In this document: positions 1 to 44,832 of the stretch, piece after piece
How positions within the stretch are numbered: the first letter of the stretch is position 1
Layout of the letters: every line of letters begins with the position of its first letter
Notes under the pieces: model-generated
Told to the model about the DNA's origin: nothing
The model's input: the letters and a program-made list of their open reading frames with translations, nothing else
The model's database searches: none
Translations under genes and position numbers: made by a program
Sequence record: PX055572.1
Reading direction: 5' to 3' (one strand)
Source: a phage
Length of the DNA: 44,832 bases

Positions 1-561
1 ATGCAAGGGGATTCTATGAAGCTGAAACTTAAGCAGCCATCGCCAGAGGTGGTGCAAGCTGCACATGAAGAAGCTGTTAGCGCAAACCGTCGCCGTAAAC
101 GACCGCGCGGTAAACAGAGCCTTTATCAATCATCCCGTAATTCTGCGGCATTGTGGGACCCGGACTACTGTGACGCGTTAATCGAGTTCTTCGACCGCAC
201 GTCGTGGGGGCTTGTGCCAACGTCTAAGGGTGATGAACGCCCACTGATTCAGGATAAGCCGCCGTCACTGGCCCGCTTCGCCTTACACATCGGCGTCACT
301 ATCCCTATTATTAAGCTTTGGCTGCGTGAGATTCCCGCATTTGCAGAAGCCTGGGAGACAGCACAGGCGCTGGAAGAGGCATACTTCACTGAGACAGGGG
401 CTGCGGGCATCTCGGCTACGTTTGCCGCGGCTAAACTGGGCCTCAGCAAAGAGAAACCGGTTGCATCCACCGAAGAACCAGCACCGACTGAGATTGTTTT
501 CAGTGTTGCGGAGCCTGTAGGTAAAATCGTAACAACGAACATGGGTGAGGTAGAGGAATGA
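1..561 (+). CDS. Terminase small subunit (possibly 5'-truncated at window edge; alternative start ATG 16)
   Basis: 186-aa ORF immediately upstream of, and overlapping by 4 nt, the Walker-A ATPase terminase gene; basic N-terminus (RRRKRPRGK) and helix-rich DNA-binding-like core; position only, no search run. Confidence 0.55.
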   Translation: MQGDSMKLKLKQPSPEVVQAAHEEAVSANRRRKRPRGKQSLYQSSRNSAALWDPDYCDALIEFFDRTSWGLVPTSKGDERPLIQDKPPSLARFALHIGVTIPIIKLWLREIPAFAEAWETAQALEEAYFTETGAAGISATFAAAKLGLSKEKPVASTEEPAPTEIVFSVAEPVGKIVTTNMGEVEE

Positions 562-1808
562 GTATTCAGCTATCCGCACCACAGGCACTGTTCCTGAATT
601 GCGATAACAAATACAAGGCCTATGTCGGAGGCTTCGGTAGCGGCAAGACATTTGTCGGCTGTCTCGACCTGCTTACGTTCATGCTCCGGAACCCGGGTAC
701 CCGCCTGGGCTACTTCGGCCCCACCTACCCGGCTATCCGCGACATCTTCTACCCGACATTCGAGGAAGCGGCTAACCTCCTCGGCCTCGATGTGCTGGTT
801 AAATCTGGCGACAAAGAAGTCGTGGTCACTCGCGGTAAGACGGTGCTCGGAACTGTTATCTGCCGCTCGATGGATAACCCCGGCTCGATAGTCGGCTTCA
901 AAATCGCGGCTGCGGTCGTGGATGAGCTGGACGTATTGAGCCGTGAGAAAGCCGAGCTGGCGTGGAACAAAATCGTAGCCCGCATGCGTCTGGTTATCCC
1001 GGGGGTAATTAACCACATCTCCGTCACCACGACTCCGGAAGGGTTCAAGTTCGTTTACGCCAAGTTCAAGGAGAACCCGACGCCGAGTTACTCAATGGTG
1101 CAGGCGTCCACTCACGAGAACGCCAGATTCCTGCCGCCGGATTACATTAGCTCGCTGACTGAGACTTACCCGGCGCAACTGATTAACGCGTATCTGAACG
1201 GTGAGTTTGTCAACCTGACATCCGGAAGCGTGTATTACGCATACGACCGACGCAAGCACCGCAGCAAAGAGACAATTCAACCGGGCGACACGCTGTACAT
1301 CGGGCAGGACTTCAACGTTACGAAGAACGCCAGCGCCGTGTATGTGCAGCGTAAAGATGGATGGCACGCGGTTGCAGAACTGAAGGGCCTGTTCGATACG
1401 CCGGACACCGTGCGCGTAATTACCGAGAAGTGGAAGTCACAAGGCCACCGCATCGTCGTTTACCCCGACGCTAGCGGCAAGAACCGTAAGACAAACTCGG
1501 CGTCAATCTCTGATATTGCATTACTCCAGCAGGCGGGTTTCGATGTTCGCGCTAAATCAGCCAACCCCCCGGTTAAAGACCGCGTTTTAGCCGTGAACAC
1601 CGCGCTGGAAAAAGGTAAGCTGTGGGTTAATGACCACTTATGTCCTGAGATAGCCAAGACGCTGGAACAGCAGGCATACGACGATAACGGAGAGCCGGCT
1701 AAAGACGGCATCATTGACCATATGGCTGATGCTCTCGGCTATCCTGTAGTTTATGAGATGCCGGTGGTTAAACCAGTAATCAACATCCCGGTGACTTTCG
1801 CACTTTAA
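558..1808 (+). CDS. Terminase large subunit (ATPase/nuclease)
   Basis: Walker A GGFGSGKT near N-terminus, Walker B-like VVDELD, 416 aa, followed directly by portal-sized ORF. Confidence 0.8.
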   Translation: MSIQLSAPQALFLNCDNKYKAYVGGFGSGKTFVGCLDLLTFMLRNPGTRLGYFGPTYPAIRDIFYPTFEEAANLLGLDVLVKSGDKEVVVTRGKTVLGTVICRSMDNPGSIVGFKIAAAVVDELDVLSREKAELAWNKIVARMRLVIPGVINHISVTTTPEGFKFVYAKFKENPTPSYSMVQASTHENARFLPPDYISSLTETYPAQLINAYLNGEFVNLTSGSVYYAYDRRKHRSKETIQPGDTLYIGQDFNVTKNASAVYVQRKDGWHAVAELKGLFDTPDTVRVITEKWKSQGHRIVVYPDASGKNRKTNSASISDIALLQQAGFDVRAKSANPPVKDRVLAVNTALEKGKLWVNDHLCPEIAKTLEQQAYDDNGEPAKDGIIDHMADALGYPVVYEMPVVKPVINIPVTFAL

Positions 1809-1820
1809 GAGGATTATTAA

Positions 1821-3290
1821 ATGTTAACTATGAACGGTCAGAATCAGGGTGTTAAGACAAAACACCGGGAATGGCTGCATCACTTCGATAAATGGCAGAA
1901 GGTACGCCACGCGCTGGAAGGCGACCTTATTCGCTATCTGCGCAACGTCGGGAAGAACGAACCTGACCCGACCTACGCAGCCCAGCGCCAGGAAGAATAC
2001 GAGAACGGTGCTATCTGTTACAACTTCACTAAACGTACCCTGGCGGGGATGACGGGGTCAGTGATGCGCAAAGACCCTGAGCAGATTATCCCGCCTGAAC
2101 TTGAGTACCTGTTGCACAACGCTGACGGTTCGGGTGTAGGGCTGTGGCAGCACGCGCAGGATACGTTAATGGAGATTGACTCGATAGGACGCGGTGGGTT
2201 GCTGGTGGATGCCCCGGAAACAGCCGCAGCAACGGCGGCAGAGCAGAACGCGGGATTATTAAACCCGGTAATCGCATTCTATACCGCGGAGAACATTATC
2301 AACTGGAGACTCACCCGCATCGGTTCAGTGAACCGCGTGACGATGGTTGTATTGCGTGAGGCATGGGAATACTCGGAACCAGGCGCTGAGTTTGAAACAA
2401 AATTCGGCGAGCAATACCGCGTCCTTGACCTGATTGACGGTCGCTACCGCCAGCGCATCTACCGCTTCGATGCCGAAGGTGGCGCACAGGATGAAGTAAT
2501 CGAAATCTTCCCGGAACTCGGCGAACAGTTGCGCGGTAAAATCCCGTTCACGTTCATTGGCGCAAGCAACAACGACGCCACTATAGACGATGCGCCTTTA
2601 CTGCCGTTAGCTGAGCTAAATATAGGACACTTCAGAAATTCGGCCGATGTGGAAGAGGCCAGCTTTATAGTAGGTCAACCGACACTGTTCATTGCCCCCG
2701 GCGAGAACATGAGCATGGAGCAGTGGAAAGAAGCCAACCCACACGGCATACGCATGGGGTCGCGTTCAGGCCACAACATCGGCTCCGGCGGAAATGCGTT
2801 TCTGGTTCAGGCGGCGGAAACTAACCTCGCCAAACAGAATATGCTGGATAAAGAGAATCAGGCCATCCAGATTGGCGCGCAGCTTATCACCCCGACGCAG
2901 CAAATCACCGCGGAATCGGCCCGCCTGCAACGCGGCGCCGACACGTCAGTCATGGCAACAATAGCACGTAATGTAAGCATGGCGTATACCGATGCGTTGC
3001 GCTGGGTTGCGGGTATGCTTGGGCTTAGTGAAGATACTGAGATTGAGTTCAAGCTGAATATGGAATTCTTCCTGCAACCTATGACAGCTCAGGACCGCGC
3101 TCAGTGGATGGCGGATATTAACGCTGGCCTGCTACCCGCCACCGCTTACTATGCTGCGTTGCGCAAGGCAGGTGTGACTGACTGGACAGATGAGGACATT
3201 CAGAACGCTATTGAAGACGCACCTCTGCCGTTGGGTTCTGTTGCTCAGGTAGCGGGAGAGATTCCGCAGTCGGCGCAGCAACAGGAGTAA
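1821..3290 (+). CDS. Portal protein
   Basis: 489-aa ORF directly after terminase large subunit with SD aagagga 8 nt upstream; gene order and size. Confidence 0.7.
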   Translation: MLTMNGQNQGVKTKHREWLHHFDKWQKVRHALEGDLIRYLRNVGKNEPDPTYAAQRQEEYENGAICYNFTKRTLAGMTGSVMRKDPEQIIPPELEYLLHNADGSGVGLWQHAQDTLMEIDSIGRGGLLVDAPETAAATAAEQNAGLLNPVIAFYTAENIINWRLTRIGSVNRVTMVVLREAWEYSEPGAEFETKFGEQYRVLDLIDGRYRQRIYRFDAEGGAQDEVIEIFPELGEQLRGKIPFTFIGASNNDATIDDAPLLPLAELNIGHFRNSADVEEASFIVGQPTLFIAPGENMSMEQWKEANPHGIRMGSRSGHNIGSGGNAFLVQAAETNLAKQNMLDKENQAIQIGAQLITPTQQITAESARLQRGADTSVMATIARNVSMAYTDALRWVAGMLGLSEDTEIEFKLNMEFFLQPMTAQDRAQWMADINAGLLPATAYYAALRKAGVTDWTDEDIQNAIEDAPLPLGSVAQVAGEIPQSAQQQE

Positions 3291-3296
3291 ATAGAA

Positions 3297-3322
3297 AGGC
3301 CCCGCTAGGGGCCTTAGTTTTA
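3297..3322. terminator. Bidirectional intrinsic terminator (portal / KilA-N convergent)
   Basis: AGGCCCC-gcta-GGGGCCT flanked by T-rich on + and - strands. Confidence 0.6.
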
Positions 3323-3973
3323 ACGTATATTAGCCGCACATTTACGCACAACCCGAGGTATCGCCTCTTTCAGTTCACCCCATGTATTAACGGCCTCCAT
3401 GTCAAGAAGCGTCACCAGAGCTTTCTGGATGTCACTTCGCAACTGATTGGTCTTCGCATCCTGAGAGTCCCATGTATCGAAACCCGTTACGTCGCGGATA
3501 TCTACGGATTCCTTTACCGCTTTAGCCACCTGTATGAAGTGTCCACTGTGGCCAATTCTTCCCTCCGTGCGCTCGATCATTCGACTAACGGCAGCGTTAA
3601 GCTCGACAAAGCTCACCGCGCCAATGTTTCGTAGTTCTACCTGCCGTTGTGTGATAAAGCGGTCGATAACGAGGAAATGGAAATAGGCGCTGTATTGCTC
3701 AGCAATATATACTGCCAGATGGAGACATGCAAAGGTGCGACCGTTTCGGCCTTTCGTCGCCCTTATGGCATTCTCGATTCCGAGTTGTTTTTCGCATTCC
3801 TCCTTGAAAATCTTGAAGCCATCCGTTGCCATGACCTGGCGAAGCTCTCTGGTCCCCATGCCGTTGTCTAAACGCCAACGGTTCATCTGGTCAACCAGCT
3901 CGTTTACGTTAATAAAGTTTTCACGGTCAAAAGTGATTTCTCCATAAGGGAACTCTAATGTTTGCAGTTTCAT
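3320..3973 (-). CDS. KilA-N domain protein (moron-like insert in head module)
   Basis: Reverse-strand 217-aa ORF between portal and head-morphogenesis genes; central segment GRTFACLHLAVYIAEQYSAYFHFLVI resembles KilA-N/APSES core (from memory); SD AGGAGA; own promoter with palindromic operator. Confidence 0.5.
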   Translation of the reverse strand: MKLQTLEFPYGEITFDRENFINVNELVDQMNRWRLDNGMGTRELRQVMATDGFKIFKEECEKQLGIENAIRATKGRNGRTFACLHLAVYIAEQYSAYFHFLVIDRFITQRQVELRNIGAVSFVELNAAVSRMIERTEGRIGHSGHFIQVAKAVKESVDIRDVTGFDTWDSQDAKTNQLRSDIQKALVTLLDMEAVNTWGELKEAIPRVVRKCAANIR

Positions 3974-4000
3974 GTGTATTTCTCCTGTTTAAGTGTACGT

Positions 4001-4034
4001 TTAAATTCTACATTTGAATGTAGAATTTAATCAA
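4001..4034 (-). promoter_or_regulatory. Promoter TTGATT-N18-TAGAAT for KilA-N gene, overlapped by 14-bp inverted repeat operator
   Basis: + strand 4001-4030 TTAAATTCTACATT-tg-AATGTAGAATTTAA is a perfect 14-bp inverted repeat; -35 (rev) 4029-4034, -10 (rev) 4005-4010. Confidence 0.5.
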
Positions 4035-4115
4035 GCTCTTTTTAACCTTAAATGCGTATGATTATGCCAATACGTTACCGACTGATATGATTGTCATATC
4101 GAAACAGGAGGGTAT

Positions 4116-5159
4116 ATGAGCTTACTGACATCACTAATCAGCCACCAGATTTGGCTGCAACGCACCGCATCTGGTGAAGTGAAAGACCTAGCACCGTTCA
4201 TTCAGGAGATGCGGGACGAAATAAAACGGCAGGTGCTGTTATTCGGTGACGACGGGCGAAGCACTGCCCGACTGAATAAATTGTTACGCGACCTCGAAGA
4301 AGCGCTAACTGGACTTACAGGTGACTGGCAAACAAAGCTGACAGAAGACCTTAAGGAACTGGCGGCGTATGAGGCTGAGTGGAACGTAAAGACACTGACC
4401 GCCAACGTAAACGCGGAATTTGTTACGCCTACCGCTGAACAGGTGTGGGCCGCCGCCGAGTTTCAACCCTTATCGTTGAGCGACAAGCCTGTTGACTTCA
4501 CTAAGCTGATGTCAGGTTGGGGTGAAGCGGAGGTGGCGCGCCTGGTCACCGGCGTTAAGATGGGCTTTGTTCAGGGCAAGACAACACGGCAGATTGTTAA
4601 GAATGTTGTTGGCGCTGGTGGACTAGCCGACATCTCAGAACGTAACGCGACTACGGTAATCCGCACCGCGCTGTCCCACGTATCCAACGAGGCCCGTAAC
4701 GAGACGTACCGCCAGAACGACGACATCATCGAGAAATATGAGTGGGTGTCAACTTTGGACAGCCGTACCAGCGCTATTTGCAGGGCCAGAGACGGAATGA
4801 CGTGGGAAATCGGTAAAGGGCCGACACCCCCAGCCCATCCGAATTGTCGGTCGTGCACGGCTCCGGTAATCAGTTCAGAGTTCGACTTCCTCGATAAAGG
4901 CGCAAAACGGGCGGCTAAGGGCGCTGACGGCGGCACTCAGGTAAGCGCGGACACAACATATTACGAGTTCCTGAAACAACAACCAGCATGGTTTCAGGAC
5001 CAGGCGCTCGGTCCTGTTCGTGGTAAGATTTTCCGTAACAGCGGTATATCGCCGGAAGAGTTTCGCGTAAAATCTGTAGATGGTTTCGGGAATCCGCTCA
5101 CGCTTAAGCAGATGGCGGAACTCGATAAACGTGTTGCTGATTATCTGAAAGGGGATTAA
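4116..5159 (+). CDS. Head morphogenesis / minor head protein (Mu gpF / SPP1 gp7-like)
   Basis: 347 aa, SD caggaggg; C-terminal HPNCRSC motif typical of Mu F-like head morphogenesis proteins (from memory); position after portal. Confidence 0.65.
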   Translation: MSLLTSLISHQIWLQRTASGEVKDLAPFIQEMRDEIKRQVLLFGDDGRSTARLNKLLRDLEEALTGLTGDWQTKLTEDLKELAAYEAEWNVKTLTANVNAEFVTPTAEQVWAAAEFQPLSLSDKPVDFTKLMSGWGEAEVARLVTGVKMGFVQGKTTRQIVKNVVGAGGLADISERNATTVIRTALSHVSNEARNETYRQNDDIIEKYEWVSTLDSRTSAICRARDGMTWEIGKGPTPPAHPNCRSCTAPVISSEFDFLDKGAKRAAKGADGGTQVSADTTYYEFLKQQPAWFQDQALGPVRGKIFRNSGISPEEFRVKSVDGFGNPLTLKQMAELDKRVADYLKGD

Positions 5160-5161
5160 CG

Positions 5162-5620
5162 ATGGGCTTTTTCAAAGTAACTGATGTACCGTCGCGCCGC
5201 GTAGTCCAGTACGCCCGAGTGTCTGGCTCTGGCGAGAACGTGGTGTTTATTGGAGATGAAAGTGTACTCGGTACACCAGTAGACGATATGCCGTTTGCGG
5301 ATAAGACTGGCATCGCACTTCCTGCGGCGGGCATGCTTTACGAGATTCCGTATCTGGCTGATGCTGGCGACGTGTATTTCTCTGCGCAACCGCAGGACGC
5401 TGAACTGGCGGGCGGCAGCGCAACCATCACTGTCGAGGTTAAGGCAGGCAAAGCGCCGTATTCTCTGACCTGGTACAAAGACGGTAAGGAAGTGGTGAAT
5501 GCGCCTGAGGAGGCTCTGTCTCTGACGGTTAATGCGGTCGGCGAATACTTCGTTAAAGTTACTGATGCCGATGGAGTAGAGGCGGTAAGCAAAGCGGCGA
5601 AGGTTACTAAGCCAGAATGA
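5162..5620 (+). CDS. Ig-like domain protein (putative capsid decoration)
   Basis: C-terminal ATITVEVKAGKAPYSLTWYKDG...GEYFVKVTD matches Ig-like fold pattern and is paralogous to ORF 8929..9270; followed by intrinsic terminator. Confidence 0.5.
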   Translation: MGFFKVTDVPSRRVVQYARVSGSGENVVFIGDESVLGTPVDDMPFADKTGIALPAAGMLYEIPYLADAGDVYFSAQPQDAELAGGSATITVEVKAGKAPYSLTWYKDGKEVVNAPEEALSLTVNAVGEYFVKVTDADGVEAVSKAAKVTKPE

Positions 5621-5623
5621 TAA

Positions 5624-5652
5624 AAAGCCCCGCTATGGGGCTTTATTTTTAT
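5624..5652 (+). terminator. Intrinsic terminator after Ig-like gene
   Basis: AAAGCCCC-gctat-GGGGCTTT then ATTTTTAT. Confidence 0.65.
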
Positions 5653-5716
5653 ATGAACATCGCGGTGATAGCCGCAGCCGATACCCACAAAACAAAATAA
5701 AACATCACACTATTTG

Positions 5717-6061
5717 TCATTTGCATTTCTCGTCGTATGTTTGTTGTAACTGCGACAGACGATTACCGGCTGTCATCTCGTCCATAGAAGGCCCAGCGCC
5801 TGTGTCCATAAAGAACAGCGGAACAATCAGGAATGCGCCTGTAACACCGAGTACAACGTTAGTACCTATTTGCTTATTAACACGGTGCGTAGCGTTGGCT
5901 TGAGCTTGTTTTGTCGTGGCGATTCTCGATAGTAACTGATTACATGTTGCCGTTGTATCCCCCGCCTGATAAACCTGTAAAGCTGGGTCTGGCAACGACC
6001 TTACGCAACCACTCAAACAAACGGCTACAACACCCGCTACTGCTAATTTAATATATTTCAT
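5717..6061 (-). CDS. Lipoprotein (candidate superinfection-exclusion / receptor-blocking)
   Basis: Signal peptide MKYIKLAVAGVVAVCLSGC with lipobox LSGC; reverse-strand insert in structural module; translationally coupled to upstream small peptide. Confidence 0.55.
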   Translation of the reverse strand: MKYIKLAVAGVVAVCLSGCVRSLPDPALQVYQAGDTTATCNQLLSRIATTKQAQANATHRVNKQIGTNVVLGVTGAFLIVPLFFMDTGAGPSMDEMTAGNRLSQLQQTYDEKCK

Positions 6062-6159
6062 AGTTCACCATTACCCGTGTCAATTTCACCAATACCACTA
6101 CAAGCCCAAAGAAACATCACCGCATCAACTGCAATTACTACTGAAATAACGACTAACAT
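6058..6159 (-). CDS. Small hydrophobic peptide (33 aa)
   Basis: MLVVISVVIAVDAVMFLWACSGIGEIDTGNGEL; strong SD GAGGAGG 6 nt upstream; stop overlaps lipoprotein start (ATGA); downstream of promoter G. Confidence 0.35.
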   Translation of the reverse strand: MLVVISVVIAVDAVMFLWACSGIGEIDTGNGEL

Positions 6160-6186
6160 GACGGCCTCCTCGTTTCGATGTAATGA

Positions 6187-6215
6187 ATAGTACCCTATTA
6201 TATTGGTGTGTGCAA
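6187..6215 (-). promoter_or_regulatory. Promoter G: TTGCAC-N17-TACTAT with AATAG-N4-CTATT palindrome
   Basis: As transcribed: TTGCAC ACACCAATATAATAGGG TACTAT; ~28 nt upstream of small peptide/lipoprotein operon. Confidence 0.55.
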
Positions 6216-6488
6216 ACTATTTATTTACGTATTCCAGTTATTCCACCGAATTGTAAATGTTGGAATAAACTATTCGAATAGTTGACTTTTCACTGAAAAT
6301 ATGCTAAGCTCCACCTGAGCTTGTGAAGTATGAACAAGCGACCGCGGCGCGGGCAGGTAACGGAGCGGGACGTAAGTCCTGAGTGTAGTTACGCTGACGC
6401 GTTCGGAAGGGCCATACTCTATTGCTTGTGTAAAAAGTAACTGGTTTACTGAGATTACGCCGTTTCTATGTTTAAATGATAAGGACTA

Positions 6489-6520
6489 GCGCCCCGCTTT
6501 ATGGCGGGGCTTTACTTATC
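6489..6520 (+). terminator. Hairpin terminator/attenuator immediately upstream of Rz
   Basis: GCCCCGC-tttatg-GCGGGGC followed by TTTACTTAT; ends 16 nt before Rz ATG. Confidence 0.45.
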
Positions 6521-6535
6521 GAGAAAGGGGGAAAC

Positions 6536-6922
6536 ATGAATCTTAAAGCAACCGTCGTAGCAGGAGCATGTTTCATCATCCTGGCTTACACACACGGCAT
6601 TTATCAGTACCGCAGCGGCTGGAGCGAAGGCCGGGCGAATCTCGTTTCGCAGCAACAGCAGAAAGTACAGGCTGAGTTAGCGAAGAAAACACAACGGCAG
6701 CAGCAGGACGAATCAAAGGCCGCCGCCGCTGACAACGAAGGCAAGACGAAATCAGAGGTGATTACCCGTGAAGTCGTTAAGTACATTAAAACGCCTGGTC
6801 GCAGCGTGTGCACTTTCGACGATGCTCGCGTCCTGCTCAAGTCCCACGCCGTCGCAAACGCTAATTCCATTACCGGATACGACGATGATGCAGCCTCCGT
6901 GCAAACTGGCAGCTCCAAGTAG
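6536..6922 (+). CDS. Rz: i-spanin (Rz-like)
   Basis: N-terminal TM helix ATVVAGACFIILAYTHGIY followed by Q/K/E-rich coiled-coil; SD aagggggaa; contains out-of-frame lipoprotein ORF (Rz1) at its 3' end. Confidence 0.6.
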   Translation: MNLKATVVAGACFIILAYTHGIYQYRSGWSEGRANLVSQQQQKVQAELAKKTQRQQQDESKAAAADNEGKTKSEVITREVVKYIKTPGRSVCTFDDARVLLKSHAVANANSITGYDDDAASVQTGSSK

Positions 6923-7031
6923 CGACGCTGACGAGGATTTAGCTATCGACGTTCAGAACGCCGAATGCGTGCGGCAACTGCGTCTGAAAGTATTCCAGTT
7001 GCAGGATTATGTGAGGAATATTCTGGAATAG
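6768..7031 (+). CDS. Rz1: o-spanin (Rz1-like outer-membrane lipoprotein), GTG start
   Basis: GTG start with SD AGAGG 7 nt upstream; signal peptide with lipobox LASC; Pro-rich mature N-terminus CSSPTPSQTLIPLP; overlaps 3' end of Rz in a different frame and extends 109 nt beyond. Confidence 0.6.
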   Translation: MKSLSTLKRLVAACALSTMLASCSSPTPSQTLIPLPDTTMMQPPCKLAAPSSDADEDLAIDVQNAECVRQLRLKVFQLQDYVRNILE

Positions 7032-7113
7032 TTGCCTTGCATGTTGGAATAATTTATTCTTGACATGTAAATCCGGGTGGCCCGGGTTCCAACGTCCAGG
7101 GGACATACTGACT

Positions 7114-7815
7114 ATGAATCGTTTTTTACGTTATCCGTTCCAGGAAGAAGCTGGGGCAGAAGATAAAGCTGGTGGCGGTGACGCGCCGAAAATGTTCACC
7201 GCTGAAGAAGTTCAGGCGCTGATTGAGAAAGAAGTTGCCGGGCTTAAGGCTAATCAGGAAGCATTGTTGGCGGAGAAGAAAGAAGCCGCTCGCAAAGCAA
7301 AAGAGGCCGAAGAAGAACGGCAGCGCGCGCACCAGGAGGCGTTAAAAGCCGCTGGTAAGATGGATGAGTTCGAAAAGACGATTCGTAGCCAGTATGACCC
7401 GGTGTTAGCCGAGAAAGACGGTCGCATCTCCAGAATGGCAGAGCGTATCCTCGGCAGCGAACGTAAAGCGGTGCTAGGCTCTTTCGCGGGTGACTTTATT
7501 ACCCCAGAAGCAGTGGACATTCTTGCGCCGTTCGTTAAGACTGAGTTCGAAGGCGATGATGTGGTTACTAAGTTTGTTGGTGCAGACGGTAACGTAATCA
7601 CGACTGACCCGGAACAGTTCCGCAAATACCTGCGCGAACACAAGGCGTTTTCGCATTTGATCAAAGCAAATGCAGCTTCCGGCGGCGGGGCTTCCGGTAG
7701 CAAAGGCGGCGGGGCCGCACCAGCGTTTAAAGACATGAGTGAAGCAGAGCGTTTAGCCCTGTATAAATCGAACCCTGCCGAATTTGAACGGCAACTTAAA
7801 GCCCTGAGGAAATAA
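7114..7815 (+). CDS. Scaffolding protein
   Basis: Ala/Glu/Lys-rich helical protein (EKKEAARKAKEAEEERQRAHQEALKAAG) immediately upstream of major capsid gene; first ATG in ORF. Confidence 0.6.
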   Translation: MNRFLRYPFQEEAGAEDKAGGGDAPKMFTAEEVQALIEKEVAGLKANQEALLAEKKEAARKAKEAEEERQRAHQEALKAAGKMDEFEKTIRSQYDPVLAEKDGRISRMAERILGSERKAVLGSFAGDFITPEAVDILAPFVKTEFEGDDVVTKFVGADGNVITTDPEQFRKYLREHKAFSHLIKANAASGGGASGSKGGGAAPAFKDMSEAERLALYKSNPAEFERQLKALRK

Positions 7816-7817
7816 TA

Positions 7818-8867
7818 ATGGCAATTACCACTATCGGCGATATCGTAACTGGCAACATCCCGGTCCTGGCGTCTTATATGACCGAGGACCCGGTAGAAAA
7901 AACCGCGTTCTTCCAGTCTGGTATTCTGACCCCGACCCCGTACGCTGCCGAGATTGCCCGCGGCCCGTCCAACGTCGCTAATATTCCGTTCTGGAAAGCG
8001 ATTGATACCTCTATCGAGCCTAACTACTCGAACGATGTATACCAGGACATCGCCACCCCGCGTAACGTGCAGACCGGTGAGATGATGGCCCGCGTTGCAT
8101 ACCTGAACGAAGGTTTCGGTCAGGCGGATTTGACTGTCGAACTGACCAGCCAGAACCCGCTGCAATCCGTAGCGTCCCGTCTGGATAACTTCTGGCAGCG
8201 CCAGGCACAACGCCGTCTGATTGCTACCGCGCTCGGTCTGTACAACGACAACGTAGCTGCTACCGATGCTTACCACGAGCAGAACGACATGGTTATCGAC
8301 GTGTCTGCTACTCTGGGCTTCGATGCGGGCGCGTTCATCGACGCTACCCAGACTATGGGTGATGCGCTGATGGGCAACGGCGGTGAAGTGCTAGGCGCTA
8401 TCGCGATGCATAGCTTCGTTTATGCGCAGGCCCGTAAGCAGCAGCTTATTGACTTCATCAAAGACGCTGACAACAACACCCTGTTCGCCACCTACCAGGG
8501 CTACCGCGTGATTGTTGACGACAGCATGACCGTAGTCGGCACTGGCCCGACCCGTAAGTTCATCTCCATCATCTTCGGCAACGGCGCTATCGGTTACGGT
8601 GAAGGTTCTCCGTCCAACCCGCTGGAATACGAGCGCGAAGCGTCTCGCGGTAACGGTGGTGGTGTAGAAACCCTGTGGACCCGTAAGACCTGGTTGCTGC
8701 ATCCGTTTGGCTACAGCTTCACCAGCGCGGTAATCACCGGTAACGGCACCGAGACTGTTGCACGCTCTGCTTCCTGGCAGGACCTGGCGAATGCCTCCAA
8801 CTGGAACCGTGTGGTTGAGCGCAAGCATGTGCCGATTGCCTTCCTGGTAACTGGTGTCGGGTCTTAA
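7818..8867 (+). CDS. Major capsid protein
   Basis: 349 aa directly after scaffold gene with SD GAGGAAA; followed by hairpin terminator; size and position. Confidence 0.7.
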   Translation: MAITTIGDIVTGNIPVLASYMTEDPVEKTAFFQSGILTPTPYAAEIARGPSNVANIPFWKAIDTSIEPNYSNDVYQDIATPRNVQTGEMMARVAYLNEGFGQADLTVELTSQNPLQSVASRLDNFWQRQAQRRLIATALGLYNDNVAATDAYHEQNDMVIDVSATLGFDAGAFIDATQTMGDALMGNGGEVLGAIAMHSFVYAQARKQQLIDFIKDADNNTLFATYQGYRVIVDDSMTVVGTGPTRKFISIIFGNGAIGYGEGSPSNPLEYEREASRGNGGGVETLWTRKTWLLHPFGYSFTSAVITGNGTETVARSASWQDLANASNWNRVVERKHVPIAFLVTGVGS

Positions 8868-8882
8868 GGTTAAGCTATAATC

Positions 8883-8910
8883 GAGAGGGACTTCGGTCCC
8901 TCTTTTCATT
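8883..8910 (+). terminator. Intrinsic terminator/attenuator after major capsid gene
   Basis: GAGGGAC-ttcg-GTCCCTC then TTTTCATTT. Confidence 0.6.
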
Positions 8911-8928
8911 TACTAAGAGGATTCCTAA

Positions 8929-9270
8929 ATGGCAGACGTATTGAAGCGACGCACCACCGGCGTCTCCGCTGACGCCCCGGGCGCTAAGATTGACATGGAG
9001 ACTATTTCTCCTGCGTCTTTCTCTTCCGCGCTGGCGGCTACTACCGCAGTGACCACAGGTGAAACTATGACACTGACCGTAACCGTAGCGGGCGGTCTGG
9101 AGCCATATTCTTACCAGTGGTATAAGAATAACAACGCCATCGCCGGGGCTACCGCAGCTACCTACGCTAAAGCGTCGACCACTGCCGCCGACTCCGGTAC
9201 GTATAAAGTGGTTGTTCACGATGCGTATGGTAATATTATCTCCAGCAGCACTGTAGCAACTGTGTCTTAA
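8929..9270 (+). CDS. Ig-like domain protein (putative decoration protein)
   Basis: MTLTVTVAGGLEPYSYQWYKNN...DSGTYKVVVHD; paralogous to C-terminus of ORF 5162..5620. Confidence 0.5.
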   Translation: MADVLKRRTTGVSADAPGAKIDMETISPASFSSALAATTAVTTGETMTLTVTVAGGLEPYSYQWYKNNNAIAGATAATYAKASTTAADSGTYKVVVHDAYGNIISSSTVATVS

Positions 9271-9305
9271 TACAGCGGCCCTTCGGGGCCGTAATAAGGA
9301 AAGGT

Positions 9306-9486
9306 CATGGCAGATAATTATGTAATCCGCGAAAAGTACACCCACGTTGATGTTGTTGACGGTCAGGTGATGCCTGTTCGCGGTGCGGTAGAAGCGGAAG
9401 AACTGGTTGCAACACAACCGGACAACGAAGAAGCGCACAACAACGGTGGTGGTACTAAGCGACGTCGCCGTAAGTCAGAGGAATAA
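9306..9486 (+). pseudogene. Small ORF interrupted by apparent +1 frame break at a G-run (9358-9362)
   Basis: ATG 9306 with SD AAGGAAAGG gives MADNYVIREKYTHVDVVDG then continues in frame only 1 nt downstream (...VMPVRGAVEAEELVATQPDNEEAHNNGGGTKRRRRKSEE, stop 9484-9486). Confidence 0.25.
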
Positions 9487-9489
9487 TTT

Positions 9490-10002
9490 ATGCCGCTAAT
9501 CGTGGAAACTGGGGAAATCGTCCCGAATGCCGACAGTTACATTAGTCTGGCTGACGCCCGCGCGTTAGCGGCTAATTATGGTCTGGAGTTGCCCGCGGAT
9601 GATACCGCCGCAGAGGTGGCCTTGCGCAACGGTGCTACTTATGTCGGGCTTGCAGAACCGCAGATGTGCGGGCGTCGCGTATCCGCTGAACAGTCTCTTG
9701 CGTATCCACGCACGGGTGTAACGTTGAATGGTTTCCCAGTAGCTAACAATGCCATTCCGAAACAGGTAATTCTCGCGCAGGTAATCGCCGCTGTTACGTA
9801 TGGAGCTGGCACTGATGTTCGGGCTAACTCCGATGGACGTTCCGTGCAGACCGAGCGTGTAGAGGGTGCGGTAACAGTTACCTACTTCAACAACGGCAAC
9901 AGCGGAGCCACAACCGCGATTACCGCCGCTGACGACGCCTTACGCCCGTTACTGTGTGGTGGTCTTAACAACGGCTTCTCATTTAATGTGTACCGGGGTT
10001 AA
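9490..10002 (+). CDS. Head-tail connector / structural protein
   Basis: 170-aa ORF in neck region between capsid and tail genes; position only. Confidence 0.4.
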   Translation: MPLIVETGEIVPNADSYISLADARALAANYGLELPADDTAAEVALRNGATYVGLAEPQMCGRRVSAEQSLAYPRTGVTLNGFPVANNAIPKQVILAQVIAAVTYGAGTDVRANSDGRSVQTERVEGAVTVTYFNNGNSGATTAITAADDALRPLLCGGLNNGFSFNVYRG

Positions 10003-10004
10003 AA

Positions 10005-10619
10005 ATGGCGAAGACTAAATCAGAGATGTTTACTCTTATCGGCGCAAACCTCCCCGATAACACTACCGGGCTTATTACCCCAGCAGCGTTGCGCGAGGTA
10101 ATGACCCAGATGGCTGACTCACCTATTTACGCCACTCCAGGTGTTAAAGAGGTTGAAGTTCTCCGCGCTGCGTCGACAGTAGCGCAAGCGCCTACCGCAG
10201 TAGATACGGCGTTGCAGGTATCGTTCGGCTCTGCTCAGGGTAGTGCATCTGACCCGGTAATGATTAATGCTGCGGGGCTGGTTACATTCAACACCGCGGG
10301 TAACTATGCCGTTCGCATCAAGTTACAGGCCGGTCGCTCCGGCGCTAGCGGAACGTCTATCCTGTTGTCGCGTATCCGCATTAACGGCGCTCAGTACGGC
10401 TCACCAGCAGCTACGAAACTTGTTAGCTCGGAAACCACCATCCCTATTGAATCCCGTGTAGTGATTAACCCAACCGCCGGGCAAACATTCGCCGTTCAGA
10501 TTATGCGAGATAGCGCCGGGACTAACTTCGGAGGCGTATACCCGCAGGTGGCTACTGTAACTGCATGGGGCACGGCACCGTCCGCGCTACTGGTTATTTC
10601 GAGACTGGAGGCTGCCTGA
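10005..10619 (+). CDS. Structural (neck/head completion) protein
   Basis: 204 aa, tightly packed in structural operon; position only. Confidence 0.35.
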   Translation: MAKTKSEMFTLIGANLPDNTTGLITPAALREVMTQMADSPIYATPGVKEVEVLRAASTVAQAPTAVDTALQVSFGSAQGSASDPVMINAAGLVTFNTAGNYAVRIKLQAGRSGASGTSILLSRIRINGAQYGSPAATKLVSSETTIPIESRVVINPTAGQTFAVQIMRDSAGTNFGGVYPQVATVTAWGTAPSALLVISRLEAA

Positions 10620-10978
10620 TGAGCACTGCTTTCAGTAAACGTATGCAAGGCGTGGGTACACGCCTGCTAACCAAATTCGGTAGCACGGTATCTCTGATTC
10701 GCGCTGGCTCGAAAGTGTGGGATGAAGTTCTCGGTGAGTACGTCTGGTCTGCGGACGAAGTGTTGCCGTTGAAGGCCGTTCCGGTTCCTGTTAATGCGGG
10801 TCTGGTGAACGGTACGACGATTCAGGCTGGTGACATGATTGTTAAAGCCGATTACAGCGTCGTTCCTAAGATGGAAGACAAAGTGCAATTCGGCGGCGAG
10901 CAATGGTCCGTCGTAGCCATTGAGAAGAAGGTGGTTAACGATGATGTTGTGGCCTACTTTATTCAGGTGAGAAAATGA
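10619..10978 (+). CDS. Head-tail joining protein
   Basis: ATG 10619 overlapping upstream stop (ATGA), SD GGAGG; 119 aa; position. Confidence 0.4.
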   Translation: MSTAFSKRMQGVGTRLLTKFGSTVSLIRAGSKVWDEVLGEYVWSADEVLPLKAVPVPVNAGLVNGTTIQAGDMIVKADYSVVPKMEDKVQFGGEQWSVVAIEKKVVNDDVVAYFIQVRK

Positions 10979-11370
10979 GTTTCGCGCTGGACGTCTCTAA
11001 GTTCGTGGAAAAGGCGAAGAAGAACCCTGAGAAGGTGATGCGTCAGGTGTCTATCAAGCTGTTTTCCGCTATTATAAAGGCGAGTCCGGTAGATACTGGT
11101 CGGTTTCGCATGAACTGGATGGCATCTGGCGGTACTCCTGCTTCCGGGATTACGGATGCTACGGATAAATCAGGAAACACAGCAACCGGAAACGCTACAA
11201 GTTTCGTGCTGAAAGCCACCGACTGGCATGAGTTCACGCTGACAAATAACCTGCCGTATGCACAACGGCTGGAGTATGGCTGGTCGCAACAGGCCCCGCA
11301 AGGATTCGTCAGGACTAACGTGTCCCGCTTCCAGCAACTCATTAACGAAGAAGCTAGCAAGGTGAGATGA
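10975..11370 (+). CDS. Tail completion / neck protein (HK97 gp10-like)
   Basis: 131 aa with DTGRFRMNW segment resembling HK97 gp10 family motif (from memory); position before major tail gene. Confidence 0.4.
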   Translation: MSFALDVSKFVEKAKKNPEKVMRQVSIKLFSAIIKASPVDTGRFRMNWMASGGTPASGITDATDKSGNTATGNATSFVLKATDWHEFTLTNNLPYAQRLEYGWSQQAPQGFVRTNVSRFQQLINEEASKVR

Positions 11371-11783
11371 TGGGCTACTTTGAGGACTTAACAAAAGCGT
11401 TTGATGTGCCGCTGGTAGCCTTCGGAACCACCAACGGCATCAAGGTAGCGCTTGAAAACATCGACGCGCCGACGTCAACAGATACGCCGTATCTGGCAAG
11501 TTACATGTTGCTGGCGGATACCGAGCAGGCTGACTTATTCTTCACGGAACAACGCGCCGGTGTCTATCAGATAGACATTAACTACGCATCGGTGAAAGGT
11601 AGCGCGCCAATCAATAAAATGGCAGACTTACTTAACACGGCGTTTAAATCAGGTAAGTCATTTTCACGTAACGACATCTGCGCCGAGGTTCAATCGGTTA
11701 GCCTGGGGCCGCTGATTGTAGAAAACGGATGGGCCAAAAGACCATTGTCAATTAACTTTATTGCATTCACCAAGAGGCTGTGA
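11367..11783 (+). CDS. Tail terminator / completion protein
   Basis: 138-aa ORF immediately upstream of major tail protein; position only. Confidence 0.35.
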   Translation: MMGYFEDLTKAFDVPLVAFGTTNGIKVALENIDAPTSTDTPYLASYMLLADTEQADLFFTEQRAGVYQIDINYASVKGSAPINKMADLLNTAFKSGKSFSRNDICAEVQSVSLGPLIVENGWAKRPLSINFIAFTKRL

Positions 11784-11785
11784 AT

Positions 11786-12952
11786 ATGGCTACAACTCCT
11801 TTTAAGGGCGCGAATACCGCGCAATTCTATGTGGCGGAAACTACCCCGGGCGTAACACCGGCTAACCCGGTATGGTCGCCACTGCGTAACACAGGCGGCG
11901 TTCCTGCCATTACCCGTGACACGCTGACCTCCAACGAACTGGACGGCAGCCGCGAAACTACATCCATCCGCACCGGTAACAAGCAGGTTAGCGGTGAATA
12001 TGCTATTGAGCTTAGCTCGAAAAGCCAGGATGACTGGCTAGCCGGGGCTTTAGGCTCTACGTGGCAGGCTGGCGTATCTCTGTCAGGGCTATCGATTACC
12101 GTCGCACCGGCTGGCAAGACGTTCACACGTGCCACCGGCAGCTTTATCACTGACGGAGTTGGGGTAGGCGACCTGATTGCGTTTACCGATTTAACTGGCG
12201 ATAATGCAAAACCATTTATTGTTACTGCAGTAACGGCTACGGTTGTTACTGGTGCAGGCATCCAACACACCCTGACCACCGAGACAAAAACTAGTAAGGC
12301 TAAAACTGGCGACACGCTGGAAACCGGTAATACGTGTAAGACGTTCTCTATCCTTACCTGGTACAAAGGCCAGTGCGGCGGTACTTACGCGTACACGTTA
12401 ACCAAAGGCGTGGAAGTTTCTGGTTTTACCATCGAACAGGCTGTTAACGCGATGGTAACTGGCAGCTTCCCATTCATCGGTCGCAGTCAGGAGATTCTCA
12501 CCACGCCGCCGAGGGGTTCCAACTTCTCATCTGTTACTTTTGGTGATGAGCCGTTTTCTTCGGTTGACGTTTCCGTGTTCGATGGTTCTACGCCGTTGCG
12601 ATGCGACAGTCTGACTATCACCAACGATAACAGCGCGTCCGCGCAGTTCGAACTTGGTAACACTAACGTAGCGTTTGTTGAGCGTAGCCGCGCGGCTAAC
12701 ACTTTCTCCATCTCCGGCAAGCTGTACGACATGGCGATGATTCAGAAGTTTATCAACGAACAGCAGGTAGAGATTAACTCTATTCTGGCGGGGGTAAACG
12801 GGGCTATGTCTTTCAGTTTGAAACGCGCAGAGCTTACAGCAGTAACACCAGAGATTAGCGGACCAGAGTCAATCACTCAGTCCATTGAGGGGCAGGCCAC
12901 CGGCAACCAGTACCAGTCGTCTATCGTAATTCAACGTATCACCTACGCATAA
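11786..12952 (+). CDS. Major tail protein
   Basis: ATG 11786 with SD AAGAGG 8 nt upstream (ORF track starts at GTG 11780); 389 aa Thr/Gly/Ser-rich beta-type protein; followed by strong bidirectional terminator. Confidence 0.55.
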   Translation: MATTPFKGANTAQFYVAETTPGVTPANPVWSPLRNTGGVPAITRDTLTSNELDGSRETTSIRTGNKQVSGEYAIELSSKSQDDWLAGALGSTWQAGVSLSGLSITVAPAGKTFTRATGSFITDGVGVGDLIAFTDLTGDNAKPFIVTAVTATVVTGAGIQHTLTTETKTSKAKTGDTLETGNTCKTFSILTWYKGQCGGTYAYTLTKGVEVSGFTIEQAVNAMVTGSFPFIGRSQEILTTPPRGSNFSSVTFGDEPFSSVDVSVFDGSTPLRCDSLTITNDNSASAQFELGNTNVAFVERSRAANTFSISGKLYDMAMIQKFINEQQVEINSILAGVNGAMSFSLKRAELTAVTPEISGPESITQSIEGQATGNQYQSSIVIQRITYA

Positions 12953-12954
12953 AA

Positions 12955-12982
12955 CTAAGGCCCCTTTCGGGGCCTTTTTCTT
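12955..12982. terminator. Bidirectional terminator between major tail gene and reverse cassette
   Basis: AGGCCCC-tttc-GGGGCCT then TTTTCTT; A-rich on the other side. Confidence 0.65.
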
Positions 12983-13535
12983 ACAAACCTAATTTTAAAG
13001 CAATGTCTATAACGTTCGATTTAACGTCACCCGGTATGATGTAGGTGTCGTAATCTTTTACACCACTAACATCATACAGATAGCCACGGCTATCGCCGAT
13101 GAACGTATAGCCGTCACGATGGAGGCGAACGATTTGCACGTCATGCCCTGCGGCGACGATAGGGGCAACTTCACTGGCGAATCCACCGTCGGACACTACA
13201 AAAACTTCGTCGCCGTCAGGCAAGTTTTCAGCAAGATACTTACCGAAATAATCATCGCCGAATACCGGTTTAATGAATTGCTCAGAAATGGCAATCATTA
13301 ACTGGCGGCGGGACAACCCATTAAGAAAACCCTCGGGTTTTTCTTTCCGCGCCCGGTCGTCGTAGCCGTCGAGAAATTCGTGGTAAGCATCCTGGCCTAA
13401 CGCTGCCAAAGCAATATTGAACATTGGATTCTTGAAACTGGTAGTTCCTTTCGCAAAGCCCATTTCTACCAGCGCCATAGCAAGCGTGTCTTTCCCGCAA
13501 CCCGCAGGGCCATTAAGAATAATTACCTTAGCCAC
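12981..13535 (-). CDS. P-loop nucleotide kinase (dNMP kinase / polynucleotide kinase-like)
   Basis: Walker A GPAGCGKDT at N-terminus; 184 aa; adjacent to HAD phosphatase in reverse-strand cassette. Confidence 0.6.
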   Translation of the reverse strand: MAKVIILNGPAGCGKDTLAMALVEMGFAKGTTSFKNPMFNIALAALGQDAYHEFLDGYDDRARKEKPEGFLNGLSRRQLMIAISEQFIKPVFGDDYFGKYLAENLPDGDEVFVVSDGGFASEVAPIVAAGHDVQIVRLHRDGYTFIGDSRGYLYDVSGVKDYDTYIIPGDVKSNVIDIALKLGL

Positions 13536-14023
13536 TATTTATCGCTCCCGTGTGGTTTTAAGTGTGTAGAGTTCCCGTTACAGTCGTATTCGGTAACTGC
13601 GTGTGCGGTTATGCCGAGGTCACGGAAATGCTTTATTACCGCTGGAGAGTCGTCGAACGCACACAAGATTCTTTCCAGTCCGAAAGCACGCAACACCTCT
13701 TCTTTAATTACGATGTCTTTTCTGTTGTCGTGTTTGCTGCGCATGATTAGCGTGTCAAACCTAACGTTATTCTCTCGTAACCATTCGCGAGTCTCCTCCT
13801 CAGCGTCATCACTTCGCCCGGTAAGGATAATTATAGTAAGTCCGGAATGCCACAGTACGCTACACAAATGGATATTGTCGTATATCGGAGCGTCATCTTT
13901 GCAGGCCATGTTAAATGGCTTCCACGCCCACGTTTCTCCGTAGTTATCTTTTGGTAACAGGTGTAAGCGATGGGTACCGTCGGCCAATGTCCCGTCTAAA
14001 TCGAAAATTACAATATCTTTCAT
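13535..14023 (-). CDS. HAD-superfamily phosphatase (nucleotidase / 3'-phosphatase-like)
   Basis: N-terminal catalytic motif DLDGTL (DxDxT), 162 aa; translationally coupled to kinase gene. Confidence 0.6.
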   Translation of the reverse strand: MKDIVIFDLDGTLADGTHRLHLLPKDNYGETWAWKPFNMACKDDAPIYDNIHLCSVLWHSGLTIIILTGRSDDAEEETREWLRENNVRFDTLIMRSKHDNRKDIVIKEEVLRAFGLERILCAFDDSPAVIKHFRDLGITAHAVTEYDCNGNSTHLKPHGSDK

Positions 14024-15150
14024 CCCAGCATCTCCGGTGAAATAGTTAAACGTGCGACCTCGCCATATTCGGCGCTATAAGTAATTACATTTGCACTGCG
14101 GCCCGACATCCATCCGCCGCGAGAGGCGTAGGCGTCTTTAGCCGCTAAGGTGCGGTGTTGCTCAACAATCATGTTACGGCTTTCTACAATCTTCTGGTGG
14201 TGCAGATGGCCTACGTGGGCGTAGCTGTAAACACTCTCGCCGAACGCTTTACGGAACTTGGCAATCATAACCGGTTCGATAGCGTCGAATCGTGCTTTAT
14301 GCCCGTGATGGAAGAACAGCGTCGTTTTGCCGTGTCGCACCATCTTGTAAACATCCGGCGACGTATCGACGAATACACGAGGCTCGTTGTCGTACAGTGT
14401 GCTGAACATCTCCGCCAGCCAAATCATCCCGGATTCGTCGTGGTTCCCCTGAACTATAAGCAAGCGAACAGTTTTATGCTTAACCAGAGCCATATCAACA
14501 ACACGGCGGACCATGCGAATCATGTAGCGGACAAGTTTCTGGTAACGCGTGTCGGCGTCAAGGACATGACCACTAGCCGGTGTAACGGCGTCAAGACTAT
14601 CGAAGTGAGCTAAGTCGCCAAGAAGATTAATAACCCCCGTACCTGCATCCGGTGCTTTCTGAAACGCAGCATCAAACCAACGAGAGAATAAGTCCTCCGC
14701 GATTTTCATATCCCAGTCGTCGCCGCTCTCGTCAGCCCAGGCTAACATACCGAGATGGAAATCAGATACCGTGTAAAGATTGAGTAGTTTATCGTCACGT
14801 TTGGCTCGTGCCGGTTTAACAGGCGCAACGGGCGTAATCTCTGACTTCATGCCCTCTATTACGGCTTTCATCAATTCAACCTGACGTTCGGCATCAGCGT
14901 CGGTCTTAACCCATTGCAACTTAGTGTTGCCGAACTCGTCCACCAGGGACGACGTTCCTTTAATCTTGTAACCGTCTGGTACAAGGTGACTAACGTCGCG
15001 CCCGTGGCCTACGCCTTTCTTAGCCAGCTTCGCTTTACGGATACGAATAACGCGGTCTGAGATTCCGTATTTACGGGCGATATCGATATTCTTCATCCCG
15101 GCGTTCAATTCTTCCTGCAACTGTTCGTCGGTTATTTTCTTCTGGGCCAT
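14020..15150 (-). CDS. Calcineurin-like metallophosphoesterase with N-terminal HTH domain
   Basis: Motifs DFH, GDLAHFD, GNHDE, HHGH, GHLHH; N-terminal 60 aa HTH-like (IDIARKYGISDRVIRIRKAK); start ATG 15150 with SD GAGGAA 7 nt upstream (ORF track extends further 5'). Confidence 0.65.
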   Translation of the reverse strand: MAQKKITDEQLQEELNAGMKNIDIARKYGISDRVIRIRKAKLAKKGVGHGRDVSHLVPDGYKIKGTSSLVDEFGNTKLQWVKTDADAERQVELMKAVIEGMKSEITPVAPVKPARAKRDDKLLNLYTVSDFHLGMLAWADESGDDWDMKIAEDLFSRWFDAAFQKAPDAGTGVINLLGDLAHFDSLDAVTPASGHVLDADTRYQKLVRYMIRMVRRVVDMALVKHKTVRLLIVQGNHDESGMIWLAEMFSTLYDNEPRVFVDTSPDVYKMVRHGKTTLFFHHGHKARFDAIEPVMIAKFRKAFGESVYSYAHVGHLHHQKIVESRNMIVEQHRTLAAKDAYASRGGWMSGRSANVITYSAEYGEVARLTISPEMLG

Positions 15151-15188
15151 GCTTACTTCCTCGTGTTTAGGATTTGTCTTATGGTAGC

Positions 15189-15380
15189 CTACTTCTCTTT
15201 CACGTTCGAGTTGCAAGCCCAGATTAAAATGAATACCCACGGCAACAGAATCCACCCGAGAAATAAGTTAGCCATGAATATCGCCAGCTTTGCTTTATGG
15301 TTACGCATATGTGCCACCAAAAACGGGATAAAATAAACGGCTACAAAAATAATTAAGAAGAACATAGTGATACCGGTCAT
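15189..15380 (-). CDS. Small two-TM membrane protein, superinfection-immunity (Imm)-like
   Basis: MTGITMFFLIIFVAVYFIPFLVAHMRNHKAKLAIFMANLFLGWILLPWVFILIWA; start at internal ATG with SD AGGAG 7 nt upstream; LLGW...WxxxLxWA pattern resembles superinfection-immunity family (from memory). Confidence 0.45.
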   Translation of the reverse strand: MTGITMFFLIIFVAVYFIPFLVAHMRNHKAKLAIFMANLFLGWILLPWVFILIWACNSNVKEK

Positions 15381-15422
15381 AACATAACTCCTGATTTGAG
15401 ATAACATCGTTGGTGTAAGTGA

Positions 15423-15451
15423 ATAGTACGCTATTATATTGGGGAGTGCAA
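15423..15451 (-). promoter_or_regulatory. Promoter H: TTGCAC-N17-TACTAT with AATAG-N4-CTATT palindrome
   Basis: As transcribed: TTGCAC TCCCCAATATAATAGCG TACTAT; ~40 nt upstream of Imm-like gene. Confidence 0.55.
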
Positions 15452-15558
15452 GTAGTGTGCTAGAATAATTTTGCGCCTAGTGTCGCACACGAAAAGCGGG
15501 TGGTTCCCGTCTGGCGCATTTCCTTTAACCAGTAACCTCTTAACCAAAGGATTAAAGA

Positions 15559-15975
15559 ATGAAACTTTCTGATTTTTATTACGAAGCGGAAGCCGAAAAG
15601 GGCGCACGTATGCCGATACCGCTAAAAGACGGTACTGATTCCGGGGAATGGCTTAATGTTGTTTCTCCTGAGGCGGACGTTGCCGTTAAGGCTATGCGCG
15701 CGTTCACCCTTGCATACCGGGCAGTATTAGGGAAATTAAAACCGCTTCGTGATAAGTGCGAAGAGATGAAAGATTTCTCTGAATACAACCTGAAGATGGA
15801 AGACGCGGCGACGGACCTTAACCGTCAGTTAGCGATTGAATTGGTTAACGGGTGGAGCCTTGACGACGAATTCAATAAAGAGAATCTGAACACACTCCTG
15901 ACGCAATATAAACGACTCGCGGAACTTGTTGTTGTGTTTCATAACGAACAACTGCACCAGCTACAGGAAAAGTAG
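15559..15975 (+). CDS. Tail assembly chaperone (G-like)
   Basis: 138-aa acidic ORF immediately upstream of tape measure; a -1 frame ORF opens at 15945 before its stop. Confidence 0.5.
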   Translation: MKLSDFYYEAEAEKGARMPIPLKDGTDSGEWLNVVSPEADVAVKAMRAFTLAYRAVLGKLKPLRDKCEEMKDFSEYNLKMEDAATDLNRQLAIELVNGWSLDDEFNKENLNTLLTQYKRLAELVVVFHNEQLHQLQEK

Positions 15976-16340
15976 ACGCGTTGCTCCAGTTCGCCCGTTG
16001 GAACTTCATAACCCGCCACAAACGGCGGGAATTTGACAGTATCGCCGATGGGCATAAAGCCGCGCTAATTGCTATGGGGGTTATGCAAGACGCGCCGGAT
16101 GCAACGCAGGCCGCTGGGCCGGAATGCCCCCCTGAGCTACTAACCACATTTGAGAAGTACAGGGAAATTAAATTCACCCGCCGAGTGGACGACGACGGCA
16201 TCAAGATGTACCCGCGCGAGCAATTACGATGGTCAGATTTAGTGGCGTACAGCACCGTTTCAGGCCAGAATATAGGGATGTTCGAATCCGACATCATCAT
16301 GAGCTTAGACGCTATTTTCGAGGGTAGAAACGATGGCTGA
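15945..16340 (+). CDS. Tail assembly chaperone extension (GT-like, candidate -1 frameshift product)
   Basis: -1 frame relative to 15559..15975 is open from 15945 to 16340; no ATG; near-slippery GGAAAAG at 15966-15972; alternatively TTG start 15981. Confidence 0.35.
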   Translation, partial: RTTAPATGKVDALLQFARWNFITRHKRREFDSIADGHKAALIAMGVMQDAPDATQAAGPECPPELLTTFEKYREIKFTRRVDDDGIKMYPREQLRWSDLVAYSTVSGQNIGMFESDIIMSLDAIFEGRNDG

Positions 16341-18672
16341 TGTAGCTAGTTTAGTAGTAAAAGTAACAGAGCAAGGCGCGAAAGCCACATCAGACCGTCT
16401 TGACAACCTTTCAAAGTCCGCAAAAGTAGCGGGGGCCGCCGTAGCAGGCCTTGCTTCTATCGTAGCGGCTACCGCGTATAAAGCTGCCCAAGAACTGGTT
16501 GACTCACAGCGGCAACTGGACAAGATGTCCGCCAGTTTGAAGACCTTAACAGGAAGTACCCAAGGTGCTAAACAGGCGCTAAGTATCCTGCAAGATTTTG
16601 CCCGCGATACCCCATACGGACTGGAGCAGGCGGTGGAAGGCTTCCGTAAGCTGGTGGCCCTTGGCCTTACCCCATCCGAGGAGGCGTTGCGGTCCTACGG
16701 CAATACCGCATCGGCTATGGGCAAGGACCTTAATCAGATGATTGAGGCGGTAGCCGACGCCAGTACGTTTGAGTTCGAACGCCTAAAAGAATTCGGCATC
16801 AAAGCCAAGCAGAACAAAAACGACGTAGAGTTTACATTCCAGGGGACAACAACCGTAGTTAAGAAAAGCGCTGCCGATATTGAGCAGTATTTACTTAATA
16901 TTGGTAACGTAAATTTTGCCGGTGCCATGGCGGACCAGGCCAACACCCTTAATGGCGCTATCGCGAGCGCCAGTGACTCATGGTCGCAGCTAAAAATGAC
17001 GCTTGCCACCAGTCTTGATGTTGGCGCACTTGCGGAACCTATCAGGTATATCGATGACTTGATCCAGGAATTAAACGCGTCTGTTGCTTCCGGTGAATTA
17101 GCCGCTGAAATGCTGATGTGGGGCGACATAGCGTCGGAAGTAGGAAGCGCTATCGAGATGTCATTCGACGCTGCGTTTGGCTTTGTTGGTGACGCCATCA
17201 ACGGGCTTAATGAACTGTGGGATTTCAGCAGCAAGAGTATTACCGATAGCGGAGAACAAACGGCCACCACCATCGCTGAATCCGCCGCCGATGGTCTTGA
17301 CTTCATCGCGGAAGAGTTCACCGCGATGGAGAGATTCTTTGAAGATATGGTTAAAGGTGCTCAGGACGCTGGCCGTCTTGTACGCGCCGCTTTTACCCCC
17401 GGGGAATCAGTAGACGTAGCTAAAAATATCAACTTCCAGCTTGGCATGGCTTTGGATACCCAGCGCGATGTCGCCGACGTTACGCGTAAAAGTTTCCGCG
17501 AACAGGTAGAAGCTCAACAGGATATTGTAGCGTTAAAACGCGCGGCGTATGACATCGATAAGGAGTCCGCAAAAGCTGAGGGGTTAAACAAATTTAAGGT
17601 AACCGGAACCGGCGGCGGTTCTGACGATGACGGGTCAGCCGCAAAAGCCGCTAAGAAAGCAGTGGACGCGTTCGAGCGCCAGAAAAAGGCGGCGGAAGAC
17701 TTCTACTATCAGTCAATCCATCTTAATGATGACGTATTTCAGAAAATAGAAGCTAACCAGGAAGAGCAACTGTCTAAGTTGCAGGATTTTTATAGCAATA
17801 AGCTTCTTAGCGACCAACAGTACGAAAACGCCAAGACGCAGATTATGCTCTCTGCCGAACAGGCCCGCCAGGAAGAACTGGACAAGAAAAGGAAAGAAGC
17901 CCAGGAGAAGCAGCAGAAAGGTGATGATTTCATGGCTCAGATTATGGGCCAGAACGCCACCGAGCTTGAGCTTCTGGATATTCAGGAACAGCAGAAACTG
18001 GCGGTAGCCGATAAGTACCGGGAACAAGGTCTGATTAGCGAGAAGCAGTATCAGGCCGCGCTTAACGCCATCAACGAGCAGTACGCAACCAAGCGTGCCG
18101 ACGCAACGGCAACAGCTTTCGGTAACATGGCCTCAAACATCGGGTCTGCGTTGGGCGAGGCTTCTGGTGCGTACAAGGCATTCGCTATCGTACAGGCCAC
18201 TATAGCCACGTACACCGCAGCTATCGAGGCGTACAAGTCAACGGCTGCTATCCCTGTTGTTGGCCCGTTCCTGGCCCCTGTAGCCGCTGCCGCTGCCGTC
18301 GGGGCAGGTATGGCGCAGATTTCCGCTATCAGGTCAGCACGTGAACAGGGTGGACAGTTATCCGCCGGGCAGGCTTCCACCATCGCTGAACGCGGTAAAC
18401 CCGAAGTTATCATGCCCGCTGGCGCATCGCGTGTGCGCACCGCGCAGCAGATGAAAGAAATTATGGGGCAAAACGGGTCTTCTTCCGGCCCATCTAATGT
18501 TACCATTGTAAATAATACATCGAGTCAGATTGGCAACGTATCCACCGAGCAGGATGATGAAGGCCGTCTGCGTATCATCATAGAAGAGCAAGTTGCTGCA
18601 TCTTTGCAGAACAGCAACAGTAAGATTAGCAAGGCCCGCAAGGCCACAAGAAACGCGCCGGGGTTTAAATAA
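16333..18672 (+). CDS. Tail tape measure protein
   Basis: 779 aa, Ala/Gln/Glu-rich coiled-coil with C-terminal hydrophobic segments; position after chaperones. Confidence 0.8.
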   Translation: MADVASLVVKVTEQGAKATSDRLDNLSKSAKVAGAAVAGLASIVAATAYKAAQELVDSQRQLDKMSASLKTLTGSTQGAKQALSILQDFARDTPYGLEQAVEGFRKLVALGLTPSEEALRSYGNTASAMGKDLNQMIEAVADASTFEFERLKEFGIKAKQNKNDVEFTFQGTTTVVKKSAADIEQYLLNIGNVNFAGAMADQANTLNGAIASASDSWSQLKMTLATSLDVGALAEPIRYIDDLIQELNASVASGELAAEMLMWGDIASEVGSAIEMSFDAAFGFVGDAINGLNELWDFSSKSITDSGEQTATTIAESAADGLDFIAEEFTAMERFFEDMVKGAQDAGRLVRAAFTPGESVDVAKNINFQLGMALDTQRDVADVTRKSFREQVEAQQDIVALKRAAYDIDKESAKAEGLNKFKVTGTGGGSDDDGSAAKAAKKAVDAFERQKKAAEDFYYQSIHLNDDVFQKIEANQEEQLSKLQDFYSNKLLSDQQYENAKTQIMLSAEQARQEELDKKRKEAQEKQQKGDDFMAQIMGQNATELELLDIQEQQKLAVADKYREQGLISEKQYQAALNAINEQYATKRADATATAFGNMASNIGSALGEASGAYKAFAIVQATIATYTAAIEAYKSTAAIPVVGPFLAPVAAAAAVGAGMAQISAIRSAREQGGQLSAGQASTIAERGKPEVIMPAGASRVRTAQQMKEIMGQNGSSSGPSNVTIVNNTSSQIGNVSTEQDDEGRLRIIIEEQVAASLQNSNSKISKARKATRNAPGFK

Positions 18673-20090
18673 TGAGCGACTTATACTTTCCACGTAGCCT
18701 TAAGCCGGTGGTATCAAAAGGCTACTCAATGACCAGACGTAACAACGTCTGGAGTGTAGATTTAGCCGGTGGCGGGGTGCGTCAGGGCCGTGACACGTAT
18801 TACGACGTGTTCCCTGTTAGCGTAACCCTGATTACATCCGCAATGGGGCGGCAGGCGTTTCTGTCGTTCCTCGAGAAAGTCGATGGTGGCGCGTCAAGTT
18901 TCTGGATGGCGCACGACTTCGGCATGGGTATTGAGGATTATCAGGTAACCATCACGTCCACTATAGCGGAGTCCACCGAAGACGGCATTAACTGGACGAT
19001 TACCTTCACGGCAACCGCCGAGAAATCGCCGTTCCAGGACCAAGAGAACCAGTGCCTGATTAACAATCTTCCAGATTTGTATGGCTGTTATGGTGATTGC
19101 CTGGGCAGTTTCCTGAAAATATATGCGAACTACGAGACTACGTTCCCACGCATCTGGAGTAATGAAGGGCCTGCGGGATACCCGCCAATTAACCTTCTGG
19201 CGTCCGCGCTGGATAGCCGCATTGTTTATGAGGGGCCACAGGTATACCACATCAACCGAAACGGCAATCTTGTGCCAACAGCCGCAAATGAATGGCCCCT
19301 TACGTTTATTGACGGGGTTGCTGTTGGGCGTGTGCCACCAGAAGGCGGTTCTATTAACTACCAGATAGGCGGGTTAGGTATTGGGTGGGTACGTACTTTC
19401 AACCGTATGCCACTAACATCAACAGAGGACAGTGTATATCAAGGCAACCTGGCGGGCACAGTCACCCCAACAGCAGAAAATAACAGCCATTTCTTGTATG
19501 CCGAATCGCTGGGGGATTCAGTAATAGATGTTGGGGAAACATATACTGCTACGGTAATTCTTAAGGCGAATGGTGTCCAGTTTATTCAGGTTTATTGGAA
19601 CGCAGGTAGCACAGGGGTTTCATCGCAATACTCTAACTTCGACCTTATTAATAAAGCTGTATCAGGCACGGCGACATCGGCTTTCGTAACTGAAATATCT
19701 GATGGGTGGGTTCTATGCTCAACTACCACAACCGCGACAGGAGACGGTTCTGCACTATCCTCCATCGCGGTGGCAAGCGTACCGTCTATGACGTCTACCA
19801 GACTCCCGTCTTACGCATCGGATGGAGCATCTTCTTTTTCAGTTGCGTCCGCTCAGGTTGAAAAAAAACCATTTGCCACGTCGCCGATAGTAACTGACGC
19901 ATCACCATCCGCCCGCCCGGCGGCATCGGCAAAAGTAGCAATGAACGGCGCAACAAGCATCGACATTACCTATTCTGACGGCACTGTGGTAAACATTCCA
20001 GCGATTGGAGATTACGCCTCCATACCACAAGCGGATTCGGCGTGGGGTAGTAAATACATCACTCGTATTGATTTTAATGTGGACGGTTAA
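18672..20090 (+). CDS. Minor/distal tail protein
   Basis: 472-aa ORF immediately after tape measure (ATGA overlap). Confidence 0.45.
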   Translation: MSDLYFPRSLKPVVSKGYSMTRRNNVWSVDLAGGGVRQGRDTYYDVFPVSVTLITSAMGRQAFLSFLEKVDGGASSFWMAHDFGMGIEDYQVTITSTIAESTEDGINWTITFTATAEKSPFQDQENQCLINNLPDLYGCYGDCLGSFLKIYANYETTFPRIWSNEGPAGYPPINLLASALDSRIVYEGPQVYHINRNGNLVPTAANEWPLTFIDGVAVGRVPPEGGSINYQIGGLGIGWVRTFNRMPLTSTEDSVYQGNLAGTVTPTAENNSHFLYAESLGDSVIDVGETYTATVILKANGVQFIQVYWNAGSTGVSSQYSNFDLINKAVSGTATSAFVTEISDGWVLCSTTTTATGDGSALSSIAVASVPSMTSTRLPSYASDGASSFSVASAQVEKKPFATSPIVTDASPSARPAASAKVAMNGATSIDITYSDGTVVNIPAIGDYASIPQADSAWGSKYITRIDFNVDG

Positions 20091-20093
20091 TTT

Positions 20094-20609
20094 ATGAGCC
20101 AGGAATCTGTAGAAGCCGCCTATCGCCGTAAGCTGGCCTCAAATCCCGACGGCGAGATGGACTACATCACGTTGCAAATCAGCCACCCGTTGCTGTCAAA
20201 GACGTACTATCTTGTGCGCGGGCTACAGGAACTTACGGCAACGCTGGAGACGGGAGAAACAATCACGTTCGAACCTACTCCTATGGAAGCGTCGGGTGCG
20301 GCTAACAACAGTGATATGGACCAGACGACGACATTTACTTTACCGGATATTCTCAATCAACTTGACGATGAGATGGATAAAATCCCGATGAGCAATACCG
20401 AGTTGCCGAAGTTCGTCTTCCGCCGTTACGTCAGCACCGACCTGTCTTACCCGGCGGATGGCCCTGTCGTGTACGAGTTACAGGCCATCAACCAGGAGAA
20501 GGGCGAGTTCTCTGCGGATGTCGGTACACCTATGCTGAACCAACGAAGCACTGGTATACTGATGACACCTAAAGAGATACCGTTATTACGCGGCCTGTTG
20601 ACTACATGA
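20094..20609 (+). CDS. Minor tail protein
   Basis: 171 aa, tail module position. Confidence 0.4.
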   Translation: MSQESVEAAYRRKLASNPDGEMDYITLQISHPLLSKTYYLVRGLQELTATLETGETITFEPTPMEASGAANNSDMDQTTTFTLPDILNQLDDEMDKIPMSNTELPKFVFRRYVSTDLSYPADGPVVYELQAINQEKGEFSADVGTPMLNQRSTGILMTPKEIPLLRGLLTT

Positions 20610-20971
20610 ATATTAACGACTACACGGGAATACCTTACGACTTTCGCAAACGTAATTGCTGGCATCACGTGCGCATTGTCCGCGCGGATGCCGGGTTAGA
20701 AACCCCAGCGTTCGACGTTGCAAGCCCAACGGCGATTAACGAAGCGTTCGACGAAGGACATCGCAACACGAAGGGACTTACAAAAATTGATAAGCCTGAA
20801 AACTTCTGTGCGGTGCTTATGGGGTATCGCCGCGGCGGTCGTATCGTGTGGCACGCAGGAGTTTACTTCGACGGGATGGTGAGCCATTGCGAGCTTGCTT
20901 CCCATCAGGTACGGCTTGACAGGCTGGCGGATCTCAGAGACACGTACACGGAGATTGAATTTTGGCGATAA
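20606..20971 (+). CDS. Minor tail / tail assembly protein (possible Cys-His hydrolase-like)
   Basis: 121 aa with NCWHH...WHAGVYF...SHCE Cys/His pattern; position before tip protein. Confidence 0.35.
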   Translation: MNINDYTGIPYDFRKRNCWHHVRIVRADAGLETPAFDVASPTAINEAFDEGHRNTKGLTKIDKPENFCAVLMGYRRGGRIVWHAGVYFDGMVSHCELASHQVRLDRLADLRDTYTEIEFWR

Positions 20972-23529
20972 TCCTGCACTACACGCGAAACGCTGATGGC
21001 GCTTTCAACCGTACAAAACACGTCGGGATGCCGATGGAGTTTGTCGTTAACCGTATCCCGGACGGCGTTCCGGTACGCGTCTATCTTGGCGAGATTGGTG
21101 ATGATACTGATGTTACAGACGACTTCGACGCGCTCAAAGACGAGGACGCCGTGTACCACATTATTGAGGGCGCTGGCGGCGGCATTGGCGACGCCATCGG
21201 GAGTGTATTCAGTTTCATCCTTAAGCCAATCGCCAAATTGTTCGGGCTAAACACAGCGGCTAACGCTAATTATTCCGCTACCAACAATCAGGCTACGTCG
21301 CCTAACAACAGTCTCACCGACCGCTCAAACAAGCCACGACCTTATGAGCGTTCCTATGATATCTGCGGGACAGTGCAGACCATCCCCAATGACCTGATGC
21401 AGACATATAAGGTGTTTAATGCCGCGGGTGCGCTTATTGAATATGCGTACTATGACGCCGGTCGAGGGTATCTGCATATTGAGGAAGACGGTGTGACGGA
21501 GGCGGATACCCGAATCAGCGAGATAACTGGCTCGTCGGTGACGGTGTATTCTCCTTACACTTCGCCGAATAACACCAGCACACCACAATTGCATATCGGC
21601 GACCCTATAGACCAGAAATTGTACGTTACATTTAAAAACGCCGATGTCGATGGCGCTGTTCTTCCCGCCCCTAATGATATCGCTATAGACGTGCAGGACT
21701 ACACTGTCCAGCGGCAGGGAACAACCGGCGTTGTAGTAGGCGATGACGCTGGTTTCGATGAGTTTTTGGCCGTCGGAGACCTGGCATATTTCGATAACGT
21801 ATATGCGGACACAACCCCAGGGTCTTTGGGTAATGAGGTTAACCTGGACGGGAGGTACACGGTTCTTTCTGTTAGTGAAACGACCCTTATTGTGGACGTC
21901 AGTACAAATCAATCAATATGGAACCGGCTAGGGTCATCGGTGTGGTTTATAGGTGAAGAGGGTAACCATCTCATAGGTCCGGCGGACACTTACGCGGCTT
22001 CCCTCTCTGAATGGGCGTACATCACCCGCGGTACGGTCAACCGTGTTGTAGCCAATGTCGCCGCCAGCAACGGCATGTATAAATATAACGGCGATTATAA
22101 CCGTGCCTCCGTTACGGTGGAACTGCAATACCAGATGGTGGACGAATTGAAACAGCCCGTTGGTGGCATATTCACCGTGCAAGGCACTGTTACAGGGAGA
22201 AACACCGATTACACTGGTATTACCTTATACGGAAGCTTGCCTACCGCTTCCAGATTCCGCGCCCGTATGCGCCGTGTTTCCGATACTGATAAAGATTTTG
22301 AGGGTACTGTTAGCGACGAGGTTACTTTCACTAACCTGTACGGACAGTCTCTGGACACAACACCGCACTACGGCAACCGCACTACGGTGCACTGTGCCCG
22401 TAAACAAACCCCACGTGCAGCCGAGGTGTCAGAACCGGAACTGCGCATGATTGCTACCGAGATGTGCTACAAATACTTAGGTAACGGCGTATTCGATACG
22501 GTAATGACACCGAACACTCAGGCCGTGCAGTCGCTAATCAGGCTGGCGCGCGACCCGGCGGTGGGTAATCTGGAGCTGACAACAGCAAACATGGACAAGT
22601 TACTTGCGGTGCAGGAAGAGATTGAGTCACATTTTGGCAGTGAATTAGCCGGGCAGTTCTGCTACACATTCGACGACTACGACACAACCATGCAAGACAT
22701 CGTTCAGACCATCGCGGAAGCCGTGTTTTGTACGGCATACCGTAAAGGTGCTGATATTATGCTGCGATTCGACCGTCCTGTTGCGGGGCCTGAGATGGTT
22801 TTCACCCACCGCAGCAAAACGACCGGTACGGAGAAATGGACGCGCACGTTCAACGATTCGACAACCTACGATAGCCTGTCGTTCTCGTACATTGACCCGG
22901 ATACAAACGTACAGGAGACGATTTATATCCCGGAAGAACTCGGCGCGAACACCGAGGAGTACGAATCGAAGGGTGTACGTAACTATCAGCAAGCGTACTG
23001 GCTGGCGTGGCGTCGCTACCAGCGCAACACGTTAAGTAAAGTTGTCGTAGAGTTCGAAGCTACCGAAGAAGGCGCTCTCGCTACTCCCGGCGGCGTAATC
23101 AGTGTGGTTAAAGGCTCGCGTATCGCGCCGCAGGATGGTTATGTTGTTGCCGTCAATGGCCTTACGCTGACGCTGTCTCAGCCTGTTACGTTTACTCCTG
23201 GTGATGACCATTCCATCATTCTTAAGAAGCGCGACGGCTCTGTGCAGAGTATTTCTGTTATCAAAGGAAGCCACGACCGCGAAGTGATTATGCTCTCCGC
23301 GCCGGAGGAGGCAATCTACACGGGGAATAGTGCGCTAAAAACTGAGTTTTCATTCGGCAACGAAGCAAGGCATAATGCTCAGAAGATAGTTGTTTCTTCA
23401 ATCGACCCCGGCGACGACCGCACGGTCAAGATTACGGGCTACAACTATGATGACGGATTCTATAAATACGACGGCGTCGCGCCATACGGCAGCGGTTTCT
23501 CCGACGGATTCAGCAATGGTTTTAATTAA
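20962..23529 (+). CDS. Tail tip / central fibre protein (J-like)
   Basis: 855 aa, largest non-TMP tail ORF; start uncertain (TTG 20962, or ATG 21022/21028, not verified by indexing). Confidence 0.5.
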   Translation: MAIILHYTRNADGAFNRTKHVGMPMEFVVNRIPDGVPVRVYLGEIGDDTDVTDDFDALKDEDAVYHIIEGAGGGIGDAIGSVFSFILKPIAKLFGLNTAANANYSATNNQATSPNNSLTDRSNKPRPYERSYDICGTVQTIPNDLMQTYKVFNAAGALIEYAYYDAGRGYLHIEEDGVTEADTRISEITGSSVTVYSPYTSPNNTSTPQLHIGDPIDQKLYVTFKNADVDGAVLPAPNDIAIDVQDYTVQRQGTTGVVVGDDAGFDEFLAVGDLAYFDNVYADTTPGSLGNEVNLDGRYTVLSVSETTLIVDVSTNQSIWNRLGSSVWFIGEEGNHLIGPADTYAASLSEWAYITRGTVNRVVANVAASNGMYKYNGDYNRASVTVELQYQMVDELKQPVGGIFTVQGTVTGRNTDYTGITLYGSLPTASRFRARMRRVSDTDKDFEGTVSDEVTFTNLYGQSLDTTPHYGNRTTVHCARKQTPRAAEVSEPELRMIATEMCYKYLGNGVFDTVMTPNTQAVQSLIRLARDPAVGNLELTTANMDKLLAVQEEIESHFGSELAGQFCYTFDDYDTTMQDIVQTIAEAVFCTAYRKGADIMLRFDRPVAGPEMVFTHRSKTTGTEKWTRTFNDSTTYDSLSFSYIDPDTNVQETIYIPEELGANTEEYESKGVRNYQQAYWLAWRRYQRNTLSKVVVEFEATEEGALATPGGVISVVKGSRIAPQDGYVVAVNGLTLTLSQPVTFTPGDDHSIILKKRDGSVQSISVIKGSHDREVIMLSAPEEAIYTGNSALKTEFSFGNEARHNAQKIVVSSIDPGDDRTVKITGYNYDDGFYKYDGVAPYGSGFSDGFSNGFN

Positions 23530-23541
23530 AGAGGACTCTAT

Positions 23542-25527
23542 ATGTCAAGCGGATGCGGTGACGTTTTAAGCCTGGCGGATTTACAAACCGCCAAGAAACA
23601 CCAAATTTTTGAAGCCGAGGTTATCACCGGTAAATCCGGCGGGGTTGCTGGTGGTGCCGATATTGATTACGCGACCAACCCTGTTACCGGGCAGACCCAG
23701 AAGACGCTTCCTGCTGTGTTGCGTGATGCCGGTTTTTCTCCCGTATCGTGGGACTTTTCCACCGGCGGTACGTTAACAGTTAATGACCGCGACAAAGTGG
23801 TGTATGACCCCGTAAGCAAGACGTGGTACTCATATGCGGGTACGTTGCCGGTTGTTGTTCCCGCGAGTTTTAATCCAGTCGGTAACGCTAACTGGAAGCC
23901 GCAGACAGACCCAAATTTGCGTAATGATTTGGCGTCAAGTACCGCCGGTTTAGGGGCTTCACTGGTGTCTTTTTCCAACGGTAACACCGTTGAAACATTA
24001 TCTGACGCGGAAGGTGCCAAGAACATAGGCAGTGGCGAAAGGAGTTTGCTTGCACGTAACAATGATATTAAGCATTCTGGCGACTTTTCTACCCTTCAAG
24101 CCGCGGTAGATGCGTCGTTAACTAAAAACGACTTAATTGTTTCTCCGGGTGAGTATACAGAAGCAATCACTCTGGGTAGTAAGCAGATAAAAGGTGTAGG
24201 TGGTGCTGCAATATTAAAACCATCGGCAAACTATGCAAATACTGTACAGGTTAATTTATCCACCCCGCACTGGCAGTTTCGACACAGCGGTGGTTTTGCC
24301 GTAGATGGTACAGGTACAACTGGGGCCGCAGGTATTAGTTTTGACCCGTCAGACCAATATTCCGGACGTCATAATTTTAGTGATTTATACATCCACAACA
24401 TCAACAAGGCCATTCAGAAGCCTTCCGGGAACATCGGTAATACATGGAGAAATATTGGGGTATCTACGTGTGATTGGGGGTATTACGCGATTAGTGGCTC
24501 AGAGATGCATTGCGGGGCCGATACCCTCTACAATATCCACTTCGACGGCATCTCCACCTATGCCGTCTACCTAAACGGCACTGTCGATAACGGTGGGATA
24601 GGCGGATGGTGGCTTAAAGACTCCATTATTGAGGCTTCCGGAGGCGGCGGGATATACTTAAAAAGCAAATCGGGTGACTGTCCTATATCTCCATGCGGGG
24701 TATCCAATGTATGGATGGAAGCTATTGCAACATCATCGGCTGTTCAGGTAGACGGCGTGGCGCAAAAACCGCGAGTTCTCAAGTTGGTAGACACCGCGAT
24801 ATTCTTTGCTGAGTATTCTTATCTCAATAGCATCGAGCTATCCAACTCCAACTTAGTAACTTATGGTTGCCGTTTTGACAACGCCGATGGTAATCAGGAT
24901 ATTGTAGTGGATGCACAAAGCACCATCGTAGCCCACGACGTGTATTTAAACGGCAGCTCTGGAAAGGACGTTATTGTAGAGTCTGTCGCGTCGCAATCCG
25001 CAACGGTAGCCACTACAAACTTGTCTCTACGAGGAAATTTAACAAGGGGACGAGTGTTTAATACGCCGACGGGGAATAAGTTAAAAGCTATCACATTTGA
25101 CTCAGGTAGCCATAATTTTTCTGGTAGCGGTACCGTTAACGGTTCGACTGTATCTGACGGACTTCACGCCGCTACATGTACCGAATTTTCATTCCCTGGG
25201 TCCGGTTTATATGAAATGGTAGCGTCAAGAACGACACTTACATCCGGCAGATGGTACGTGTGGGGCGTCAACTCTCGCCTCCAATCAGGAACAGCAGATG
25301 TGAGTATAACGTCAGGTATTACTATGGGTAGCGTTTATACTAAGTCTGGTGAGTGGATTAGCACATTTGGTGTGGGTAAAGCTTCCGCTAACGGTACTGT
25401 AGGTCTGTACATCTCTACTGGGGGAGGTTCAGGTGCTGTTATCAGATTTAGTGACTTCTTCATCGCTGAGTTTACGACGCAGGCTCAGGCTTTAGCTTTC
25501 GCTAACTCCCGAATGTCGTTGGCTTAA
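23542..25527 (+). CDS. Tail fibre / tailspike protein
   Basis: 661 aa, last gene of tail operon, SD AGAGGA; Gly/Ser/Thr/Asn-rich repetitive segments compatible with beta-helix; followed by terminator. Confidence 0.55.
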   Translation: MSSGCGDVLSLADLQTAKKHQIFEAEVITGKSGGVAGGADIDYATNPVTGQTQKTLPAVLRDAGFSPVSWDFSTGGTLTVNDRDKVVYDPVSKTWYSYAGTLPVVVPASFNPVGNANWKPQTDPNLRNDLASSTAGLGASLVSFSNGNTVETLSDAEGAKNIGSGERSLLARNNDIKHSGDFSTLQAAVDASLTKNDLIVSPGEYTEAITLGSKQIKGVGGAAILKPSANYANTVQVNLSTPHWQFRHSGGFAVDGTGTTGAAGISFDPSDQYSGRHNFSDLYIHNINKAIQKPSGNIGNTWRNIGVSTCDWGYYAISGSEMHCGADTLYNIHFDGISTYAVYLNGTVDNGGIGGWWLKDSIIEASGGGGIYLKSKSGDCPISPCGVSNVWMEAIATSSAVQVDGVAQKPRVLKLVDTAIFFAEYSYLNSIELSNSNLVTYGCRFDNADGNQDIVVDAQSTIVAHDVYLNGSSGKDVIVESVASQSATVATTNLSLRGNLTRGRVFNTPTGNKLKAITFDSGSHNFSGSGTVNGSTVSDGLHAATCTEFSFPGSGLYEMVASRTTLTSGRWYVWGVNSRLQSGTADVSITSGITMGSVYTKSGEWISTFGVGKASANGTVGLYISTGGGSGAVIRFSDFFIAEFTTQAQALAFANSRMSLA

Positions 25528-25529
25528 AA

Positions 25530-25557
25530 CTAAGGCCCCAAACGGGGCCTTTTCTCT
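25530..25557. terminator. Bidirectional terminator after tail fibre gene
   Basis: AGGCCCC-aaac-GGGGCCT then TTTTCTCT. Confidence 0.65.
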
Positions 25558-25693
25558 ACTCTTCTGATAACTTCTCCAGTACAAACGCCAGTTGCGCATT
25601 AGCGGCGTCTCTTTGCTGACGTAGCCGCAGAACCTCTTCTTCGAGTTCCTTGATACGTTTTTGCAATGCCGGAATTGGGGCTATGATGTTCAT
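25556..25693 (-). CDS. Small coiled-coil protein (45 aa)
   Basis: MNIIAPIPALQKRIKELEEEVLRLRQQRDAANAQLAFVLEKLSEE; ATG overlaps Toprim gene stop (ATGA); verified codon by codon. Confidence 0.3.
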   Translation of the reverse strand: MNIIAPIPALQKRIKELEEEVLRLRQQRDAANAQLAFVLEKLSEE

Positions 25694-26205
25694 CTGGTAA
25701 ATTTCCTCGCAAGATACGTTATTTCTTCTTCACAAAGTTCATCGAGGTCGTTAGATACAAATCCTCTGGTGAATGTTTTGCTGAACTTTAAGCCCGCTTT
25801 ATCACTGTCACCGGCGCACACCCATTCATACGGCAAAAGTGACATTTGCTGCCGTAAGTCAGCTGGTATGTTCGACCCCAATGCGCTAACTGCATTAAAC
25901 CCGCAATTCATCAAAGCAACAGCTTTAAATATGCTTTCGGTAACAAATACCACCCCGCTACTTGGCAAATACTCAAGTCCCCATAAACACGGCCTTGTTG
26001 TTCGGGTAAAGTACCGCGCGTCTTTAGGGTTTTTACAGTTCTTTTCAGCATGCGGCTTGTAATGCTGGTATCCTCGTAGCCTGCCGTCAAAACCCCACAA
26101 GTAGAATGTAGCAACGCCAGGGGCTAAGACTACCTGGAGACGGTCTGCGTCAAAACCTCGTGACAGCAGATGCGCCTTAAGTAGAAACTCTTCGAAATCC
26201 ATCAT
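25690..26205 (-). CDS. Toprim-domain protein (primase-associated)
   Basis: Conserved Glu (VFVTESIF) and DxD (CAGDSDKAG) spaced as in Toprim folds; 171 aa. Confidence 0.45.
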   Translation of the reverse strand: MMDFEEFLLKAHLLSRGFDADRLQVVLAPGVATFYLWGFDGRLRGYQHYKPHAEKNCKNPKDARYFTRTTRPCLWGLEYLPSSGVVFVTESIFKAVALMNCGFNAVSALGSNIPADLRQQMSLLPYEWVCAGDSDKAGLKFSKTFTRGFVSNDLDELCEEEITYLARKFTR

Positions 26206-27626
26206 TTCTTACTCCTACGTTTCATATAATTAAGTAGTTCATCCTGTACAGACCTTTTCTCGTCGGTACGCGCGGCGACAACCTCGTCCAGAGTGTCTTT
26301 AGCAACGATGTGATAAAGGAACACCGGGCGCTCGTGACCCGCCTGTTTCTGGCGGACTGGGCCTATGCGCTCAACAACCTGCAAATAGTGCTCAAGGTTC
26401 CAGCCTTGCGAGATGAACGCCAGATGATGACCCCCGTCCTGTAAATTCAAACCATGCCCGGCTGACGCAGGATGCACGCATAAAATCTCGATTTCCCCAC
26501 GGTTCCACGCTTCCATCTGCTTGTTCCCCTTAGCGCCTTTGGCGAACGCCTGTGCCTGTGGGAATCGCTTAAGGATACGCTCCAGTTCGTGTTTAAACTG
26601 ATAGGCTACCAGCAACGGCGCACCCTGCAACTCCTCAACAATCGACTCGAGCGCATCCAGTTTCGTGTCGTGCACTTTCTCCCAGTCTTTGGTCGCTTCG
26701 CCATCCGGCCCTGACACATACACGGCACCAGATGCAATCTGCAAGCACTTTGAGGTCTTCGCCGCAGCGTTAGCCGCTTCAACTTCCCCGCTCTCCAGTT
26801 CTGCGAATAACTTCTCCTCCATATCTATGTACGCCTGACGCGCTTTCTTCGGCAGGTCGATTTCCACCGGTACGATAACAGGCGCTTCACAACCGAACCA
26901 CTCGGCGGCGTCAATCGTCAGACTGATGTCCTTCATCTTCTGGTGAATCTCGTTATCTGCACCAGGGCGGGCGTGATATTCACGTGCCATCGCAGATTTT
27001 CCTTTCTGTACCGAATTAAACCAGCGGTCGGTGAATGCTGTATACGACGAACCTAGGCGCTCGCCAGCGTCGATAAACCAGTTCTGGCCCCACAAATCCT
27101 TGAGGCCGTTTGGTGACGGTGTACCAGTCAGGTTAATAAAACGCTTAACCCTTCCGAAAGCCACTTTACTAAGCGCCTTTGCACGCTTGCTACCACCTGA
27201 ACGGCTGCGGAATGATTTAAGCTTCGTGCTTTCATCTGCAACGATAACCGTAAAAGGCCAGTCGTCTTTGCCGTAGTAGTCAATCAGCCACTCGATAACC
27301 TCATAGTTCGTGCAAACCACGTTAGCATCTGACTCCAGCGCTGCGATGCGGCGCTTCTCCGAACCAGTTGCATCTACGACACGCAGACAAGGGAATTGCC
27401 ATTTCTCTTGTTCAGCGGGCCACGTACCGGACGCAACACGTAACGGGGCAAGGATTAACACGCGGTCCTCTTCCGTAAGCTGCCCGTTGCGGAACAGGCG
27501 GTTGAGCACCCACATAGTGGAGGAGGTTTTACCTCCCCCCATTCCGCACCATATATTACAGCGCGGGTGTTGCAGCATAAACGAAGTCATGAGCTTCTGG
27601 TATTCGCGCCTTTGAAACTTACTCAT
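26202..27626 (-). CDS. SNF2/DEAD-like superfamily 2 helicase
   Basis: Walker A GMGGGKT, DEAD-like box IVADEST, C-terminal helicase motifs; 474 aa. Confidence 0.75.
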   Translation of the reverse strand: MSKFQRREYQKLMTSFMLQHPRCNIWCGMGGGKTSSTMWVLNRLFRNGQLTEEDRVLILAPLRVASGTWPAEQEKWQFPCLRVVDATGSEKRRIAALESDANVVCTNYEVIEWLIDYYGKDDWPFTVIVADESTKLKSFRSRSGGSKRAKALSKVAFGRVKRFINLTGTPSPNGLKDLWGQNWFIDAGERLGSSYTAFTDRWFNSVQKGKSAMAREYHARPGADNEIHQKMKDISLTIDAAEWFGCEAPVIVPVEIDLPKKARQAYIDMEEKLFAELESGEVEAANAAAKTSKCLQIASGAVYVSGPDGEATKDWEKVHDTKLDALESIVEELQGAPLLVAYQFKHELERILKRFPQAQAFAKGAKGNKQMEAWNRGEIEILCVHPASAGHGLNLQDGGHHLAFISQGWNLEHYLQVVERIGPVRQKQAGHERPVFLYHIVAKDTLDEVVAARTDEKRSVQDELLNYMKRRSKK

Positions 27627-28578
27627 TTACCGCCCCCATGAATGCCTTTATAAATTCAGCGGCTACTTGCGGGACGATGGCATTGCCGTAACCGCGCAAT
27701 CGTCCCACTCTGGCGGGTATCCCATTAGCCAGCGGGAATGTGCTGGGTTCAACTGGCCGGAACTTTCCATCCCTGCATCCGAGCCAGTCAGCATCTGACC
27801 AGAAGCTGTGATGCGGGTCGGCTTCGCCACCGGCGGTAAGTCGCTGTTGTCTGTTAGTTGCGCTATGGCCTGCGTTTGCAGATGCGTAGCCCGATGCATC
27901 GGCCTCCCACTGGTTCGGGGTGTCGCAAACACCCCGTCCATTGCCTTCGGCGTTTGCCACGCCGCCATCAAACCCTGTTCCGTAGCATAATCCAGACGGT
28001 CGAAGGTTCTGTCCTTCCCATCCTTGCGTATCACTGTCACCCCGCTGCCTTTGAAGTCGTTCGCTGTCGGTGTAGGCCAATTGGTGTGCGCCAAAGAACA
28101 GTCTGTCGCGTTTGTGCGGTGCGCCGACGCTACAAGCTGGGAGTACGGCAAACCCGACGGCGTAGTCTTCTCCTTCCAGGTGAGTTTGTAAATCGCACAT
28201 CCACGATTTTGCAATTGCTGGCGCAACCTGTTCCCCAAAGAGGACTGGAGGGTGGCACTCGCTGATGAGGTCGAGGAACACAGGTGCGAGGTGTCTCGGG
28301 TCGAACTGTCCGAGTTGCTTTCCTGCCGCGCTAAACGGTTGGCAAGGCGGGCTTCCCGTCCAGATAGGCGTATCTTCCGAAACTCCCGCAAGTCTGAGCG
28401 CGAGAGGCCAGCCGCCGATACCAGCGAAAAAATGACACTGGGTGAACCCGTCGAGGTCTTCTGGCTTAACTTCGGTAATGCTTCTTTCATCTACAACTCC
28501 AAAAGGTATATGACCCTGTTTTATTAGTTCACGCAGCCACGCGGCTGCGCCTTTATCCCATTCGTTGTAATAGTTCAT
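27619..28578 (-). CDS. DNA (cytosine-5)-methyltransferase
   Basis: Motif I FAGIGG, motif IV catalytic PCQ (SPPCQPFS), motif VI-like GEQV, motif VIII RDR, C-terminal [10 protein letters not shown]; 319 aa with Gly/Asn-rich variable region. Confidence 0.75.
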
Positions 28579-28766
28579 TTCGCCACCAGAACTAACTCTT
28601 TACGCCCGAATGCCGTAACGTTACCGGTTACATCTTCGATAACCAGTTTACCGTTTGACTCGACGAATACCGTATCAACGGCAACAGGGCGGCGGGTCTT
28701 AACGTTGAAAATCATGTCGCCCGGTACGATGTCACGTGCTGGTTTGCGGTCGTATTCGTGTTTCAT
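28575..28766 (-). CDS. Hypothetical protein (63 aa)
   Basis: SD AAGGAA upstream; directly downstream of promoter A; coupled to methyltransferase gene. Confidence 0.45.
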   Translation of the reverse strand: MKHEYDRKPARDIVPGDMIFNVKTRRPVAVDTVFVESNGKLVIEDVTGNVTAFGRKELVLVAK

Positions 28767-28796
28767 TTCTCAATTCCTTATATTGTTGGTGTAAGG

Positions 28797-29084
28797 CTAA
28801 CTATAATAGTTCGCTATTAGGGTGTCAACCTGTTTGAACGAACCAACTACAAAAACATTTGCACCACGCTTACGCATCCGCTCGTGCTCTCGTAACTGGT
28901 GCGGGTCAGGCTTCGTGCTTTCGTCTTTCTTCACCTCGACGAACCAGACGATGCCGCCAGGGAGAATTACCAGCAGGTCGGGAGCGCCGGAACGCCCCTC
29001 ATACACTATCTTACGAACGAGGCCACCAATGGCCTCGAATCGGTCTTTTGCGTATTTCTGTATTTTGCCCTCAGGCGTACTCAT
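28797..29084 (-). CDS. VRR-NUC domain nuclease
   Basis: PD-(D/E)xK-type core GAPDLLVILPGGIVWFVEVKK; ATG 29084 with SD GAGGGG (ORF track starts at upstream GTG). Confidence 0.6.
   Translation of the reverse strand: MSTPEGKIQKYAKDRFEAIGGLVRKIVYEGRSGAPDLLVILPGGIVWFVEVKKDESTKPDPHQLREHERMRKRGANVFVVGSFKQVDTLIANYYS
28800..28828 (-). promoter_or_regulatory. Promoter A: TTGACA-N17-TATAGT with palindrome in spacer
   Basis: As transcribed: TTGACA CCCTAATAGCGAACTAT TATAGT; between VRR-NUC gene and ORF 28575..28766. Confidence 0.6.
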
Positions 29085-29165
29085 CCACACACCCCTCACG
29101 TTTCGTATGTTCAGTACCGCAGCGCGGACAGATTCGACAGTCTTCTTCGTAGAACCAGTAAATTT

Positions 29166-29297
29166 TCATTCCAGCACCCACAGATAAATTGCGATGAACA
29201 TGCCCAATATGGCAACCATCATGCCGTATTGACCCTCGTGACAGTAGACACCTGCGGCAAATCCCGCCAGTACCGCGATAATCAGTTTACTTAGCAT
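29166..29297 (-). CDS. Small membrane peptide (43 aa)
   Basis: MLSKLIIAVLAGFAAGVYCHEGQYGMMVAILGMFIAIYLWVLE; start 8 nt beyond DNA polymerase stop; verified codon by codon. Confidence 0.3.
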   Translation of the reverse strand: MLSKLIIAVLAGFAAGVYCHEGQYGMMVAILGMFIAIYLWVLE

Positions 29298-31473
29298 AGC
29301 GTTTTAACTCCTGACCTTCCGCTACAAGAGGGAACCCCTCCGCCCATTCTGGTAATTCGCACATCAATCGCTCAAGCTCTGCGACATTGTATTCCGGCGT
29401 ATCTGGAGTTTCGCAGATAATCTCATCGTGGACATGAAGTACAATTGGATAACCGTTTGCTTCAACGTTAAGTAGCGCATTAGCCAGCAAGTCACGGCAC
29501 AGTGCCTGAGTGCAGTTTTCCACCAGTTTACCGGAGTAGGTGTACTGGAAGCCCCACTGCCTGGTTAACTGATTTTCACCCTGATACTTGATGCGCACGT
29601 TAGTAGAAACTTTTCCGTCTTCGTCTGTCTCTTTTGACACGCTCAACCCGACGCCCGGGTATGACATAACGCGACCTGACGGCAACGTCATGCGCAACCA
29701 CCAACCAGCGACTTTGTTGCCGTTGTTGTCTGTTTCTACGTTGCGAGAAAACTTAACCCCGCGAGGGCCAGCGGTGAACTCTTTCCCCGGATTACGGATT
29801 GCTGCCATAGCTGCGTCTTCAATATCGCGCCAGAATTGGACTATTGCAGGATTAGCTTCCCGGTACATGCGCTTTAAAGCGTCACAGGTGCGCCAAACTT
29901 TCTTATCAAGGATATATGAGGGTCGGTCATCTTTTTCACCAGGACGTGGTGGTCGCTTGGCTTCCTGAATACGCGCCCATTCGTATCCGCGTGCGGTAGC
30001 GGCCCAAATATGGTCCGGGAATGTACCGTCTAAAGTGTTAGTCATGTCATTCAAATCAAGACCTAAGTTTTTAGCAAACGTGACGAAAGCACCGACGCCC
30101 CCCGCGTAGCCGAGTCCCAGAACCATTGCTTTGGCTATTTGTCTTTGGTCCTTTGTTACGGCTTCATATGCAACATTGAACACCGTTGATGCGAGTTTCT
30201 TATACACATCAACCCCGTTTACAAATACTTCGATTAAATCGTCTTCACCCGCCAGCCACGCAAGACCGCGGCCTTCGACGTTAGAGTAATCGGCAACGAC
30301 AAACTTATGCCCTGCTTCCGGTATGATGCAGCTACGAACGGTCGATGCCGTTAGCTTGGCTACGTCAAATCGGCGGTGCGCCCGGCCCTTAAGTAACGCT
30401 GAAATGCCTTTATCCAGTTCATCATCGTGATAGTACCCACGCGCGAGGTTCTGCGGCTGAAAGCCTTTACCGGCAAATCGTAATGTACGCTTGGCTCCGC
30501 CGTACTGAATGCAACCACGACGGCGGTCGTCCGACGAGCGCCCTAACAGCAGCGGGTTATATTTCGTTGACGCTGTGGACGCGGCCCCGAGGCGCATTTC
30601 GATAATCGTGCGTGCGTCGTCCGGTAAATCATCATCCGCCAACAGGTCGTTAAGCGTAGACTTCTGCGCGTTGTGGATGCGGTGCGCTGGTGCAAGTTCA
30701 CGCAGAATCGGCAGGAAGTCTTTACCAGTAAGCGAGCCGCCGTATTTGCGCTGTGCTTCTTCCTGTAGCTGCGCTTTGTGCTTCTCCACGGCTTCAATCG
30801 CGGCTTCTGCCAGTGCAACGTCAACCTTAAATCCGCGGTCGTTAATCAACTGGTCCAGTTCCAGTACACGGTCTTCGAACTCGGAGTTACCCCAACGCGG
30901 CAGCTTATGGAAGACTTCACGCATCGCAGTGATGTCGCTCACGGCGTACCTGATGAACATCGCCCACTCGTCAGGGTGAGTTTCTGCGGTGTAGCGGCGG
31001 ATTTTGTAGTTCTTCGGCGTCGGTTTAGAGAAACGCTTAATCAGAGCCTTGCCGCGTTTATCTTTCGCGTTGTCTGCAGACACGCCCAGCACTTCGCACA
31101 GCGCATCAAGAGAACCCGGCAGCGCGTGACGGAACGCCCAAATCATAGTATCAATGGTGTTACTTACCGGAATATCAAAGTCCCAGCAGTGTTTCATGAT
31201 TAGGCGATCGAACATTGAACCGTTGTGCCATACCATCTTAATGCGGCTGTTGGGCTTAACAAGGCGGCGCAGTGCGCGGTGTAAATCCCCCGGCATGTCG
31301 CTGCCGTCGGTGCAATCCCATACCCGCACAGGTTCGTCGTCAAAAGCATATGTACAGATAAGCACTTCGGTTGACGGGTGTTCGGCGTAAGCGTAAGAAC
31401 CGACTTTCTTCAAATCGGCTTCTGAGAATGTTTCAAAGTCTAAGTAAAGCAATGTGTTCATAGTCTGTACCAC
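29287..31473 (-). CDS. DNA polymerase, family A, with 3'-5' exonuclease domain
   Basis: Exo I-like LYLDFETFS at N-terminus; polymerase motifs KAMVLGLGYAGG and HVHDEIICE; 728 aa. Confidence 0.85.
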   Translation of the reverse strand: MVQTMNTLLYLDFETFSEADLKKVGSYAYAEHPSTEVLICTYAFDDEPVRVWDCTDGSDMPGDLHRALRRLVKPNSRIKMVWHNGSMFDRLIMKHCWDFDIPVSNTIDTMIWAFRHALPGSLDALCEVLGVSADNAKDKRGKALIKRFSKPTPKNYKIRRYTAETHPDEWAMFIRYAVSDITAMREVFHKLPRWGNSEFEDRVLELDQLINDRGFKVDVALAEAAIEAVEKHKAQLQEEAQRKYGGSLTGKDFLPILRELAPAHRIHNAQKSTLNDLLADDDLPDDARTIIEMRLGAASTASTKYNPLLLGRSSDDRRRGCIQYGGAKRTLRFAGKGFQPQNLARGYYHDDELDKGISALLKGRAHRRFDVAKLTASTVRSCIIPEAGHKFVVADYSNVEGRGLAWLAGEDDLIEVFVNGVDVYKKLASTVFNVAYEAVTKDQRQIAKAMVLGLGYAGGVGAFVTFAKNLGLDLNDMTNTLDGTFPDHIWAATARGYEWARIQEAKRPPRPGEKDDRPSYILDKKVWRTCDALKRMYREANPAIVQFWRDIEDAAMAAIRNPGKEFTAGPRGVKFSRNVETDNNGNKVAGWWLRMTLPSGRVMSYPGVGLSVSKETDEDGKVSTNVRIKYQGENQLTRQWGFQYTYSGKLVENCTQALCRDLLANALLNVEANGYPIVLHVHDEIICETPDTPEYNVAELERLMCELPEWAEGFPLVAEGQELKRYAK

Positions 31474-31736
31474 GTCTGATAGTCTGCTTCTGTGAGATGG
31501 TCGTCGCGATCTTGTTTCTTGTTTTTACCGCGTTCTATGATTTCTGCCCAAGTCCGGTCTGGGTCTGTGTCTTCTATTAAATGTTTATGCTCCTCGCATG
31601 CATAGTGTTTATACCAGTCTCGTACACCGTAAGCTGGAGGGTATTTAGTCATCCAAATTGCTCTAACTTTTTTACCTTCTGCCTTACAAAATTTGCAGTA
31701 TGTGATGCGTCTGTATCTCTTAAGTTCCGCTGCCAT
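31458..31736 (-). CDS. Cys/His-rich hypothetical protein (zinc-binding-like)
   Basis: CKFC...CEEHKH pattern; 92 aa; overlaps polymerase start by 16 nt. Confidence 0.4.
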   Translation of the reverse strand: MAAELKRYRRITYCKFCKAEGKKVRAIWMTKYPPAYGVRDWYKHYACEEHKHLIEDTDPDRTWAEIIERGKNKKQDRDDHLTEADYQTWYRL

Positions 31737-31749
31737 TATTTTCGACCCT

Positions 31750-31776
31750 TAGTAAAAAGGCCCAATGAAGGGCCTT
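31750..31776 (-). terminator. Intrinsic terminator after SSB-like gene
   Basis: AAGGCCC-aatgaa-GGGCCTT; on - strand followed by TTTTAC. Confidence 0.5.
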
Positions 31777-31795
31777 AGTTAAATTGATTCAGAAA

Positions 31796-32419
31796 TTAAC
31801 GGCGGCGACGTTCGCGACGCGGTGCGTCTTCTTCGTCGTCTTCCAGGTCCTCGACGCTTGCAGCTACTTTAGAACCACCGAACGCTTTACCTTCGCCTAC
31901 GTATTTAATCGCCAGCAGGTTAACGCCGAGGACTTTGTATTTCTGGCTGAACCAGATTTCAACGCTTACGTTAGCTAAGCATCCGCTGTAAACCTGTTCA
32001 CCTTCAATCTGTTCGCCGTCTACGTTGAAGTCCTGCTCTACCTGAGTCTCACCTTTTTTAGAGGTTACAATCAGCGGCTGTTTCTGTGCCTTCGCTTTGA
32101 AGTAGAAGCCTTCCGGGAAGTCTTCAAACGGATTGTCGCGCTCGGCAATGTCTTTAATCGCGCATTTATCCATGTGCTTACCTTCACCGTAGTTGGACTT
32201 CATCCATTTCTCGGCAGCGGCTGCGCCTAACGCTTCTTCAACTACAGCGTAAACGGTGTCGTAGAGTGCATCGATTTGAGCATGGTCAGACGGCAGGATG
32301 ATAGTCGCGCTGTACTGGCCTTTAGTGATTGAGCCATCATCGTTTTCACGGTCTTTTTCACGTTCAAATACGTTAACCCATGCAGTGTTTACTTTACGCA
32401 GATTCAGTTTAATACCCAT
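31796..32419 (-). CDS. Single-stranded DNA-binding protein-like (acidic C-terminal tail)
   Basis: 207 aa with strongly acidic C-terminus SVEDLEDDEEDA followed by RRERRRR; position beside polymerase and exonuclease; downstream of promoter B. Confidence 0.45.
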   Translation of the reverse strand: MGIKLNLRKVNTAWVNVFEREKDRENDDGSITKGQYSATIILPSDHAQIDALYDTVYAVVEEALGAAAAEKWMKSNYGEGKHMDKCAIKDIAERDNPFEDFPEGFYFKAKAQKQPLIVTSKKGETQVEQDFNVDGEQIEGEQVYSGCLANVSVEIWFSQKYKVLGVNLLAIKYVGEGKAFGGSKVAASVEDLEDDEEDAPRRERRRR

Positions 32420-32487
32420 CGTGATTTCTCGCTTTTCAGTTTATATTTCAAAGTTTACTCCGGGAAGCTGCCCGGCCAGTGATTAGA

Positions 32488-32516
32488 ACTATAATAGCTA
32501 ACTATTCAGGTGTCAA
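32488..32516 (-). promoter_or_regulatory. Promoter B: TTGACA-N17-TATAGT with palindrome in spacer
   Basis: As transcribed: TTGACA CCTGAATAGTTAGCTAT TATAGT; upstream of SSB-like gene. Confidence 0.6.
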
Positions 32517-32520
32517 CACT

Positions 32521-33762
32521 TTATTCCAAATCTTCTTCACTAACCTGATTCCACTCAGGCCGTTTGTCGTCTGCCGTTGTGACGCATGGGGCACCTGGCT
32601 TACGTGTGATGAAGTCTTTCAGTTCTTCTTCCGGTATCACTTTAACAGCTTCGGCTGGCGTCATGAGCACTTCTTTAGTCAGCTTGTCGCCGTAGAGTTC
32701 TGTTACTTTCTCCGCGTCTTTCCACGCACGATTGCCCATCTTACCTTCAACCAGCTTGTACCCAGGAACTTTCTTACCAGAATGCAATGCGGCGGCCATC
32801 GCTTTCTCAACCTTGTCGATGTGCTGCCGCAACAACGGCAACTTCTCATACTCAACTACGAGTTGCTCCGGCGTCAGTTCTAGCACAAAGTCGTCTTCAA
32901 GTCCTTCCGCCAGTACAGAGTTAACGGTTTTTGTACGCGCGGCGCACTGTTCTGAGAACCGGCACCACTGGCAACCATCGACCGACGGCCTGAAGTCCGA
33001 CGCTTTCAGGTTCTTCTTACCGCGGAAATATGCATCTAACGCTAACAGGGCACGTTTCTGTGCGAACTTAGCGAACAGCTCCAGACCTTCGACCGAGATG
33101 TCCCACTCTGACGCACCTCCCGCGTACGGCTGGAAGATGACCAGGCGCACTACCGTGATGTTATAACGTCTCTTGAGTCGGCGATAAACACCGAGAGCGT
33201 AAAGCATAAGCTGCTTGTTCTCTTTCGCTTCGACACGATGCCGTCCTGTTTTAAGGTCGCCGATAATAAGCATGTGCTCGTCGGTGTTGGCCTGTTCCTG
33301 CACGGCAACAAGGTCGGCCGTTCCGAACGTCTCAACACCTTCATACCCCGGATGCAATACCTCAGTAAGATTGACACGCATTTCCAGCTTGGCGTAAGTC
33401 GCTACATCGATAACAGCTTTGCAGTAGTCGGTGTACTTGCGCACCTGCTCAATCATGTCAGCCGTAATCAGGACAGCGCCTTTCATCGGGCTAATTAGTG
33501 CCTTAATCTGGCCTTTGCCTTCATCCAGCACGTAAGCACCGACTTCACGTTCTAACGGCAACGCAGTGCCTTTGATGTACTGGTTTAGGTGCATCTCAGC
33601 TATTGTGTGCATTGCCGTACCTAATACGGCGGCTTTACCGGACGTGTTAGGGATATCTTTTTCACAGGCCAGTGATGCGGCACAGCTTAGCCACTTTTTA
33701 GCGCCAGACGGTGATAGTAAAGCGTGTACGTCGTTATTACCGCCGCGTTCTTTTAGAATCAT
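32521..33762 (-). CDS. PD-(D/E)xK exonuclease with C-terminal Cys cluster (Cas4/RecB-like)
   Basis: 413 aa; IIGDLKTG...MLYALG core and C-terminal CQWCRFSEQC cluster; ends in EEDLE. Confidence 0.55.
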   Translation of the reverse strand: MILKERGGNNDVHALLSPSGAKKWLSCAASLACEKDIPNTSGKAAVLGTAMHTIAEMHLNQYIKGTALPLEREVGAYVLDEGKGQIKALISPMKGAVLITADMIEQVRKYTDYCKAVIDVATYAKLEMRVNLTEVLHPGYEGVETFGTADLVAVQEQANTDEHMLIIGDLKTGRHRVEAKENKQLMLYALGVYRRLKRRYNITVVRLVIFQPYAGGASEWDISVEGLELFAKFAQKRALLALDAYFRGKKNLKASDFRPSVDGCQWCRFSEQCAARTKTVNSVLAEGLEDDFVLELTPEQLVVEYEKLPLLRQHIDKVEKAMAAALHSGKKVPGYKLVEGKMGNRAWKDAEKVTELYGDKLTKEVLMTPAEAVKVIPEEELKDFITRKPGAPCVTTADDKRPEWNQVSEEDLE

Positions 33763-34121
33763 CGTAAACTCTCCAAATACAAGTTTAATGCCTGTAGCTG
33801 TTCTTCTGTGGGAATGAAAGAATGATCGCGATGTAAGTCGCTTAACTGTTGCAGCATTCCTGCGAACTTACGTCTTGCGTCAATAGCGACCATGTGATGC
33901 TTTTCACTTTTATATATTAATGTTTTCGGGTAATCCTCAAGCCTACCAGACGATTTATTCACGCGGAGCGCCCGAGCTTCATGCACAATGTGAATGTACT
34001 TTTTGCCGTTTTGTAACACAGTAGCTACGCCGCTGCTCTTTCTGCGGTCGCCGACTGTGTAAACCTTGTCGCCACTACGCAGATTAAGCCACCATTTATC
34101 GGTCATACCCTGTTCTCCCAC
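33759..34121 (-). CDS. Hypothetical protein
   Basis: 120-aa ORF coupled within replication operon. Confidence 0.35.
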   Translation of the reverse strand: MGEQGMTDKWWLNLRSGDKVYTVGDRRKSSGVATVLQNGKKYIHIVHEARALRVNKSSGRLEDYPKTLIYKSEKHHMVAIDARRKFAGMLQQLSDLHRDHSFIPTEEQLQALNLYLESLR

Positions 34122-34375
34122 TGGTCAATTAAATGTCGTGTCTGGTGCTGGCAGTGCATGGCCCAGCTATACATCGACTCGAAGACATAAAAGTCAGGCT
34201 TGGCAAAAGTCGTGCGCTTAATCTGCGACACGTGACGGCCTATATCTTTGGGCCTGGGTACTTTGCCTAAGTACGCCATCTCTTCCATCTGGTGCGCACC
34301 GGAAGGAGCGCGCAATAGCCATAGAGCCTCCGTGTTATCCCGTCGGTCAATACCTCGGTAGAGTTGGTAAATCAT
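34103..34375 (-). CDS. Hypothetical protein
   Basis: 90-aa ORF in replication operon. Confidence 0.35.
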   Translation of the reverse strand: MIYQLYRGIDRRDNTEALWLLRAPSGAHQMEEMAYLGKVPRPKDIGRHVSQIKRTTFAKPDFYVFESMYSWAMHCQHQTRHLIDQWENRV

Positions 34376-34417
34376 ATTACGACCCTCAGTTAAAGCGGCC
34401 CGAAGGCCGCGGGATAG

Positions 34418-34936
34418 TTATTCTTCTTCGAAATACTTGTTCTTGATTGCCGTCAGGCGTTCAAGGTACTCGGGCAGGTCTTCATCTTTAATCGCGGCAA
34501 TCTTCATTTTCTTACCGGTGAACTCCTCCAGCAGTTCATCGGAATCGTCGCACGCAGCATCGCTAGGACCTTCGTTAATTGCATCGTCGATAGCCTGAAT
34601 CTGGTCACGCAGAGACTTATAATCTACTTCTTCCTTCTCTTCTTCCGGCTCTGGCGTAGGCTCCTCTGCTTTAGCTTTACGCGGCTTGCGTTTAGGCTTC
34701 TCTTCTTCTGCCGGTTTAGTGTCGACTATGTCTTCACCTTCTACCGGGATTTCTTTCGTTACTTCTTTCACAACAGTAGGCTCTATTGTTGCAGTTTCTG
34801 CGACACCACTGTCGGCGTCTTTACCATATGGCGCCGTGATAGCCTTCGGCAGTTCAGTACGGCGTGCACTGTTCGCGGCAATCAGTTCATGTGCAACTAC
34901 GAAACGTTCCAGCAATACTAAGAATTTCTCTAACAT
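34418..34936 (-). CDS. Acidic hypothetical protein
   Basis: 172 aa, Glu/Asp-rich with lysine cluster (KPKRKPRKAK). Confidence 0.4.
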   Translation of the reverse strand: MLEKFLVLLERFVVAHELIAANSARRTELPKAITAPYGKDADSGVAETATIEPTVVKEVTKEIPVEGEDIVDTKPAEEEKPKRKPRKAKAEEPTPEPEEEKEEVDYKSLRDQIQAIDDAINEGPSDAACDDSDELLEEFTGKKMKIAAIKDEDLPEYLERLTAIKNKYFEEE

Positions 34937-34960
34937 TTGTTTCTCTCCTGTTTGTGTAAG

Positions 34961-35188
34961 TTACTCACCGTCGCCTTCAGTAAGGCTATCGTCTATTAGT
35001 TCAAATTTACCGTTTGAGTGTTGAATAGCTTCTTGCCCGCAATGGTCACAGACAACAAGTTTATCGAACCCATCAAACTCATCCCCTACTACGCAAGAAA
35101 GTACAAATTTATGTTTTGTGCACACTTCTTGCGGAGCGCCGAAAATTGCTCGAAAACCTTTAGCTATGGCCCCAGTGATTGTGTTCAT
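34961..35188 (-). CDS. Small Cys-rich (zinc-ribbon-like) protein
   Basis: CxxxxxxxxC...CDHC pattern; 75 aa; first gene downstream of promoter C. Confidence 0.4.
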   Translation of the reverse strand: MNTITGAIAKGFRAIFGAPQEVCTKHKFVLSCVVGDEFDGFDKLVVCDHCGQEAIQHSNGKFELIDDSLTEGDGE

Positions 35189-35216
35189 ATCTGCCCCTCT
35201 CGTTTGGTATGGGCTA

Positions 35217-35245
35217 ACTATAATAGCGAACTATTCACATGTCAA
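35217..35245 (-). promoter_or_regulatory. Promoter C: TTGACA-N17-TATAGT with palindrome in spacer
   Basis: As transcribed: TTGACA TGTGAATAGTTCGCTAT TATAGT; in divergent region facing Cro-like gene. Confidence 0.6.
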
Positions 35246-35289
35246 TGGGCTTTTCTAAAATAATTAATATGGTACTATTCACATATCAA
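35234..35289 (+). promoter_or_regulatory. Candidate rightward promoter and operator-like half-palindrome for Cro-like gene
   Basis: TTCACA (35234-35239)-N16-TAAAAT (35256-35261) overlapping promoter C; downstream element GGTACTATTCACATATCAA (35271-35289) resembles the palindrome. Confidence 0.35.
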
Positions 35290-35309
35290 CTGACTAAGGA
35301 GTAACTGAC

Positions 35310-35525
35310 ATGCAACCATCTGAACTAGGCACCCGTGTAGAACAACGCCGTAAAGAACTCGGCATCTCCCAGCGCCGTTTGGCGGTCCTGACCGGCGTTT
35401 CCCAGGGCGCAATTAACCAGCTGGCTCTCGGTGTAACTCAGGACGTCCGCCCGGCAACGTTGTTTAAACTGGCGGAAGTGCTGGAAGTAGACGCTAAGTG
35501 GCTGGCGTTCGGTGAAGGGGCTTGA
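35310..35525 (+). CDS. HTH XRE-family transcriptional regulator (Cro-like)
   Basis: ISQRRLAVLTGVSQGAINQL helix-turn-helix; 71 aa; SD AAGGAG; divergent from replication operon; followed by terminator. Confidence 0.65.
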   Translation: MQPSELGTRVEQRRKELGISQRRLAVLTGVSQGAINQLALGVTQDVRPATLFKLAEVLEVDAKWLAFGEGA

Positions 35526-35542
35526 CGCCCCTTTCTTTTTAT
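35515..35542 (+). terminator. Intrinsic terminator after Cro-like gene
   Basis: GGGGC-ttgac-GCCCC then TTTCTTTTTATT; overlaps the stop codon. Confidence 0.6.
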
Positions 35543-35736
35543 TGCACCTTTATCGGGTATCTTTTGCGAAACTTACCTAACCCGCAGTACACGCTGTAAG
35601 CCTCTGTGTAACTGAACACAACATGATACCCGCGCCCATAAGGAACTACGTTAAGAACTTCTACTACTTCGCCTCTGTGGTTGGTGTATTTATTACCTTT
35701 CAGTTCGTCGCTTACTTCTTTAAATTTACCGCTCAT
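35539..35736 (-). CDS. Hypothetical protein
   Basis: 65 aa, coupled to primase-helicase stop. Confidence 0.35.
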   Translation of the reverse strand: MSGKFKEVSDELKGNKYTNHRGEVVEVLNVVPYGRGYHVVFSYTEAYSVYCGLGKFRKRYPIKVQ

Positions 35737-38018
35737 TCCAAATCCTCCTCTGTCACTGTCAACATTTCATTCGGTTCGTATATTGTCTTTGGAATCTTGT
35801 TATCAGTTATTCTGGTGTTCAGCCTGTAACGACCTGGGATTATCTGATTGTTTTCGTCAGTACCCGGAACAAGATACCCGGCCTCAACCATTTTCTTAAT
35901 CTTCCCGCGTTCTATGGCTTCTTTGGAGTTAAACGCCTTTGCGTTGGGGTCTGACTGTGCGAGCTTATTCGCCGCGGCGACTGTGATGCCTTCGTTGCCG
36001 TTGTAGGTTCCTTCCGCCAGTTCAAACGCCGCGAGTATCGTGGCCTCCGAACTGTTGACGGCGTTCTCTACGGTTTTACGTACATTTTCTTTACCTTCTT
36101 TCGTCAACCCTTCTTCCCGCTCTTTCTCCTCGTCAGTTTTGAACGGCTCGAAACCCCACGGCATCAACACAAGCGCCTTGTGTGGTTCAGGCAGGTCCAG
36201 GTTTACGATTGTGCCGTATTCCTCTGTGCTACCCGGGAACTCAACCGCTCGGTATTCTTTAGGCGGCGGCGCTTCACGGAACTGTACCGACTCCAGCACC
36301 ATGCCAACCGTCTTCTGCTGAGGCCCGTGCTTGAATTTCGAGTGATATACGTTTATCTGACGGTCGGTTGCACGTTCGATTGTCAGTTCCACGTCAACAC
36401 CCGCATACAGCGCCCCACTGCCGCGTGCTTTCTTTCCACCCTTCGGCGTATGGTGGACAACGCCTACTGCGGCTTTAGTTGCATCGCGTACTTCTTTCAG
36501 AATGGCGATAACTTTACCCATGCCGATTGCTGTTGATGAACTGTTCTCGTCGAACTTATCAATCGTCAGGGCCAGCGTCTGGTTAAGGGTGTCGAAGGCA
36601 ACCATGCCAATAGGTTCATCCCCTGCGGTTTCGCGCATCCTGCGGATTAGAGCTGGAATTTTTTTATCACCATGCGTAGCGAGTATTTCGCCCATATCGA
36701 TGACATGTACATAATCTTTACCTTCCTCGCCATATTTAGCCGCGAGTGCATCAATACGTGTTCGTGTAGCTGCACCACCCTCGCCGTCAATATAGAAATG
36801 GTAGCAACGTTGGGTGTCAGCCCCCGCAAACCGGTACCCGGCGGCGCTCAGGTACATCATCCCCAGCGTATAGAATGATTTGTACGTGCCGGATTCCCCG
36901 ACAATATCCCAGATACAATCCGACGGCATGTACCCCTCAACGACGAAATCAGCCTTTACCGGTTCTGGTAACTCGTCCTCCTCTGAGTCCTCGTCGTCTT
37001 CCAGGTCGTCGAGGCTGCATGAGACAGATTCACGCGCCCCCCAACCGATGGCCTCTGCGACTTCACTGAACGGCAGCCCGGTCGCATCGCACGCGTACTT
37101 CCACACCTCTTTCGGTGACAGGCCTTCTGTCGCCGTAATGTCTGTGTCGTGAATCATGGTTACGTTTGGCGCTTCATACCCCTCGCGCGGGAAGCACAGC
37201 AGGAAGTCGTCCGGGCGCGGTGCCGGGGCGCTGTAGTTTTCGGCATGTTCCGGTGTGGCTGGCATCTTAAGGCCGCGCGGCGTCATGACGCCGCCGTACT
37301 CAAACGCCAGTGCTTCAAACGCGTCTGTAAACGCGGTGCGCAGTTCTTCCGGTATCTGGTAATCCGATGCGCTGCTAACGTCAACGGCGGGGATGCCTTC
37401 CAGTAACTCGTTCGGGTCGATCAGGTCGTTGCGGCGCGACCAGATAACGGTAGCGCCGACCGGCGGCAGGTACATCGGCTGCGACAGAGTGAACCCGCTG
37501 CGGTCCGCACCCATGCCTTTGAAGAAGTGCTCCAGCAACCCATGACGAACACGGATGATGTCACCACCCTCCACCGGACGGGCCAGTGGCATTACGACGC
37601 GAAAGCGCGGTGACTCATCAGTATGTGATGCCGTGGTATAGAGGCACATGGCCCAGCGGCTGCGCTTAACCAGGCGCACCGCTTCCTGATACTCTTCCGG
37701 TGTTGTGCTGTCGAAATCCAGATAGGCCAGCGACGATTTGCTTACAGACGCATCGCAGCGGTAGAAAAAACCTTTACGCGCTTGCTTAAAGTCTCCAGTT
37801 TCCGGGTCTTTTACGGTGCTGTGCGTTGAGTCGCACGCGGCGGTGATATAACCGGGCGCGGTCTTAGGGTTAATCCCGTCGCGAACGGCATCGAGCGGCT
37901 GGATTAACTCTTTCAGGTCGTCCAGTGTTGCCGTGTGTGCGGTTCTGACATTTATATCCTTTTTTCCCGCCCGCGCGTTGCGGCGTGACCACGAGTAGGA
38001 TAAAATTACATCGGACAT
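35733..38018 (-). CDS. Bifunctional primase-polymerase (AEP-like) / RecA-fold helicase
   Basis: N-terminal LAYLDFD (DxD) and SH motifs of prim-pol type; central Walker A GESGTYKS and Walker B-like MVAFDTL; C-terminus ends EEDLE; 761 aa. Confidence 0.7.
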   Translation of the reverse strand: MSDVILSYSWSRRNARAGKKDINVRTAHTATLDDLKELIQPLDAVRDGINPKTAPGYITAACDSTHSTVKDPETGDFKQARKGFFYRCDASVSKSSLAYLDFDSTTPEEYQEAVRLVKRSRWAMCLYTTASHTDESPRFRVVMPLARPVEGGDIIRVRHGLLEHFFKGMGADRSGFTLSQPMYLPPVGATVIWSRRNDLIDPNELLEGIPAVDVSSASDYQIPEELRTAFTDAFEALAFEYGGVMTPRGLKMPATPEHAENYSAPAPRPDDFLLCFPREGYEAPNVTMIHDTDITATEGLSPKEVWKYACDATGLPFSEVAEAIGWGARESVSCSLDDLEDDEDSEEDELPEPVKADFVVEGYMPSDCIWDIVGESGTYKSFYTLGMMYLSAAGYRFAGADTQRCYHFYIDGEGGAATRTRIDALAAKYGEEGKDYVHVIDMGEILATHGDKKIPALIRRMRETAGDEPIGMVAFDTLNQTLALTIDKFDENSSSTAIGMGKVIAILKEVRDATKAAVGVVHHTPKGGKKARGSGALYAGVDVELTIERATDRQINVYHSKFKHGPQQKTVGMVLESVQFREAPPPKEYRAVEFPGSTEEYGTIVNLDLPEPHKALVLMPWGFEPFKTDEEKEREEGLTKEGKENVRKTVENAVNSSEATILAAFELAEGTYNGNEGITVAAANKLAQSDPNAKAFNSKEAIERGKIKKMVEAGYLVPGTDENNQIIPGRYRLNTRITDNKIPKTIYEPNEMLTVTEEDLE

Positions 38019-38075
38019 GTTGTATTTCCTTCAGCAAGTAATTTGGCCTCGGCGCTCTAACGTCGGGGCTTTCTT

Positions 38076-38309
38076 TTATTCCAGGTCTTCTACAGTAGCG
38101 GTCATTCCGCGAACTTCAGCAACTGCGCTATATTTCCCACCAACATTTTTCACGACACCATATTTAACCAGTACCTTCAACGACCCTTCAATAATGGCGG
38201 AACTATAGTACTTAAAATAACTACGGCGCAAGTCCATAACGCTGCACGACCCTTTTTTACGTGTTAATGAAACGACTGCCGTAAATACGCGTGACTGGAA
38301 CTCGGTCAT
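38076..38309 (-). CDS. Small protein, ends in EDLE
   Basis: 77 aa; C-terminus TVEDLE matches the EDLE tails of the exonuclease and primase-helicase. Confidence 0.4.
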   Translation of the reverse strand: MTEFQSRVFTAVVSLTRKKGSCSVMDLRRSYFKYYSSAIIEGSLKVLVKYGVVKNVGGKYSAVAEVRGMTATVEDLE

Positions 38310-38476
38310 TTTACATTCTCCTTAATCCACGCTTCCACTTTCTCCCGGTCAAACGTACCTGGCTGACGGCGGCCCATAATGCGGATACAACAATCCGGGA
38401 ACTTCCCACTCTTTAACCAGTTATTCAGCGTGCGACGGGTAACCCCGATACGCTCAGCTACCTCATTCTGTGTCAT
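38306..38476 (-). CDS. AlpA-like HTH DNA-binding regulator
   Basis: MTQNEVAERIGVTRRTLNNWLKSGKFP... resembles AlpA/excisionase-type HTH (from memory); first ATG downstream of - strand promoter TTGATT-N17-TATACT; ORF track starts at TTG 38503. Confidence 0.5.
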   Translation of the reverse strand: MTQNEVAERIGVTRRTLNNWLKSGKFPDCCIRIMGRRQPGTFDREKVEAWIKENVK

Positions 38477-38508
38477 CCTCAAGCCCCCATTATCAGTTAA
38501 CAAAATCG

Positions 38509-38537
38509 AGTATACATTGTGAATAATGGGAAATCAA
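38509..38537 (-). promoter_or_regulatory. Leftward promoter TTGATT-N17-TATACT for AlpA-like gene and replication operon
   Basis: -35 (rev) 38532-38537, -10 (rev) 38509-38514, spacer 17. Confidence 0.5.
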
Positions 38538-38712
38538 ACATAATCGCACCTATTGACATTATGAAAATCTTCGTTTAAGGTGCTTTTATATCTTAGTTAC
38601 TTTGATTCTTGTTCACCTTGTAATACCCGCTTGAAACGCAGCGGCGCACCAGCGCCAGCGAAGTGTTAAGCGGCAGATTACTGAACATATGAATTATCGT
38701 AACTTTCCTTCC

Positions 38713-38775
38713 TAAGTATCTCAGGTTGCCCTGGGCAAGCTCTATTCTCATCGACGGCATATCTCTTAAGTATCT
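38713..38775. repeat. Direct repeats TAAGTATCT (x2) in divergent intergenic region
   Basis: cctAAGTATCTcagg at 38713-38721 and cttAAGTATCTgata at 38767-38775. Confidence 0.3.
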
Positions 38776-38813
38776 GATAATTAAAAGTTTCTATAGTTGC
38801 CGTGAGCAATGTT

Positions 38814-38870
38814 GAGAGTACTTCACTCCGCTGGGGTGGGCTAAAGCCCACCCGCTGCGTTGCGTACTCT
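38814..38870 (+). other. Composite stem-loop in divergent intergenic region
   Basis: Outer stem AGAGTAC/GTACTCT enclosing GGGTGGGC-taaa-GCCCACCC; followed by TTTTAAG; no ORF. Confidence 0.35.
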
Positions 38871-38912
38871 TTTAAGAAACGAAAGAATCACAACGGCAAC
38901 GTAACTATTCTC

Positions 38913-38941
38913 TTGCACACCCCAACATAATAGGTTACTAT
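38913..38941 (+). promoter_or_regulatory. Promoter D: TTGCAC-N17-TACTAT with AATAG-N4-CTATT palindrome
   Basis: TTGCAC ACCCCAACATAATAGGT TACTAT; 35 nt upstream of ATG 38976. Confidence 0.55.
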
Positions 38942-38975
38942 TCACTTATAGAAACGAGACAGAGGAGTGAGGGTT

Positions 38976-39164
38976 ATGTTTAAACGCGGTCAGTTGGTGA
39001 AAACAGCATATGGCTTTGGTGTTGTCGGAAAAGAGTCTGTCGTATACCCAGGGTCTTATATCATCCGTTATATCAGGCGGGACGGATTAACTCCTTCGGT
39101 TTATTACGAAGCTAATGAGTTAAAACTCATCGGCAACAATTTTAAATTCAAAGGGGCGAAGTGA
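38976..39164 (+). CDS. Small hypothetical protein
   Basis: ATG 38976 with SD AGAGGAG 8 nt upstream; first gene downstream of promoter D. Confidence 0.45.
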   Translation: MFKRGQLVKTAYGFGVVGKESVVYPGSYIIRYIRRDGLTPSVYYEANELKLIGNNFKFKGAK

Positions 39165-39397
39165 TGCAAATCATAATTACAGATAACACCGTTATCTACG
39201 AAGAAGATGGTGATACTCTCGAGAAAATAGGCGTAAATGTGGGTGATGTTTTCAATGTACTGGATTCCTGTGAGGATGGCTGGTGGATTAAGACAGGAAG
39301 ATACACAATCCCGGTAACTAAGGCAGAAGCGAAGGTATACACAACGGCATCTAATCATGATGCTCGTGCCGACGACTCTGAGGGAGGTTGCCGTTAA
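39164..39397 (+). CDS. Small hypothetical protein (paralog of 39397..39552)
   Basis: Shares IIITD / GVNVGDVF motifs with next ORF; ATG overlaps upstream stop. Confidence 0.45.
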   Translation: MQIIITDNTVIYEEDGDTLEKIGVNVGDVFNVLDSCEDGWWIKTGRYTIPVTKAEAKVYTTASNHDARADDSEGGCR

Positions 39398-39552
39398 TGA
39401 AAATTCGAATAACTGACCGCAGGCTTATAGATTTCGGTATCTCGGTAGGTGATGTTTTTCTGGCGTTCAGCAGCAACCATTATGGTTTTATGATTGAGTA
39501 CAAAGGGTCATTATTGTTCGTGTATCGGGATGAATGCGAGGTTCTGGTATGA
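39397..39552 (+). CDS. Small hypothetical protein (paralog of 39164..39397)
   Basis: MKIRITDRRLIDFGISVGDVF...; 51 aa; verified codon by codon; ATGA coupling on both sides. Confidence 0.4.
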   Translation: MKIRITDRRLIDFGISVGDVFLAFSSNHYGFMIEYKGSLLFVYRDECEVLV

Positions 39553-39710
39553 GAGAAGCATTCGAACGGTGGGCCATCGTCGAGGGTCTGCCGGTTAATA
39601 AGGGTTCGAAGAAAGAGTACCTGAACGTTAAGACGCGTCTCGCGTGGCGGGCGTGGAAAGCTGGTGCGAATGTAATGGCTGGCGCATTTGAGAAGAGAGG
39701 CGATTTATGA
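39549..39710 (+). CDS. Small hypothetical protein
   Basis: 53 aa; verified codon by codon; overlaps neighbours by 4 nt. Confidence 0.4.
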   Translation: MREAFERWAIVEGLPVNKGSKKEYLNVKTRLAWRAWKAGANVMAGAFEKRGDL

Positions 39711-39892
39711 GCAAGTGGATTAAGTGTAGTGAGCGGATGCCGGAGCCTTATGAATACGTTCTTGTAACTGATTGTTTTGTTGGCTGTGAGGTTATGCGTG
39801 TTAATTCAGATGGCTACTGGGGGCCTGCAAAGAGTTTATATCACGGTGATATAACGCACTGGATGCCGTTACCTGAGCCGCCGGAGGTGTGA
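39707..39892 (+). CDS. Small protein with THWMPLPEPP C-terminus (DUF551-like)
   Basis: C-terminal motif recalled as typical of a phage domain of unknown function (from memory). Confidence 0.4.
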   Translation: MSKWIKCSERMPEPYEYVLVTDCFVGCEVMRVNSDGYWGPAKSLYHGDITHWMPLPEPPEV

Positions 39893-40039
39893 TGTTCAAT
39901 AGTTTGGGATTTTACTGAGTGACTTACGCTGCTACACAGCAGCGTATCATTTTTCTCATTTTTGTTCTATTTCACCAAACGCAACAATCGAAGCGACTAT
40001 TGCAGGAGATGCAATAATACAAACACCAATAAAATTTAC

Positions 40040-40068
40040 TTGCACACTGGGATAGAATAGGCTACTAT
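40040..40068 (+). promoter_or_regulatory. Promoter E: TTGCAC-N17-TACTAT with AATAG-N4-CTATT palindrome
   Basis: TTGCAC ACTGGGATAGAATAGGC TACTAT; 32 nt upstream of ATG 40100. Confidence 0.55.
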
Positions 40069-40099
40069 TCATTTACACAAACGAGAGGAGAGACAGAAG

Positions 40100-40447
40100 A
40101 TGAGTAACAAAAACGAAGTATTCGAGTACCTGATTGACCAACTACGGCAGCAGGTAAACAGCAACCAGTGCGAAGACCTGGTGCATGAAGTGCAGTCACT
40201 TAAGAATCAGTTACGTGATGCTTCGGCGCTGGTGGCGGAGTTGCAGGAAGAACTGGGTGCTTCAACTAACACCGTAGTTCGTTTGCGCAAAGAGGTAGCT
40301 AAGTATACTGGTGACACTGGAGAATATATCGACGCCACTGAGCAATCTGGTTGCAGTAAAGATGATACCAGGGAATGTGAGCACGATTGGTACTGGTACT
40401 CCGGTTCCAAGGAACGTATATGCCGTAAATGCGGGGAAGAGAAATGA
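40100..40447 (+). CDS. Coiled-coil protein with C-terminal Cys pairs
   Basis: 115 aa; SD GAGAGGAG; downstream of promoter E; C-terminal CEHD...CRKC. Confidence 0.45.
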   Translation: MSNKNEVFEYLIDQLRQQVNSNQCEDLVHEVQSLKNQLRDASALVAELQEELGASTNTVVRLRKEVAKYTGDTGEYIDATEQSGCSKDDTRECEHDWYWYSGSKERICRKCGEEK

Positions 40448-40647
40448 CTACATTACTTTTCATCTGGGTGCTGTCCGCGGGCCAGATGCAACTGGCGGCA
40501 GCAGAAACGTTTTACTCGATGGAGGCGTGCCAGTCAGCGGCACGCGCTGCAGAGAACGCGCACTTTCTGTTTCAGGGCGACAAGCCCAACGATTCAGAGG
40601 TACGCGCTATCTGCTCACCTAAGAGACTTGGTAAACAGGAGAAGTGA
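40444..40647 (+). CDS. Small secreted protein (signal peptide)
   Basis: MTTLLFIWVLSAGQMQLAAA hydrophobic leader with AxA-type site; ATG overlaps upstream stop. Confidence 0.4.
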   Translation: MTTLLFIWVLSAGQMQLAAAETFYSMEACQSAARAAENAHFLFQGDKPNDSEVRAICSPKRLGKQEK

Positions 40648-40925
40648 TTATGGTTCGGAAATATGAGGTGCGAGGGACTGAATTAGGCGGGGATGCGTTC
40701 TATGAGGATTGGGTTGAGGTCGTTCGCTACGAAGACTACGAGGAACTTGAGCGTAAGTTCAAAGAACTCATGGCGTGGCGTGTGCAGATACTCAATGACG
40801 CTTTCGACTTTTTGACGCGGGCAGAAAAAGCGGAAGCCGAGTTACAGAAATACAAAGACCAGTACCCTGATTACGTCGAGTGCGCGAACTGTGGGTCAGT
40901 TACACATGTGGAAGGGGTGGAGTGA
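40644..40925 (+). CDS. Small hypothetical protein (YEDY-motif paralog A)
   Basis: VVRYEDYEELERKFKEL shared with next ORF. Confidence 0.4.
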   Translation: MIMVRKYEVRGTELGGDAFYEDWVEVVRYEDYEELERKFKELMAWRVQILNDAFDFLTRAEKAEAELQKYKDQYPDYVECANCGSVTHVEGVE

Positions 40926-41152
40926 TGGTACAGAGATACTTATTACAGGGTGGTTTAATAGGGCCGCACGATGAAGGTGATTGGGTAGGTTACGAAGACT
41001 ACGCGAAACTCGAAGCCGAACTTCTGGAAATAAAAGCCGCAGCCCGTTGTCTTGTGCGAGAAGCGAGTAAGGTGTATAGCGACTATAGTGACGTTATAGC
41101 GCCTGAGTTTGTAGACCAGCAAACCATATACGAACTGGGCATTCTGCTATGA
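40925..41152 (+). CDS. Small hypothetical protein (YEDY-motif paralog B)
   Basis: WVGYEDYAKLEAELLEI; ATG overlaps upstream stop. Confidence 0.4.
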   Translation: MVQRYLLQGGLIGPHDEGDWVGYEDYAKLEAELLEIKAAARCLVREASKVYSDYSDVIAPEFVDQQTIYELGILL

Positions 41153-41442
41153 GCCTATCAACTGACATCCTGAAACGAAGCGGCCTTGCGCCGCTGTCAC
41201 CGAGAGCGAAGACACGTATACACAAGCGTCGCCGTAACGTGCTGTACCCAGAGATACAAGAACGGCGTAAAGCTATCCGCGCCTGTGGATTCCAGAACGG
41301 GAAGGCCGTTAACCTCGGTGAGTTTAAAACACAGGAACGCGCAGCTATCGCTAATCGGTTATTTAATTACTGGAAATCGCTGGGATACGATGATATTCCA
41401 TCGAAACCGCAGAGACGACAATACATCTGGCGTCATAAATAA
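41149..41442 (+). CDS. Basic hypothetical protein
   Basis: 97 aa, Arg/Lys-rich. Confidence 0.4.
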   Translation: MSLSTDILKRSGLAPLSPRAKTRIHKRRRNVLYPEIQERRKAIRACGFQNGKAVNLGEFKTQERAAIANRLFNYWKSLGYDDIPSKPQRRQYIWRHK

Positions 41443-41472
41443 ACCGTTATTAAGATAATTCCTAACCGTGGT

Positions 41473-41512
41473 ATCCTCCAGTTACTGCATACTTAATACG
41501 CACCTGGAGGAT
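41473..41512 (+). promoter_or_regulatory. SD-sequestering stem-loop upstream of holin-like gene
   Basis: ATCCTCCAG (41473-41481) pairs with CTGGAGGAT (41504-41512), burying the GGAGG SD; TTG start at 41518. Confidence 0.45.
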
Positions 41513-41517
41513 TCATC

Positions 41518-41826
41518 TTGGATAAATTTACTGAAACAGTGACGGGGTGGCTTCTCGCTGCCGCACTGGTCGGTGGATTGGTCGGACTAAGGCAACATAA
41601 AAAGTCTATATCCGGGCCGATTGACGGACTGGTATTTCTTCTCACCGGCTTCGCGTGCGCCATTTTCGGCGCACCTCTTGCCGCTCAATGGTTTGGTATT
41701 ACTGGCGAGCGCGAGATAGCTGGCCTCGGATTCATCATTGCCATTCTCTGGATGCCTATCTATTCCCGCCTTTCTGGCATCGTATCGGGCGGCGATATTG
41801 CCCGCCCAGGAGGACCGCATGACTGA
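41518..41826 (+). CDS. Holin-like membrane protein (three predicted TM segments), TTG start
   Basis: Three hydrophobic segments; TTG start with SD GGAGG sequestered in a 9-bp stem; immediately upstream of second membrane protein and lysozyme. Confidence 0.45.
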   Translation: MDKFTETVTGWLLAAALVGGLVGLRQHKKSISGPIDGLVFLLTGFACAIFGAPLAAQWFGITGEREIAGLGFIIAILWMPIYSRLSGIVSGGDIARPGGPHD

Positions 41827-42091
41827 GCTATTCTGGTTTGTCGTAATGCTTTCAATGGGCGCTTCGTCCCTGTTCAACGTGTATAACGAACACGTGGACG
41901 ACGGGCTGTTCGGGCGTGTGCTTTATATTCTGACTGCTATTGTCTGCGCCGCCGGATGTATCCACCTGTTACAGGGCAGCATGTCACCGACGCTGCCTGA
42001 GACATTAATCACATTAGTTGCGCTGCGTCAGATTCGTCAGGCGTGGCTGTCGTACGGAGGACATAAGCGTGTCTCGAAACATTTCAGATAA
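41819..42091 (+). CDS. Two-TM membrane protein (holin/antiholin-like)
   Basis: ATG 41819 with SD AGGAGG; two hydrophobic helices; overlaps both neighbours. Confidence 0.45.
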   Translation: MTELFWFVVMLSMGASSLFNVYNEHVDDGLFGRVLYILTAIVCAAGCIHLLQGSMSPTLPETLITLVALRQIRQAWLSYGGHKRVSKHFR

Positions 42092-42557
42092 TGGCATCAA
42101 ATTCACCGCCGCGTTCGAGGGATTCCGCGGAACCGCGTATCGCGCTACACCGAACGAGAAGTACCTTACGATTGGGTATGGTCACTACGGGCCGGACGTT
42201 AAGGCGGGGCAGACCATCACACCGGGACAAGGACTCCTGTTACTTAATCGCGATATGGCTAAAGCCGTAGCTGCGGTTGATGCGGCAGCGCACCATTCAC
42301 TGACACAGGCACAGTTCGACGCTGTGTGTGACCTGGTCTACAACGCAGGCGCTGGCGTGATTGCCGCTACCACGGGCACAGGTAAGGCGCTGCGTTCTGG
42401 TGACATCGCGACGCTGCGGGCTAAGCTGACACTGTTCATCAACCAGAACGGCAAACCGATACTTGGACTGCGTCGTCGTACCGCCGGTCGTCTGGCGCTG
42501 TTCGACGGTAAACCGTGGCAGGAGGCTGAGGCTATCGGGCGCGCGGTGAAAGGTTGA
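42069..42557 (+). CDS. Endolysin, lysozyme-like
   Basis: N-terminal AAFEGFRGTAYRATPNEKYLTIGYGH resembles phage lysozyme catalytic region; GTG start with SD GGAGG 8 nt upstream (ORF track starts ATG 42018); followed by strong terminator. Confidence 0.65.
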   Translation: MSRNISDNGIKFTAAFEGFRGTAYRATPNEKYLTIGYGHYGPDVKAGQTITPGQGLLLLNRDMAKAVAAVDAAAHHSLTQAQFDAVCDLVYNAGAGVIAATTGTGKALRSGDIATLRAKLTLFINQNGKPILGLRRRTAGRLALFDGKPWQEAEAIGRAVKG

Positions 42558-42621
42558 CACATAAGACTAATCCGACGATACTTAAATCACCTCCTGTTCC
42601 ATCCCTCTGCTCTCCAGTTTT

Positions 42622-42656
42622 ATCCCGGCCCTGACCCAGCCGGGATTTTTTTTTAT
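42622..42656 (+). terminator. Strong intrinsic terminator after lysozyme gene
   Basis: CCCGGC-cctgaccca-GCCGGG followed by ATTTTTTTTT. Confidence 0.7.
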
Positions 42657-42676
42657 CTATTTTCTGTAATGACTAG

Positions 42677-42705
42677 TTGACTATTACCTACGACCCTATT
42701 ATATT
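42677..42705 (+). promoter_or_regulatory. Promoter F: TTGACT-N17-TATATT
   Basis: Located after the lysozyme terminator, 34 nt upstream of ATG 42739. Confidence 0.5.
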
Positions 42706-42738
42706 TACTCCATCGACAACGAGAACGGAGTAGAGAAG

Positions 42739-42987
42739 ATGAGTAACGTACAGACAATCGCAATAACCGAGGAACTTGAAGCCAAATGTATCGCATGGAC
42801 TATGGGTAATGACCCGGTTGCTATGCGTAAATTTCCAATGAAAATCACAGACATCGAAGCATTCAAAGATGCACAACTGATGGCACGCATCGCCGTTAGT
42901 AACCTGAGCAATAGCATCCCTGCGGACGCGTTCTGGTTCGCTGCAATGCAGACCCTGAAGGCCGCTTATGCAGGAGAGAAGAAATGA
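42739..42987 (+). CDS. Hypothetical protein
   Basis: 82 aa; SD GGAG; downstream of promoter F. Confidence 0.4.
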   Translation: MSNVQTIAITEELEAKCIAWTMGNDPVAMRKFPMKITDIEAFKDAQLMARIAVSNLSNSIPADAFWFAAMQTLKAAYAGEKK

Positions 42988-43181
42988 AAGTTAAAGCCGC
43001 TAAAATTCTCTGGTTAGCCGCCCTTGACTATGTGACAGAGGGTAAAGTGTATGATGTATACAACCCGACAGCTACTGGTTTCGGTTATATAGACTCCGAC
43101 GACGACTGCTGTATTTTCATAGACTTTGGTAACGATGAAGGTGATGGCTTCCGCGGCGTTAAATGGGAGATTGTAGAATGA
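42984..43181 (+). CDS. Hypothetical protein
   Basis: 65 aa, ATGA coupling. Confidence 0.4.
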   Translation: MKVKAAKILWLAALDYVTEGKVYDVYNPTATGFGYIDSDDDCCIFIDFGNDEGDGFRGVKWEIVE

Positions 43182-43339
43182 GCGAACAAGGCCAAGTAAG
43201 CCAACCACTACGGGTAGGCCGTAAAGTCAGCCACACCCCGTTCCCGACACGCGAGGAACTGATGAAACGTAACAGTTTCCCTGGGCCGGACAAGAACAAG
43301 TATCTCAATCGCATGTGGGGAGAGCGTAAAGAATGACTG
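43178..43339 (+). CDS. Small hypothetical protein
   Basis: 53 aa; verified codon by codon; contains G5 run 43317-43321. Confidence 0.3.
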
Positions 43340-43460
43340 ACCGCGAATACGAGAAGGCATGCGTAGAGTCGGCGCTAGGTATGTACGCTATTGAAGAGTG
43401 CGACAAGACGATTGCCGAATTAGAAAAGGCGTTATCTGTGGTACAGGAGCATCGTCGTGA
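43332..43460 (+). CDS. Small hypothetical protein, possibly frame-broken at G-run 43439-43441
   Basis: ATG 43332 reads MTDREYEKACVESALGMYAIEECDKTIAELEKALSV then stops at 43458-43460; the +1 frame continues ...QEHRRELINRFNLNKGDTNA to 43506. Confidence 0.25.
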
Positions 43461-43498
43461 ATTGATTAACCGCTTCAACCTGAACAAAGGTGACACCA

Positions 43499-43789
43499 AT
43501 GCCTAAAATCACAATCGCGTCACTTGAGCGTCGTATTCTGGTCCTTGAGTCAGAGAAACAGACGTTAGGCGGGCAACTGTCAATTAACGGTGAGTTTCAA
43601 CTGGAGGCGTTTAAGGAGTTACTGGCTATTAAGACGCAAGAACCGAACGTGTACGCGGGGTTGTTCGTTGGTGAAGATAGTTCTTCTCTGGCTTACTACA
43701 ACACGGCAACCGCAGCTTCAAAGGATGGGGCGGATGTAATAATCCCCCTGTATGACAATGTTGTTGGGCCAGAAGATGAAAGCGCCTGA
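43499..43789 (+). CDS. Hypothetical protein
   Basis: 96 aa from first ATG. Confidence 0.4.
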   Translation: MPKITIASLERRILVLESEKQTLGGQLSINGEFQLEAFKELLAIKTQEPNVYAGLFVGEDSSSLAYYNTATAASKDGADVIIPLYDNVVGPEDESA

Positions 43790-43958
43790 GCCAGTAGTTA
43801 TCGATGGCGTCCTGTGGAAACCTTACGCGGTTAACCACATCGACGCCGACGGTAAGAAGTTTAGCTTCTACATTTTTGCAATTAGCCGCGAGCACGCCGC
43901 TTGTGTGGTCGACGATATACGAGAAACGGCGTGGCTAGGTGATGAGATAGTGGGGTAA
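43776..43958 (+). CDS. Hypothetical protein
   Basis: 60 aa from ATG 43776. Confidence 0.35.
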   Translation: MKAPEPVVIDGVLWKPYAVNHIDADGKKFSFYIFAISREHAACVVDDIRETAWLGDEIVG

Positions 43959-43962
43959 GAGT

Positions 43963-44046
43963 ATGAGTCTTGAGGTTGTTATTGGCCTGGTCGGTCTTAG
44001 TTACTTCATCGGACTATTGGTTGGGTTTCTGTGGGGCAGATACTAA
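43963..44046 (+). CDS. Small membrane peptide (27 aa)
   Basis: MSLEVVIGLVGLSYFIGLLVGFLWGRY; SD-like GGGGTAAGAG; stop overlaps next ATG. Confidence 0.3.
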   Translation: MSLEVVIGLVGLSYFIGLLVGFLWGRY

Positions 44047-44216
44047 TGTTCAGCGACATCAACGCAGCAATCGAAGAGGCAATCTGGCGCCGCTACAACG
44101 GAGAGCAGCAGCGGCACTTCTGCCTGGTGCAACGTGGTAACATGATTGCCGTAGTGCAGGACCGCGATAACAAATACCCGAATGCGATGTGGACAACGAG
44201 GAATTTCGTAGGATGA
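44046..44216 (+). CDS. Hypothetical protein
   Basis: 56 aa from ATG 44046. Confidence 0.35.
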   Translation: MFSDINAAIEEAIWRRYNGEQQRHFCLVQRGNMIAVVQDRDNKYPNAMWTTRNFVG

Positions 44217-44449
44217 TTACCAGCATTCCGAACCTGATTAAAGAATACGGCACGATGGCCGAGACATGCCGACAAACCGGCATCAACGAAATGACGATTG
44301 CCAAGTACAGCAAAGACGTTGATTGCGAGCGCCATGTAATTTATAACAATCGTCTGATGACACATGTTAAGACAAGCCCGGTGTTATTCACGCGCCGAGG
44401 TATCACTAAAACTGAGCAACGCATTGCTAAAGGGGAGAGTGGGGAATGA
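44213..44449 (+). CDS. Hypothetical protein
   Basis: 78 aa from ATG 44213. Confidence 0.35.
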   Translation: MITSIPNLIKEYGTMAETCRQTGINEMTIAKYSKDVDCERHVIYNNRLMTHVKTSPVLFTRRGITKTEQRIAKGESGE

Positions 44450-44628
44450 TTGAGATTTTGAGGGCTACGAATGTTGCTGGTGACCTGGTGTTTTGGCTGG
44501 CCTTTCTCGGTGTGCTGATAAAACAACCGACTCTGTTTAACAGTCTCCCTCGTTACCTGTGGTGGCCTATGTTTTTAGGCATGGGTGTATCAGGCGTGGC
44601 AGGCATCCTTTTGTGGTTTTTCAAATGA
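44446..44628 (+). CDS. Small membrane protein
   Basis: 60 aa with two hydrophobic segments. Confidence 0.4.
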   Translation: MIEILRATNVAGDLVFWLAFLGVLIKQPTLFNSLPRYLWWPMFLGMGVSGVAGILLWFFK

Positions 44629-44726
44629 GACTACTAATCATCCCTAACGCCTGGGCCATTCCCGTAGCCAACGACCATTACGGCGGCGACGGTAAAAGAG
44701 CGCAACGACACGGCCTATACAACTGA
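44625..44726 (+). CDS. Small hypothetical peptide (33 aa)
   Basis: ATG overlaps upstream stop; followed by terminator. Confidence 0.25.
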   Translation: MRLLIIPNAWAIPVANDHYGGDGKRAQRHGLYN

Positions 44727-44729
44727 TAC

Positions 44730-44756
44730 AAGCCCTCTACGGAGGGCTTTTCTGTA
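44730..44756 (+). terminator. Intrinsic terminator at end of right-arm small-gene cluster
   Basis: AAGCCCTC-tacg-GAGGGCTT then TTCTGT. Confidence 0.55.
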
Positions 44757-44807
44757 CATCCCGCCCAATCCCCTTATATAATCTATTTAGACGCGTAGGG
44801 CGCGTCT
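44753..44807 (+). promoter_or_regulatory. Candidate promoter (TGTACA-N18-TATAAT) and 7-bp inverted repeat upstream of terminase genes
   Basis: -10 TATAAT 44777-44782; inverted repeat AGACGCG-TAGGG-CGCGTCT 44789-44807; at end of window, upstream of terS if genome is circular or permuted. Confidence 0.3.
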
Positions 44808-44832
44808 GGTGCGCTCTGATGGTCAGACGCAT

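Follow-up and report, generated by a model that had tools for sequence, protein, structure and literature searches.

Three-gene sets coding for a metallophosphoesterase (MPE), a HAD phosphatase and a kinase have been published for phages of the Drexlerviridae. [quoted passage not shown] In bacteria, a calcineurin-like phosphoesterase is combined with a HAD phosphatase acting on deoxynucleotides in the systems PUA-Cal-HAD and DS-9. PUA-Cal-HAD, which is triggered by m6-dAMP and restricts a Tunavirinae phage, converts dNTPs to dNDPs and these to dNMPs.

The window analysed here is the whole stretch of 44,832 nucleotides of record PX055572.1, a Kagunavirus coliphage with 99.6% identity to phage phiEc4. 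Four minus-strand genes separate its major tail gene from the tail chaperones. The first codes for an Imm-like protein, and the other three belong to the same families as the AAS23 and PWKp14 genes, in the same order and with the same strand arrangement. The context differs: the trio of AAS23 and PWKp14 is located in the early/replication-lysis region, not on the reverse strand within the tail module, and it has no Imm gene upstream. PUA-Cal-HAD and DS-9 differ in being host-encoded systems with a PUA sensor, an MPE of the Calcineurin-CE clade and a C1-cap HAD that deplete dNTPs. The phage set, in contrast, adds a kinase predicted to work in the opposite direction and has no sequence match to them (PADLOC).

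The sequence-only reading of the window had proposed these genes as an uncharacterised system. This candidate is not upheld, because the families are known, the genes were annotated before and the trio is already in print. The phiEc4 record names all four reverse-strand genes, as do near-identical GenBank genomes, so that in the sense of annotation the genes are not uncharacterised. Our search for functional work on them in Kagunavirus, Jerseyvirus, Tunavirus and Drexlerviridae returned only genome-annotation papers, and the searchable literature yielded neither enzymatic nor genetic results on any of these proteins.

Layout and signals of the leftward operon

All four open reading frames were confirmed between the tail genes, as had been read from the sequence, and the families named there (P-loop kinase, HAD, calcineurin-type MPE with an HTH, Imm) proved right, with their motifs present. 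Its plus-strand neighbours are the major tail gene (11780-12952) on one side and, on the other, the tail chaperone genes (15559-16340), followed by the tape measure gene (16333-18672). The first gene of the operon, Imm (15189-15380), codes for 63 aa from an ATG at 15380 with an AGGAG 7 nt upstream; its open frame reaches 15407. After a gap of 38 nt follows the MPE gene, whose open reading frame covers 14020-15255. Translation probably begins with the ATG at 15150 (gene 14020-15150, 376 aa), since this codon is preceded by GAGGAAG, most database gene calls for the MPE have 376 aa, and the PHROG match starts at residue 38 of the long frame. The start of the HAD gene (13535-14023, 162 aa, motif FDLDGTL) overlaps the MPE stop in the sequence ATGA, and the kinase gene (12981-13535, 184 aa, motif NGPAGCGKDT) begins with a GTG that has one base in common with the HAD stop (TAGTG).

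Between the convergent major tail and kinase genes, a strong hairpin at 12957-12976 (8-bp stem with 6 G-C pairs, 4-nt loop) was called as an intrinsic terminator on both strands, in line with the bidirectional terminator of the sequence-only reading. Its folding energies are -19.9 and -15.4 kcal/mol, with z-scores against shuffled sequences of -4.3 (minus strand) and -3.9 (plus strand); of the two strands, the plus strand has the better U-tract. A candidate sigma-70 promoter of the operon is located at 15423-15451 on the minus strand (TTGCAC-N17-TACTAT), at the position proposed before. With only 7 of 12 consensus matches it is weak, and the consensus scan passed it over. Kagunavirus and Jerseyvirus share both hexamers and their distance of 17 nt although the sequence of the spacer has diverged, which makes activity as a sigma-70-like promoter plausible, if unproven. 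A conserved element upstream of the promoter was considered as a further terminator and rejected, as its folding was not significant.

Modular exchange and gene pairing

The HAD and kinase genes form a discrete, swappable indel cassette of 1.03 kb (12985-14019, minus strand). In blastn comparisons with three relatives (L019, L026 and L027), homology stops at 14013-14023 and resumes at 12984, so the breakpoints coincide with the MPE stop and the terminator. The interval contains a 77-aa ORF in these relatives and, in L026, also an HNH gene. Phages with an MPE of 93-98% identity lack the two genes or have others in their place. At the other end of the operon, Imm is replaced in five close relatives; an unrelated 108-aa protein with a signal-peptide-like N-terminus occupies its position in some. 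The same slot in Jerseyvirus holds Imm, MPE, HNH, a small ORF and Ant. The HTH-MPE is thus the constant core gene of the slot, whereas the Imm position and the HAD and kinase genes are swappable. We conclude that the four genes are a mosaic accessory operon and not a fixed unit or a new repair system; the slot shows clearly how modules are exchanged slot by slot in a tail operon, with exact breakpoints.

The HTH-MPE is very widespread, occurring in about 2,050 phage records (about 4% of those sequenced), and the family comprises 4,648 clusters at 50% identity. It usually stands alone: in about 50 of the 80 loci sampled there was neither HAD nor kinase, and the same holds for T1, Dhillonvirus and one examined Vibrio phage. 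The role of the MPE therefore need not be salvage. Together with the optional HAD and kinase and the swappable Imm, the mostly solitary MPE also removes the basis for treating the four genes as one system, as had been suggested.

Seen from the kinase, the picture is one of tighter association. A HAD gene followed by a kinase gene on the same strand was present at 68 of 79 kinase-centred viral loci (86%), and the full order MPE, HAD, kinase at 34 of them, including clades outside Kagunavirus such as Webervirus. These counts, like the locus count for the MPE, describe samples of 80 loci and not all phage genomes. The pairing of HAD and kinase is spread over Drexlerviridae, including T1, and Guernseyvirinae. 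Its frequency in several phage families suggests that the HAD protein and the kinase may form a two-enzyme step in phage nucleotide metabolism. Some neighbouring genes were considered as further trio members and not counted, as they showed no detectable relation to the proteins of the window: the MPEs that Autographiviridae carry beside homologues of the kinase, the middle gene of Alteromonas phage P24 and the HAD of rV5.

These observations bear on the view that the slot is a recombination hot spot which gathers unrelated accessory genes with nothing but transcription in common. Such a view would agree with the variation at all three positions (Imm or the 108-aa secreted-type protein; HAD and kinase, HNH, small ORF or Ant), with an MPE that is alone in most lineages and with a kinase that stands alone at 10 of the 79 loci. 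However, the order MPE, HAD, kinase recurs in Drexlerviridae (Webervirus PWKp14, AAS23) and at other IMG/VR loci outside Kagunavirus at only 42-55% identity, the HAD-then-kinase order is too frequent to be easily put down to chance, and the start and stop codons overlap. We consider a complete lack of functional coupling unlikely, while giving it more weight than the other alternatives below.

Family relationships of the four proteins

The Imm protein matches Pfam PF14373 (E = 1.8e-13; 50.6 bits, cutoff 27.9) and phrog_1039 (3.1e-24). As in T4 Imm, the protein is small, has two hydrophobic membrane-type segments (read by eye from the sequence as transmembrane) and belongs to the family by a match over the cutoff; it differs from T4 Imm in its length of 63 aa, and its role in exclusion is putative.

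The MPE consists of an HTH (residues 8-44), a beta-hairpin (61-85), a helix (87-102) and the MPE domain (119-376). A first homologue search yielded only proteins with at least 97% identity, and it was a search of a representative library that provided diversity. The five metal-binding motifs (DxH, GD, GNH(D/E), H, GHxH) are all present. Residues D130, H132, G178, D179, N236, H237, H282, G314 and H317 are invariant among 61 homologues of 30-50% identity, and H315 is kept in at least 90% of them. Pfam scores are under the gathering cutoffs, and the calcineurin-like fold was confirmed by a structure model and its comparison. The fold is nearest to nuclease-type enzymes, namely the PolD DP1 exonuclease (5IHE), Mre11 (3QG5) and SbcD (7DOG, 6S6V), and not to phosphatase-type ones, with an identity of only 13-18%. 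Unlike these nucleases, the phage protein bears an HTH and a beta-hairpin at its N-terminus; the HTH, of a sigma-70-region-4/LuxR-like type, is present across the family. The model ends with the MPE domain, without the capping domain of Mre11 and SbcD, and no Rad50/SbcC or DP2 partner is annotated in the phage genome. By these two marks, the capping domain and the ATPase partner, the protein does not fall in with the Mre11/SbcD nucleases. A second MPE (SbcD), as stated for phage Golestan, was looked for in the genome and rejected: the exonuclease of the replication module is a DUF2800/PD-(D/E)XK enzyme.

The HAD protein matches Pfam PF25109 (HAD_PNKP, 3.3e-20) and phrog_415 (3e-64), and in the PDB Capnocytophaga Pnkp1 (4XRP, 4e-6) and T4 Pnkp (PseT; 5UJ0, 1LTQ), with whose 3'-phosphatase domains it is homologous. 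In the alignment with T4-type PseT, the motifs DxDGT, (S/T)GR, DxRKDxxxKEE and DD are invariant, and so are residues D8, D10, T12, G69, R70, D99, R101, D103, K107, D124 and D125. By these sequence criteria it is a genuine 3'-phosphatase domain of the T4 Pnkp type, here as a stand-alone protein of 162 aa, whereas T4 Pnkp has it joined to a kinase.

The kinase belongs to a different family than the kinase domain of Pnkp. Profile and fold comparisons relate it over its full length, including the GKD P-loop GCGKDT, to the dNMP kinase gp1 of T4 (1DEK), and place it in that family. It is shorter than T4 gp1 (184 against 241 aa), lacks the T4 insertion and belongs to phrog_139, a diverged subfamily whose genes usually come as a pair with a Pnkp-type HAD gene; its activity is predicted. 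The link to 1DEK came from a profile of phage homologues; a PDB search with the single sequence gave nothing beyond P-loop noise. With Pnkp kinase, in contrast, the alignment is limited to 26 columns around the P-loop, and no 5'-OH polynucleotide kinase domain homologous to that of Pnkp was detected in the phage protein. Genes near other members of the family give indirect support to a dNMP kinase activity: one homologue is fused to a dUTPase, the homologue of rV5 adjoins thymidylate synthase (ThyA) and another HAD, and those of Chaseviridae adjoin a ligase and a dUTPase.

It had been proposed that kinase, phosphatase and MPE are the domain set of Pnkp split into separate proteins. The HAD and kinase proteins would then be a two-subunit polynucleotide kinase-phosphatase and the MPE a cyclic phosphodiesterase or nuclease, repairing the ends that host defence nucleases leave in tRNA or DNA, with a host ligase sealing them. 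The HAD protein, with all essential motifs of the Pnkp-phosphatase family, fits this well, and a 3'-phosphatase that is translationally coupled to a kinase, in the same order at most loci, would follow the logic of such an enzyme. The kinase does not fit, as described above. Moreover, HAD and kinase are not in one polypeptide, and no fusion of the two was seen among the best 120 kinase homologues, in which the dUTPase fusion does exist. The MPE is also of the wrong type: bacterial Pnkp (Clostridium thermocellum type, with Hen1) has a lambda-phosphatase-like MPE fused to kinase and ligase-like domains. No tRNA genes were found in the genome, and the annotation of the near-identical genome PQ436005 lists neither an RNA nor a DNA ligase (with part of the ORFs independently scanned), which agrees with the earlier remark that no ligase is nearby. 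Finally, near-identical phages dispense with the HAD and kinase genes. With only the HAD protein related to Pnkp, no ligase and no tRNA genes, this proposal is mostly unsupported, and we regard it as improbable.

Proposed role of the operon

The evidence fits best with dNMP salvage, which the sequence-only reading had offered as its second suggestion. We favour, at about even chances, a leftward accessory mosaic operon in a conserved tail-module slot of the Guernseyvirinae that serves early nucleotide salvage from DNA breakdown and superinfection exclusion. Host RNA polymerase would probably transcribe it, and we assume early expression. The first position is that of a surface or membrane exclusion factor, in this genome a T4-Imm-like membrane protein with two segments that would block DNA entry by superinfecting phage. 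The second is occupied by an HTH-tethered MPE, similar to Mre11, SbcD and PolD DP1 and most likely a DNA-bound phosphodiesterase or exonuclease, and the third by the optional block of a Pnkp-type 3'-phosphatase and a T4 gp1-type dNMP kinase.

The analysis establishes the families, the complete catalytic motifs, the build of the operon, its modular gains and losses and the recurrent order of HAD and kinase. We infer which substrates the enzymes use, when they are expressed and that the three work in one pathway, which would run as follows. The HAD enzyme would remove 3'-phosphates from DNA ends or 3'-nucleotides, the nuclease-like MPE would release 5'-dNMPs, and the kinase would convert these dNMPs to dNDPs for phage DNA synthesis. 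It counts against salvage that the closest characterised relatives of the HAD protein work on polynucleotide 3' ends in RNA repair.

A bolder version of this model is conceivable, but we think it improbable as well. Here the HTH-MPE would be a new phage DNA-targeting class, perhaps initiating the breakdown of the host chromosome, and together with HAD and kinase it would form a three-step line that cleans the end, digests, and re-phosphorylates the products. Free dNMP alarm signals such as m6-dAMP would be kept low, which would blunt nucleotide-sensing defences.

Least probable of all is counter-defence by nucleotide chemistry, in which alarm or signal nucleotides (cyclic ones, or dNMPs such as m6-dAMP that arise when host DNA is broken down) are destroyed or converted, or dNTP pools attacked by depleting systems of the host are rebuilt. 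In its favour, host systems do use an MPE and a HAD on nucleotides (PUA-Cal-HAD; DS-9 in DefensePredictor pairs the same types), and a dNMP kinase would take dNMPs away and replenish the pools. Against it, PADLOC gave no match below E 0.04 for any of the four proteins, an HTH suggests DNA and not a small molecule as the target, the fold of the MPE is closest to that of nucleases, and the literature searched held no experiment or escape-mutant study tying the genes to defence.

The HTH-MPE family is very large and worth studying biochemically, for example in T1 or other model phages. One of its members, AAS23 gp38, has once been reported from a virion proteome.

Anatomy and annotation of the cassette

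Four minus-strand genes lie inside the plus-strand tail operon, flanked on the plus strand by the major tail gene and by two tail chaperone ORFs and the tape measure gene. All four ORFs named in the sequence-only reading are present. The kinase (12981-13535, 184 aa, GTG start, P-loop GPAGCGKDT) follows the HAD phosphatase (13535-14023, 162 aa, motif FDLDGTL). The metallophosphoesterase with an N-terminal helix-turn-helix (HTH-MPE) almost certainly starts at the ATG at 15150 (376 aa), because GAGGAAG precedes this codon, 376 aa is the commonest database call and the longer ORF, which reaches a GTG at 15255, aligns to its PHROG only from residue 38 onwards. For the superinfection-immunity-like protein Imm (63 aa), the most likely start is the ATG at 15380, preceded by AGGAG. 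Imm has an above-cutoff match to PF14373, a match to phrog_1039 and two hydrophobic membrane-type segments as read by eye, in line with the two-TM protein expected. The Imm-MPE gap is 38 nt; the MPE stop and HAD start overlap as ATGA, and the HAD stop and kinase start have one base in common. The three enzyme genes are thus translationally coupled.

A terminator scan called a hairpin at 12957-12976 on both strands, far stabler than shuffled sequence (z -4.3 and -3.9), which bears out a bidirectional terminator as the boundary of the cassette. The proposed promoter of its own, TTGCAC-N17-TACTAT (15451-15423, minus strand), has only 7/12 consensus matches and is absent from the promoter scan calls. 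In the Kagunavirus and Jerseyvirus intergenic alignment, however, TTGCA, TAYTAT and the 17-nt spacing are kept while the spacer diverges, which gives reasonable support for a real promoter. Between it and the divergent tail-chaperone gene lies the element GCCAGRCGGGAACCACCCGCTTTTC (about 15492-15516, minus strand), invariant in both genera. A small hairpin within it does not fold significantly (z 0.43). The element might serve as an operator or belong to a promoter from which transcription of the plus-strand tail genes resumes past the cassette.

Escherichia phages vB_EcoS-phiEc4 and vB_Eco_K-02 share 99.6% identity with the region 12900-15600, which matched 327 phage records, most of them from Kagunavirus and Jerseyvirus (subfamily Guernseyvirinae). 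These records label the genes as superinfection immunity protein (Imm), metallophosphoesterase or "DNA repair exonuclease" (MPE), polynucleotide kinase or acid phosphatase (HAD) and deoxynucleoside monophosphate kinase (kinase), and the AAS23 genome paper places the trio (gp38-40) among the enzymes of nucleotide metabolism (PMC8004638). As a candidate for an uncharacterised system the cassette therefore does not hold up. The feature is real but of an ordinary sort: an accessory operon, mosaic in make-up, whose gene families are known, which existing records annotate and which has been described in part. What still merits attention is the HTH-MPE family, itself uncharacterised, and the conserved pairing of a Pnkp-type HAD with a dNMP kinase.

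The HTH-metallophosphoesterase family

At an E of 1e-3 or better, the HTH-MPE family comprises 4,648 clusters at 50% identity, nearly all of about 380-400 aa. Matches occur in 2,053 of 50,697 phage records, including T1 and other Drexlerviridae, Dhillonvirus, and Vibrio, Alteromonas and Rhizobium phages. The protein is predicted to be an active enzyme, since, across 61 sequences of 30-50% identity, the metal ligands in its five MPE motifs show little or no variation. Its AF2 model (pLDDT 92.3) has four parts: a three-helix HTH (residues 8-44), a long beta-hairpin (61-85), a helix (87-102) and the MPE domain (119-376). Family members match Sigma70_r4_2, GerE, Fis and other HTH models; the calcineurin-type MPE with N-terminal HTH was correctly read. 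Its matches among viral models include many phage proteins that are themselves uncharacterised and are named "calcineurin-like phosphoesterase" or "DNA polymerase II small subunit".

Its proposed place in a Pnkp set is not supported, as bacterial Pnkp carries a lambda-phosphatase-like MPE of another type. Mre11/SbcD is defined by a capping domain and a Rad50/SbcC partner, whereas the AF2 model and the genome annotation show neither for HTH-MPE. The replication-module "exonuclease" (32521-33762, minus strand) is a DUF2800/PD-(D/E)XK nuclease adjacent to an Enc34-type ssDNA-binding protein (31796-32419, minus strand); in the published description of the Golestan genome, an ORF of the corresponding module is named SbcD.

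We found no functional studies of the family in the literature searched. Packaging in virions is a possibility, because the trio phosphoesterase of Pantoea phage AAS23, gp38, was seen by LC-MS/MS in purified virions (PMC8004638).

The phosphatase and the kinase

The HAD protein matches HAD_PNKP (PF25109, 3.3e-20) and phrog_415; its PDB hits are Pnkp1 (4XRP) and, from T4 Pnkp, the phosphatase domain (5UJ0, 1LTQ). Alignment with a T4-type PseT shows no change in motif I (DxDGT), motif II ((S/T)GR), motif IV (DD) or the DxRKDxxxKEE segment. These signatures place it squarely within the family of Pnkp 3'-phosphatase domains, as had been proposed.

The kinase was likewise read as a Pnkp domain, and here the evidence points elsewhere. 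As a single sequence it gives only P-loop matches (Pfam, PDB). A profile of 11 phage homologues matches T4 dNMP kinase gp1 (1DEK) over its whole length (E 4e-8) with no Pnkp among its PDB matches, and only 26 columns, the P-loop, align with full-length PseT. Homologues adjoin thymidylate synthase and another HAD in rV5, ligase and dUTPase in Chaseviridae and an exonuclease in Kuravirus; one (P0386, 382 aa, from a 39 kb metagenomic contig) carries a C-terminal dUTPase domain (PF00692, 6e-17). On these grounds we assign the kinase to the gp1 dNMP-kinase family, not to the polynucleotide-kinase family.

Modularity and proposed function

Among 80 MPE-centred IMG/VR loci, the MPE is followed by HAD and kinase in 11, by HAD alone in 3 and by neither in about 50. 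Three loci (L019, L026, L027) have an MPE 93-98% identical to that of the window, yet no HAD or kinase. Blastn homology to them ends at 14013-14023 (the MPE stop) and restarts at 12984 beside the terminator; the interval holds a 77-aa ORF and, in L026, also an HNH gene. HAD and kinase thus form a discrete, replaceable 1.03-kb block. The Imm position varies too: five close Kagunavirus relatives (L103, L104, L107, L109, L110) encode a 108-aa protein there (about 1494-1823 of these loci, window 15189-15407, upstream of HTH-MPE) with a signal-peptide-like N-terminus, MRKLVLALGFMSFAAFG..., which may be another exclusion factor. The same slot in Jerseyvirus holds Imm, MPE, an HNH endonuclease, a small ORF and Ant. 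In T1, Dhillonvirus and one Vibrio phage, the MPE occurs without HAD or kinase and adjoins an HNH endonuclease gene or lies just upstream of terminase. These comparative data argue against a single four-gene system.

In 68 of 79 kinase-centred loci (from a sample of 80), HAD lies upstream of the kinase on the same strand, always in that order, although small ORFs or an HNH gene may separate the two, T1 being an example; HAD and kinase are therefore a real, widespread gene pair. The complete order MPE, HAD, kinase occurs in 34 kinase-centred loci, 20 of them outside the Kagunavirus group (e.g. Webervirus), so that the trio is recurrent but non-obligatory.

What the analysis shows, namely protein families, motifs, operon layout and the patterns of comparison, is best accommodated by an accessory operon read by host RNA polymerase, for which we infer substrates, timing and pathway coupling. 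Imm would provide superinfection exclusion, beside a DNA-bound nuclease-like phosphodiesterase and an optional salvage pair. The HAD 3'-phosphatase would strip 3'-phosphates off DNA ends or 3'-nucleotides, the MPE would release 5'-dNMPs and the gp1-type kinase would make dNDPs. T1 degrades host DNA, and mutants in the 3'-phosphatase of T4 pseT were first described as altering the DNA metabolism of T4. According to a recent preprint, a Tunavirinae phage is restricted by a defence that host-DNA breakdown triggers.

A split Pnkp, with HAD and kinase as end-healing enzymes, is favoured by the family of the HAD protein and by the conserved pairing of phosphatase and kinase, but is weakened by the gp1 family of the kinase, by the lack of an annotated ligase in a near-identical genome and of tRNA genes in our search, and by near-identical phages that dispense with the block. 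Unrelated accessory genes sharing a slot would fit the modularity, but not a gene order that recurs across phage families. Counter-defence by nucleotide chemistry, suggested by host MPE+HAD systems that deplete dNTPs, has no direct support: searching PADLOC models with all four proteins gave no match below E 0.04.

Some observations concern the homologues themselves. Dhillonvirus HTH-MPE (e.g. L035-L044, among L018-L097) is 75% identical and directly precedes the genes for the small and large terminase subunits, as the last gene after the lysis cassette, a setting quite unlike the tail-module slot. HNH endonuclease genes directly follow HTH-MPE in T1, the Vibrio phage and Jerseyvirus (L002, 5207-5689; L004, 5241-5750; L006, 4628-5098; L164 and L167, 3004-3498) and also separate HAD from kinase in T1-like phages, a pattern suggestive of homing endonucleases that have invaded conserved clusters of genes. 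Dozens of "Campylobacter phage" records carry close homologues of the enterobacterial T1-like cassette genes, among them a 47 kb record (A131) whose kinase homologue is 50% identical to that of the window; these host attributions may deserve a check.

What the first reader, a model, noticed from the sequence alone, without database searches (positions are those of the whole stretch)
15945..15981. Tail-chaperone -1 frame overlap with a non-canonical slippery site
The -1 frame opens at 15945, 30 nt before the chaperone stop (15973-15975), and runs to 16340, as in G/GT systems. The only heptamer in the overlap is GGAAAAG (15966-15972), one base off the lambda GGGAAAG site. Either a non-canonical slip site is used, or the second ORF starts independently at TTG 15981.
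Basis: partly seen in the sequence, partly recalled or inferred. Interest (0 to 1): 0.4.

Follow-up and report, generated by a model that had tools for sequence, protein, structure and literature searches.

The report
Tail-chaperone frameshift at A_AAG-stop site
This is the expected "G/GT-type" programmed -1 ribosomal frameshift that makes a long and a short tail-assembly chaperone in a Kagunavirus phage; it is already annotated in sister phages. Its only unusual feature is that the conserved slip signal is the four bases A_AAG placed right against the stop codon, not a classic seven-base site.

Summary
ORF1 (15559-15975, 138 aa, Pfam Phage_TAC_4) ends in CAG GAA AAG TAG. The -1 frame is open from 15945 to 16340 and encodes a Phage_TAC_18 domain that abuts the tape-measure gene.

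The window is a Kagunavirus (Guernseyvirinae). In 79 related loci (T-domain identity down to 43%), found without reference to the slip site:
- A_AAG is invariant and is followed directly by TAG or TAA in 78 of 79.
- The preceding codon varies (GAA, GCA, TCA, AAA, GGA). In two lineages this gives canonical A_AAA_AAG or G_GGA_AAG at the same position.
- TTG 15981 is CTG outside one clade. The next T-frame start codon there lies 10-108 codons downstream.
- Third-codon-position variability switches to the -1 frame right at the junction.

I therefore favour a -1 slip of tRNA-Lys (AAG to AAA) that gives a 260-aa fusion (...LQEK|VDALL...). I disfavour an independent TTG start.

Deposited join-CDS proteins of K1ind1, fFiEco03, fFiEco02 and Shemara match this junction exactly, so the frameshift is already annotated in the family. 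It appears to be untested experimentally.

I found no conserved downstream RNA structure or upstream SD. The adjacent stop codon is the only conserved candidate stimulator, and that role is an inference. Interest is low to moderate.

The parts
11780..12952 (+). Tail tube (major tail) protein gene. It is the upstream partner expected for a G/GT locus, but is separated from it by a reverse-strand cassette.
   Evidence: Pfam Phage_tube_2, 128 bits; phrog_290.
15559..15975 (+). ORF1, the short 'G-like' tail assembly chaperone: 138 aa, zero frame, stop TAG at 15973-15975. An AAGGA Shine-Dalgarno lies 7 nt upstream.
   Evidence: ORF list and sequence. Pfam Phage_TAC_4, E=1.1e-7, above cut-off. phrog_15027 positions 1-138.
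15945..15975 (+). Overlap window in which the -1 frame is already open while ORF1 is still being read.
   Evidence: TAA at 15942-15944 in the -1 frame. Across the family the overlap shrinks to 19 nt, which confines the shift to the last about 5 codons.
15966..15972 (+). Heptamer G_GAA_AAG. The P-site codon GAA (Glu) would re-pair to GGA with a second-position mismatch.
   Evidence: Sequence. The P-site codon varies in relatives: GAA, GCA, TCA, AAA, GGA. Peng et al. 2019 call AUG GAA AAG unfavourable for slippage in vitro.
15969..15972 (+). Conserved slip core A_AAG. tRNA-Lys re-pairs from AAG to AAA in the -1 frame.
   Evidence: Invariant in 79/79 related loci; zero entropy at positions -3..+1 relative to the slip in 69 distinct sequences. 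A_AAG is the most shift-prone tetramer in E. coli (Sharma et al. 2014).
15973..15975 (+). Zero-frame stop TAG immediately 3' of the slip core; candidate stimulator ('shifty stop').
   Evidence: Directly adjacent in 78/79 loci. TAG 47, TAA 15, TGA 0 among 63 distinct junctions, although TGA is the commonest stop in the genome (39/78).
15972..16340 (+). 'T-like' segment read in the -1 frame: 122 codons plus TGA. G15972 is read twice.
   Evidence: Pfam Phage_TAC_18, E=1.5e-18. phrog_15027 positions 143-259. The alignment shows V1, A3, L4 and A8 invariant upstream of any start codon in most clades.
15559..16340 (+). Predicted frameshift fusion ('GT-like'), 260 aa, junction ...LHQLQEK|VDALLQFARW...
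   Evidence: Conceptual translation. The same construction reproduces exactly the deposited join-CDS proteins of K1ind1, fFiEco03/fPoEco01, fFiEco02 and Shemara.
15981..15983 (+). TTG used by most annotations as an independent start of ORF2 (119 aa). It is probably an internal Leu codon.
   Evidence: CTG in 56 of 76 distinct relatives, with a single origin of TTG. The SD-like AGGA lies 12 nt upstream; anti-SD pairing is -4.3 kcal/mol against a genome median of -6.4.
16333..18672 (+). Tape measure protein gene. Its ATG overlaps the end of the T segment by 8 nt.
   Evidence: phrog_1538, E=7e-205; ORF list.

Best explanation
A small fraction of ribosomes translating the tail-assembly-chaperone gene (15559-15975) slip back one base at A_AAG (15969-15972). 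Peptidyl- or aminoacyl-tRNA-Lys re-pairs from AAG to AAA, the next codon read is GUA (15972-15974), and translation continues in the -1 frame to 16340. The result is a 260-aa G-T-type fusion (...LQEK-VDALL...) alongside the abundant 138-aa product.

By analogy with lambda gpG/gpGT, the shared N-terminal part would coat the tape-measure protein, and the T extension would recruit the tail-tube protein. The fixed low frameshift rate would set the ratio of the two products.

Shown here: the geometry, the family-wide conservation of A_AAG next to the stop, the absence of a conserved T start codon, and the switch of codon phase at the site.

Inferred:
- that slippage really occurs, and at what level;
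- that tRNA-Lys alone is the essential slipping tRNA, with tRNA-Glu on GAA to GGA at best a near-cognate helper;
- that the adjacent, slowly decoded stop codon (UAG or UAA in an A/C +4 context) provides the pause, since no RNA structure does;
- the division of labour between the G and T parts.
For: 1. Locus identity: Phage_TAC_4 plus Phage_TAC_18 directly upstream of the tape-measure gene.
2. Slip core: 79 loci were retrieved through the T domain only. All have A_AAG, and 78 have it directly before TAG or TAA. This holds at nucleotide divergence up to 0.50 and with at least 7 changes of the preceding codon.
3. Canonical sites at the same position: RP180 has G_GGA_AAG, and L082/L083 have A_AAA_AAG.
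4. No conserved T start: the first T-frame start codon is at codon 3 only in the window/Jerseyvirus clade, and at codons 10-108 elsewhere. Gene callers accordingly give ORF2 lengths of 64-119 aa.
5. Coding phase: the most variable codon position moves from zero-frame position 3 upstream (1.61 bits) to T-frame position 3 downstream (1.37 bits). This is already visible in nt +4..+33.
6. Prior annotation: deposited join-CDS proteins in four relatives equal the EK|V fusion exactly.
7. Literature: A_AAG is the best -1 tetramer in E. coli (PMC4066793). A_AAG sites without a re-pairable P-site codon occur incidentally in B. subtilis cdd (A_CGA_AAG) and are productively used by IS1222 (G_CGA_AAG) (PMC5009743).
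Against: - I found no experimental evidence for this phage group: no proteomics and no reporter assay.
- In a reconstituted E. coli system, AUG GAA AAG gave mainly zero-frame product (Peng et al. 2019).
- Tetramers without a stimulator are near background in vivo, 0.147% against 0.112% (Sharma et al. 2014), so a stimulator is needed.
- None of the classic stimulators was found. There is no family-conserved downstream structure, and the 60-nt downstream folding z-scores scatter around 0. There is no conserved SD-like sequence 10-14 nt upstream (read from the junction sequences).
- The stimulatory role of the stop codon rests on conservation only. The absence of TGA rests on few independent events.
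- In this clade a TTG with a weak, distant AGGA does exist, so some T-only product cannot be excluded.
Confidence: 0.8

Rival explanations
1. There is no frameshift. ORF2 is made as a separate 119-aa protein by initiation, or by termination-reinitiation after TAG, at TTG 15981. This is how RefSeq annotates the nearest relatives.
For: - TTG lies 5 nt after the ORF1 stop, with AGGA 12 nt upstream.
- Golestan, fEg-Eco06, KMB36, JNS02 and SeF1 annotate two separate CDSs.
- Three other genes of the genome use TTG starts.
Against: - TTG is restricted to one clade and is CTG in 56 of 76 distinct relatives.
- In other clades no start codon is available for 10-108 codons, yet the N-terminal T residues are conserved and codon-phased.
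- The SD pairing is weak, -4.3 against a median of -6.4 kcal/mol, and sits in the lowest fifth of genes.
- This model does not explain the invariant A_AAG-stop, or the canonical heptamers that appear at exactly this spot.
Confidence: 0.07
2. The frameshift is the classic lambda-type two-tRNA slip during translocation on the near-cognate heptamer G_GAA_AAG. tRNA-Glu tolerates GGA through a G:U pair at the middle position. The neighbouring stop codon is incidental.
For: - G_GAA_AAG is the majority state, in 49 of 63 distinct junctions.
- One relative has the true G_GGA_AAG.
- Lambda needs no RNA structure (general knowledge, Levin et al. 1993, cited in PMC5009743).
- The protein product is identical to that of the favoured model.
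Against: - The P-site codon changed at least 7 times. The states include GCA and TCA, whose tRNAs cannot re-pair in the -1 frame, while A_AAG and the adjacent stop never changed.
- In vitro, AUG GAA AAG behaves as a one-tRNA site and gives mainly zero-frame product at any EF-G level.
Confidence: 0.3
3. Both routes operate in this clade: low-level -1 frameshifting gives G-T, and the TTG adds some free T protein.
For: The TTG and the AGGA are present and fixed in the window clade and in Jerseyvirus.
Against: - There is no evidence that free T is functional. In lambda, T acts as part of GT (PMC5009743).
- TTG is synonymous with the ancestral CTG Leu codon, so it may be neutral.
Confidence: 0.15
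4. RNA polymerase slippage on the A run produces a frameshifted mRNA, rather than ribosomal slippage.
For: A short A4 run is present.
Against: The run is only 4 A, and 3 A in the GCA, TCA and GGA (RP180) variants. From general knowledge, known transcriptional slippage sites need runs of about 7-9 or more.
Confidence: 0.01

Closest known systems
Phage lambda gpG/gpGT and the conserved tail-assembly-chaperone frameshift of long-tailed dsDNA phages (Levin et al. 1993; Xu, Hendrix and Duda 2004, 2013, 2014)
   Same: Two overlapping ORFs lie directly upstream of the tape-measure gene. The second is in the -1 frame and lacks a conserved start of its own. The slip site is near the end of the first ORF, the A-site codon is AAG, and no RNA structure is needed.
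   Different: Lambda uses the canonical G_GGA_AAG. Here the P-site codon is GAA, and in relatives it is also GCA, TCA, AAA or GGA. The slip site abuts the stop codon. The tail-tube gene is separated from the chaperone by a 2.6-kb reverse-strand cassette. The Pfam families are Phage_TAC_4 and Phage_TAC_18, and I did not test sequence homology to lambda G or T.
Annotated frameshift chaperones of the same subfamily: K1ind1 ORF21A/21B (ADA82367/ADA82368), fFiEco03, fFiEco02 and Shemara join CDSs
   Same: These are homologous genes with the same junction (...EK|V...) and the same A_AAG-stop site. The deposited proteins equal the conceptual fusion exactly.
   Different: The window's own species and most other records, including RefSeq Golestan, annotate two separate genes. 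None of the annotations is backed by an experiment that I could find.
Single-tRNA A_AAG sites: IS1222 (G_CGA_AAG), IS3 (A_AAG plus pseudoknot) and B. subtilis cdd (A_CGA_AAG)
   Same: Only tRNA-Lys can re-pair. The codon 5' of AAG is not slippery.
   Different: IS3 frameshifting uses a downstream pseudoknot (PMC4066793); stimulators in the other two are from general knowledge. No such element is conserved here, and the adjacent stop is the only conserved neighbour.
Pea enation mosaic virus 2 shift site G_GAU_UUU(_UGG_UAG)
   Same: It has the same kind of departure from X_XXY_YYZ: G_GAN with a second-position mismatch for the P-site tRNA. A nearby zero-frame stop is required, since changing it to a sense codon is strongly deleterious (PMC5009743).
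   Different: It is a eukaryotic plant RNA virus. The stop is one codon further away, and the tRNAs differ.
Burkholderia phage KL1 gp18/gp19 (Lynch et al. 2012, PMC3483164)
   Same: The products are 142 aa and 264 aa, and the predicted slip site lies immediately upstream of the stop codon. Its tail protein gp20 is similar to tail proteins of the K1G/K1H/K1ind phages.
   Different: The heptamer is the canonical G_GGA_AAC and the stop is TGA. An extra tail gene lies between the chaperone and the tape measure.

Membership tests
G/GT-type tail assembly chaperone with programmed frameshift (Xu et al. 2004) | A pair of overlapping ORFs immediately upstream of the tape-measure gene and downstream of the major tail gene | tested here: met
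   ORF1 15559-15975, -1 ORF to 16340, TMP 16333-18672, tail tube 11780-12952. A reverse-strand cassette (12981-15407) lies between the tube gene and the chaperone.
G/GT-type tail assembly chaperone with programmed frameshift (Xu et al. 2004) | The second ORF is in an alternative frame and has no conserved start codon or RBS of its own | tested here: met
   It is in the -1 frame. TTG occurs in one clade only, and elsewhere the first start codon is 10-108 codons downstream. The SD is weak.
G/GT-type tail assembly chaperone with programmed frameshift (Xu et al. 2004) | A canonical X_XXY_YYZ slippery heptamer in the overlap | tested here: not met
   The window has G_GAA_AAG. Only the tetramer A_AAG is canonical (Z_ZZN). 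Canonical heptamers occur at the homologous position in RP180 and in L082/L083.
G/GT-type tail assembly chaperone with programmed frameshift (Xu et al. 2004) | Sequence membership in recognised chaperone families | tested here: met
   PF08748 Phage_TAC_4, 32.5 bits against 21.1. PF23812 Phage_TAC_18, 67.1 bits against 27. phrog_15027 covers both halves.
G/GT-type tail assembly chaperone with programmed frameshift (Xu et al. 2004) | Both the short and the fused product are made at a fixed ratio and are required for tail assembly | not testable with these tools
   This needs a reporter assay, infected-cell proteomics and phage genetics.
Z_ZZN tetramer (single-tRNA) -1 frameshift sites (Sharma et al. 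2014) | An in-frame A_AAG whose A-site tRNA re-pairs cognately in the -1 frame, with a non-slippery 5' codon | tested here: met
   A_AAG at 15969-15972 is in phase and invariant in 79 loci, with variable 5' codons.
Z_ZZN tetramer (single-tRNA) -1 frameshift sites (Sharma et al. 2014) | An accompanying stimulator: a downstream pseudoknot or hairpin, or an upstream SD | tested here: not met
   The alifold consensus has 3 pairs and -0.98 kcal/mol. The 60-nt downstream z-scores range from -1.7 to +1.9. No conserved SD lies at -10 to -14. The window-clade fold (z=-3.5) is not conserved.
'Shifty stop' frameshifting (Weiss et al. 1987): slip of the P-site tRNA while a stop codon occupies the A site | [quoted passage not shown] | tested here: met
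   AAG-TAG in the window. The stop is adjacent in 78/79 loci despite at least 8 changes of stop state.
'Shifty stop' frameshifting (Weiss et al. 1987): slip of the P-site tRNA while a stop codon occupies the A site | The frameshift level depends on the stop codon and on release-factor activity | not testable with these tools
   This needs stop-to-sense mutants and RF1 titration in a reporter.

The most novel reading that the evidence does not exclude
Across Guernseyvirinae the programmed signal is not a heptamer. It is a structure-free, termination-coupled single-tRNA slip: peptidyl-tRNA-Lys on A_AAG slips -1 while an RF1-readable stop (UAG or UAA, never UGA) in a weak A/C +4 context occupies the A site. 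The invariant GCG-YTG just downstream tunes the pause. If so, this would be a natural, deeply conserved bacterial example of stop-codon-stimulated -1 programmed frameshifting. It would also mean the G:GT ratio responds to release-factor activity in the host.
Probability: 0.3. Interest if true: 0.45.

Novelty: already known. Interest (0 to 1): 0.27.

Why it matters
For annotation, the window's own phage group (phiEc3, Golestan, K-01 and most Jerseyvirus records) lists two separate genes. One of these is a dubious TTG-started 'hypothetical protein' or second 'chaperone'. The records should instead carry a joined frameshift CDS, as K1ind1 and fFiEco03 do.

For recoding biology, the family offers a clean natural series at one homologous position: G_GAA_AAG, N_GCA_AAG, G_TCA_AAG, A_AAA_AAG and G_GGA_AAG, each followed by UAG or UAA. 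This series could be used to measure two things in an E. coli or Salmonella phage context: how much the P-site codon contributes to -1 slippage at A_AAG, and how much the adjacent stop contributes.

It also shows that heptamer-based frameshift finders will miss this whole subfamily. These phages are widely used as therapeutic and biocontrol agents.

Tried and rejected
- Downstream stimulatory RNA. The window's 100 nt after the slip fold well (-38.3 kcal/mol, z=-3.5). However, the hairpin at 16012-16029 is clade-specific, the alifold consensus over 15 diverse relatives is essentially empty, and the 60-nt z-scores in 63 junctions centre on 0. I rejected this as a conserved stimulator.
- Upstream SD-like stimulator at -10 to -14. 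None is conserved in the junction sequences. The AGGA inside the site is too close to act like the dnaX SD. This is an inference from general knowledge.
- Rfam. No frameshift element was found; the only hit was an unrelated int-alpA motif upstream.
- The search for homologous proteins with the fusion returned only 5 weak or partial hits and added nothing. The exact look-up was more useful.
- Literature searches for 'GGAAAAG' were almost all noise, apart from Peng et al. 2019. No paper on frameshifting in Kagunavirus or Jerseyvirus was found.
- Transcriptional slippage, stop-codon readthrough (the zero frame closes again 11 codons later and is the wrong frame) and sequencing error (the site is identical in hundreds of genomes) were considered and dismissed.
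- SS3e and GE_vB_M5 show broken ORF1s. I treated these as sequencing or assembly indels in an old record and an 'UNVERIFIED' record, not as biology.

Full report
**What is in the sequence**

The region was read directly and its ORFs were listed.
- ORF1 runs 15559-15975 (138 aa). It is preceded by AAGGA 7 nt upstream and ends ...CAG GAA AAG TAG.
- The -1 frame has a TAA at 15942-15944, is open from 15945, and runs to TGA at 16338-16340.
- The tape-measure ATG (16333) overlaps that end by 8 nt.
- GGAAAAG (15966-15972) is in the phase G_GAA_AAG. TTG 15981 is the first start-type codon of the -1 frame.

Only the '30 nt' is approximate: the overlap is 28 nt before the stop, or 31 nt including it.

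**What the locus is**

The stretch 15300-16700 is 100% identical to Escherichia phages phiEc3, K-01 and K-02, and 99.8% identical to Golestan, which are Kagunavirus (Guernseyvirinae). About 300 Kagunavirus and Jerseyvirus records match it.
- ORF1 is Pfam Phage_TAC_4.
- The -1 segment is Pfam Phage_TAC_18.
- The next gene is the tape measure.
- 11780-12952 is a Phage_tube_2 tail tube protein.
- Both halves match a single 259-position PHROG, phrog_15027 ('tail assembly chaperone'): ORF1 matches positions 1-138 and ORF2 matches positions 143-259. Fused versions therefore already exist in databases.

**Existing annotation**

Four relatives carry a two-piece joined CDS described as a frameshift product: K1ind1 ORF21A/B, fFiEco03, fFiEco02 and Shemara. 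Most others, including RefSeq Golestan, list two separate genes, with ORF2 starting at TTG or at various later codons.

I built conceptual fusions with the junction ...E-K|V... and looked them up by exact sequence. They are identical to the deposited proteins ADA82368.1 (K1ind1), QNO11663.1 (fFiEco03/fPoEco01), QNO11587.1 (fFiEco02) and QEA10354.1 (Shemara). Versions shifted one codon earlier (...G-K-V...) are not in the collection. The window's own fusion has never been deposited.

**Comparative test of the slip site**

A first set of 25 loci from GenBank and IMG/VR showed the following:
- CAG GAA AAG TAG is retained in clades that share under 60% chaperone identity.
- Raoultella phage RP180 has the canonical G_GGA_AAG TAG at the same position.
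- Serratia phage Eta has G_TCA_AAG TAG.

For an unbiased sample, I aligned eight T segments and used them to fetch 79 IMG/VR loci through the T domain alone. The results were:
- A_AAG is present in 79/79 loci. It lies directly before TAG or TAA in 78/79; the exception has one intervening codon.
- The preceding codon is GAA, GCA, AAA, TCA or GGA, with at least 7 changes on a neighbour-joining tree. Two lineages thereby have canonical heptamers (A_AAA_AAG and G_GGA_AAG).
- The overlap shrinks to 19 nt in several lineages, so the shift must occur within the last five codons.
- Nucleotide divergence across the set reaches 0.50. Even so, positions -3 to +1 around the slip (AAAAG T) have zero entropy.

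The conserved element is therefore the tetramer plus the stop, not the heptamer.

**Test of the TTG alternative**

- T-frame codon 4 is TTG only in the window clade plus Jerseyvirus. This is a single origin. It is CTG (also Leu) in 56 of 76 distinct relatives.
- Elsewhere the first ATG, GTG or TTG in the T frame lies at codon 10-12, 28-34, 50, 57, 94 or 108. This explains why gene callers give ORF2 lengths of 64, 87, 88, 110, 118 and 119 aa.
- The T-frame N-terminus is nevertheless conserved as protein: V1, A3, L4, A8, F21, D22, I24, G27 and H28 are invariant.
- The three-base periodicity of variability changes phase at the junction. Upstream, the most variable position is zero-frame position 3 (1.61 bits against 1.02 and 0.85). 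Downstream, it is T-frame position 3 (1.37 bits against 0.69 and 0.56). This is already so in nt +4..+33.
- The TTG's SD is weak. AGGA lies 12 nt upstream, and anti-SD pairing is -4.3 kcal/mol against a genome median of -6.4, in the lowest fifth of 78 genes.

An independent start cannot explain the family pattern. A minor T-only product in this one clade cannot be excluded.

**Mechanism**

tRNA-Lys pairs with both AAG and AAA, and A_AAG is the most shift-prone tetramer in E. coli. Tetramers alone are close to background, however (0.147% against 0.112%). A_AAG reaches 5.6% only with the IS3 pseudoknot (Sharma et al. 2014, PMC4066793).

Exactly this sequence, AUG GAA AAG, was used by Peng et al. 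(2019, PMC6924986) as the 'less slippery' control. tRNA-Glu would have a second-position mismatch on GGA, and mainly zero-frame product is made.

A_AAG sites with a non-slippery 5' codon are known from IS1222, where the site is productively used, and from B. subtilis cdd, where frameshifting is incidental (Atkins et al. 2016, PMC5009743).

I found none of the classic stimulators:
- The window's downstream 100 nt fold well (z=-3.5), but the fold is clade-specific and the alignment consensus is empty.
- The 60-nt z-scores over 63 junctions centre on zero.
- No SD-like element is conserved 10-14 nt upstream.

What is conserved is the adjacent stop:
- Stop identity is TAG 47, TAA 15 and TGA 0 among 63 distinct junctions. 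Genome-wide usage is TGA 39, TAA 31 and TAG 8.
- TAA to TGA would be silent in the T frame (GTA to GTG).
- The +4 base is A or C in 61 of 63 junctions.
- GCG and YTG at +6..+11 are invariant, even at third codon positions.

I therefore favour a single-tRNA-Lys slip helped by slow decoding of the stop (a 'shifty stop', Weiss et al. 1987). This step is inferred, not shown. The TGA avoidance rests on few independent events, with at least 8 stop-state changes in all.

A published analogue is the pea enation mosaic virus site G_GAU_UUU, which has a required nearby stop (PMC5009743). The related-architecture phage KL1 has G_GGA_AAC immediately before its stop (PMC3483164).

**Function**

By analogy with lambda, the short product and the G part of the fusion bind the tape-measure protein, the T part recruits the tail-tube protein, and the ratio is about 30:1. 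Neither protein is present in virions (PMC5009743). None of this was testable here.

**Verdict**

The feature is an ordinary member of a well-known class and is already annotated in congeners, so I rate its novelty as 'already known'.

The modest added value is threefold:
- the finding that the conserved signal is A_AAG plus a stop, with a free P-site codon;
- the hint of selection on stop identity and context;
- the practical point that most records in this subfamily, including the closest relatives of the window, lack the joined CDS.

Noticed in passing
window 15470-15534 (+): An Rfam int-alpA RNA (RF02996) match lies just above the gathering score (36.6 against 35.8 bits, E=1.2e-5, full-length model). 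It sits in the intergenic region about 25 nt upstream of the chaperone start codon. The same motif scores 30.9-33.8 bits at the same place in fFiEco03, KMB36, RP180, fEg-Eco19 and K1ind1. It does not reach E<0.01 in the Jerseyvirus, Cornellvirus or Serratia Eta loci. This is an odd location for a motif described next to integrase and alpA genes. It may be a 5' leader element of the tail operon.
   Followed up: partly
window 15973-15983, and the same positions in loci L030-L108: The stop after the slip site is TAG or TAA and never TGA in 63 distinct junctions, although TGA is the commonest stop in the genome. The +4 base is A or C in 61 of 63. GCG and YTG at +6..+11 are invariant, including at third codon positions. 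Coding constraint alone does not obviously explain this.
   Followed up: partly
window 12981-15407 (- strand): A reverse-strand cassette interrupts the tail module between the tube gene and the chaperone. It holds a P-loop kinase-like ORF, a HAD or polynucleotide-kinase-like ORF, a metallophosphoesterase annotated as 'DNA repair exonuclease', and a small superinfection-immunity protein.
   Followed up: no
window 16012-16029 (within 15973-16072): A strong local hairpin, CCCGCC-ACAAAC-GGCGGG, lies inside a 100-nt fold with z=-3.5. It is conserved unchanged in the window's close relatives, degraded in Jerseyvirus and absent in the K1ind1-type clade. It starts about 40 nt after the slip site, too far for a classic stimulator. 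Its role is unknown.
   Followed up: partly
L014 (SS3e, AY730274.2) and L017 (GE_vB_M5, MG969410.1): In these two records the chaperone ORF1 is broken after 37 and 21 codons by indels. These are most likely sequence errors in an old record and an 'UNVERIFIED' record.
   Followed up: no
hit H46, PP389045.1: A record named Pseudomonas phage vB_PsS_LDT325 (host P. syringae) is 81% identical over the whole chaperone locus, like the Salmonella Jerseyvirus phages. This is an unexpected host label for that group.
   Followed up: no
L109 (Golestan) 26317-27246 (- strand), codon 85: An in-frame canonical G_GGA_AAG heptamer lies inside the DNA methyltransferase gene. An in-frame A_AAA_AAA lies at codon 397 of gene 17370-18788. 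I did not check whether any alternative frame is open there.
   Followed up: no

Follow-up and report, generated by a model that had tools for sequence, protein, structure and literature searches.

Two-chain C5-cytosine methyltransferases and the phage locus

The closest described system is M.EcoHK31I of E. coli HK31 (Lee, Kam & Shaw 1995), in which the alpha gene contains, read in a different frame, the whole coding sequence of a beta chain, and the enzyme is active only with the two together (PMC2836561, PMC3404938). The same accounts describe a beta chain whose N-terminal part drives association with alpha and whose internal Met codons can start translation, and they place the predicted recognition domain in alpha (PMC2836561, PMC3404938). 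M.AquI is described as split in the variable region, with motifs I-VIII on its alpha chain and IX-X on its beta chain, and the two must assemble (PMC3404938). At the locus studied here, in the 44,832-nt genome of a lytic Kagunavirus (PX055572.1; hereafter the window), alpha retains motif X and the beta ORF runs inside it over almost its full length, unlike M.AquI as described in that source. The catalytic core is shared with M.HhaI-type monomers; here, the recognition domain and motif IX would lie outside the alpha polypeptide and, unlike in M.HhaI, a motif II/III-like segment (YYNEWD...ERSITEV) precedes motif I. The orphan C5-methyltransferases of the Bacillus phages SPR, phi3T and rho11s carry short, tandem, exchangeable variable-region modules that set specificity; these modules share a polypeptide with the catalytic core, without dual coding, and to our knowledge have no sequence similarity to the WPTP modules described below. 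Lambda Rz/Rz1 is an example of a gene nested in the +1 frame of another whose products cooperate, in that case in lysis; that role is unrelated and the overlap is under 200 nt, compared with about 830 nt (828 nt) in the window.

Judged from its sequence, the window locus probably encodes a two-subunit C5-cytosine methyltransferase, both subunits being specified by one stretch of DNA in two frames. [quoted passage not shown] By that description the M.EcoHK31I chains are 309 aa (alpha) and 176 aa (beta), whereas here alpha is 274-340 aa and the beta core about 160-200 aa; M.EcoHK31I belongs to a restriction-modification system (YGGCCR), whereas the window gene is an orphan in a lytic phage; and, unlike M.EcoHK31I as so described, the middle of alpha is unconstrained here and the variable cassette lies in beta. 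Searches of E. coli genomes and plasmids returned prophage and plasmid copies annotated "DNA cytosine methyltransferase", none of which was named M.EcoHK31I among the matches listed. In the literature searched, we found no account of nested genes in phage methyltransferases.

On the minus strand, the order is promoter, orf63, methyltransferase ORF and SNF2 helicase, with the VRR-NUC gene just upstream. The features of the locus are as follows.

27619..28578, minus strand: frame A ORF, putative alpha chain, 319 aa (ORF list; Pfam PF00145; phrog_363, 3.9e-86)
27663..28490, minus strand: frame B ORF, putative beta chain, 275 aa, +1 relative to frame A and fully within alpha (ORF list; phrog_1008, 1.8e-56)
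28488..28500, minus strand: beta Shine-Dalgarno and start; GGAG at 28500-28497, 6-nt spacer, ATG at 28490-28488; sequence TTTGGAGTTGTAGATG
28270..28578, minus strand: segment constrained in alpha only (alpha codons 1-103; motifs II-like, I and IV)
28084..28269, minus strand: first zone under double constraint (motifs VI-VIII at alpha codons 104-165, together with beta residues about 75-136)
27826..28083, minus strand: variable cassette constrained in beta only (alpha codons 166-251; beta modules 1 and 2)
27691..27825, minus strand: second doubly constrained zone (alpha codons 252-296; translations and codon entropy)
27705..27752, minus strand: beta motif-IX-like segment (translation; hhalign to M.HhaI)
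27667..27693, minus strand: alpha motif X, GYGNAIVPQ (translation)
28575..28766, minus strand: orf63, small conserved ORF of 63 aa with a label that gives no function (ORF list; phrog_4879, 2.7e-46)
28800..28828, minus strand: predicted sigma-70-like promoter, TTGACA-17-TATAGT (consensus scan, 11/12 matches)
28797..29099, minus strand: VRR-NUC / PD-(D/E)xK nuclease, a neighbour outside the two-frame gene (Pfam; PHROG)
26202..27626, minus strand: SNF2-family helicase, a neighbour (PF00176, 9.1e-13)

The stop codon of orf63 overlaps the alpha start (ATGA), and the beginning of the SNF2 ORF shares 8 nt with the end of alpha (ATGAGTAA), an overlap that a preliminary description of the locus had reported. 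That description had also named a VRR-NUC gene and a promoter, and both lie where it placed them, the predicted promoter being inside the 3' end of the VRR-NUC ORF and upstream of orf63 and the methyltransferase. The nuclease ORF comprises 95 aa from the ATG at 29084 or 100 aa from the GTG at 29099; its match to Pfam VRR_NUC (PF08774) is weak (E=0.0039, 17.7 bits, cut-off 23.8), its matches to PHROG endonuclease and Holliday-junction-resolvase families are strong (phrog_93, 1.8e-33; phrog_5702, 1.8e-19), and PGAP gives its E. coli prophage homologues the name VRR-NUC. Beside the methyltransferase gene we recognised no restriction endonuclease, in agreement with the earlier view that the enzyme has no restriction partner. 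A C5-cytosine methyltransferase gene without an adjacent restriction enzyme, in an operon with the helicase, is the reading of the locus that is supported. The SNF2 helicase and the VRR-NUC nuclease are neighbours of the gene in the window, but the proposed coupling to them is not a trait of the methyltransferase family, where a general functional link is unsupported: VRR-NUC or SNF2 relatives occur no more than 2.5 kb away in a minority of loci (6-7 of 50 viral and 2 of 64 bacterial). The order PolA / VRR-NUC / MTase / SNF2 recurs in some E. coli prophages. The further suggestion that the nuclease acts on unmodified DNA found no support, as nothing ties it to methylation status. A DISARM-like or Druantia-like system was also considered and rejected; the PADLOC matches (DruM 1e-17, to the catalytic core; DrmMII 7.4e-06; DrmD 5.6e-09) are partial matches to generic domains, and the other components had no match.

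Both frames are open and under complementary purifying selection

Wholly within the methyltransferase gene, and overlooked in the preliminary description, is the 275-aa ORF in the +1 frame, which has 0 stops, compared with 16 in the third frame. Of 167 homologous phage and proteobacterial loci, 166 have the N- and C-termini of alpha in one frame and the beta core in the +1 frame (87/87 phage and 79/80 bacterial, the bacterial set having been retrieved with beta-only patterns), a consistency on which sequencing error and a pseudogene were rejected. Isolates, RefSeq genomes and metagenomes all show this layout, with alpha-, beta-, gamma- and delta-proteobacterial hosts. Frame A is open in every locus examined, and 86 of 88 loci have 230 or more open codons in frame B; in the third frame, the median length of the longest open run is 62 codons.

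Synonymous shuffles that keep the alpha protein fixed predict 37.9, 112.6, 75.0 and 51.9 frame-B stops in four regions across 77 loci, and 1, 0, 0 and 1 were observed; the first of these values refers to alpha codons 45-100. For the third frame, 11.7 stops were observed and 10.5 expected, which is no depletion. In the reciprocal direction, when beta is shuffled synonymously, 154 frame-A stops are expected in the middle of the gene, where there are none, and the third frame contains 189.

Synonymous-site constraint divides the gene into zones. The relative synonymous codon entropy of alpha is 0.74-0.89 over codons 1-103 (0.85-0.89 at codons 1-70), falls to 0.55-0.61 at codons 111-165, where the codons for V118, A140, G142 and V151 are near-invariant, and reaches 0.36 in the second double zone (the value for codons 276-300) before rising to 0.77 past the end of beta. 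V276, P278, T280, F281, A284 and V291 are each encoded by a single codon in 77/77 loci, and in this second zone both translations are 80-99% conserved. Frame-B codon entropy is 0.43-0.47 in the first double zone, 0.80-0.82 in the middle, 0.31 in the second double zone and 0.17-0.31 at the C-terminus. Frame B is open from alpha codon 30, but its sequence is unconstrained up to codon 103. A Shine-Dalgarno sequence with an ATG for frame B is present at alpha codons 19-45 in 52 of 77 loci, compared with 16 expected, the remaining 25 having no obvious pair at the expected place; in the window, the beta start lies within alpha codons 26-31 (F-G-V-V-D-E). Given the shuffle tests, the synonymous-site constraint and the enriched internal start signals, these sequence patterns indicate that frames A and B are both translated.

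It is highly improbable that frame B is instead untranslated, whether as a by-product of constraint on frame A or on the nucleotides themselves or as a sequencing or assembly artefact. The conservation of beta at alpha codons 30-100 does follow from that of alpha (entropy 0.24 for beta, 0.85 for alpha), and one in-frame alpha-beta fusion, P0101, results from a 1-nt deletion. Against this, the middle region is conserved in beta and not in alpha, shuffles that preserve alpha still predict many frame-B stops, the third frame shows no such depletion, and the layout is shared by isolate, RefSeq and metagenome sequences with hosts in four proteobacterial classes. The P0101 fusion was also rejected as an unsplit enzyme; the deletion changes GCGGCAGC to GCGCAGC, and the alpha frame downstream is intact.

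A second alternative is programmed frameshifting, by which ribosomes would pass from frame A to frame B (+1) after motif VIII and return (-1) before motif X to make one canonical chain. Splicing the frames in that order does yield the canonical C5-methyltransferase motif order, with the IX-like segment of beta about 12 residues ahead of the alpha GYGNAIVP, and no unsplit single-frame relative occurs among the 167 loci. We nevertheless regard frameshifting as quite unlikely, for frame B is kept free of stops from about 100 codons before the first point at which a shift would make sense and has its own enriched Shine-Dalgarno and ATG, frame A is stop-free through the whole middle despite the 154 stops expected, and alpha codons 252-296 show constraint in both frames although one would suffice. 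Since synonymous entropy is high just after motif VIII (0.72-0.96), there is no conserved slippery site at that position, and an X XXY YYZ heptamer is not visible before motif X.

The putative alpha and beta chains

Returning to two separately translated chains, alpha matches Pfam PF00145 (E=6.8e-16, 59 bits, cut-off 22) through aa 72-166, covering only profile positions 64-162 of 324, and scores 36.3 bits against TIGR00675, below the cut-off of 100.65. Its top match among PDB sequences is M.HhaI (6.1e-18), to residues 3-181 of which (motifs I-VIII, including the catalytic PCQ) it aligns with 98.5% probability. The preliminary description had listed motifs I, IV, VI and VIII and a C-terminal motif, and translation bears out all of them: FFAGIGG (I), PPCQPFS (IV), FGEQV (VI), PHKRDR (VIII) and GYGNAIVPQ (X). 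Motifs I, IV, VI and VIII are invariant in five distant phages, as are Y297, G298, N299 and A300 of motif X in the five-phage alignment. The canonical order of motif I followed by II/III is not found. Instead, a motif II-like YYNEWD (aa 3-8), which aligns with M.HhaI SNEWDK (aa 36-47), precedes FFAGIGG (aa 50-56), and the hhalign alignment of alpha to M.HhaI skips M.HhaI residues 34-68.

Between motifs VIII and X, the arrangement is likewise not canonical, with no conserved recognition domain and motif IX; alpha residues 170-254 are unconserved among relatives, although alpha also has an IX-like segment between this region and motif X. The best candidate for motif IX is in frame B. The Gly/Asn-rich variable region noted earlier is real in composition (15 G and 6 N in the 86 residues at aa 170-255), but it is not the target-recognition domain of alpha, as its sequence is unconstrained across relatives. 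From these comparisons, it appears to be an unconstrained read-through spacer.

Beta belongs to a large family. A tblastn search with beta matched 242 phage records and the family comprises at least 16,881 clusters at 50% identity, and the beta profile had no match in Pfam, NCBIfam, PADLOC or PDB sequences. The first approximately 70 residues are unconstrained. The first doubly constrained zone encodes a helix and a hairpin (YKLTWKEK / PYSQLVAS), which is the only part of beta predicted with confidence when AlphaFold is given beta alone (pLDDT 84-89; mean 52.7); alpha alone is predicted poorly (mean pLDDT 43.6). The cassette that follows consists of WPTP modules, the second of which begins WQTPKAMDG. 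Among Kagunaviruses, the middle of the gene shows 0-75% nucleotide identity, compared with 93-100% elsewhere in the gene, and beta modules that are 84-97% identical are found in distant loci whose alpha N-termini are 60-71% identical. Near the C-terminus, hhalign of beta to M.HhaI gave one match, beta 245-263 to M.HhaI 272-290 (RKLHPRECARVMGYPDSYK), with E=0.18 and a probability of 0.3%, which is not significant alone; we take this M.HhaI segment to be motif IX. The matching segment of beta lies about 12 residues before the GYGNAIVP of alpha.

Could beta be a genuine separate protein that is not a methyltransferase subunit, such as an overprinted DNA-binding or anti-defence protein? No described domain resembles beta significantly, and beta is occasionally fused in frame to other enzymes, namely to a Dam-type methyltransferase in P0247 and eiAU-183 and to a DUF2800 / PD-(D/E)xK nuclease in P0254; a Pfam scan of nine long members of the beta family found no PF00145, two of the nine being fusions to the downstream genes Dam and DUF2800. 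We consider such a role unlikely, however, given that alpha and beta are inherited together in 166 of 167 loci, including those retrieved by beta patterns only, that the part of alpha in which a recognition domain is expected shows no sequence constraint, that the C-terminal segment of beta aligns, at E=0.18, onto M.HhaI motif IX, and that the characterised precedent with the same layout requires both chains.

If beta is a methyltransferase subunit, alpha would supply the AdoMet-binding and catalytic core through motifs I, IV (with the catalytic Cys in PPCQ), VI, VIII and X, crossing the middle as a Gly-rich spacer to reach its conserved C-terminus. Beta, started from its own Shine-Dalgarno and ATG, would begin with a stretch that looks dispensable, followed by the helix and hairpin, where it probably touches alpha, then by the exchangeable WPTP modules (at least one), which probably recognise the target, and the motif-IX-like C-terminus. 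By analogy with M.EcoHK31I, alpha and beta would assemble into the active enzyme, and the beta cassette would determine the motif at which the phage may methylate its own DNA and that of its host. That the chains assemble, that beta takes part in recognition and what the enzyme is for are all inferred.

Specificity, annotation and wider meaning

Self-methylation as a means of anti-restriction is plausible. The BASEL study is reported to have found Kagunavirus isolates very susceptible to the restriction-modification systems that it tested (PMC11990801), and any protection must therefore be motif-specific. We also put forward, tentatively and at somewhat less than even odds, that specificity sits in the exchangeable modules of the nested beta chain, alpha being a mere spacer there, and that this is among the most widespread and oldest of the long same-strand overlaps in dsDNA phages; the hosts of the prophages range from alpha- to delta-Proteobacteria. 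As far as genome comparison can tell, thousands of phages and prophages have kept this two-frame layout, for which a single E. coli enzyme, M.EcoHK31I, is the known case.

Current annotation of the family is inconsistent. Some records carry frame A only, others frame B only (phiEc4), and others both as "DNA methyltransferase" (K1G RefSeq), while one E. coli prophage copy is annotated as two pseudogene fragments and PHROGs keeps the two frames as separate, unrelated families. Thousands of database records would be put right if the alpha/beta layout were recognised. The family would also represent a very large natural set of two functional proteins sharing approximately 800 nt, and its clean zones of single and double constraint could serve as a test bed for methods of overlapping-gene detection or design. 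Natural heterodimers among the C5-methyltransferases have served as scaffolds for targeted methylation, and interchangeable beta modules would offer many specificities.

Should specificity indeed reside in the beta modules, it is the beta cassette, and not the annotated methyltransferase, that would predict the methylated motif and hence the restriction systems evaded or provoked. If, in addition, M.EcoHK31I belongs to this family, textbooks would be mistaken in placing its recognition domain in alpha. By exchanging a cassette that has meaning in one frame only, phages could then direct an unchanged catalytic chain to new targets.

A second reading frame in the methyltransferase gene

Wholly within the methyltransferase gene lies a second ORF of 275 aa (27663-28490 (-)) in the +1 frame, and comparative evidence gives good support to the view that the locus encodes a nested two-subunit C5-methyltransferase of the kind represented by M.EcoHK31I of E. 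coli, with the catalytic chain, alpha, in frame A and the nested chain, beta, in frame B. Frame B has 0 stops over 828 nt; the third frame has 16 across the gene. With the last 175 residues of frame B as query, tblastn matched 242 phage records, including distant phages of Erwinia, Edwardsiella, Klebsiella, Salmonella (P2-like), Burkholderia, Rhodobacter and Pseudomonas. Four distant phages inspected by eye show this layout again: frame 0 runs from motifs I-VIII through a low-complexity stretch to FW.DADWL.CRDGK.RPVEP..FPL..G...RVGRLR.YGNA, and frame +1, with an open run of 266-373 codons (or 474 in eiAU-183, continuing into the next gene), runs from GS.LY.LTWK..TP.G through WPTP.A.D modules to a conserved C-terminal segment. 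We retrieved 80 diverse viral loci with frame-A patterns and 80 bacterial-genome loci with frame-B patterns; the alpha N- and C-termini share one frame, with the beta core at +1, in 87/87 phage loci and 79/80 bacterial loci. The exception, L096 on the Erwinia tracheiphila chromosome, is frameshifted, with an alpha N-terminal match (aa 3-87 only) in beta's frame, and is probably a decayed prophage copy.

The alpha ORF matches PF00145 (E=6.8e-16) over residues 72-166 only and aligns to motifs I-VIII of the monomeric M.HhaI with 98.5% probability; its translation has FFAGIGG, PPCQPFS, FGEQV, PHKRDR and GYGNAIVPQ at the expected coordinates. A motif II/III-like segment (YYNEWD...ERSITEV; alpha aa 3-56, 28411-28572 (-)) stands before motif I (FFAGIGG), whereas in M.HhaI the equivalent SNEWDK comes after it, and hhalign leaves M.HhaI residues 34-68 unaligned. 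The AdoMet-binding region thus looks like a local permutation of motif order.

Annotation of the locus is inconsistent across records. PHROGs holds frame A as phrog_363 and frame B as phrog_1008, with the two products not linked; for phage K1G (L001), RefSeq names both frames 'DNA methyltransferase' and GenBank has 'Mte8-like protein'; in phiEc4 (L003) frame B alone is annotated; and in an E. coli ECCTRSRTH03 prophage (L088 2954-4123) PGAP calls two pseudogene fragments. The frame-B family comprises 16,881 clusters at 50% identity in phages and prophages. It is thus very large, and a literature search for a nested gene in phage methyltransferases found no description of this dual coding.

In some relatives frame B lacks a stop and reads in frame into the next gene, so that beta is predicted to be fused with either a Dam-type N6-adenine methyltransferase (PF05869; P0247 and Edwardsiella phage eiAU-183, L005 1225-2649) or a DUF2800 / PD-(D/E)xK nuclease (P0254). 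In L014, L015 and L039 it reaches 430-472 nt beyond the alpha stop.

Constraint on the two frames and initiation of beta

In 86/88 loci frame B stays open over 230 codons or more (median 299 of 338), against a median longest open run of 62 codons in the third frame. When synonymous codons of frame A were permuted in 77 loci less than 85% identical, with alpha protein and codon usage held fixed, the frame-B stops expected in four gene regions, summed over loci, were 37.9, 112.6, 75.0 and 51.9; those observed were 1, 0, 0 and 1. The same approach revealed no stop depletion in the third frame (11.7 observed, 10.5 expected). Conversely, with frame B shuffled, 154 stops would be expected in frame A across the middle region; 0 were observed (third frame, 189). 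A map built from amino-acid conservation and synonymous codon entropy gave complementary patterns for the two frames.

Constraint along the gene, by alpha codon
1 to ~103: A only; A codon entropy 0.74-0.89; B entropy 0.24, apparent B conservation being a by-product
104-165: both frames; A entropy 0.55-0.61, B entropy 0.43-0.47; V118, A140, G142 and V151 nearly single-codon
166-251: B only; B entropy 0.80-0.82, with no conservation of A
252-296: both, strongly; entropy 0.36 (A) and 0.31 (B); 80-99% conservation of either translation; six A codons invariant across 77/77 loci
beyond the end of B: A only, its entropy back at 0.77

The preliminary description had noted a Gly/Asn-rich variable region in alpha. 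Residues 170-255 are indeed Gly-rich; given the complementary constraint, this is a stretch that frame A must cross stop-free and whose alpha sequence is irrelevant, and the protein that matters here is, by the pattern of conservation, encoded in frame B. The N-terminal ~70 residues of beta are unconstrained.

A Shine-Dalgarno sequence plus ATG occurs in frame B within alpha codons 19-45 in 52/77 loci, against 16 expected from synonymous shuffles. Its typical form, AGGAG, 8 nt, ATG, falls on the codons for conserved alpha residues E-R-S...D-V; the window has GGAG, 6 nt, ATG (28500-28488 (-)). Predicted proteins of the frame-B family mostly start at this position. This enrichment, with frame B open from alpha codons ~20-40, points to independent initiation of beta rather than frameshifting. 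A double frameshift (A to B to A) yielding one methyltransferase chain would restore the canonical motif order, yet is disfavoured, since frame B is also open upstream, frame A stays open across the middle region, the C-terminus is doubly constrained although one frame would do, and there is no conserved slippery sequence. Just one protein in the database, P0101, fuses alpha and beta in frame; it arises from a single-base deletion just after motif VI (L090 ~1840-1860, Logan contig SRR8144447_757) that joins the alpha N-terminus to beta; because the rest of frame A is open and conserved, we attribute the deletion to an error of assembly or to a mutation of very recent origin.

Genome setting

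The 4-kb region around the methyltransferase shares 94% identity with Escherichia phages vB_EcoS-phiEc3 and phiEc4 and has matches in 474 phage records, most of them Guernseyvirinae, so the window is essentially a Kagunavirus genome. The methyltransferase motifs, helicase overlap, promoter and nuclease described previously are all present.

Features around the methyltransferase, in minus-strand order
29287-31473 (-): DNA polymerase
28797-29099 (-): VRR-NUC nuclease
28828-28800 (-): predicted sigma-70-like promoter, TTGACA-17-TATAGT, near-consensus (11/12 matches)
28575-28766 (-): orf63, stop overlapping the methyltransferase start (ATGA)
27619-28578 (-): methyltransferase ORF, 319 aa, PF00145
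26202-27626 (-): SNF2 helicase, start overlapping the methyltransferase stop by 8 nt (ATGAGTAA)
25690-26205 (-): Toprim protein

The nuclease assignment draws strong matches from PHROG endonuclease and resolvase families and a weak one from Pfam VRR_NUC (17.7 bits, cut-off 23.8). The 3' end of the VRR-NUC ORF contains the promoter, which precedes orf63, methyltransferase and helicase.

The proposed coupling to SNF2 and VRR-NUC does not extend to the family: only 6-7/50 viral and 2/64 bacterial loci have a relative of either at most 2.5 kb from the methyltransferase, and elsewhere the gene adjoins P2-type replication or lambda-type recombination genes. Such linkage is therefore a feature of one replication module and not of the enzyme. 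The PolA / VRR-NUC / MTase / SNF2 order recurs in some temperate E. coli prophages; in two (L171, L173) this order, shared with the lytic Kagunavirus, is found beside an integrase, with methyltransferase and helicase separated by an additional reverse-strand ORF (321 or 930 nt). PADLOC profiles gave only generic domain matches at the locus. As first described, the finding is an ordinary, already-annotated phage methyltransferase. Since the BASEL study (PMC11990801) is reported to have found Kagunavirus isolates highly sensitive to the restriction systems it tested, any anti-restriction protection must be limited to the motif that the enzyme itself would methylate.

The beta chain and M.EcoHK31I

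The beta profile had no match in Pfam, NCBIfam, PADLOC or PDB sequences. Against M.HhaI, hhalign gave a single match, of beta 245-263 to residues 272-290 (RKLHPRECARVMGYPDSYK; E=0.18), which we take to be motif IX; the resemblance is suggestive, in position only. Structure predictions were poor: in beta, only a helix and hairpin spanning residues 76-122, within the first of the two doubly constrained zones, was modelled with confidence. Since beta of M.EcoHK31I associates through its N-terminal part, this element is, by analogy, a candidate for binding alpha.

Kagunavirus methyltransferase genes share 93-100% nucleotide identity except at alpha codons ~161-260 (0-75%, with indels). The first beta module of the window retains 95-97% identity in loci with an alpha N-terminus only 67-71% identical. 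The second was found in just two further loci among the 168 searched, where it is 84% identical and alpha 60%. Such modular, horizontally exchanged segments are as expected of target-recognition elements, and we infer that the middle of beta may be a specificity cassette. The two loci sharing the second module, metagenomic contigs L037 and L038, have a stop codon in place of the conserved Trp that follows motif I (FFAGIGV*SY; alpha codon 57), with frame B intact.

Support for the translation and function of beta is entirely evolutionary. An experimental precedent for the layout is M.EcoHK31I, whose beta chain is encoded wholly in another frame of the alpha gene. Its two chains must associate, which they do through the N-terminal part of beta, and beta can be started from internal Met codons (PMC2836561; PMC3404938). 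The phage gene agrees with it in every architectural feature examined. The predicted recognition domain of M.EcoHK31I has been assigned to alpha in the literature, whereas in the phage and prophage family the middle of alpha is demonstrably unconstrained. If M.EcoHK31I is related to this family, the assignment of its recognition domain to alpha therefore deserves re-examination.

Follow-up and report, generated by a model that had tools for sequence, protein, structure and literature searches.

434 Cro, a single-domain helix-turn-helix protein of 71 amino acids, binds 14-bp operators in which the outer bases are conserved and the centre is variable. The operators of 434 Cro and 434 repressor, with ACAA half-sites, overlap the -10 or the -35 of strong promoters, form triple clusters at two sites, and lie in a divergent region adjoined by the regulator gene. 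P22 Arc and Mnt, which are ribbon-helix-helix proteins acting at one promoter region, and repressors like them bind a palindromic operator in the promoter spacer and exclude RNA polymerase. The strong early promoters of the virulent coliphages T5 (P25, P26, N25) and T7 (A1-A3), recognised by unmodified host polymerase and clustered at the first-entering genome end, have near-consensus hexamers, an optimal spacer and extra conserved positions outside the hexamers. Finally, T4 gene 32 is expressed from a strong promoter of its own as a unit closed by a terminator, with a structured 5' end ahead of an A-rich leader that is unstructured. The promoters described here and the palindrome embedded in them resemble each of these cases in part, and make up a system of an ordinary kind.

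The window, i.e. the whole stretch of 44,832 nucleotides that was analysed (sequence record PX055572.1), comes from a Kagunavirus (Guernseyvirinae), a phage of E. coli. An earlier note had reported three minus-strand TTGACA-N17-TATAGT elements in its leftward replication cluster; exactly three were found in the window, all on the minus strand, against 0.01 expected, and none of 100 shuffles gave three. These elements, called A, B and C, are the only 11/12 sigma-70 matches in the whole window and score highest of all sigma-70 sites in the genome: each has a 6/6 match at -35, a 5/6 match at -10 that includes A-11 and T-7, a 17-bp spacer and a suitable distance to a ribosome-binding site. They are thus built like the T5 and T7 early promoters, and recognition by unmodified host polymerase is likewise predicted, but they are operon-internal and contain a palindrome.

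The gene contexts given in the same note were also found as described. Promoter A (minus strand, 28828-28800; -35 TTGACA 28828-28823, 17-bp spacer, -10 TATAGT 28805-28800; predicted start about 28793) lies within the final 10 codons of the VRR-NUC ORF (28797-29099), the TAG stop of which is immediately past the -10, and a 63-aa ORF (28575-28766) is found 34 nt downstream of the promoter. Promoter B (minus strand, 32516-32488; -35 TTGACA 32516-32511, -10 TATAGT 32493-32488; predicted start about 32481) is 5 nt past the stop of a DUF2800/PD-(D/E)XK exonuclease gene and precedes an SSB gene of the Enc34 type (Gp2.5-like; 31796-32419, minus strand; Pfam PF10991, E 8.6e-16; Bas72 annotation). Promoter C (minus strand, 35245-35217; -35 TTGACA 35245-35240, -10 TATAGT 35222-35217; predicted start about 35210) follows an A/T-rich UP-like tract (about 35246-35265) and is upstream of the ORF 34961-35188, within the gap shared with a divergent HTH gene.

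The spacer core that had been described as conserved, GAATAGnnnGCTAT, is present in B and C, whereas A reads TAATAGCGAACTAT. All three promoters carry a 14-bp palindrome, AATAG-N4-CTATT (E), which covers positions -25 to -12, between the -35 and the -10, and the final T of which is the first base of the -10: AATAGCGAACTATT in A (28818-28805), AATAGTTAGCTATT in B (32506-32493) and AATAGTTCGCTATT in C (35235-35222), all on the minus strand. The window contains seven exact copies of E, and 10 with at most one mismatch where 1.05 were expected; none of 100 shuffles reached 10. In SE2, seven copies were found for 1.2 expected. All copies are at promoters, in promoter gaps except for that of A, which is at the 3' end of a gene, and E accompanies nearly all the remaining promoters of the phage. 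To set A, B and C apart as a second promoter class by their hexamers is to overlook the more important feature: their conserved spacer is one instance of a genome-wide element by which the other promoter classes are defined as well.

E occupies three registers and occurs in either orientation with respect to the -35 and the -10. In A, B and C it is in the spacer, the register of the P22 operators. In class-1 promoters (TTGCAC-N17-TACTAT) it lies over the -10: leftward (minus strand) at 6186-6199 and at 15422-15435, the latter heading the superinfection-immunity, phosphatase and kinase genes, and rightward (plus strand) at 38929-38942, ahead of small early-type genes, and at 40056-40069. A degenerate copy, E* (AATATGGTACTATT, one mismatch; plus strand, 35266-35279), includes the TACTAT that serves as -10 in the class-1-like promoter ahead of the divergent HTH gene, and its centre is 44 bp from that of the E of promoter C. 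In late promoters E lies over the -35: a class-3 promoter (plus strand, 42672-42705; E ACTAGTTGACTATT, one mismatch, enclosing the -35 TTGACT; -10 TATATT) heads the late rightward unit immediately past a terminator, and a class-3-like promoter (plus strand, 6277-6310; E AATAGTTGACTTTT, one mismatch, enclosing the -35 TTGACT; -10 TAAGCT), which appears for fBC-Eco01 among the host promoters as HP1, stands at the head of the unit with the spanin, scaffold and capsid genes.

Kagunavirus keeps the three promoters at these gene junctions, with 30 loci for A, 33 for B and 37 for C, and so does Jerseyvirus, with 13 loci for each; Cornellvirus likewise has B and C. As the genomes are at least 90% identical, conservation within a genus is weak evidence. 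Among Kagunavirus and Jerseyvirus, variation of A, B and C is at the level of the hexamers only (TTGACG, TTGATA or TTGCAT; TATATT), with a spacer of 17 or 18 bp, and the E of promoter A is kept although the overlapping C-terminal peptide of VRR-NUC differs (TLIANYYS versus KLIEHYYI). By sequence and conservation, A, B and C are well supported as genuine sigma-70 promoters punctuating the leftward replication cluster, as had been claimed, and we infer that host RNA polymerase initiates transcription there. The need for repression or timing control, also put forward in the earlier note, is plausible; it gains support from the embedded palindrome being common to about seven other promoters.

The two 5-bp half-sites of E are invariant across paralogous sites and across 37 Kagunavirus and 13 Jerseyvirus genomes, whereas the central 4 bp and the linker from the -35 to E vary in sequence, the linker also in length; this pattern suggests an operator rather than a contact of RNA polymerase. 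Similarly, three registers and both orientations fit steric repression, and not polymerase contact or a stereospecific activator. The most likely binder is a 71-aa protein of the HTH_3 family (XRE/Cro-type; Pfam HTH_3, E 2.3e-12), a putative Cro-like repressor encoded divergently from promoter C (plus strand, 35310-35525). Its best PDB sequence match is 434 Cro, over the full length (E 1.3e-6), and the best fold match of its AF2 model is 2cro (TM 0.72/0.78); like 434 Cro, it is a single-domain HTH protein of 71 amino acids, and its gene adjoins a divergent operator-bearing region. E itself resembles the 434 operators in being 14 bp long, in combining a variable centre with outer half-sites that are conserved, and in overlapping the -10 or -35 of strong promoters. 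It differs from them in its half-site, AATAG, and in being dispersed over about 10 promoters of a virulent genome without CI partner, integrase or lysogeny module; this genome-wide distribution also distinguishes it from the sites of Arc and Mnt.

The HTH_3 gene's own promoter has a degenerate E in all three genera, and recognition helix and motif co-vary between genera, in three lineages between two of which, Kagunavirus and Jerseyvirus, the motif differs by one flanking base: SQGAINQ with TGAATAG/TAATAG in Kagunavirus, SQSLITH with TAATAG on both sides in Jerseyvirus (40/40 half-sites), and TQSAISH with ATTAG-N4-RTATT in Cornellvirus, in which this motif is found at the equivalent promoters (four copies for 0.1 expected). 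Two observations count against the HTH_3 protein: the Jerseyvirus and Cornellvirus helices are more alike than their motifs, and the Cornellvirus motif is non-palindromic, which is unusual for a Cro-type homodimer. We give about an even chance to the full reading, in which A, B and C are sigma-70 promoters and E serves as operator for a phage repressor that binds as a dimer, most probably this 434-Cro-like protein.

E might also be an operator bound by another phage protein. One that we consider unlikely is a 56-aa protein of the HTH_17 family (excisionase/MerR-like; 38306-38476, minus strand), which, as an early protein, could repress, activate or load onto polymerase at the promoters with E, like a MerR-type protein bound in the spacer or a factor of the AlpA/Q type. 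It has weak Pfam matches to MerR families, shows 85-91% identity between Kagunavirus and Jerseyvirus, the two genera with E, and is missing in Cornellvirus, which does not have the palindrome; its gene heads the leftward operon from its own plain promoter without E (TTGATT-N17-TATACT, 38537-38509), and is probably the HTH gene among the four 'early' genes of K1B4 (RNA-seq, PMC12645636). Within Kagunavirus, however, helix 3 of this protein takes several forms (TRRTLNNW, TRQTINNW, STMTLNRW) without any change in E, and Kagunavirus and Jerseyvirus have the same helix 3 despite different E flanks; a promoter-embedded motif persists in Cornellvirus without this protein, and its AF2 model gave no significant fold match. 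Spacers of 17-18 bp differ from the 19-20 bp of MerR-type promoters, and the three registers contradict a stereospecific activator or loader. The binder could instead belong to no known family, such as the 63-aa protein encoded downstream of A (28575-28766; 95% identical) or a 77-aa protein encoded beside HTH_17 (38076-38309; 70% identical), both conserved in Kagunavirus and Jerseyvirus and absent from Cornellvirus; this also has a low probability, as no such small protein has a recognisable DNA-binding domain and none of them adjoins an operator-bearing divergent promoter, unlike the HTH_3 gene. Recognition by a host factor of E. coli or Salmonella exploited by the phage appears very improbable. 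The half-sites ATAG/CTAT are reminiscent of OxyR-type sites, and the palindrome is common to Kagunavirus (E. coli) and Jerseyvirus (Salmonella) despite slightly different hosts; but the N4 spacing differs from that of OxyR (N7) and is not known to fit any E. coli factor, and Cornellvirus, which has a Salmonella host like Jerseyvirus, carries another motif, without palindromic symmetry, at the corresponding promoters.

Two readings dispense with an operator. E could reflect common descent or copy-paste of promoter cassettes combined with polymerase preferences, for example for symmetric -10-like hexamers that make promoters bidirectional: it holds -10-like hexamers on both strands, with a perfect TATAAT opposite A, B and C, the leaders downstream of the promoters are also alike (AAACGAGAGGAG), and the T4 and T5 promoter sets share extra conserved positions too. 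We find this unlikely. Only the half-sites are common to paralogous promoters, the differing centres and linkers arguing against recent duplication; the same palindrome occupies three registers; no -35 exists for the opposite-strand TATAAT at A, B and C; and the opposite-strand hexamers are not conserved as -10, the central TA being present only where it serves in TACTAT. In addition, sigma-70 makes no base-specific contacts at -25 to -21, where A, B and C have their left half-site. The other reading is a published one: the PHIRE 'phage-specific promoters' of two Kagunavirus genome papers are the same DNA element as E, which both papers take to be a promoter used by an RNA polymerase of the phage, without listing A, B and C as host promoters (fBC-Eco01 Table S2, 'Phage RNAP promoter', consensus tgAATAGTa-ccTATTat-T; Golestan Table S4, in which entry 4, TAATAGCGAACTATTCACAT, corresponds to the other strand of the E in promoter C and E* is also entered). 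Its probability is negligible, and it fails already for want of a polymerase gene: no RNA-polymerase domain was found in any large ORF of the window, nor an RNA-polymerase gene among annotated relatives. Furthermore, E is palindromic, occurs in both orientations relative to downstream genes, and is flanked by good sigma-70 hexamers.

Under the favoured reading, of sigma-70 promoters controlled by a Cro-like repressor, A, B and C would start leftward transcription anew at three places among the replication and recombination genes. An intrinsic terminator after the HTH_3 gene (plus strand, 35514-35534) separates the upstream helicase-primase operon from the promoter C unit, and C would restart leftward transcription after this convergent gene and its terminator. 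Promoter A would feed the downstream 63-aa ORF and the cytosine methylase and SNF2 helicase genes. Promoter B, the SSB gene and an intrinsic terminator directly 3' of it (AAGGCCC-ttcatt-GGGCCTTTTT; minus strand, 31754-31776), annotated at the corresponding place in Shemara, make up a discrete unit. The 5' end of the predicted B transcript has a hairpin (CCGGG-cagctt-CCCGG; minus strand, 32460-32475), with a double change in Cornellvirus (CCTGG/CCAGG), followed by an A-rich leader. B would thus drive the SSB gene as a strongly expressed, terminator-closed unit, with read-through into the DNA polymerase gene. This arrangement is like that of T4 gene 32, but the SSB is of the Gp2.5/Enc34 and not of the gp32 type, and no sign of translational autoregulation was seen.

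Bound to E in the spacers of A, B and C, the repressor would occlude RNA polymerase. Its operator would also lie over the -10 of class-1 promoters, in degenerate form at its own promoter, and with one mismatch over the -35 of late promoters. That late promoters carry the operator too counts against repression, given the need for late genes to escape. The single RNA-seq study of a Kagunavirus, with coarse timing, places the DNA polymerase and methylases among 'late' genes (PMC12645636), and neither confirms nor refutes early repression. Acting through E, one small protein might damp or shut off nearly all transcription units of the phage in a graded manner, perfect sites responding first.

The 28000-36000 part of the window is 90-93% identical by sequence search to the Escherichia phages BEU33, phiEc4 and Golestan, and it matches 475 phage records, nearly all of them Kagunavirus or Jerseyvirus. 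The window is therefore essentially a complete genome of Kagunavirus (Guernseyvirinae), a group of virulent siphophages. Annotated relatives have the same layout, in which a leftward replication/recombination block is flanked by the tail-spike gene and a divergent early region. No RNA-polymerase domain was found in any of the large ORFs of the window, and none is annotated in the relatives, which indicates that the phage relies on the host polymerase.

The sequence TTGACA-N17-TATAGT occurs exactly three times in the window (0.01 expected), always on the minus strand, as the earlier note had described: promoters A (28828..28800), B (32516..32488) and C (35245..35217). These are the sole 11-of-12 matches to a sigma-70 promoter genome-wide. 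The total of weaker promoter-like matches in the window was not above that in shuffled sequences, so only A, B and C are distinct by their hexamers alone. The -35 TTGACA matches at six of six positions and the -10 TATAGT at five of six, including the A at position 2 and the T at position 6; the spacer is 17 bp in the window and 17 or 18 bp in relatives, within the 17 +/- 1 bp of sigma-70 promoters. Each is followed by a co-oriented gene with a ribosome binding site, after a leader of about 27 (A), 62 (B) or 22 nt (C), and the three junctions are kept in 50 related genomes. A, B and C are very probably real sigma-70 promoters, as judged from these sequence features.

The gene contexts proposed for them agreed in all three cases with the ORF and domain layout. 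A falls within the final ten VRR-NUC codons, its -10 being directly followed by the TAG stop, and is 34 nt from the ATG of a 63-aa ORF. B, upstream of the gene for an Enc34/Gp2.5-type SSB, begins 5 nt past the stop codon of an exonuclease gene (DUF2800/PD-(D/E)XK). C is in a 121-bp gap between the first gene of the distal block (ORF 34961..35188) and a divergent gene encoding a 71-aa HTH protein. The spacer core GAATAGnnnGCTAT, which the earlier note had attributed to all three promoters, matches B and C but not A, which has TAATAGCGAACTAT. The feature common to the three is the 14-bp palindrome AATAG-N4-CTATT (called E here), and the -10 begins with its final T. The proposal that such strong promoters need control is supported so far as this operator-like palindrome sits within each of them. 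A leader sequence, ttACAccAAACGAGAGGAG, is also conserved between most promoters and the start codon.

E is by far the commonest 5-N-5 palindrome in the window, with 7 exact copies and 10 copies when up to one mismatch is allowed (1.05 expected; none of 100 shuffles gave 10). All copies are intergenic, except that of A, which is at the 3' end of a gene, and no central sequence is common to the ten sites. Three promoter architectures were recognized in the flanks of these copies. In class 1 (TTGCAC-N17-TACTAT), E is at about -19 to -6 and its right half provides the -10; such promoters are found at 6186 and 15422 (leftward) and at 38929 and 40056 (rightward), and a class-1-like promoter with a degenerate one-mismatch copy, E* (AATATGGTACTATT, 35266..35279), precedes the gene of the 71-aa protein. 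A, B and C make up class 2, in which E spans -25 to -12. In class 3, a one-mismatch E encloses the -35 TTGACT: the site at 42672 (ACTAGTTGACTATT, -10 TATATT) follows a terminator and heads the late rightward unit, and the site at 6277 (AATAGTTGACTTTT) heads the spanin, scaffold and capsid unit. By gene content, class 1 is the class of accessory and small early-type genes, class 2 that of the replication genes and class 3 that of the late genes. One clear promoter is devoid of E (TTGATT-N17-TATACT, 38537..38509); it is located before the gene of a 56-aa HTH_17 protein (38306..38476, -), at the start of the leftward operon.

Several other elements were observed near these promoters. In related phages, the T-run of the terminator just 5' of the class-3 promoter (42625-42660, +) differs in length (about 7 to 14 T). 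The leftward class-1 promoter has a possible rightward promoter back-to-back with it (TTGGGG-N16-TAGAAT, 15439..15466); just past the latter, in the leader of the tail-assembly/tail operon, is a match to the Rfam int-alpA RNA (RF02996; 15470-15534, +; 36.6 bits for a gathering score of 35.8). At least 14 Kagunavirus contigs conserve this sequence, and relatives score just under the threshold. The region 38540-38930, about 390 bp, contains no convincing gene and a strong hairpin (GGGTGGGCtttaGCCCACCC); other Kagunaviruses have one of two other cassettes in its place, one of them with (GAGT)n repeats. Possible identities of this region are an origin, a gene for an RNA and a hot spot of recombination.

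Conservation was analysed in 76 IMG/VR loci around homologues of the 71-aa protein gene, together with SE2 (a Jerseyvirus), Shemara (a Cornellvirus), Bas72 and EC3-1. A, B and C were found in every locus covering the region. In Kagunavirus, A was present in 30 loci (-35 TTGACG in 22 and TTGACA in 8), B in 33 and C in 37 (spacer of 17 bp in 23 and 18 bp in 14). In Jerseyvirus, each was present in 13 loci, with a -35 of TTGATA, TTGACA or TTGCAT and a -10 of TATATT or TATAGT. At C, the linker from the -35 to E varied in sequence and length (tgtg, ccatg, agtg, acgtg and others) and the four central bases varied as well (TTCG, TTAG, TTCA, CTCG, CTAG, TTTG), while the half-sites were invariant among relatives. 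At A (28797-28830, -), E was kept in Kagunavirus and Jerseyvirus despite a differing C-terminal peptide of VRR-NUC, and Shemara has the same VRR-NUC codons Q-V-D (CAGGTTGAC) with no promoter at the equivalent position. SE2 contains 7 E sites (1.2 expected). No E was found anywhere in Cornellvirus, where the equivalents of B and C and two promoters with an embedded -35 carry the non-palindromic ATTAG-N4-RTATT (4 copies, 0.1 expected). A scan of IMG/VR with TGAATAG-N4-CTATTATA, performed to find E outside the subfamily, gave multiple matches only in Kagunavirus contigs, and unrelated contigs had single chance matches. An unannotated gap of SE2 (NC_016763, 32123-32225, -) has a 96-bit match to a ColE1-type RNAI, which is probably plasmid or vector sequence in the assembly.

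In A, B and C, the left half-site falls where sigma-70 reads no bases. E is symmetric, occurs in both orientations and adopts three registers 6 and 14 bp apart, and paralogous promoters share its half-sites only. These properties speak against E being contacted by polymerase or left over from a duplication, and E is most likely an operator, the site of a separate protein. Since all registers are inside -40 to -6, steric repression is the simplest action: a protein on E would block polymerase. Such a protein is unlikely to be a host factor, as Jerseyvirus and Cornellvirus both grow on Salmonella and yet have different motifs. The fBC-Eco01 paper reported seven PHIRE matches with the consensus tgAATAGTa-ccTATTat-T and ascribed them to a 'phage-encoded RNA polymerase'; the Golestan paper listed seven such sequences, including the E of C on the opposite strand and E*, and neither of the two papers has A, B and C (TTGACA-N17-TATAGT) in its list of host promoters. 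A promoter for a phage polymerase was ruled out, because no RNA-polymerase domain is present in the large ORFs and because E is palindromic and found in both orientations and three registers, whereas a T7-like promoter is asymmetric with a fixed orientation. Bidirectional promoters were also rejected, the opposite-strand hexamers being non-conserved and devoid of a -35. The class-3 sites (ACTAGTTGACTA) have some likeness to the trp operator, and the half-sites have some to OxyR boxes, but spacing and sequence do not fit; the 17-18 bp spacers are not the 19-20 bp of MerR-type promoters.

Two small HTH proteins were considered as the protein that would bind E. The favoured candidate, ahead of the HTH_17 protein, is the 71-aa HTH_3 protein (35310..35525, +), whose gene is divergent from C and has both E and E* in the 121 bp before it; this preference is based on gene position and on the comparison of three lineages, in which the motif and the predicted recognition helix vary together by genus. 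The recognition helix is SQGAINQ in Kagunavirus, SQSLITH in Jerseyvirus and TQSAISH in Cornellvirus; Jerseyvirus half-sites read TAATAG on both sides (40 of 40), and Kagunavirus sites have TGAATAG on one side. The rival HTH_17 protein is 85-91% conserved in Kagunavirus and Jerseyvirus, which both have E, and is missing from Cornellvirus. However, its helix 3 varies inside Kagunavirus while E is unchanged, and Cornellvirus has a promoter motif of its own without the protein, with no substitute HTH among ten small Shemara proteins. HTH_17 was downgraded because of this helix 3 variation and of the Cornellvirus motif. At 56 aa, it lacks the winged HTH, long dimerisation helix and effector domain that together make a MerR regulator; its Pfam MerR matches were below the cut-off, and a fold search with its structure model gave no significant match.

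The HTH_3 protein matches Pfam HTH_3 (E 2.3e-12), and its closest solved relative is 434 Cro, over the full length (E 1.3e-6). A single-sequence AlphaFold model (pLDDT 81) has the five helices of the Cro/CI family, and its top fold matches were 434 Cro and 434 repressor (2cro, TM 0.72/0.78). In the 434 operators, which are 14 bp long, the outer bases are conserved and the centre varies, and a glutamine of the 434 proteins contacts operator base 1. This glutamine is conserved in the HTH_3 homologues, and neighbouring helix positions differ by genus. The likeness of E to 434 operators is in its 14-bp length, within the 14-18 bp or so of Cro/CI operators, and in its conserved outer half-sites and variable centre: its centres differ at every site, and depending on the promoter it overlaps with the -10, the spacer or the -35. 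As for Cro/CI regulators, the HTH_3 gene is adjacent to divergent promoters with operators, E at C and E* at its own promoter. The distance between the centres of these two (35222-35279), 44 bp in Kagunavirus and about 55 bp in Jerseyvirus, is near a whole number of helical turns in both, and cooperative binding across them is conceivable. Membership of a lysis-lysogeny switch is not apparent: no integrase or two-domain CI was found among the ORFs of the window or in annotated relatives, so the HTH_3 protein is described as working like Cro rather than as part of an immunity region. By analogy, the circuit would resemble a Cro-operator system dispersed over a virulent genome.

Leftward transcription from 38537 would cross the HTH_17 and helicase-primase genes and then meet the convergent HTH_3 gene and a terminator (35514..35534). 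C, which has an A/T-rich UP-like tract upstream, would restart transcription past this terminator. B would supply the SSB gene with a strong promoter of its own. The predicted B transcript starts with a short GC hairpin followed by an A-rich leader (32420-32482, -). The hairpin has a 5-bp stem, a loop of variable length and, in Cornellvirus, a double change (CCTGG/CCAGG); the A-rich stretch contains one to three GAAACT repeats depending on the phage. The fold energy of the hairpin was no better than that of shuffled sequences, and the hairpin is proposed from its conservation and this one double change. The arrangement recalls the leader of T4 gene 32, which is autoregulated. As a strong intrinsic terminator (AAGGCCC-ttcatt-GGGCCTTTTT, 31776..31754, -) is directly 3' of the SSB gene, where one is also annotated in Shemara, B and the SSB gene form, on this prediction, a nearly separate unit within the 'operon'. 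This terminator would cut read-through into the polymerase gene, and a promoter and terminator of its own suit SSB as a protein needed stoichiometrically. A would feed the 63-aa ORF and the genes for a cytosine methylase and an SNF2 helicase.

On a wider proposal, which we regard as improbable, all timing of gene expression in this virulent siphophage, which lacks its own polymerase, sigma factor and antiterminator, would be set by the 71-aa Cro-like protein alone, through a single palindrome used in three registers. That palindrome would cover the -10 of accessory and early promoters, occupy the spacer of replication promoters and, for late units, cover the -35 or be located just 5' of it. 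Perfect sites would be turned off first, and the late sites, with their mismatches, would escape this or even be activated, for example by the copy centred near -44 of the possible tail-operon promoter (15439..15466).

No studies of transcription starts or regulator binding in Guernseyvirinae were found in the literature; the promoter and transcription literature found for this subfamily consists of the PHIRE tables of the two papers above and a single RNA-seq study. The latter, a time course of the Kagunavirus K1B4 (PMC12645636; public data PRJNA939978 / PRJCA028359), lists just four genes as early, including an HTH gene, and at its coarse resolution places the DNA polymerase and methylases late. 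Of the E. coli and Salmonella phages put forward for therapy and biocontrol, Kagunavirus and Jerseyvirus are among those isolated most often. A host promoter combined with a repressor operator is a well-known kind of system, and with their putative operator these promoters could be useful in phage engineering, as strong and compact parts that can be repressed. The view in the two PHIRE papers that the repeated motif is a phage-polymerase promoter is corrected here, as no such polymerase is encoded. For these phages, the present analysis provides a testable map of about ten promoters in three classes, one putative operator, one candidate regulator and a discrete SSB unit.

Follow-up and report, generated by a model that had tools for sequence, protein, structure and literature searches.

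A short acidic peptide shared by four neighbouring proteins of a phage DNA-replication region is a candidate docking motif

The window analysed here is the whole 44,832-nt sequence of record PX055572.1, the source of which is an E. coli phage, a Kagunavirus-like (Guernseyvirinae) siphophage. Genes for a DUF2800 nuclease, a PF10991 protein that binds single-stranded DNA (the SSB) and a family A DNA polymerase (PolA) lie adjacent and in that order on its minus strand (Table 1), with no separate bacterial-type ssb. This is the duf2800-gp2.5-polA module, whose gene set and order (primase(-helicase), DUF2800 exonuclease, gp2.5-like SSB, polymerase, VRR-NUC, SNF2 helicase) match the window (PMC8093625). 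The module has been defined by gene content only (PMC8093625), and our literature search on it found no description of a shared tail motif or of the non-PolA protein that takes the polymerase slot in many uncultured members.

Table 1. Genes and motif copies of the replication region (window coordinates)
Feature	Position	Strand	Details
Family A DNA polymerase with 3'-5' exonuclease, 728 aa	29287-31473	-	Pfam PF00476 and PF01612; ends ELKRYAK
T7-type (Enc34/gp2.5-like) ssDNA-binding protein, 207 aa	31796-32419	-	Pfam PF10991 (Enc34_ssDNA-bd)
SSB tail remainder	31799-31840	-	Acidic run DDEEDA (31823-31840), then Arg-rich basic end PRRERRRR (31799-31822)
SSB motif copy, S188-V-E-D-L-E193	31841-31858	-	Start of acidic tail, 15 residues before SSB end
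DUF2800 / PD-(D/E)XK (Cas4-like) exonuclease, 413 aa	32521-33762	-	Pfam; annotated 'exonuclease' in relatives
Exonuclease C-terminal motif, S-E-E-D-L-E	32524-32541	-	Protein ends NQVSEEDLE
Very acidic protein, 172 aa	34418-34936	-	phrog_3127, no assigned function; tail KYFEEE
Primase-helicase, 761 aa	35733-38018	-	N-terminal primase region, AAA_25 helicase (residues 352-528), C-terminal region
Primase-helicase C-terminal motif, T-E-E-D-L-E	35736-35753	-	Protein ends LTVTEEDLE
Primase-helicase internal motif, S-L-D-D-L-E, and acidic run DDEDSEEDE	36972-37016	-	Primase/helicase linker
p77, predicted winged-helix protein, 77 aa, with flexible tail of ~10 residues	38076-38309	-	AF2 fold
p77 C-terminal motif, T-V-E-D-L-E	38079-38096	-	Protein ends TATVEDLE

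The SSB matches PF10991 over residues 5-198 (E=8.6e-16), belongs to PHROG 112 (Gp2.5-like SSB/annealing protein) and is homologous to Enc34 ORF6 (DUF2815). Its AF2 model has a confident OB core, with helices at residues 49-64 and 66-76 after the N-terminal strands, and the PDB folds that it matches best are 4KLK, the Enc34 SSB (5ODJ/5ODL/5ODK), 4JG2 and T7 gp2.5 (1JE5), with E values from 2e-10 to 1e-5. The predicted OB fold with a long capping helix after strand beta-2, taken with the PF10991 match, places it among the T7-type SSBs. Pfam matches identify the exonuclease (PF10926 at 1.5e-65, PF12705 at 2.3e-10) and the primase-helicase (PF13481 at 1.3e-19; PHROG 3228, replicative helicase-primase). 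By comparison p77 has no Pfam match and phrog_5169, to which it belongs, carries no function. AF2 (pLDDT 88) predicts helices at residues 3-19, 24-30 and 37-50 and strands at 53-56 and 59-66, a fold matching generic winged-helix domains only, such as the T4 MotA N-domain, the LexA DNA-binding domain and RPA32C; the tail (67-77) has a block-mean pLDDT of 62-70 versus >90 for the domain.

These four proteins have in common a short acidic peptide, [S/T]-x-[E/D]-D-L-E, carried on flexible tails. The preliminary description reported that the exonuclease, the primase-helicase and the 77-aa protein end in EDLE and that the SSB has a copy near its end, and all of these are present on the minus strand; its wording 'four replication proteins' stands as to the motif, but p77 is a predicted winged-helix protein and not a proven replication protein. 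That description missed a fifth copy (SLDDLEDDE, within SCSLDDLEDDEDSEEDE), which the primase-helicase has at residues ~335-349, 12 residues ahead of the AAA_25 domain. All assessed copies lie outside folded domains, in a disordered tail or linker. The exonuclease copy follows an invariant DKRP by ~8 residues and falls beyond the DUF2800 Pfam domain, and the SSB tail has AF2 pLDDT <50 except at residues 189-192 (VEDL), which form a helical turn. As in short linear motifs, a core that unrelated proteins have in common is retained although the residues around it change. The SSB, whose C-terminal sequence reads AASVEDLEDDEEDAPRRERRRR, lacks the acidic/hydrophobic tip of T7-type SSBs (DGDF in T7): the acidic segment SVEDLEDDEEDA is present, and the Arg-rich end, conserved in Guernseyvirinae and Dhillonvirus, stands where other PF10991 SSBs have such a tip (DDF, DDDL, DDEV or DDIPF).

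The recurrence of the motif is far above chance. The tripeptide DLE occurs six times in the six-frame translation of the whole 44.8 kb, five of these being motif sites, and when the C-terminal 20 residues of 70 non-overlapping ORFs were resampled, ORF by ORF, only one of 200,000 trials gave three proteins with the same final tetrapeptide (P∼5e-6). Since the codons vary among the copies (GAT TTG versus GAC CTG; GAA versus GAG) and the DNA downstream of them is unrelated, the motif is a feature of the proteins and not a DNA repeat. Acidic tails are common among DNA-metabolism proteins, and GAGGA-like codons could resemble Shine-Dalgarno sequences. Nevertheless, it is scarcely credible that low-complexity acidic ends coincide here, or that a DNA- or RNA-level element such as a translational coupling signal encodes EDLE: the resampling drew on each protein's own residues, the distance to the next gene varies (overlap, 57 nt, ~100 nt) and the motif is conserved at the protein level in relatives at 30-75% identity. 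The codon differences, the resampling result and the tail co-variation described below effectively refute both possibilities.

The preliminary description had named absence of the motif from homologues in related phages as evidence against its significance; the motif is instead present in Jersey-, Cornell- and Dhillonviruses, where it is retained despite drift of the flanks. Jerseyvirus proteins carry TTEGDLE, ATPEDLE and VTEEDL at their C-termini and SVDDLEDDE, Cornellviruses end in ATDSDLED or EEDDLEN, and Dhillonviruses have terminal ATDEDLSNE and ATDDDLKD together with SDEDLDNDDE. Among Guernsey/Dhillon loci the tail motif was found on 49 of 51 exonucleases and on all 45 primase-helicases; p77 homologues in the loci end in [LVP]EDLE in 15 of 15 cases, and E74, D75 and L76 of p77 are invariant among 21 cluster representatives. 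Representatives of primase-helicase clusters formed at 50%, themselves at 30-64% identity, also keep the C-terminal motif (ITEEDLE, SEADLE, TDDDLKD, TDDDLA, NEDDLEDLA). The linker copy, in the form C[TSN]x[DEA]DL[x]D[ED], directly precedes the helicase domain in all examined representatives that retain this domain (P0272-P0285, P0289), and stays even with a different N-terminal primase domain.

Throughout the module, tails of T7-type SSBs, DUF2800 exonucleases and primases bear a related peptide, [S/A]-x-[D/E]-D-F-D. In the SSB alignment SVEDLE shares columns with the family-wide S-x-D-D-F-D, after a conserved DGExFG, and in the exonuclease alignment the counterpart of the motif in distant DUF2800 proteins is DDF[DAG]. 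Judged from these alignments, EDLE is a local F-to-L variant of the older peptide and not a separate invention. In distant lineages the tips differ from one lineage to another and match within each: Enc34 has DEV (primase DDEDEV, exonuclease DDDEV, SSB DEDEV, ORF3 EEEEV), Maxdohrnvirus DDL (EDDL, DDDL, DDDL) and BPP-1 DLV (exonuclease DDFADVSGETVEDLV, SSB DEFDDITEGAAAADLV). The D-D-F-D peptide is common to phages of very different hosts, and on exonuclease and SSB it is the same in PolA lineages and in 12 lineages with an alternative polymerase-slot protein of ~590 aa, which is weakly family-B-like (1S5J, E=8e-5; Pfam RNase_H_2 only).

We compared tails paired within a genome with pairs drawn across lineages by permutation over 23 lineages. 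Exonuclease and SSB tails from the same genome resembled each other more than pairs taken across lineages did (p<=5e-5), and so did exonuclease and primase tails (p∼0.001-0.004), while SSB against primase fell below significance (p∼0.13). Primase labels are heterogeneous among distant loci. Exonuclease tails compared with control tails (polymerase, SNF2, VRR-NUC) gave no significant result in the same 23 lineages. Because the tested lineages are phylogenetically related, the truly independent concerted changes are few, about 4-6. Both the motif in related phages and the co-variation of the tails support the suggestion that selection acts in common on one peptide borne by several replisome proteins.

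Since the same set of proteins in the relatives bears versions of the peptide that match one another, the motif is most likely a common plug to one replication partner. The E. coli SSB ends in DFDDDIPF, and resembling tips occur on some distant relatives only, DDDIPF on T7-type SSBs and DF[NK]DVPF on PriCT_2 primases, which would fit tails that mimic such a host motif and recruit a host protein. Like the bacterial tip, the phage motif is a short acidic/hydrophobic peptide of a disordered tail, which in bacteria is read by a basic ridge and a hydrophobic pocket. However, recruitment of a host factor seems very unlikely: EDLE is unlike the E. coli tip, no protein within the window ends in I/V-P-F, the phage SSB has no sequence homology to bacterial SSB, and D-D-F-D spans very different hosts. 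Moreover, in bacteria one protein, SSB, holds the key to the locks of many partners, whereas here many proteins hold the key. Guernseyvirinae and Chi-like/Enc34 phages have the same hosts and different tips, which argues for a phage-encoded, co-evolving receptor.

We infer that the motif binds a partner, and consider it rather probable that [S/T]-x-[E/D]-D-L-E serves these proteins in common as a docking peptide for a single receptor encoded by the phage, preferably a groove of the SSB. The motif would be displayed once each on SSB, exonuclease and p77 and twice per primase-helicase subunit, therefore about 12 times on the presumed hexamer. A single receptor site, with a basic surface and a pocket for the leucine, would fit all copies, so that the proteins would be recruited to, and exchange on, one hub at the replication fork and at recombination intermediates. 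The preferred site is the OB-fold beta-sheet groove of the SSB itself, which in crystals of the family takes up the tail of a neighbouring SSB. On this view SSB-coated single-stranded DNA would serve as platform: SSB would be joined to SSB by its own motif, and exonuclease, primase-helicase and p77 would plug into a groove left free, such as one where an SSB array ends. In crystals of Enc34 ORF6 the last 11 residues are disordered and the last ordered tail segment rests in the beta-sheet groove of a neighbouring molecule, a crystal contact with counterparts in 4JG2, 4KLK and T7 gp2.5 (PMC5686142). In the SSB alignment this segment, TSDAYD, aligns with SVEDLE (Y188 with L192), the assignment to the last visible residues being made from the text of the paper and the alignment, not from coordinates. 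The Enc34 authors reserve judgement on the biological significance of the tail contacts (PMC5686142), and the crystal contacts may differ from behaviour in solution. Their paper does not mention the same peptide on exonuclease, primase or other proteins, or lineage-specific co-variation (PMC5686142).

The shared docking peptide is, in our analysis, best read as a variant of the acidic-tail principle of T7 gp2.5 and gp4. In that phage the two tails, thought to mediate protein-protein contacts of the replisome, use a common binding site, the front basic patch of gp5 (K587/K589/R590/R591), and both proteins end in D-x-D-F (gp2.5 EDGDF, gp4 NDTDF), in agreement with what the preliminary description said of them (PMC12339929); stimulation of the gp6 exonuclease also requires the gp2.5 tail. 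On this model, to which the preliminary description pointed, the family A polymerase would have one basic patch for which the tails of helicase-primase, exonuclease, p77 and SSB compete, and this would tether spare polymerases to the helicase and couple SSB displacement to synthesis. We regard this as possible, though less than an even prospect. The SSB, by its predicted fold, belongs to the gp2.5 family, the same acidic-plus-hydrophobic peptide is found on SSB (SVEDLE) and helicase-primase (TEEDLE, SLDDLE), three copies present a free carboxylate at the extreme C-terminus as does T7 gp4, and the polymerase is the only large replisome enzyme that never bears the motif (0 of 47 homologues). Yet the wider D-D-F-D is unchanged in the 12 lineages with the alternative polymerase-slot protein, and when the PDB was searched with the window polymerase, neither T7 gp5 nor its thioredoxin-binding region gave a sequence match. 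Here the key hydrophobic position is held by a leucine at -2 followed by glutamate, in T7 by a terminal phenylalanine; within the SSB the copy is internal and a basic tail comes after it, which is not so in gp2.5; the helicase-primase has its second copy in the linker; and the clients differ, since the exonuclease and winged-helix protein carry the peptide and T7 gp6 does not. The receptor, too, may be the SSB instead of the polymerase. The contacts seen in crystals of Enc34 SSB, and the survival of the motif in lineages with a swapped polymerase family, lead us to favour the SSB groove slightly; as the constant partner across PolA and non-PolA lineages, the SSB appears from sequence comparison at least as good a candidate as the polymerase.

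Because every carrier of the motif is a DNA-binding protein, the acidic tails could also act in cis, each folding onto its own DNA-binding surface as a DNA mimic for autoinhibition or control of specificity, with no common receptor. The T7 gp2.5 tail, in work by Marintcheva and colleagues from 2008, reportedly competes with ssDNA for its own groove. Electrostatics alone, however, need no identical ordered sequence with an invariant leucine on four unrelated folds, nor would they predict concerted, lineage-specific tail changes on different proteins, which makes this explanation improbable even though Enc34 SSB without its tail binds dsDNA (PMC5686142).

A bolder form of docking at the SSB, which we put forward tentatively and think doubtful, is that each lineage has in its tail a private 'address code' with the SSB at its centre, copied onto every protein that has to find SSB-coated DNA. 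The peptide linking SSB to SSB would have been copied onto exonuclease, primase-helicase and winged-helix factor and would co-evolve with the groove, therefore preventing cross-talk between replisome parts of co-infecting phages; gaining about six residues would suffice for a new protein such as p77 to join the replisome. The Arg-rich end that replaces the acidic SSB tip in Guernseyvirinae might add multivalent acidic/basic networking and condensate-like replication foci.

If docking by this peptide is true, the T7 acidic-tail paradigm, so far a matter of two proteins in a single model phage, would become a general rule for a module that is very widespread and occurs in Guernseyvirinae, Dhillonvirus, Casjensviridae, BPP-1-like phages, Staphylococcus and Streptococcus prophages and many uncultured phages. 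A recombination exonuclease and a small winged-helix protein would join the list of tail clients, and the SSB would be indicated as a hub besides the polymerase. The motif would offer a six-residue experimental handle (tail deletions, peptide competition, tail swaps between lineages), allow small proteins without annotation to be labelled replisome-associated from their tails, and suggest a rule by which orthogonal exonuclease/annealase pairs could be designed for recombineering. The 172-aa acidic protein, which has the DL motif in 0 of 48 homologues, carries a tail of its own (Y[FY]E[ILE]E[ED]) that is conserved in Guernsey/Dhillon relatives; it is possibly a further tail-bearing member, of uncertain membership.

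The acidic peptide [S/T]-x-[E/D]-D-L-E (EDLE) was read in the window on all four replication proteins to which the preliminary description had assigned it. The exonuclease (..EWNQVSEEDLE), the primase-helicase (..MLTVTEEDLE) and the 77-aa protein p77 (..GMTATVEDLE) each end with it, and the SSB carries it near its C terminus (motif peptide ..AASVEDLEDDEE; end of protein ..SVEDLEDDEEDAPRRERRRR). We found a fifth copy, ..SCSLDDLEDDEDSEEDE.., inside the primase-helicase, 12 residues ahead of the helicase domain (as peptide, ..SCSLDDLEDDED), which closely resembles that of the SSB. Six-frame translation of the whole window gave six occurrences of DLE, five of them motif sites, and no other window ORF has a comparable tail. 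Resampling within each protein's own last 20 residues made the final tetrapeptides of three proteins coincide in just one trial of 200,000; the motif signal is far beyond chance. The copies differ in codons (GAT TTG or GAC CTG; GAA or GAG), their downstream DNA is unrelated and the distance to the next gene varies, indicating that selection acts at the protein level; the differing codons and downstream sequence rule out a DNA-level repeat or regulatory element.

Judged by sequence, the window is from a Kagunavirus-like (Guernseyvirinae) E. coli siphophage, its replication region being 93% identical to that of Escherichia phages BEU33 and BEU35 and ∼90% to that of K1G. The gene set is the 'duf2800-gp2.5-polA' module, so named in PMC8093625. 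Within it, p92 could be a polymerase accessory factor; a homologue is present in Cornellvirus Shemara (gp44). The polymerase and SNF2 helicase of Salmonella phage Ent2, a Jerseyvirus, are annotated with inteins, which the window versions do not have, and between VRR-NUC and the SNF2 helicase two long ORFs overlap almost totally in different frames.

Features of the replication module and of compared phage loci
Feature	Position	Strand	Remarks
HTH protein	38306-38503	-	Replication/recombination module
p77, 77 aa	38076-38309	-	PHROG: function not assigned
Primase-helicase	35733-38018	-	AAA_25 domain, residues 352-528
Primase-helicase, last ∼120 residues	35736-36100	-	Winged-helix-like, then tail
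p172, 172 aa, very acidic	34418-34936	-	phrog_3127; amid several small ORFs
DUF2800/PD-(D/E)XK exonuclease	32521-33762	-	Module member
T7-type SSB	31796-32419	-	Pfam Enc34_ssDNA-bd (PF10991)
SSB Arg-rich basic tail, PRRERRRR at end	31799-31822	-	Other PF10991 SSBs: acidic/hydrophobic tip
p92, 92 aa, basic, Cys/His-rich	31458-31736	-	phrog_9585; stop overlaps polymerase start
Family A polymerase, 728 aa	29287-31473	-	Module member
VRR-NUC, cytosine methyltransferase-like ORF, SNF2 helicase (474 aa)	Below polymerase by coordinate	-	Module members
ORF, 319 aa	27619-28578	-	Overlapping pair
ORF, 275 aa	27663-28490	-	Overlapping pair
∼590-aa polymerase-slot protein	L060:11764-13533; L069:5933-7714; L083:10468-12252		Also in 9 other lineages; uncultured
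Primase of uncultured locus L069	L069:1086-3584		Tip ending in PF
Polymerase, Jerseyvirus Ent2 (L001)	L001:4425-7523		Annotated with intein
SNF2 helicase, Jerseyvirus Ent2 (L001)	L001:1366-3831		Annotated with intein

The exonuclease homologue search returned solely matches of ≥95% identity, and diversity was sampled by a tblastn 'spread' search and IMG/VR loci, with a profile query for the SSB and a 50%-representative library for the primase-helicase. The peptide is conserved in related phages, Jerseyvirus, Cornellvirus and Dhillonvirus homologues all keeping the motif.

Motif-bearing tails in related phages
Phage (exonuclease identity to window)	SSB	Exonuclease	Primase-helicase	p77 homologue
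Jerseyvirus Ent2 (72%)	SVDDLEDDE	..VTEEDL, end	..TTEGDLE, end	..ATPEDLE, end
Cornellvirus Shemara / PhiSTP2 (56 / 48%)	ATDSDLDDDDD	..ATDSDLED / ..ATDDDLAN, end	..INDLEDSQPTSEEDDLEN, end	None found
Dhillonvirus slur05 (46%)	SDEDLDNDDE	..ATDEDLSNE, end	..ATDDDLKD, end	None found

Across 51 Guernsey/Dhillon loci (GenBank and IMG/VR), the regular expression [DENSG]DL matched the tails of all primase-helicases (45/45) and p77 proteins (15/15), the last 10 residues of 49 of 51 exonucleases and the last 60 residues of 42 of 51 SSBs, where at least some misses arise because the long Dhillonvirus tail, which has several alternating acidic and basic repeats, shifts the motif away from the end. In the same loci it matched no polymerase (0/47) or SNF2 (0/45) tail. 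The last 10 residues of VRR-NUC also match this permissive expression (13/47), but we did not count VRR-NUC as a carrier because its tails gave no co-variation signal. Primase-helicase cluster representatives of 30-64% identity mostly retain both copies, the internal one as C[TSN]x[DEA]DL.D[ED] and the C-terminal one as [ST]x[DE]DLx(0-3) before the stop, even with a different N-terminal primase domain. The two are often alike (representative P0280, CTEADL and terminal SEADLE; P0283, CTDDDL and terminal TDDDLA).

Alignments place EDLE as a variant of an older and wider motif. SEEDLE aligns with ..DDF[DAG].., about 8 residues past the invariant DKRP, in DUF2800 exonucleases of eight distant phages, and SVEDLE aligns with a family-wide S-x-D-D-F-D after the conserved DGExFG in 25 T7-type SSBs. 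A further 120 diverse SSBs are laid out alike, with the acidic/aromatic motif proximal and a tip distal to it (ending ..DDDL, ..DDEV, ..DDF or ..DDIPF). Guernseyvirinae and Dhillonvirus have Leu in place of the aromatic residue, and their SSBs an Arg-rich end in place of the distal acidic tip. The window SSB belongs to the T7-type family by fold and sequence but lacks its acidic C-terminal tip, since it ends in a basic tail. In uncultured lineages, primases of seven loci (L067, L069, L070, L073, L078, L082 and L087) end ..DF[NK]DVPF, ..DFVPF or ..DHIPF; the one checked, from L069, has Pfam domains PriCT_2 and DUF5906. These tips closely resemble the C-terminal tip of E. coli SSB, DFDDDIPF, and some database T7-type SSBs end ..DDDIPF.

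Tails of non-homologous proteins are alike within one genome and shift together between lineages. In Enc34 the primase ends ..DDEDEV, the exonuclease ..DDDEV, the SSB ..DEDEV and ORF3 ..EEEEV; in Pseudomonas phage SS2019XI the exonuclease ends ..EGEDDL, the SSB ..GGDDDL and the primase ..DEDDDL; and in Bordetella BMP-1 the exonuclease ends ..DDFADVSGETVEDLV and the SSB ..DEFDDITEGAAAADLV. One uncultured lineage pairs an exonuclease ending ..ASADDFDDVSEED with an SSB ending ..GSADDFDSYEDEEEFL, another an exonuclease ending ..STNDFDCV with SSB ..SVNDFDMLDD... We grouped the loci into 23 lineages (exonuclease <60% identity between lineages) and compared own-genome with permuted tail pairs, scored as the mean best 7-mer BLOSUM. 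With kinship among lineages left in, exonuclease and SSB tails scored 21.2 own-genome versus 17.2 permuted (p≤5e-5), and exonuclease and primase tails were likewise associated (p∼0.001-0.004). In this test SSB versus primase tails were not significant on score (p∼0.13), nor were exonuclease tails versus those of polymerase, SNF2 or VRR-NUC. By our count, independent concerted changes number roughly four to six. The p172 tail, ..KYFEEE at the end, is conserved (YYEIEE and YFELED in relatives), and Enc34 ORF3, which carries the common Enc34 tip, is its positional equivalent; p172 may be a fifth tail-bearing protein.

Structure prediction gave p77 a confident winged-helix domain (pLDDT 88) at residues 3-66; the tail after it, which ends in EDLE, is of lower confidence. 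In fold comparison p77 matched winged helices of a generic kind (T4 MotA N-domain, LexA DNA-binding domain, RPA32C), none attaining E 0.001. The primase-helicase C terminus appears to have the same layout, but p77 as a free-standing copy of it was not supported, BLASTP finding no match and hhalign giving E=0.022 with 2% probability; the resemblance is one of layout only. For the SSB, prediction gave a confident OB core, best matched in the PDB by DUF2815 proteins, Enc34 SSB and T7 gp2.5, and a tail of pLDDT <50 apart from a helical turn at V189-E-D-L192, which in the model looks like a small binding-motif island.

Because unrelated proteins carry a conserved, ordered peptide in their disordered tails, and this peptide co-varies inside individual genomes, it is probably a shared docking motif, as the preliminary description had proposed. 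We found no description of it in the searchable literature, itself incomplete, and the proposal is directly testable. In logic the motif is like the bacterial SSB-Ct hub, and it is proposed to work like the T7 gp2.5/gp4 tails, from which it differs in tip chemistry, copy number and client list, adding an exonuclease and a winged-helix protein; T7 gp2.5 ends ..EDGDF and gp4 ..NDTDF, and the gp6 exonuclease sequence has no such tail.

The identity of the receiving protein we infer. By analogy with T7, where the gp4 (..DTDF) and gp2.5 tails bind a front basic patch on gp5 (PMC12339929), the polymerase is a candidate. That patch could not be mapped onto the window polymerase, as the PDB sequence search matched residues ∼377-485 to Taq, Bst and Klenow only and did not match T7 gp5. 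In 12 of the 23 lineages, moreover, the polymerase slot, which lies between SSB and VRR-NUC, is occupied by a ∼590-aa non-PolA protein with Pfam RNase_H_2 alone and weak family-B PDB matches (1S5J, E=8e-5; E. coli Pol II, 0.008), and exonuclease and SSB there have the same D-D-F-D as in PolA lineages such as the Staphylococcus and BPP-1-like phages. Genomes with exonuclease and SSB but without a polymerase, which would discriminate between the receptor models, were looked for and not found, the apparent exceptions holding the ∼590-aa ORF. The SSB is the constant partner, D-D-F-D persisting where the slot differs. In crystals of Enc34 ORF6 the last 11 residues are disordered and the tail segment before them occupies the beta-sheet groove of an adjacent SSB; similar tail contacts are reported in 4JG2, 4KLK and T7 gp2.5 crystals, and in the filament model these contacts coexist with ssDNA binding (PMC5686142). 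The ordered part of the tail then ends, by our count of 11 residues from the C terminus, with ..TSDAYD; in the 25-SSB alignment this segment is the column-equivalent of the window SVEDLE, with Tyr188 matching Leu192. From these tail contacts and the persistence of D-D-F-D in non-PolA lineages we slightly prefer the SSB as hub. The SSB motif would link neighbouring SSBs, and the exonuclease, primase-helicase and p77 copies would plug into SSB-coated DNA; the polymerase may, as in T7, be a second receptor. A host protein as receptor is unlikely, because tips differ among phages that infect the same hosts, and D-D-F-D is common to phages whose hosts are unrelated.

The window strongly avoids GATC, with 8 sites (3575, 7659, 17061, 20930, 31206, 31508, 33824 and 37419) against ∼156 expected under an order-2 Markov model; the D-L pair of the motif is never encoded GAT CTG, but GAT TTG or GAC CTG each time. 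CTAG is also rarer than expected, at 23 sites observed versus 72.
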